Shown: one piece after another, positions 1 through 4,939 of the stretch
Position numbering within the stretch: position 1 is the stretch's first letter
Layout: each line of letters starts with the position of its first letter
Source: a virus
Lineage: Duplodnaviria; Heunggongvirae; Uroviricota; Caudoviricetes
DNA: 4,939 nt
Strand: one strand, 5' to 3'
IMG/VR virus record: IMGVR_UViG_2579778674_000008
Translations under genes and position numbers: made by a program
The notes under the pieces: generated by a model
Told to the model about the DNA's origin: nothing
Seen by the model: only the letters and a program-made list of their open reading frames with translations
Database searches by the model: none

Positions 1-4
1 AGAC

Positions 5-24
5 TATCACTTATTTAAGTGATA
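5..24. repeat. Perfect inverted repeat TATCACTTA-tt-TAAGTGATA (9-bp arms, 2-bp spacer); function unknown, possible protein-binding site
   Basis: Read directly: positions 5-13 are the exact reverse complement of 16-24. It lies in AT-rich non-coding DNA at the left edge of the window. No functional assignment is possible from sequence alone. Confidence 0.4.
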
Positions 25-291
25 TTGGTTGTCTGGAGATTCAGGGGGCCAGTCTATTCAGATAAAAACTGTTATCTATGTATACTTTTAAACCCAATCT
101 GTGTAGAGTCTCTGCATAAGATAGTTTGCAGTTGCCGCTTCAGCTTGCGCCATAAACCGCCTGATTTTTGCTGCCACCTGTTAGCATTCCTGTATACCTG
201 AAACGACAATGTTTATCTACGAACTTTAAGAACACCCAAGATAAAAATTGTCAACTATATCATATATAACACATTACTAATTCGAGGCTAT

Positions 292-405
292 ATGAACAGC
301 ATACTGATAATCACATCTCTCCTTATCATATTCAGCATTTTTAGTCATGCCCTAATAAAATTAGGGATTGGCATATCCAATAACCCAGACAAAACCGATG
401 TATAA
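292..405 (+). CDS. Hypothetical small hydrophobic peptide (37 aa, predicted single transmembrane helix)
   Basis: Hand translation of ATG at 292 to TAA at 403-405 gives [42 protein letters not shown] Shine-Dalgarno-like motif sits at 284-287, 4 nt before the ATG. It is below the ORF-track length cutoff. The region is AT-rich, so a hydrophobic ORF could arise by chance. Confidence 0.3.
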
Positions 406-473
406 GTCAACATATCCTGAATCAGACATACAATATCGCAATGAAAATCAATAATATTTTAAGGAATATCTTC

Positions 474-707
474 ATGAAATCAAAAGACACCCTAAAGTGG
501 TTCCCTGCGCAGCTTCCTGAAGTAAGAATTATCCTAGGGGATGCTGTAGTGGAAGTAGCAAAACAGGGAAGACCTATCAATACCAGAACATTGCTTGATT
601 ACATTGAAGGAAACATAAAGAAAAAATCATGGCTGGATAACAAAGAATTATTACAAACAGCGATATCAGTTCTTAAAGACAACCAAAATTTAAATGGTAA
701 AATGTAA
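474..707 (+). CDS. ynaE: Small prophage protein of the YnaE/YdfK family (cold-shock-inducible in E. coli K-12), 77 aa
   Basis: The ORF-track protein from residue 12 (MKSKDTLKWFPAQLPEVRIILGDAVVEVAKQGRPINTRTLLDYIEGNIKK...NLNGKM) matches my recollection of E. coli YnaE (Rac) / YdfK (Qin), which sit next to pinR/pinQ. The ATG at 474 has an AAGGA ribosome-binding site at 461-465 (8-nt spacer), whereas the upstream in-frame ATG at 441 has none, so 474 is the preferred start. I cannot distinguish the Rac and Qin paralogs from sequence alone. Confidence 0.7.
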   Translation: MKSKDTLKWFPAQLPEVRIILGDAVVEVAKQGRPINTRTLLDYIEGNIKKKSWLDNKELLQTAISVLKDNQNLNGKM

Positions 708-1023
708 TATAATAAACTTACTTTTTTATCATTTTTCCACTTTAACAACATTTTGCTCCACTTTTCCACGACCAAACAACTTGAAATCTGGTTAAAATAA
801 CACGCAACACTATTCTTCTTCCTTGAGTCCGCCCGGAACTCGAAAAACAAACCGAGTCAAAGCCATTTTTCACAAAATCGATTTTGGGTCTCACCAAAAT
901 TACGGGGTTGCATACGCATTCGTTTATTTTCGAACGTGTACATACAAATATGCACAAAAATAATCATAATTATTTTCTGAGATGCATTATGATATGAACA
1001 CCAATTTCGTATAGAGTCTCACT

Positions 1024-1614
1024 ATGTCTCGAATTTTTGCTTACTGTCGGATATCAACGCTGGATCAGACCACCGAAAATCAACGCCGGGAAATCGAAAG
1101 TGCAGGTTTTAAAATCAAACCTCAGCAAATAATCGAAGAACACATTAGCGGCTCAGCAGCAACCAGTGAGCGTCCTGGTTTTAACCGGTTGCTTGCTCGC
1201 CTGAAATGTGGTGATCAATTGATTGTGACAAAACTGGATCGCCTTGGTTGTAATGCAATGGATATCAGGAAAACAGTGGAACAACTGACCGAAACAGGTA
1301 TCAGAGTGCATTGCTTAGCATTGGGTGGCATTGACCTGACCAGTCCAACAGGAAAAATGATGATGCAAGTAATTTCAGCAGTCGCTGAATTTGAACGAGA
1401 CCTTTTACTTGAACGCACTCATTCCGGGATAGTAAGAGCCCGCGGCGCAGGGAAACGTTTTGGTCGACCACCTGTGTTAAATGAAGAACAGAAACAGGTG
1501 GTATTCGAACGAATTAAGTCAGGTGTAAGTATAAGTGCCATTGCCCGGGAATTCAAAACCTCGCGGCAAACCATTTTAAGAGCCAAAGCAAAACTTCAGA
1601 CACCTGACATATAA
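1024..1614 (+). CDS. pin: Serine recombinase, Pin/Gin/Hin-type DNA invertase (PinR/PinQ-like), 196 aa
   Basis: The N-terminus [15 protein letters not shown] carries the resolvase/invertase catalytic motif (Arg9, Ser11). The C-terminus has a helix-turn-helix ([21 protein letters not shown]). The 196-aa length and the position next to tfa/stf match lambdoid prophage Pin invertases. I recognise the protein as PinR/PinQ-like from memory but cannot tell which paralog. Confidence 0.95.
1104..1122. promoter_or_regulatory. Inverted repeat AGGTTT-taaaatc-AAACCT inside the 5' part of pin; candidate Fis-binding / recombinational-enhancer element
   Basis: Read directly: 6-bp arms with a 7-bp AT-rich spacer, about 80 bp into the pin coding sequence. 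The embedded 15-mer GTTTTAAAATCAAAC fits the loose Fis pattern (G at -7, C at +7, AT-rich centre). Hin/Gin/Cin enhancers are known to lie within the first ~170 bp of the recombinase gene. The functional assignment is speculative. Confidence 0.2.
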
Positions 1615-1620
1615 AAAATA

Positions 1621-1635
1621 ATCTCGGTGTGAGAT
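1621..1635. terminator. Short hairpin ATCTC-ggtgt-GAGAT between convergent pin and tfa; weak candidate bidirectional terminator
   Basis: A 5-bp stem with 5-nt loop lies 7 bp after the pin stop codon. On the minus strand it is followed by TATTTTTTAT, a good U-tract for the stf-tfa transcript. On the plus strand it is followed only by GCTTT. The stem is short and AT-rich, so confidence is low. Confidence 0.25.
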
Positions 1636-1711
1636 GCTTTACGTCTTCCAAGCCCCCTTCCTTGCCGTAAATGGAAAGATACATCTAATTATAGAATTTA
1701 TATGTTTTACC

Positions 1712-2287
1712 CTACGGCAGTGCTGGCCATTCAATATCCTGTGCAGTTGACGTATCAACACGGTTCAGCAATACCCGATACTTTTTCCATGCTTCCAGCA
1801 ACGAGATTTCTTCCTCCGTTGCAATTTCCAGATCTGCAGCATCCTGAAGCGGCGCAATATGCTCACTGGCTACCTGCATCAGGTTGTTTTTTGTTTCTTC
1901 CGCCTCCCGGATCCGGAACAGTTTTTCTGCTTCCGTATCCTTCACCCAGGCTGTGCCGTTCCACTTCTGAAACTCCCCTTCCGGCGATAACCAAGTAACA
2001 TTTTCCGGTAACGGACCGAGTTCAGAAATAAATAACGCGTTGCCGGAAGCCACGTCATAAACCGTTTTACCCCGATGATCTTCAACGAGATGCCACGATG
2101 ACTCATCACTGTTGAAAACAGCCACGAAGCCAGCCGGAATATCTGGCGGTGCAATATCGGTACTGTTTGCTGGCAGACCTGTATGAGGCGGAATATATGC
2201 ATCACCTTCACCAATAAATTCATTAGTTCCGGCCAGCAGATTATAAATTTTTATGGTCCGTGGTTGTTCACTCATTCTGAATGCCAT
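1712..2287 (-). CDS. tfa: Tail fibre assembly protein Tfa (lambda Tfa / TfaR / TfaQ / TfaE family), 191 aa
   Basis: The protein [54 protein letters not shown]...DIEWPALP is the lambda-type Tfa chaperone as I recall it. A GAGG ribosome-binding site lies 8 nt upstream on the minus strand. Its ATG (2287-2285) overlaps, as TAATG, the stop of the out-of-frame stf C-terminal remnant, which is the canonical stf-tfa translational coupling arrangement. Confidence 0.93.
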
Positions 2288-2391
2288 TATGCAAGCCTCA
2301 CAATATAGTTAAATGCGATGTTTTTGACGGTGTTTTCCGCGTTACCAGCAGCGTTAACGGTGATGGTGTGTCCATGTGAGCCAATCGCAAC
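2287..2391 (-). pseudogene. stf: Displaced original C-terminal coding segment of stf ([34 protein letters not shown]), now out of frame
   Basis: The 67-aa ORF 2287..2490 (-) ends in ...[34 protein letters not shown], the conserved lambda-type side tail fibre C-terminus as I recall it. It is in the +1 frame relative to the main stf ORF and joins it exactly at the 10-bp duplication. Confidence 0.6.
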
Positions 2392-4939
2392 CAATCGCAA
2401 CGGAGTGCGTATGAGCACCAATACCGACAGTATGCGCGTGTGCACCTGCAGATGCTGCTGTGCCGGACAGTGAGTGGCTATGATTACCATCTGTACTGGT
2501 ATTAGCTAACCACCCCGTAGACATACCTACTGAGCCTTGTACACCCCAGGTATTTTGACCTGAGCTTGTATAACCATATTGATAAGTATCTTTAAAAACA
2601 CTGGGGTTAAATCGACGGCCATCTCTATGGCTGTGATTACCAGCTGCATTCGTGCTGCCACTTAAACTATGGGTATGCGCACCAGTGTTATTCGTGGATT
2701 TAGTGCCGTAATCAAACGACGATGTGGTTTTCGTCCCCAAATCCGTACTTGATGCGCTGGCGCTGTGGGTGTGCGATTTAATGCCGTCCTGTTCCTGAGA
2801 CAATACGGCCCGACCACTGGCAGGTTTGCCCTTAATCGTCCAGCCACGCATATCAGGGATCACGCCTGACGGATAAGCCGCTGCAAGTTTCGGGTATGCA
2901 GATTTGTCAAAAGTCTGCCCCTGCATCAGGGCATAGCCAGACGGAACGGTATCTGATGGCCACGGGATTGGTGCACCGACTGGATAAAACTCTGCAGGAG
3001 GATGAGCCGAGGTGTAAAGCTGCGCCCACGGCGACCAGTTTGCGTCGGTCGTATCCCGTCGTGAACGAATAAATGCCGGAGCATGAGCACCGCTTGTACC
3101 ACTCCAGCCGATGAGTAACTCACCTTCGCCAACGGCTGTCATCCCTTTCAGGTGAATGATATTTCCATACGCTGTTGGATATCCGTTGTTATACACCTCG
3201 TATAACTCAAGACCTGTTGCCCCCTGCGTATTGTCTGTCAGCGCGGTTACCCGACCTTTTGAAGACAGATTAACTGATGATACTGCTGTTCCACCTGACG
3301 GTAACGCCCCGATCTCTGATGCCGTTGGCTTATTTCTGGAGTTATAGTCCCTTCGCCAGCCAGGTGAATAATCTGTTCCGTGATTAATATAGGTAAACTG
3401 GGCGTTAGTTGTTCCACCACCAGTGGAGGTGGTCGGTGTGGTAATGCGGATCGTCATCGCTGACTTTATCCCCATTACTTCAATGACAGCTCCGGCGAGA
3501 TGAATATTACCGCAGTCAGTATCAGTAATGATTTTATTATTGCCATAAGACCAGGAACCCTTGCACATCCAGTAGGGATGGTTAAATGCTCCCTGAGAAT
3601 CCAGCCACTCGATAAACTGTGCAGTCGTCCAGTTTCCTGTTATTGTGCTTACTGACCCACCAAAGGCACGGCAGGCACCAATATTTTTCGTAAAGGTGTC
3701 TTTGCCAGGGATATCCGCACCGTTCTGATCTTTCTGCAGACGTTTCTCAGCATTGTCATAGGCTGTTTTTACTGCCTTTGGTGTCGCGGCAAGCGTTTCA
3801 GACGTGCTGTTGGTCGCGCTGCTTAGCTGGATTATCCCTTTCTGTGCTGTCGTTGCATCCTGTGCGGTGTATTTCCCGTTAGCCAGGTCATACGCGGCCT
3901 TAACGGCTTTTGGTGTTGCCGCCAGTGACTCGGAAGTGCTGTTAGTCGCACTACTGAGCTGTACTATCCCCTTTTTCGTCGTGCTCGCATCCTCAAGCGC
4001 CACAGCGGATGCAATATCCTCTGCCCGTTTTGCTGCTGTCTCGGCGCGCGTTGCTGCGGATTCCGCCGTACTTTTGCTCTGTGCTGCCGCCGTCGCACTG
4101 CCAGCTGCCTCTGTCGCCTTCGTGGATGCTGTCGTGGCGCTGCCCTTCGCTGCTGACGCTTGTCTGGTCGCCTCATCTTTTGAAGCAGACGCCGATGAGG
4201 CCGATGACGCCGCCGAACTGGCGGACGATGCGGCAGCCGTTTTTGAGGATTCTGCGCTGGTTTCCGACGCTTTCGCGTTCGTTTCGGATGTCTTCGCTGC
4301 GGAAGCTGACCTCGCTGCTGCGCTGGCCTGTTCAGTGGCTTCGCCAGCCTTCGTTGTGGCTGTTGAAGCGGATGATGCGGCGCTTTCTGCCGACTTTCCG
4401 GCAGCGGTGGCACTGGCTGAGGCCTGCCCGGCACTTGTTGACGCGGCACTGGCAGACGACGCAGCCGCTGTTTTTGAGCCTGCCGCAGCTGAGGCGCTCT
4501 GTCCCGCTGCCGTCTCAGAAGACCTGGCGTTCGTCTCGGACGTTTTTGCTGCCTTCGCGGAATTTGCTGCCGCCGTTGCCGAGGAAGCTGCGCTACTGGC
4601 GCTCGAGGATGCGTTCGTTTCTGATGATTTTGCCGCCTCTTTTGAAGCCGACGCATCCCGGGCTGAGGTGGCAGCTTCTGACGCTTTCGTAGTCGCGGTG
4701 GATGCAGAAGTGGCTGCTGATTGTTGTGACGCTGCAGCATTCGTTTCTGACGTTTTCGCGGCTCTGGCACTGGTAGCTGCCGCGCTTTTTGAGGACTCTG
4801 CAGCGGCAGCACTTTTTTCCGCTTCAGTGGCCTTTGTTGATGCCGTTCCTGCGCTGGAAGACGCTGACTGAGCCGACGAAGCGGCCTGTCCGGCTGACGT
4901 GCTGGCTGCGCGTGCTGAGCCTGCAGCATCAGTCGCATG
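2354..4939 (-). CDS. stf: Side tail fibre protein Stf (lambda Stf / StfR-like); 5'-partial, with C-terminus altered by frameshift
   Basis: Hand translation of the minus strand from 4939 down to 4004 is in the same frame as ORF 2354..4003 and has no stop and no ATG/GTG/TTG, which explains why the ORF track starts at the GTG at 4003. It reads [28 protein letters not shown]...[21 protein letters not shown]..., the Ala/Ser/Thr/Lys-rich repeats typical of StfR-like fibres. Downstream are two copies of the [14 protein letters not shown](S/T)LAATPKAVK tail fibre repeat and a C-terminal array of G-x-H-x-H motifs. The true start lies beyond the window edge. Confidence 0.9.
2381..2400. repeat. Perfect 10-bp tandem duplication CCAATCGCAA-CCAATCGCAA (minus strand TTGCGATTGG x2) causing a frameshift in stf
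   Basis: Read directly: 2381-2390 and 2391-2400 are identical. Removing one copy restores a continuous frame ...[40 protein letters not shown] ending at 2287. With both copies the frame reads ...[17 protein letters not shown] and stops at 2354-2356. Confidence 0.9.
3755..3970 (-). repeat. Two copies of the conserved phage tail fibre repeat ([28 protein letters not shown] / [28 protein letters not shown]), 132-bp period
   Basis: The motif occurs twice in the Stf translation, 44 codons apart, and the underlying DNA is a near-identical direct repeat. The same repeat shows up in the antisense ORF as [12 protein letters not shown] / [13 protein letters not shown]. Confidence 0.65.
4004..4939 (-). 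repeat. Low-complexity Ala/Ser/Thr/Lys/Glu-rich repetitive coding region of stf (degenerate AAKTSETNA-type modules)
   Basis: Across 312 hand-translated codons there is no Met, Val, Leu, aromatic or Cys residue. Degenerate DNA modules recur, for example gcgttcgtttcggatgtcttcgctgc near 4275, 4526, 4611 and 4737. The GCN-rich coding strand produces long open frames on both strands. Confidence 0.6.

Follow-up and report, generated by a model that had tools for sequence, protein, structure and literature searches.

The ynaM module and its surroundings

The window, i.e. the whole stretch of 4,939 nt analysed in this study, belongs to a virus of the Caudoviricetes (IMG/VR record IMGVR_UViG_2579778674_000008) and contains a gene module located between an IS2 end and the tail-fibre genes of a Rac/Qin-type prophage (Table 1). 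The first gene of this module, ynaM/ynfT, is a 37-codon open reading frame (ORF) on the plus strand, which extends from the ATG at 292 to the TAA at 403-405 and encodes exactly the peptide that had been quoted in an earlier, model-made description of this DNA (the sequence-only reading). It is followed by ydfK/ynaE, a pinR/pinQ-type serine DNA invertase gene (pin) and, on the opposite strand, the tail-fibre genes tfa and stf, a gene order shared by the window and loci L001-L004, L017 and L019. The ydfK gene is the next gene after ynaM in approximately 95% of the sampled copies, and ynaM is almost always located 68-74 nt 5' of ydfK on the same strand. The pin gene, the third gene of the module in E. 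coli-type copies, is absent from Salmonella phage 118970_sal3. In this phage, as well as in phages mEp460 and Turner, the ynaM module is situated between int/att and the tail-fibre genes. The int/att-to-tail-fibre interval is the usual site of accessory 'moron' genes in lambdoid phages.

Table 1. Coordinates of features in the ynaM region of the window.
Feature	Position	Strand	Basis
IS2 left end (terminal 56 bp), context only	1..56	-	100% identity to the stretch beside the IS2 transposase gene in L002
Upstream block GATAAAAATTGTCAA, possible promoter/UP element (inferred)	240..254	+	Conserved between clades
Shine-Dalgarno GAGG, 4 nt before the ynaM ATG	284..287	+	Read directly; kept in both clades
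ynaM/ynfT CDS, 37 codons + TAA	292..405	+	ORF read directly; family models; K-12 identity
Codons 4-22, predicted membrane-spanning core	301..357	+	Kyte-Doolittle, Hessa scale, AlphaFold2 helix
Codons 25-36, 12-residue C-terminal tail	364..399	+	Near-identical across copies
ynaM-ydfK spacer, 68 nt, with ydfK Shine-Dalgarno sequence (TAAGGA, ~460-465)	406..473	+	Read from sequence
ydfK/ynaE, 77 aa, 'cold shock protein YdfK'	474..707	+	RefSeq annotation
pinR/pinQ-type serine DNA invertase, third module gene in E. coli-type copies	1024..1614	+	Pfam Resolvase + HTH_7; RefSeq

The first base of the window that matches Rac/Qin-type prophages is base 57, located 235 bp 5' of the ynaM ATG. As one contiguous match, the exact IS2/prophage junction was found in none of the 5,426 complete E. 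coli genomes searched, and six complete E. coli genomes contain an IS2 end located 246 bp further upstream. The minus-strand side tail-fibre gene of the window contains a perfect 10-bp tandem duplication (CCAATCGCAA twice, 2381-2400), which is not present in L001, L003 and L004. The duplication causes a frameshift that replaces the last 30 amino acids of the side tail fibre by 11 amino acids and an early stop codon, and represents either a defective tail fibre or a sequencing error. Furthermore, a full-length match to the Rfam family IS009 (RF02111; 220.9 bits, gathering threshold 117) was identified on the minus strand at 1746-1944, which corresponds to the coding strand within tfaR.

Identity of the encoded peptide

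The 37-amino-acid peptide is 100% identical to both YnaM (b4744) of the Rac prophage and YnfT (b4748) of the Qin prophage of E. coli K-12 (NC_000913.3). It matches the Pfam family PF23676 'Protein YnaM-like' with 96.2 bits (cut-off 27), covering residues 1-37 of 37, and the NCBIfam family NF041477 'YnaM/YnfT family protein' with 63.9 bits (cut-off 35), and is assigned to phrog_35882, a PHROG without described function. In RefSeq, the 292-405 stretch is labelled ynaM or ynfT (WP_120795384.1), with ydfK and pinR/pinQ as neighbours. From -60 to +420 around ynaM, the window DNA shows no difference to the Qin copy of K-12 and differs at five positions from the Rac copy, three of which are synonymous and located within the ORF. 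The same 37-amino-acid sequence has been printed for ynaM and ynfQ (now ynfT) by VanOrsdel et al. (2018, PMC6001520). The ORF at 292-405 is the already described ynaM/ynfT gene, which the annotation of E. coli K-12 has listed since 2018 and for which separate Pfam and NCBIfam families exist. As a small-protein gene that is missed by standard ORF lists and was recovered here from the raw sequence alone, it represents a useful positive control; as a discovery it carries little weight, the gene being already known and annotated.

Several statements of the sequence-only reading can be assessed on this basis. The GAGG Shine-Dalgarno-like motif that it described is present at 284-287, 4 nt 5' of the ATG, and is conserved in both sequence clades of the gene (see below). 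Its proposal of a small membrane protein, one of several options listed, agrees with the identification as YnaM/YnfT, for which the family cut-offs are exceeded, the product has been detected in E. coli K-12 and a membrane span is predicted. The run of 'about 25 uninterrupted hydrophobic residues' is confirmed as hydrophobic and not as uninterrupted, with T8, S9, S15, S18, H19 and K23 lying inside it.

Conservation and selection

Two samples of ynaM copies were compiled from IMG/VR. A scan with a degenerate pattern of the C-terminal motif recovered 109 stretches, which together with other loci amounted to 126 copies (sample 1), and a scan anchored on the ydfK start, which is independent of the ynaM sequence itself and shares many loci with sample 1, provided sample 2. 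The 126 copies of sample 1 comprise 17 DNA haplotypes, which fall into two clades, termed E. coli type and Salmonella type. Salmonella-type peptides start with MDNTLIIISLL, as in Salmonella phage 118970_sal3.

Among the 17 haplotypes, the variable sites are distributed over the first, second and third codon positions as 8/6/19 (chi-square p = 0.012). Between the clades, which are only two and shallow, with approximately 23-28 substitutions available for these statistics, the annotated ynaM frame exhibits a pN/pS of 0.16-0.20 and contains no stop codons, whereas the other five frames over the same stretch have values of 0.39-4.8 and stop codons in every one. The ydfK control has a pN/pS of 0.14 and likewise lacks stop codons. 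In ynaM codons 2-25, which are outside the search pattern, pS is 0.59-0.65 and pN 0.13-0.19. The C-terminal tail (codons 25-36) is constant across the sampled haplotypes except for T35, which is replaced by S or I in two single copies, and is identical in every listed peptide variant of the ydfK-anchored sample, while synonymous differences between the clades affect at least five tail codons. The comparison of synonymous and non-synonymous substitutions that the sequence-only reading had suggested as a check thus favours a coding function, with low pN/pS restricted to the ynaM frame.

Stops or frameshifts in closely related sequences had been named in the same reading as evidence that would speak against the gene. 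The ynaM ORF is intact in 117 of the 117 ydfK-anchored copies with sufficient upstream DNA, and frameshifted ynaM was found in two copies, L014 (2319-2647, E. coli ECGI0523) and L016 (2276-2683, Shigella flexneri SFBU0723). In both of these ydfK is frameshifted too, while the flanking DNA still aligns well with intact copies, so that they represent decayed modules and provide no argument against ynaM being a coding sequence. As judged from these substitution patterns, the amino acid sequence of ynaM is under purifying selection, and its near-invariant polar tail hints at a specific interaction and not at the non-specific formation of pores. The two-clade pN/pS comparison, the constancy of the tail, the intactness of all 117 copies and the confinement of frameshifts to modules with a broken ydfK are new in this analysis.

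Upstream region and the neighbouring gene ydfK

Along the module, identity between the clades is 48% in the 120 nt upstream of ynaM, 76% in the ynaM ORF, 66% in the spacer and 80% in ydfK. Despite the low identity of the upstream region, both clades retain the Shine-Dalgarno sequence as GAGG(C/A/T)TATATG, and the motif and its spacing are preserved in the diverged Salmonella-type copies (GAGGATATATG). Similarity between E. coli-type and Salmonella-type copies begins at the GATAAAAATTGTCAA block and is lost further upstream. The similarity from this onset includes the Shine-Dalgarno sequence, and the block would likely mark the start of the functional unit and possibly a promoter or UP element of the ynaM-ydfK transcript; a consensus promoter scan gave no score for it. 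In the spacer between ynaM and ydfK, no terminator was predicted. The ynaE/ydfK promoters of a genomic SELEX paper map approximately 700-1000 bp upstream, outside the prophage, and have no bearing on ynaM.

For ydfK, an alternative 88-amino-acid reading from the ATG at 441 is unavailable in Salmonella-type copies, in which the first long ORF corresponds to the 77-amino-acid form, supporting the ATG at 474 as the start codon. YdfK/YnaE has no match in Pfam at E <= 1. A single-sequence model of YdfK forms a three-helix bundle (pLDDT 77.7), the best PDB match of which is YmgB/AriR (2OXL_A; Foldseek E = 0.07, probability 1.00, TM-score 0.66/0.81), and a sub-threshold NCBIfam match to YcgZ agrees with this AriR fold match. 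YdfK is not a CspA-type cold-shock protein and, on the basis of this tentative similarity, may be an AriR/YcgZ-like small regulator.

Predicted structure and membrane topology of YnaM

The most hydrophobic 19-residue Kyte-Doolittle window of YnaM comprises residues 4-22 (mean 2.52), for which the summed Hessa scale gives -1.83 kcal/mol. Using the single sequence, AlphaFold2 predicts one helix from residue 2 to residue 30 with a mean pLDDT of 88.7. YnaM would thus be a single-pass inner-membrane protein spanning the membrane with residues 4-22 in an N-out, C-in arrangement. This putative orientation follows from the N-terminus, which is without a positively charged side chain (and has Asp2 in the Salmonella type), and from the conserved Lys23 after the hydrophobic core, and it would place the conserved 12-residue tail at the cytoplasmic face. 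Through this tail, YnaM most likely binds and modulates a larger partner, in the manner of AcrZ, MgrB and MgtS. The searchable literature that mentions YnaM contains nothing on its function or on an interplay with the reported ydfK thermosensor.

Expression of YnaM in E. coli K-12

Chromosomally SPA-tagged YnaM and YnfQ/YnfT have been detected by immunoblot in E. coli K-12, and ynaM and ynfQ were noted as positive in a tetracycline ribosome-profiling screen (VanOrsdel et al., 2018, PMC6001520). YnaM-SPA was more abundant than the majority of the newly found small proteins (preprint by Weaver et al., 10.1101/511675), and according to the published blots, tagged YnaM accumulates in LB cultures in both growing and stationary cells (PMC6001520, 10.1101/511675). 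The 8-kDa SPA tag could stabilize an otherwise short-lived peptide. For YnaM, Weaver et al. did not observe a start-codon peak with retapamulin or Onc112 (10.1101/511675). Near-identical pairs such as ynaE/ydfK have been set aside or excluded in ribosome-profiling studies, and the two K-12 copies ynaM and ynfT do not differ between -51 and +23 relative to the start codon; the missing peak probably results from multi-mapping between these copies. The ribosome occupancy that the sequence-only reading had proposed to look for is reported for the tetracycline screen and not as a retapamulin or Onc112 start peak.

Distribution

The 211-bp stretch from 270 to 480 of the window has 3,396 occurrences in 2,806 of the 5,426 complete E. 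coli genomes, with at most three per genome, and every sampled row of these matches carries the annotation 'YnaM/YnfT family protein'. HMMER, run exhaustively on 1.84 billion representative proteins, returned four matches, all of which are members of the YnaM family or fragments or frameshift variants thereof, indicating that the family is narrow. YnaM is restricted to Escherichia, Shigella and Salmonella-type phages. PADLOC contained no match to YnaM and assigned it to no defence-system family. In a tblastn search against phages, only residues 23-37 of YnaM were aligned, presumably as a result of low-complexity masking, and the search was repeated locally without the filter. YnaM is a widespread, selected, prophage-borne predicted membrane peptide, which roughly half of the searched complete E. 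coli genomes encode.

IMG/VR provirus contigs (e.g. L129, L133 and L134) often have one of their ends precisely at the start codon of ydfK. These boundaries may have been set at called genes with ynaM remaining uncalled, in which case ynaM has been cut off in those records. Furthermore, contigs filed under Caldithrix, Alistipes, Draconibacterium and Chryseobacterium assemblies (L005, L007, L010 and L013) share 99-100% identity with the ydfK region of E. coli and most likely represent E. coli contamination or mis-binning.

Alternative explanations and proposed role

The sequence-only reading had left open that the ORF arose by chance, without function, in AT-rich DNA abundant in Ile, Leu and Phe codons. 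While the region is indeed AT-rich and rich in short ORFs, we reject this explanation as practically without probability: in 2,000 shuffles of bases 1-1023, an equally hydrophobic ORF of at least 30 amino acids occurred in only 1.35%, the substitutions favour the third codon position, the pN/pS of this frame is the lowest of all six, all 117 sampled modules carry an intact ORF and the protein has been detected experimentally. Another reading, judged by eye, takes residues 1-20 as a cleavable signal peptide (S-x-A at 18-20) and the remaining 17 amino acids as an exported peptide. Small residues at -3 and -1 (Ser18 and Ala20) are common to both clades in the form S-[H/Y/C]-A, and the hydrophobic stretch ahead of the putative cleavage site comprises approximately 14 residues; however, there is no positive charge in the N-terminal region, which has Asp2 in the Salmonella type, and both the hydrophobicity and the predicted helix run beyond this site to residue 30, rendering cleavage and export highly improbable. 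We also regard it as very unlikely that YnaM is a membrane-depolarizing type I toxin of the Hok/Ldr/TisB/PepG1 kind restrained by an antisense or nearby sRNA. Its size, its single hydrophobic helix and its prophage location are reminiscent of such toxins, a weak similarity to PepG1 was detected (E = 0.055), and a promoter-like sequence on the minus strand (483 to 456), matching 9 of 12 positions, could drive an antisense transcript. The PepG1 score of 13.1 bits is nevertheless far from the NCBIfam cut-off of 70, and no other toxin family was matched in Pfam, NCBIfam or PADLOC. An antisense sRNA, for which the sequence-only reading had advised a search of the opposite strand, has left no signal that could be predicted: bases 1-1000 match no Rfam family, the K-12 annotation lists no ncRNA at the ynaM or ynfT locus, the promoter-like matches are at chance level (7 observed vs 5.1 +/- 2.5 expected), terminator prediction gave no candidate, and the fold of the antisense strand is not more stable than that of shuffled sequence (z = -0.46). 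Predictions of this kind could miss an undescribed RNA. Tagged YnaM is comparatively abundant in both growing and stationary cells, unlike type I toxins whose translation is silenced. The accumulation in LB argues against such silencing, and the near-invariant polar tail suggests a specific interaction. The toxin option of the sequence-only reading finds no support.

A further option of the sequence-only reading was a leader peptide in the 5' region of ydfK/ynaE. As a mainly cis-acting element, translation of ynaM within the ydfK/ynaE leader would set the expression of ydfK, for instance by opening a helix between codons 10-14 of ynaM and the Shine-Dalgarno sequence of ydfK, and the peptide itself would be a by-product. 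The position is suitable, with the ynaM stop codon ending at 405 and the ydfK ATG at 474, i.e. 68 nt apart on the same strand. In addition, the minimum-energy fold of the E. coli type pairs window positions 320-332 with the ydfK Shine-Dalgarno region (duplex -9.1 kcal/mol), and across seven sequences from both clades this anti-Shine-Dalgarno helix can be formed in 94.8% of the cells compared with 42-58% in slid controls. The candidate helix was, however, derived from one aligned sequence, shows no covariation and has a duplex energy of only -5.0 and -4.1 kcal/mol in Salmonella types. The fold of the region is not more stable than that of shuffled sequence (z = -0.67), the consensus fold is weak (-12.6 kcal/mol) and contains no compensatory or covarying pair, and no terminator is predicted. 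Moreover, purifying selection extends along the whole peptide, its tail is near-invariant and the tagged protein accumulates. Leader peptides usually lack such conservation of their amino acid sequence. Selection at the amino acid level implies that the YnaM peptide is more than a by-product. The location upstream of ydfK stands from this part of the sequence-only reading, while an unconstrained peptide does not agree with the pN/pS of 0.16-0.20. In the literature, the upstream UTR of ydfK is referred to as an RNA thermosensor (Raghavan et al., 2011, as cited in PMC4444293), and prematurely terminated, Hfq-bound, sense-strand leader fragments of ynaE and ydfK have been described. Both reports are in favour of a leader; overall, we consider a predominantly cis-acting role of ynaM quite unlikely, while a secondary cis role could exist alongside the protein function.

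We consider it likely that ynaM/ynfT encodes a translated 37-amino-acid small protein of an accessory ('moron'-type) module, ynaM-ydfK(-pin), which is carried by Rac/Qin-type lambdoid prophages and related active phages in the interval from the attachment site to the tail-fibre genes. Expressed from the prophage, ynaM would probably be co-transcribed with ydfK, and the leader RNAs described in the literature suggest that both genes are located on one transcript. YnaM may act jointly with YdfK, a three-helix protein induced by cold and in stationary phase, although a functional link between the two proteins is speculation. A bolder and, in our view, unlikely scenario would combine the two levels: the published thermosensing UTR or attenuated leader of ydfK/ynaE would be a translated dual-function leader, in which ribosomes on ynaM contribute to controlling how accessible the ribosome-binding site of ydfK is, and YnaM, as a membrane peptide with a conserved cytoplasmic tail, and the AriR/YmgB-like three-helix protein YdfK would be paired in low-temperature, prophage-directed envelope signalling.

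Comparison with known systems

The closest counterparts of the gene are ynaM and ynfT of E. coli K-12, which encode the same 37 amino acids at the same place upstream of ynaE/ydfK and pinR/pinQ. The gene itself is no different from these, whereas the window differs in the IS2 end 235 bp upstream and in the 10-bp tail-fibre duplication. Like thermosensors of the cspA 5' UTR type, ynaM is located upstream of a cold-induced gene with a leader reported to sense temperature (as cited in PMC4444293). Unlike in leaders of this kind, the ynaM peptide is conserved and has been detected, and no conserved RNA structure involving the ORF was found. YnaM shares with Hok, Ldr, TisB and PepG1 the form of a short hydrophobic single-helix peptide, these toxins being often prophage- or plasmid-borne as well. 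In contrast to type I toxins, it scores below every toxin threshold, has no antitoxin RNA that could be found, accumulates, and is followed by a co-oriented gene. AcrZ, MgrB, MgtS, PmrR and KdpF are single-helix small inner-membrane regulators of 30-50 amino acids, which are stable proteins. YnaM differs from these regulators in being prophage-borne and has no sequence relationship to them, but is of the same size and predicted shape, and a specific partner is suggested by the conservation of its tail.

Follow-up and report, generated by a model that had tools for sequence, protein, structure and literature searches.

A phage pinR-type recombinase gene without a local substrate and its probable origin in a plasmid-type resolvase family

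The small serine recombinase encoded beside a single tail-fibre cassette in a 4,939-nucleotide Caudoviricetes stretch (IMG/VR record IMGVR_UViG_2579778674_000008; hereafter the window, meaning the whole stretch) probably branched off, in lambdoid phages, from a plasmid-type resolvase family; it has lost its own site and one catalytic arginine and has no substrate in cis. The gene and its orphan status were already known, and the reassignment of its family is modestly new. We propose that this Rac/Qin-type pinR/pinQ gene has its roots elsewhere than in a tail-fibre switch, for which it never served as the original invertase. Its source would be a widespread, mostly plasmid-borne family of 190–200-amino-acid resolvase-type small serine recombinases, whose cognate site would be a three-subsite array within 120 bp upstream, overlapping the promoter. 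Phages would have acquired gene and array as optional cargo downstream of tfa; in the window lineage the array has decayed until no dimer site rises above chance, and a C-to-T change has converted the catalytic arginine equivalent to γδ/Tn3 R71 to Cys76. PinR thus lacks both an invertase-type and a resolvase-type substrate in cis, and a severe loss of catalytic function is predicted. Because the open reading frame has nonetheless been maintained, we infer a present role in trans, or in binding rather than efficient catalysis.

The recombinase and its relatives

The pinR/pinQ-type gene (1024–1614, + strand) encodes 196 amino acids, in which Pfam recognizes a Resolvase domain (E 2.5e-36) and an HTH_7 domain. 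The product is 100% identical to K-12 PinR (0 nonsynonymous differences) and differs from K-12 PinQ at 2 residues (2 nonsynonymous differences). The initial annotation had framed it as a Gin/Cin/Pin-type invertase, an assignment that the comparisons contradict. PinR is 37.7% identical to PinE and 36.1% identical to both Gin and Cin, whereas PinE is 78.5% and 83.4% identical to Gin and Cin, respectively. Identity was 31.5% to γδ resolvase and 84.5% to a protein of plasmid pECOED. Homologues of PinR were found on 1,858 plasmids at E ≤ 1e-40 (163 at 80–90% identity and 1,490 at 60–80%), and relatives at 59–78% identity occur in Shewanella, Erwinia, Photorhabdus, Mycoavidus, Oxalobacteraceae, Sphingobium and Rhodobacterales. 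The plasmid contexts of close relatives contained no fibre genes. The window protein has the PinR-like family's Resolvase and HTH_7 domains, length of about 190–200 amino acids, N-terminus MSR(I/V)FAYCR(V/I)ST and identity of at least 60% to members; the three upstream subsites, intact in the family, are decayed in the window. It lacks the features that define Din invertases, namely mutual identity of about 60–85%, two inverted 26-bp (12-2-12) sites and opposed Sv/U–Sv'/U' cassettes. The recognition helices also differ, reading SRQTILR in PinR and (L/V)STLYK in Gin, PinE and Cin. We found no biochemical characterization of any plasmid-family member in the literature.

The active site is altered at one position. 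The initial annotation called the invertase intact, which holds for the reading frame and for Ser11 but overstates the case, because the equivalent of γδ/Tn3 R71, the arginine of the LDRLGR motif, is Cys76 (codon 1249–1251; TGT here, CGT in relatives), leaving the serine-recombinase catalytic set incomplete. Y7, R9, S11 and R73 are all in place (the Tn3 set being Y6, R8, S10, D36, R68 and R71), and the D36 position (Tn3 numbering) is E39, as throughout the plasmid-type family. LDRLGR is kept in 112 of 117 scorable homologues, with cysteine confined to the PinR/Q clusters and one further homologue (P0009), and alignment to PDB entries sets the PinR cysteine opposite an arginine of Gin. In Tn3 resolvase, the protein in which the measurements were made, R71A and R71K abolish recombination and lower cleavage at least 1,000-fold (PMC2794168). 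By analogy, the catalytic activity of PinR has probably been lost or badly impaired. The reading frame is nevertheless under purifying selection (dN/dS 0.14–0.16 against arginine-bearing relatives and 0.35 between two cysteine lineages), indicating that the protein is not simply junk.

A decayed site array upstream of pin

Relatives of pin carry a three-subsite inverted-repeat array, with half-site TGTMCGAAA, just upstream of the recombinase gene. Half-site offsets from the ATG are kept in 8 independent loci, at about −114(+)/−98(−), −74(+)/−52(−) and −34/−21. When upstream regions were aligned by L-INS-i and half-sites were scored with a family matrix, a counterpart of each subsite could be placed in the window. 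Subsite A, located by the alignment and the conserved offsets, persists as the remnant ATACGCAT-N8-TTTCGAAC (912–935, + strand); its counterpart in relatives is a distal 12-2-12 subsite, GWCCGAAA-N8-TTTCGKAC, that scores 28.7–29.1 bits in intact loci, 13.9 bits in the prophage locus L040 and 7.4 bits in locus L039, whereas in the window the right half alone scores (7.7 bits) and the pair falls below the top-scoring pairs listed. Subsite B, placed by alignment to relatives, is GCACAAAA-N14-TTTCTGAG (952–981, + strand), corresponding to GTCCGAAAGT-N12-ATTTCGKAC; scores fall from 29.8–32.4 bits in intact loci to 19.6 in L040, 13.5 in L039 and chance level in the window. The L-INS-i alignment also placed the proximal subsite C (GAACACCAATTTCGTAT; 992–1012, + strand), which retains the only strong surviving half-site, at 1003–1014 (− strand) and, at 14.2 bits, the best in the window. 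Subsite C probably lies within the promoter region, as judged from a TATGAT at 988–993 that reads TATAAT in the plasmids.

Decay of the array is therefore graded: it is intact in plasmid and Shewanella loci, weaker in the arginine-bearing prophage locus L040 and weaker again in the cysteine-bearing L039. The window array (about 912–1012) is alignable yet decayed to chance-level scores, with about 9 mismatches in 5 core half-sites compared with 1–3 in intact loci. The best half-site pair anywhere in the window reached 11.5 bits, against a shuffle average of 10.4 and a 95th percentile of 15.4. The recognition helix is nearly unchanged (TSRQTILR in the window, TTRQTILR in plasmids), suggesting that the site changes reflect decay and not co-evolution. 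Judged by their architecture and context, the intact arrays of the plasmid relatives are presumably res sites.

Local substrates and alternative readings

The locus is an E. coli Rac/Qin-type ynaM–ydfK–pinR–tfa–stf module; its closest E. coli matches are 99.7% identical (for example, L001), and K-12 Rac and Qin show 98.7–98.9% identity across pin–tfa. Positions 1–56 are the end of an IS2 copy that abuts the prophage segment and lies outside the pin module: all phage and E. coli homology begins at position 57, and this 56-mer is multi-copy across E. coli genomes, one copy of which (in L042) adjoins an annotated IS2 transposase. By the annotation of L001, K-12 Rac and Qin, ynaM/ynfT occupies 292–405 and the cold-shock-like gene ydfK/ynaE, which accompanies pin in prophages and phages, 474–707 (+ strand). 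Downstream of pin are a 97-bp spacer (1615–1711), the tail-fibre assembly gene tfa (1712–2287, − strand; Caudo_TAP, E 2.7e-43) and, from ORF and domain calls, the side tail-fibre gene stf (2287–4939, − strand), whose 5' end lies beyond the window and in which a 10-bp tandem duplication at 2381–2400 causes a frameshift leading to a stop at 2354–2356. ORF coordinates bear out the initial description of a single tfa separated from pin by 97 bp.

Pin and its spacer behave as an optional insertion, or cargo, downstream of tfa. The recombinase module common with plasmids reaches 40–45 nucleotides into the spacer (plasmid loci L011 and L012 match the window at the nucleotide level over 968–1653/1659), and in prophages without pin homology resumes only at 1722–1725, in the tfa 3' end. 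The same pin–spacer–tfa junction is present in 2,048 E. coli genomes, and the 3' end of tfa (1712–1823) remains joined to pin even where the fibre module differs. The same orphan layout, with a 99–100% identical protein, is found in the functional lambdoid phages 2H10, Tritos, Kati, HannyBb and mEp460, and thus does not represent decay peculiar to one cryptic prophage.

No local substrate for an invertase was detected, in agreement with the initial reading by eye. We built a Din half-site matrix from gix, cix and pix sites, either annotated or extracted, together with hix. As a positive control, e14, Mu and P1 each yielded exactly two sites of 27–30 bits, and the next-best scores were at most 9.4. 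A scan of the window for 12-2-12 Din-type sites, the pin–tfa spacer included, found none: the best score was 7.3 bits (at 3685), compared with 17.9–29.4 for real sites, and across 200 dinucleotide shuffles the best site averaged 7.9 bits, with 53% reaching the observed value. The matrix search that had been proposed, extended to the full 46-kb genome of phage 2H10 (identical PinR), likewise gave nothing above chance (best 10.7 bits; shuffle mean 12.2). As initially observed, the window has no second stf'/tfa' pair: tblastn of Tfa and the C-terminal 560 amino acids of Stf against it yielded self-hits only, other matches having E values of at least 0.26, and the window was free of inverted fibre remnants, as were phages 2H10, Kati and Tritos, each of which has a single cassette. 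The sole inverted repeat bracketing tfa and the stf 3' end (1675–1692/2576–2593; 14 of 18 matches) ranked 16th among 25 listed pairs of similar quality (82 found), a chance-level result. Din invertase genes carry a Fis-dependent recombinational enhancer in their 5' part, and Fis sites are too degenerate to be scanned for reliably. At word size 7 and E 1e-3, nothing in the window resembled, at the nucleotide level, the e14 pinE region, where the enhancer would lie, or the e14 P region.

We regard it as doubtful that PinR/PinQ is an active invertase in trans, directly inverting the 1.8-kb e14 P segment at its pix sites; this reading is about what the protein does now and could hold alongside a resolvase-family origin. 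The initial annotation had suggested trans action on another segment, and Kirigo et al. (NAR 2025, PMC12529663) report such action on e14 P for PinQ/PinR proteins that are 99–100% identical to the window protein. According to that study, P inversion rose from 30% in the wild type to 88% with pCA24N-pinQ, an effect absent from strains deleted for stfP, stfE or e14; T2 induced pinQ/pinR 14-fold; the chimeric StfE2 produced by P inversion blocks phage T2 adsorption; and pinQ deletion lowered T2 survival. The overproduction and deletion results argue for retained recombinase activity despite Cys76. The identity of the window protein to K-12 PinR and the purifying selection on pin also favour such an invertase. 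Family subsite A has the 12-2-12 geometry of Din sites, and it has an inner CGAAAAC core in common with the left half of pixL, so cross-recognition of pix by PinR is conceivable. However, in the same study (PMC12529663) P was locked in one orientation in a pinE single mutant that was pinQ+ pinR+; by its strain list and figure legends, PinQ overproduction was confined to pinE+ strains; and PinE overproduction gave 49% inversion. As 49% is the equilibrium expected of a reversible reaction, the 88% obtained with PinQ suggests to us bias or selection over simple catalysis. In addition, the arginine that has given way to Cys76 is one without which Tn3 resolvase does not recombine, the PinR recognition helix is unlike those of PinE, Gin and Cin, and the family half-site matrix gave −2.5 and −12.4 bits for the pix half-sites, with pix absent from the top e14 hits.

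It is improbable that PinR is a working cis resolvase or autoregulator for which the 912–1012 array, although diverged, still serves as a res site or operator, used for instance in resolving phage or prophage multimers or in repressing its own promoter. The array is alignable at conserved offsets and keeps one strong half-site, dN/dS is well under 1 and live phages have kept the module, all of which a cis function would accommodate. Against it stand the failure of any inverted half-site pair in the window to exceed chance, a recognition helix that did not change alongside the sites, and Cys76; moreover, lambdoid phages are not known to need a multimer resolvase.

Homology of stf to Mu S and P1 S, traced by tblastx and codon alignment, extends up to the exact position of Mu gixL at the Sc–Sv junction (3668–3693, − strand) and diverges beyond it. 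This position is a ghost and not a site: it encodes F-T-K-N-I-G where Mu has F-I-Q-N-L-G. Despite this correspondence and a layout like that of P1, in which the 3' end of cin lies against the C segment and shares its stop codon with cixL, the initially proposed relic of a Mu/P1/e14-type host-range switch, its stf'/tfa' cassette and sites deleted or decayed, is highly improbable and finds no support, given that PinR is outside the Din family, that its close relatives have their own upstream array and never lie beside fibre cassettes, that the ghost site scores −12.4 bits with the Din matrix, that inverted fibre remnants are missing from the window, 2H10, Kati and Tritos, that functional phages have the same layout with pin and spacer as an optional insertion, and that F-x-x-N-L-G is a general module boundary of such fibres for which no invertase is needed.

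Comparison with known systems

The Din invertases Gin (Mu), Cin (P1), PinE (e14) and Hin are likewise small serine recombinases whose genes have tail-fibre genes as neighbours, and the convergent arrangement in the window resembles cin adjoining the P1 C segment. Window PinR departs from them in its identity (36–38%), its recognition helix, and its lack of 26-bp sites and of an alternative cassette. In Tn3/γδ res, three dimer-binding subsites (I–III) with unequal spacing lie upstream of tnpR. PinR is similar to the Tn3/γδ resolvases in its Resolvase and HTH_7 domains and in the analogous three-subsite organization directly upstream of the gene, and the family half-site begins TGT(C/A)C, resembling TGTC-type resolvase half-sites; it differs in its 31.5% identity, in the absence of a transposon and, in the window lineage, in the decayed array and the cysteine at the R71 equivalent.

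The 196-amino-acid 'recombinase family proteins' of enterobacterial plasmids (for example, WP_012605115, pECOED, IncK; WP_000086536, pRM10386-2) are 84–85% identical to window PinR at the amino acid level and have the same length and recognition helix, and their genes show 83% nucleotide identity from 56 nucleotides before the ATG to about 40 past the stop codon. Unlike the window copy, they have an arginine in LDRLGR, an intact three-subsite array and no adjoining phage genes. Apart from the IS2 end at 56/57 and the 10-bp duplication that frameshifts stf, both of which set the window copy apart, the window corresponds to K-12 PinR (b1374, Rac) and PinQ (b1545, Qin), with which it has the gene order ynaM–ydfK/ynaE–pin–tfa–stf in common.

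Setting of the recombinase gene and its fibre cassette

The window carries ynaM/ynfT (292-405), ydfK/ynaE (474-707), an open plus-strand reading frame for a 196-residue serine recombinase (pin, 1024-1614) in which Ser11 is present, and, on the minus strand, tfa (1712-2287) and the 3'-terminal 2.6 kb of stf. Gene order is the same as in the Rac and Qin prophages of K-12, and the recombinase is identical to K-12 PinR, the Rac-encoded homologue. E. coli chromosomes annotated with pinR/pinQ, tfaR/tfaQ and ydfK match the window at up to 99.7% from position 57 on, which is also where prophage and phage homology begins; positions 1-56, upstream of ynaM, are an IS2 terminal sequence that is multi-copy in E. 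coli and that lies beside an annotated IS2 transposase in another comparison locus (L042). A promoter and terminator scan of 650-1800 gave nothing decisive, and the pin-tfa spacer lacks a terminator. In the phage-specific part of the intergenic region between ydfK and pin, positions 735-775 contain three close copies of (T)TTTCCAC or CTCCAC (atttttccac...gctccacttttccac), which are also conserved in L040, a prophage with the same ynaE-pin-tfa context.

The initial annotation regarded pin as apparently orphaned, being separated by 97 bp from a single tfa, with no inverted stf'/tfa' pair in the window and no obvious gix/cix/pix-type crossover site. The spacer is indeed 97 bp, and when Tfa and the 560 C-terminal residues of Stf were searched against the window with tblastn, each matched only itself. 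Crossover sites with 12-2-12 geometry were sought using a half-site matrix for Din-family invertases, built from the annotated P1 cixL and cixR, the Mu G-segment boundaries and the published e14 repeats. True sites scored 17.9-29.4 bits, and as a positive control the scan returned exactly two sites of 27-30 bits each in e14, Mu and P1. The best site in the window scored 7.3 bits, against an average of 7.9 bits for the best site in dinucleotide shuffles, and the Din matrix gave no site above chance in the entire 46-kb genome of phage 2H10, whose PinR protein is identical. The orphan observation is thereby confirmed and extends to a whole phage genome.

Individual candidates were also rejected. 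An inverted repeat (1675-1692 and 2576-2593) brackets tfa and the 3' end of stf, but its 14 of 18 matches are equalled or bettered by dozens of other pairs and are therefore ascribed to chance. The 7.3-bit match, at 3685, is not a site, because it lies 3 nt off the gixL-homologous register (3668-3693), which itself scores -12.4 bits. A layout like that of P1, in which cixL overlaps the cin stop codon, was also considered, and nothing site-like was found at 1590-1660.

Stf is homologous to the S proteins of Mu and P1 by tblastx. For Mu S, the homology covers the constant part and stops exactly at the gixL position (3668-3693, minus strand), where the junction peptide is F-T-K-N-I-G in Stf and F-I-Q-N-L-G in Mu, and the sequences then diverge. 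This 26-mer has 10 of 26 positions identical to gixL; it is a common module boundary of these fibres and holds no usable site. The vestige does not tie pin to stf, since the recombinase is of a different family. At 2381-2400, stf contains a perfect tandem duplication of 10 bp (CCAATCGCAA twice) that the 99.7% identical E. coli locus, K-12 Rac and Qin, and phages Kati and 2H10 all lack. The resulting frameshift falls about 30 codons ahead of the usual stop, so that Stf acquires a foreign tail and terminates at 2354-2356; stf here is a pseudogene or C-terminally altered. Within tfa, Rfam family IS009 (RF02111) matched 1746-1944 on the minus strand at 221 bits (gathering threshold 117), wholly inside the coding sequence and on its coding strand; this 'sRNA' family probably just captures a conserved part of tfa. 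The Rfam scan of the window otherwise returned only two sub-threshold isrG matches, in the stf repeats.

In functional lambdoid phages, among them 2H10, Tritos, Kati, HannyBb and mEp460_ev081, a gene of 99-100% identity occupies the equivalent position, preceded by ydfK and running convergently towards the end of a single fibre cassette, and the PinR protein is invariant across several phages. The orphan layout is not a matter of decay in a single cryptic prophage. Although the fibre module of Tritos differs, pin, the spacer and the final 112 nt of tfa (1712-1823) are retained there; the pin-spacer-tfa junction is identical in 2,048 of 5,426 complete E. coli genomes; and in pin-less prophages homology starts only at 1722-1725, in the 3' end of tfa. 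For these reasons pin is best described as optional cargo downstream of tfa. The portable junction at the tfa 3' end (window 1712-1868; about 6690-6800 in locus L003 and 3955-4074 in locus L004) suggests that fibre modules are exchanged here by homologous recombination. In phage Kati, a further 120-bp copy of 1749-1868 (87.5% identity) lies some 2.7 kb upstream of pin.

Family and catalytic residues of the recombinase

PinR shares 36-38% identity with the Din invertases PinE (e14), Gin and Cin, which are 78-83% identical among themselves, and 31.5% with gamma-delta resolvase. Its recognition helix reads SRQTILR, as against STLYK in the Din invertases. Proteins of 78-85% identity are plentiful in Escherichia, Salmonella, Klebsiella, Providencia, Morganella, Yersinia, Shewanella and other genera, and a homologue is encoded on 1,858 plasmids (E <= 1e-40). 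The two plasmid loci inspected (IncK pECOED and pRM10386-2) had no phage genes nearby, and nucleotide homology between window and plasmids runs from 968 to about 1655, that is, the gene and short flanks. Cluster look-ups and literature searches gave the plasmid relatives no name beyond 'recombinase family protein' or 'resolvase'. The genes pinR and pinQ (the Qin homologue) belong to a plasmid-borne, resolvase-type family distinct from Din.

The earlier description of the invertase as intact, with Ser11 present, holds for the reading frame only, because the arginine equivalent to R71 of Tn3 and gamma-delta resolvase is a cysteine (Cys76; HMMER aligns it to the Arg of Gin). The motif LDRLGR is present in all Din invertases, in gamma-delta resolvase and in 112 of 117 scorable homologues; LDRLGC occurs in the PinR/PinQ clusters, which comprise thousands of member sequences, and in one related E. 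coli prophage cluster. The Cys76 codon (1249-1251) is TGT, where relatives have CGT, and the remaining catalytic positions are present in PinR. In Tn3 resolvase, R71A and R71K abolish recombination and reduce single-strand cleavage roughly 1,000-fold or more (PMC2794168).

Comparison with Arg-bearing prophage and plasmid genes gave a dN/dS of 0.14-0.16, and comparison between two Cys-bearing lineages gave 0.35, which indicates some relaxation of selection at most; within the PinR clade the ratio is uninformative, with 1-4 synonymous and 0-2 nonsynonymous substitutions. The PinR gene is not junk, and some function is selected. Elsewhere in the family, a metagenomic prophage copy (L041, gene 38-628) reads LARLGR, the D67 equivalent being lost, and the HTH region of a Photorhabdus copy (L024, gene at 4001) is frameshifted; decay of PinR-like recombinases may be recurrent.

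The array upstream of the gene

Half-sites with the consensus TGTMCGAAA lie in the 120 bp upstream of the ATG in plasmid, phage and genomic relatives, represented by plasmids, Erwinia phage LS-2018a (half-site consensus GTACTAAA), Shewanella, Photorhabdus, Erwinia oleae, Mycoavidus, an Oxalobacteraceae MAG and a Rhodobacterales genome. Relative to the ATG, subsite A lies at -114(+)/-98(-) (24-26 bp, 12-2-12 geometry), subsite B at -74(+)/-52(-), with wider spacing, and subsite C at -34/-21; the array overlaps a TATAAT box directly upstream of the recombinase gene. We found no experiment on the plasmid PinR-like family in the literature. LS-2018a, whose array is intact and whose homologue is 61% identical, gives no sign of local inversion, as no second inverted copy of subsite A occurs within 7 kb on either side. 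The Erwinia oleae locus (L026) has extra half-site pairs at 1868-1935 (GTGTACGAAAT..., CATGTACGAAAT-N-CTTTCGGACATG), upstream of the standard array, possibly a duplicated or extended res.

Window positions 905-1023 are homologous to this array, column for column, in an L-INS-i alignment. Subsite A reads ATACGCAT...TTTCGAAC, subsite B GCACAAAA...TTTCTGAG and subsite C GAACACC...TTTCGTAT, and the five core half-sites hold 9 mismatches, compared with 1-3 in intact loci. Scored with a matrix built from intact loci, subsites A and B reach 28.7-29.1 and 29.8-32.4 bits in plasmid and Shewanella loci and 13.9 and 19.6 bits in prophage L040, all of which have Arg at the last position of LDRLG[R/C]; in the Cys-bearing locus L039 they score 7.4 and 13.5 bits, and in the window, also Cys-bearing, neither is above chance. 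The best inverted half-site pair in the window scores 11.5 bits (shuffles average 10.4, 95th percentile 15.4), and one strong half-site survives, at 1003-1014 (14.2 bits). PinR has kept the recognition helix of the plasmid proteins, so the change in the array represents decay and not a co-evolved new specificity.

Reported trans inversion and the origin of the gene

The initial annotation also raised the possibility of action in trans on another segment. This agrees with Kirigo et al. (NAR 2025, PMC12529663), who describe PinQ inverting the 1,797-bp e14 P segment in trans, blocking T2 adsorption, and deem PinR equivalent; orphan status and a trans role were therefore already known. They also found that, in database genomes, neither Rac nor Qin contained internal inversions. 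Family subsite A and Din sites have the 12-2-12 geometry in common, and the left half of pixL, a P-segment crossover site, contains the inner CGAAAAC core of subsite A. Nevertheless, four points urge caution: to judge from the strain list and figure legends, PinQ overproduction was confined to a pinE+ background; a mutant lacking pinE alone is described as locked despite the presence of pinQ and pinR; P inversion is given as 49%, the equilibrium expectation, with PinE overproduction versus 88% with PinQ; and the pix half-sites score -2.5 and -12.4 bits with the PinR-family matrix. When e14 was scanned with that matrix, pix was not prominent.

It is conceivable, although we consider it unlikely, that lambdoid phages and E. 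coli retain PinR/PinQ as a domesticated resolvase, crippled in catalysis and with its cognate res lost, that acts as a DNA-binding or partner protein and not as a recombinase. Such a protein could bias or stimulate inversion by a Din invertase such as PinE, or regulate transcription, and would explain the 88% single P orientation with PinQ in place of a 50% equilibrium, the locked pinE mutant and the purifying selection on the pin ORF. The proposal that pin is a relic of a decayed host-range switch is unsupported, as PinR lies outside the Din family and pin is optional cargo.

Better supported than a decayed switch is an account in which a resolvase-plus-res module would have been captured and its site and one catalytic arginine lost, with the gene still maintained. 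The orphan finding, though genuine, is unremarkable in its central point; under the capture account it would gain an evolutionary explanation, as captured cargo and not a broken fibre switch. This bears on pinR and pinQ as annotated everywhere, 'DNA invertase Pin homologues', and on the 2025 anti-phage mechanism of Kirigo et al., which presumes that both are active invertases. It also highlights a large plasmid resolvase family whose upstream sequence appears to contain a clearly readable res-like site. The res site of Tn3 and gamma-delta consists of three dimer-sized subsites with unequal spacing, directly upstream of the resolvase gene; the plasmid-family array, with three unequal, gene-proximal subsites, shares this organisation and by analogy would be res-like.

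Follow-up and report, generated by a model that had tools for sequence, protein, structure and literature searches.

A 10-nt tandem duplication that most likely disrupts the side tail fibre gene of a lambdoid prophage, or possibly reflects an assembly error

Why should a side tail fibre gene (stf) with no other visible damage carry a perfect 10-nt repeat 30 codons ahead of its natural end, and does that repeat silence the fibre, toggle it or merely record a fault in assembly? The question is raised by a 4,939-nt stretch of tailed-phage DNA (IMG/VR record IMGVR_UViG_2579778674_000008), referred to here as the window. It is proposed, with a probability of about 60%, that the duplication is a strain-specific loss-of-function frameshift in a lambdoid prophage of the Rac/Qin/mEp460 type.

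The stf gene occupies 2354-4939 on the minus strand, its 5' end lying beyond the window, and encodes Ala/Ser-rich repeats, two Phage_fiber_2 repeats, a Collar domain (PF07484, E=5.4e-12, exceeding the curated cut-off) and a gp37-like His-x-His needle. Directly downstream on the same strand lies the cognate chaperone gene, the tail fibre assembly gene tfa (1712-2287; Caudo_TAP, PF02413, E=2.7e-43), which is identical in nucleotide sequence to tfaR of the nearest relative, L001 (NZ_AP022215.1). The identification of the pair as a lambda/Rac-type stf followed by tfa, originally made from the letters alone, is thus borne out. On the plus strand, a serine invertase gene of the pinR/pinQ type (pin, 1024-1614; Resolvase and HTH_7 domains) adjoins tfa, and a ydfK/ynaE-type prophage gene annotated as a cold shock protein (474-707) and the gene of a small ynaM/ynfT protein (292-405) are also present. 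The window begins with the terminal 56 nt of an IS2 element (1-56); the IS2 junction at 56/57 was found in no complete Escherichia coli genome. The remainder of stf is intact, and the 4.9 kb hold no other indel or damaged open reading frame. This lack of further indels argues against noisy sequencing.

The repeat lies at 2381-2400 and consists of two perfect copies of CCAATCGCAA, or TTGCGATTGG on the coding strand; Tandem Repeats Finder agrees, calling 2381-2401 with a period of 10, a 100% match and 2.1 copies. It is the sole perfect tandem duplication in the window with a unit of 7-15 nt. Of 1000 dinucleotide-preserving shuffles of the window, 5 produced any perfect tandem duplication whose unit was 10 nt or longer, and the expectation for a 10-nt unit under an i.i.d. 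model is 0.0047. Relative to all homologues the repeat adds 10 nt, and the original prediction placed it correctly at 30 codons before the natural end of the gene. The reading frame shifts after ...HTHSVAIG and runs for 11 further codons to a premature TAA at 2354-2356 (frameshifted tail 2354-2389, minus strand), leaving the natural 3' end, 30 codons and a TAA at 2287-2289, stranded out of frame at 2287-2379. That stranded segment encodes the seventh His-x-His motif (SHGHT, 2365-2379) and the conserved collar-closing C-terminus (2290-2340), so the actual frame retains six such motifs against seven in the one-copy reconstruction, and the product ends otherwise. The frameshift, the early stop and the loss of the conserved tail together with the last motif were all predicted, and the reading frames confirm them. 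With one copy, as also predicted, the natural stop overlaps the tfa start codon as TAATG at 2285-2289; in the window the overlap is replaced by a gap, which had been foreseen but measures 66 nt (2288-2353) rather than 67. A GAGG stands 8 nt upstream of the tfa ATG, and tfa is probably still translated from this Shine-Dalgarno sequence of its own.

A single copy of the 10-mer is carried by L001, K-12 stfR, lambda, phage mEp460, PhiR30_1 (a plaque-forming phage with a split stf) and T4 gp37; the expectation that lambda, K-12 stfR and other intact genes would carry one copy therefore held upon alignment. Over 4,883 nt the window differs from L001 by three mismatches and one 10-nt gap, the inserted sequence being TGCGATTGGC on the coding strand, an inexact copy of TGCGATTGGT; if the gap is placed at 2381-2390 instead, four substitutions separate the two. 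The repeat is in this way perfect inside the window yet imperfect as an insertion relative to L001. As all the substitutions are synonymous, the one-copy protein is identical over the window to the 1023-aa Stf of L001, which is present on 194 public contigs.

The two-copy form, by comparison, was seen only in the window. The region is carried by 3,716 complete E. coli genomes at 6,025 places, all of which gave one-copy matches only; a two-copy 100-mer query returned full-length matches of at most 90% identity, the value expected of a 10-nt gap. A 44-nt junction query had no match in 5,426 complete E. coli genomes, 50,697 phage records or 72,556 plasmids, and the exact two-copy junction was missing from species-representative genomes, metagenome contigs and viral contigs, so that no homologue with the two-copy arrangement was found in any collection searched. 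Twelve matches to the bare 21-mer junction were rejected as unrelated environmental sequences. At the protein level, the inferred 1004-aa truncated Stf, whose N-terminal 143 aa were borrowed from L001 for the exact-protein look-up, had no match among about 15 billion proteins, and a look-up of the exact 67-aa downstream ORF for other carriers of the duplication was negative. Among 135 related proteins retrieved, 117 have NYIVRLA as their C-terminus, the rest being contig-end partials or one separate frameshift, and none ends in CDWLTW... as the shifted frame does. An indel that is not a multiple of 3, with a premature stop, against five aligned homologues and thousands of genomes makes the original pseudogene call for stf appropriate.

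What is lost can be judged from the structure of T4 gp37 (residues 785-1026, PDB 2XGF), to which the C-terminal 230 aa of the one-copy Stf align with E=7e-86 and with all seven His-x-His sites in register. Both proteins have a collar domain, which falls within the aligned part of 2XGF, both genes have a tfa/gp38-type chaperone gene downstream, and the last 30 natural residues of Stf are nearly those of gp37 (28 of 30 identical). By this homology the fibre chain would descend through a six-stranded needle stapled with iron, reach the receptor-binding tip and then turn back up, its last 17 residues closing the collar domain. Domain limits were taken from PMC6957217, in which the tip subdomain of gp37 is residues 932-959 and residues 1010-1026 close the collar domain. 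The window's protein is cut at the equivalent of G996/S997, and the lost residues correspond to gp37 997-1026, a stretch that comprises the seventh His-x-His iron site, the final part of the ascending stem and the strand by which the collar domain is closed. The equivalent of the tip subdomain with its receptor-contacting loops, 42 aa encoded at 2501-2626 on the minus strand, lies upstream of the repeat and keeps its frame. From the 2XGF alignment and the published limits it follows that the duplication does not hit the receptor-binding tip, and this part of the original prediction has to be abandoned. In sequence the tip segment is unrelated to that of T4, which it exceeds by 14 aa over the wider aligned tip segment; a different receptor specificity is therefore probable.

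A truncated Stf would lack the seventh iron site, the last 13 residues of the stem and the collar-closing strand, and since all three are lost the trimer should fail to fold or assemble; any particles formed would be without working side fibres. Could the shortened protein nevertheless assemble and work, the frameshift being near-neutral or altering only the end of the fibre? The tip equivalent and six of the seven His-x-His motifs remain in frame, and the new tail happens to hold HHH. We consider this very improbable, however, as the lost segment holds an iron site and completes the collar domain, its 30 residues have stayed 28/30 identical to gp37 in fibres that have otherwise diverged, the ending it would produce was absent from the relatives fetched, and those iron-binding histidines of gp37 that were tested are essential (PMC6957217). 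No experiment in which Stf or gp37 was shortened by 30 C-terminal residues was found.

The way in which the duplication arose is constrained by the base beside it. Position 2380, which adjoins the repeat, is G in the window (C on the coding strand, Gly codon GGC), whereas L001, K-12 stfR, mEp460, PhiR30_1 and lambda all have A (codon GGT). GGC is the form of other stf paralogues (1,510 records); it is absent from the complete genomes closest to the window's tfaR-linked sequence and was never found in this tfaR-linked background. No one-copy ancestor with GGC was found in that background either, the best candidates reaching 98.9% over 90 nt and 99.8% over 523 nt, and the window contains no template for the new junction elsewhere. 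Replication slippage, of which the repeat had been called the signature, does not in its plain form account for this adjacent base change. Because base 2380 matches other stf paralogues, an exchange between paralogues describes the event better than simple slippage, and we suggest that a paralogous stf copy was engaged, 10 nt out of register, by template switching or gene conversion. A slipped exchange of this kind, or a contig-join artefact, fits better than plain slippage.

The same base is left unexplained if the duplication is ascribed to a transposable element that generated a 10-bp target-site duplication on insertion and has since disappeared, leaving a footprint. Some insertion sequences make target duplications of about 10 bp, and IS2 is nearby at 1-56; against this, IS2 target duplications are 5 bp, the loss of an insertion sequence in E. 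coli normally leaves no clean duplication, no remnant lies between the two copies, and an element at the repeat site flanked by the 10-mer is absent from large collections. Such an origin appears the least probable of all those considered here, and it was set aside, together with the idea of recoding, for want of a supporting feature.

A sequencing or assembly artefact, also mentioned in the original prediction, has been strengthened by the public draft contigs and is a real though lesser possibility. Assembly or finishing may have joined two pieces just where stf paralogues resident in one genome begin to differ (GGT versus GGC), leaving a 10-nt overlap, TTGCGATTGG, untrimmed; the real genome would then be one-copy and its stf intact. 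Draft contigs stop exactly at ...GTTGCGATTGG: contigs ending precisely at ...CCGTTGCGATTGG were encountered in at least 20 samples (L021) and again in L022, the last approximately 80 nt of whose stf are identical to the window, and one further contig (L020) ends at ...GATTGGC. The window can be read as a piece ending in ...GTTGCGATTGG followed by one beginning with TTGCGATTGGC..., the C after the second copy has the form of other stf paralogues, never seen in this tfaR-linked background, and the two-copy form occurs nowhere else in the collections searched. The coincidence of the repeat edge with both a draft-contig stop point and a paralogue-distinguishing base is also what an untrimmed contig join would be expected to produce. 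On the other hand, De Bruijn assemblers cannot make k-mers that no read contains, and overlaps between their contigs are k-1 (at least 21 nt), not 10. Long-read errors are mostly homopolymer indels rather than 10-nt duplications. Furthermore, the window resembles one raw contig between repeats, one of its ends being formed by 56 nt of IS2, and its other parts are error-free and near-identical to L001.

If the duplication is real, it might be asked whether it acts as a reversible ON/OFF switch, as the original prediction entertained, in which precise deletion between the 10-mers restores stf and particles with and without side fibres are mixed. In favour of this, removal of one copy gives exactly the 1023-aa protein, tandem duplications can revert by slippage, and a fibre-bearing and a fibre-less state are both potentially advantageous. 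Mutation-driven stf polymorphism has already been proposed for lambda (PMC2762979), and lambda x Rac crosses yield recombinants with another stf/tfa copy at about 2e-6 (PMC3945230). Yet there are only 2.1 copies of a 10-nt unit in place of a many-unit tract or long homopolymer, and the rates of reversion expected of a 10-nt duplication lie far below those of known phase-variable loci. No variation in repeat number was seen among strains, the two-copy form being found in none of the 3,716 genomes with the region (6,025 places) and in no phage, plasmid, metagenome or viral collection, which indicates that the repeat site is not a recurrent hot spot. The locus resembles contingency loci in that a change in repeat number could in principle toggle the frame, and differs from them in having only two 10-mers and in showing no polymorphism of length among thousands of genomes. 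We therefore find no support for the idea; a switch is very unlikely, and the duplication is not a programmed one. A variant in which the two-copy form is the OFF state, loss of a 10-mer or repair from a paralogue restores the fibre, and lysogens release fast-adsorbing fibred particles mixed with slow fibre-less ones, hedging between liquid and biofilm-like habitats, seems more doubtful still. The Pin-type invertase gene beside tfa recalls the G/Gin, C/Cin and P/Pin systems of Mu, P1 and e14, but the frameshift is unrelated to inversion: the short window gave no match to a consensus pattern for Hin/Gin-type crossover sites and contains no long inverted repeat, second stf'/tfa set or invertible segment.

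Loss-of-function frameshifts, by comparison, have precedents. According to PMC12617516 and PMC7291167, citing Hendrix and Duda (1992), lambda PaPa carries a single-base deletion in the middle of stf (orf-401 / orf-314). It shares with the window the gene family, the order lom-stf-tfa and a lambdoid stf frameshift upstream of tfa that abolishes dispensable side fibres; it differs in that lambda PaPa loses the whole distal half of the protein, whereas the window's 10-nt insertion lies 30 codons from the end with the tip part in frame. In Stf+ lambda, stf frameshifts were found in 15 of 21 spontaneous large-plaque mutants (Gallet, Shao and Wang 2009, PMC2762979), and all but one of the indels are gains or losses of 1 nt in homonucleotide runs, the exception (GP20) being a single-base deletion. 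In contrast to the window's, none of these mutations duplicates several bases, and the one listed nearest the end of the gene is about 104 codons from it. Frameshifts in stf are tolerated and common, further examples being the split stf of plaque-forming PhiR30_1 and the frameshifted protein cluster P0041, which has 194 members. Since lambda can dispense with its side fibres, which only accelerate adsorption, such a mutation would be tolerated or even selected for, and the duplication most likely inactivates a dispensable side fibre.

Taken as a whole, the duplication is most likely a strain-specific pseudogene mutation of an ordinary kind, with an assembly error as a possible alternative, and matters little beyond annotation. 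The stf of the window should be annotated as a pseudogene or the locus re-checked. Because the conserved 3' end of stf is common to several prophages per genome, it serves both as a recombination zone and as an assembly break point, and small indels there need confirmation at the level of reads. Working side fibres should not be taken for granted when the host range of this prophage is predicted, and for fibres of the gp37/Stf type in general the C-terminal end of the polypeptide should not be equated with the receptor-binding tip.

The window covers the right-hand end of a lambdoid prophage of the Rac/Qin type. It opens with 56 terminal nt of an IS2 element (1-56), followed on the plus strand by ynaM/ynfT (292-405), ydfK (474-707) and a Pin-type serine invertase gene (1024-1614); the latter adjoins the tail-fibre assembly gene tfa (1712-2287, minus strand), and the long side-tail-fibre gene stf occupies the same strand from 2354 to beyond 4939. 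Of the 5,426 complete E. coli genomes searched, NZ_AP022215.1 matched best; in it the same genes lie beside uspF/ompN and are followed by lom and J; this gene order is common to K-12 Rac and the isolated phage mEp460_ev081. The exact IS2/prophage junction occurs in none of the complete E. coli genomes; in six, IS2 is placed 246 nt further out, adjoining ydfJ, where the surroundings are of Qin type. Possibly the window represents a complete short-read contig with repeats at both ends. Wholly within the tfa coding sequence, at 1746-1944 on the minus strand, the window matches the Rfam family IS009 (RF02111) over its full length, scoring 220.9 bits where the gathering score is 117. Alleles differ in the length of the Ala/Ser-rich repeat part of stf (Stf is 1023 aa in NZ_AP022215.1 and StfR 1120 aa in K-12), and this part is overlapped by an opposite-strand ORF (3804-4871, plus strand, 355 aa) and by one in another stf frame on the minus strand (3964-4938, 324 aa), both most likely by-products of biased repeat composition.

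The tandem 10-bp duplication reported in stf is present as a perfect CCAATCGCAA x2 at 2381-2400. No other perfect tandem duplication in the window has a unit of 7-15 nt, and of 1000 dinucleotide-preserving shuffles only 5 contained one whose unit was 10 nt or longer. Read in the coding direction, the stf frame is lost after ...AHTHSVAIG and ends at a premature TAA (2354-2356). The natural last 30 codons, with their TAATG stop/start overlap with tfa, were found out of frame at 2285-2379, as the original prediction held; 66 nt (2288-2353), rather than 67, separate the new stop from the tfa ATG.

In an alignment of stf 3' ends, all six homologues (NZ_AP022215.1, K-12 stfR, mEp460, phage PhiR30_1, lambda and E2865) carry one copy of the 10-mer, as had been anticipated. 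A 100-nt query spanning the repeat matched 3,716 genomes, with full-length matches at no more than 90% identity, the value expected from a 10-nt gap. A 44-nt junction query, able to seed on the two-copy form only, had no match in complete E. coli genomes, phages or plasmids, and the exact junction was not found in species-representative genomes, metagenome contigs or viral contigs; the few matches to the bare 21-mer of the junction were unrelated sequences. Window positions 57-4939 differ from NZ_AP022215.1 by three mismatches and a 10-nt gap (four substitutions if the gap is set at 2381-2390), and all substitutions are synonymous. The one-copy reconstruction of Stf is a 1023-aa protein present on 194 public contigs, and the inferred 1004-aa truncated form (its N-terminal 143 aa taken from NZ_AP022215.1) is absent from ~15 billion proteins. 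The lack of a two-copy relative, together with this near-identity, indicates that the duplication is either recent and private to its source or not real.

The neighbouring base bears on its origin. Position 2380 is G in the window (coding strand C, codon GGC), and the codon is GGT in NZ_AP022215.1, K-12 stfR, mEp460, PhiR30_1 and lambda. Compared with the nearest genome, the window has TGCGATTGGC inserted, which copies TGCGATTGGT imperfectly. The plain replication slippage proposed originally does not account for this: on a GGT sequence it would yield ...GGTTCAC, whereas the window has ...GGCTCAC. GGC is frequent in other stf paralogues (1,510 records, E2865 for example) and was never seen in the tfaR-linked background, the stf type of the window and NZ_AP022215.1 (best matches 99.8% over 523 nt and 98.9% over 90 nt). 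The window sequence would be reproduced exactly if a template switch or gene conversion had used a GGC paralogue with a register shift of 10 nt.

Three public draft contigs (L020, L021, L022) stop exactly at ...GTTGCGATTGG or ...GATTGGC (window 2391-2403). The stops at ...GTTGCGATTGG fall directly before the GGT/GGC polymorphism; one contig recurs in at least 20 samples, and in one the last ~80 nt of stf are identical to the window. Contigs ending here mark the site as the point where co-resident stf paralogues diverge, and assemblies break at the conserved stf 3' end, which behaves as a multi-copy repeat. If two sequence pieces were joined at this edge without trimming, the second copy could have arisen that way. 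We consider such an artefact the less likely reading, however, since the remainder of the window is error-free, the window has the look of a single raw contig with repeats at its ends, and a de Bruijn assembler has no means of inventing the junction k-mers. We favour a real mutation, with a probability of roughly 60%.

The last 230 residues of Stf align with T4 gp37 785-1026 (PDB 2XGF; E=7e-86), the seven His-x-His motifs are all in register, and 28 of the final 30 residues are identical. In gp37 the collar domain comprises 811-881 and 1010-1026, the stem 882-931 and 960-1009, and the tip 932-959; its histidines bind seven irons, and the iron-binding histidines tested are essential (PMC6957217). 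With the numbering confirmed on residues named in that study, the frameshift falls at G996/S997, so that the seventh iron site (H998/H1000), the last 13 stem residues and the entire collar-closing segment are lost. The tip-equivalent segment (2501-2626) stays in frame, and the earlier placement of the frameshift in the receptor-binding tip is thus anatomically wrong. By analogy with gp37, the expected result is the same as if the tip were hit: the fibre would probably be unable to assemble, from which we infer loss of stf function.

It had also been suggested that the two-copy state is the OFF state of a reversible fibre switch. Deleting one copy precisely would give back the wild-type protein unchanged, and recombination with another stf/tfa copy offers a second repair route (~2e-6 in lambda x Rac crosses; PMC3945230). 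Reversibility, however, is a generic property of any tandem duplication, and switching by copy loss is not borne out: the repeat has two units only, its copy number did not vary across thousands of genomes, and the duplication did not turn up again in any collection searched. Nor does the pin gene next to tfa help: within the window there was no match to a Hin/Gin-type crossover-site pattern, no long inverted repeat and no second fibre/chaperone set, and the gene resembles the orphan invertases of K-12 Rac and Qin.

Broken stf genes are not unusual. A cluster of 194 member sequences (P0041) is defined by another frameshift, in which 1 nt is deleted after ...NHSHSLSG, ~50 codons upstream in the same stf 3' end (window ~2440-2460); it represents an independent, widespread inactivation of this gene end. 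Many database proteins (P0024, P0028, P0040, P0044 and P0052) have the stf C-terminal module attached directly to an unrelated N-terminus (terminase large subunit, major capsid protein or ParB-like); deletions in decayed prophages may have fused the two, or the shared repeat may have been mis-assembled. In PhiR30_1, a plaque-forming isolated phage propagated on E. coli C, stf is annotated in three pieces (3501-6894); its last 414 nt show a 1-nt length difference. Laboratory lambda also carries an stf frameshift, and side fibres make adsorption ~10-30-fold faster with plaque number unaffected (PMC12617516). Among spontaneous large-plaque mutants of Stf+ lambda, 15 of 21 had stf frameshifts (PMC2762979). 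The original observation is confirmed and its interpretation partly supported: the duplication is either a new allele of a well-known kind, the frameshifted prophage stf, or an assembly error at a known trouble spot. A broken stf is tolerated by viable phages, and mutations of this kind have already been proposed to maintain fibre polymorphism (PMC2762979).
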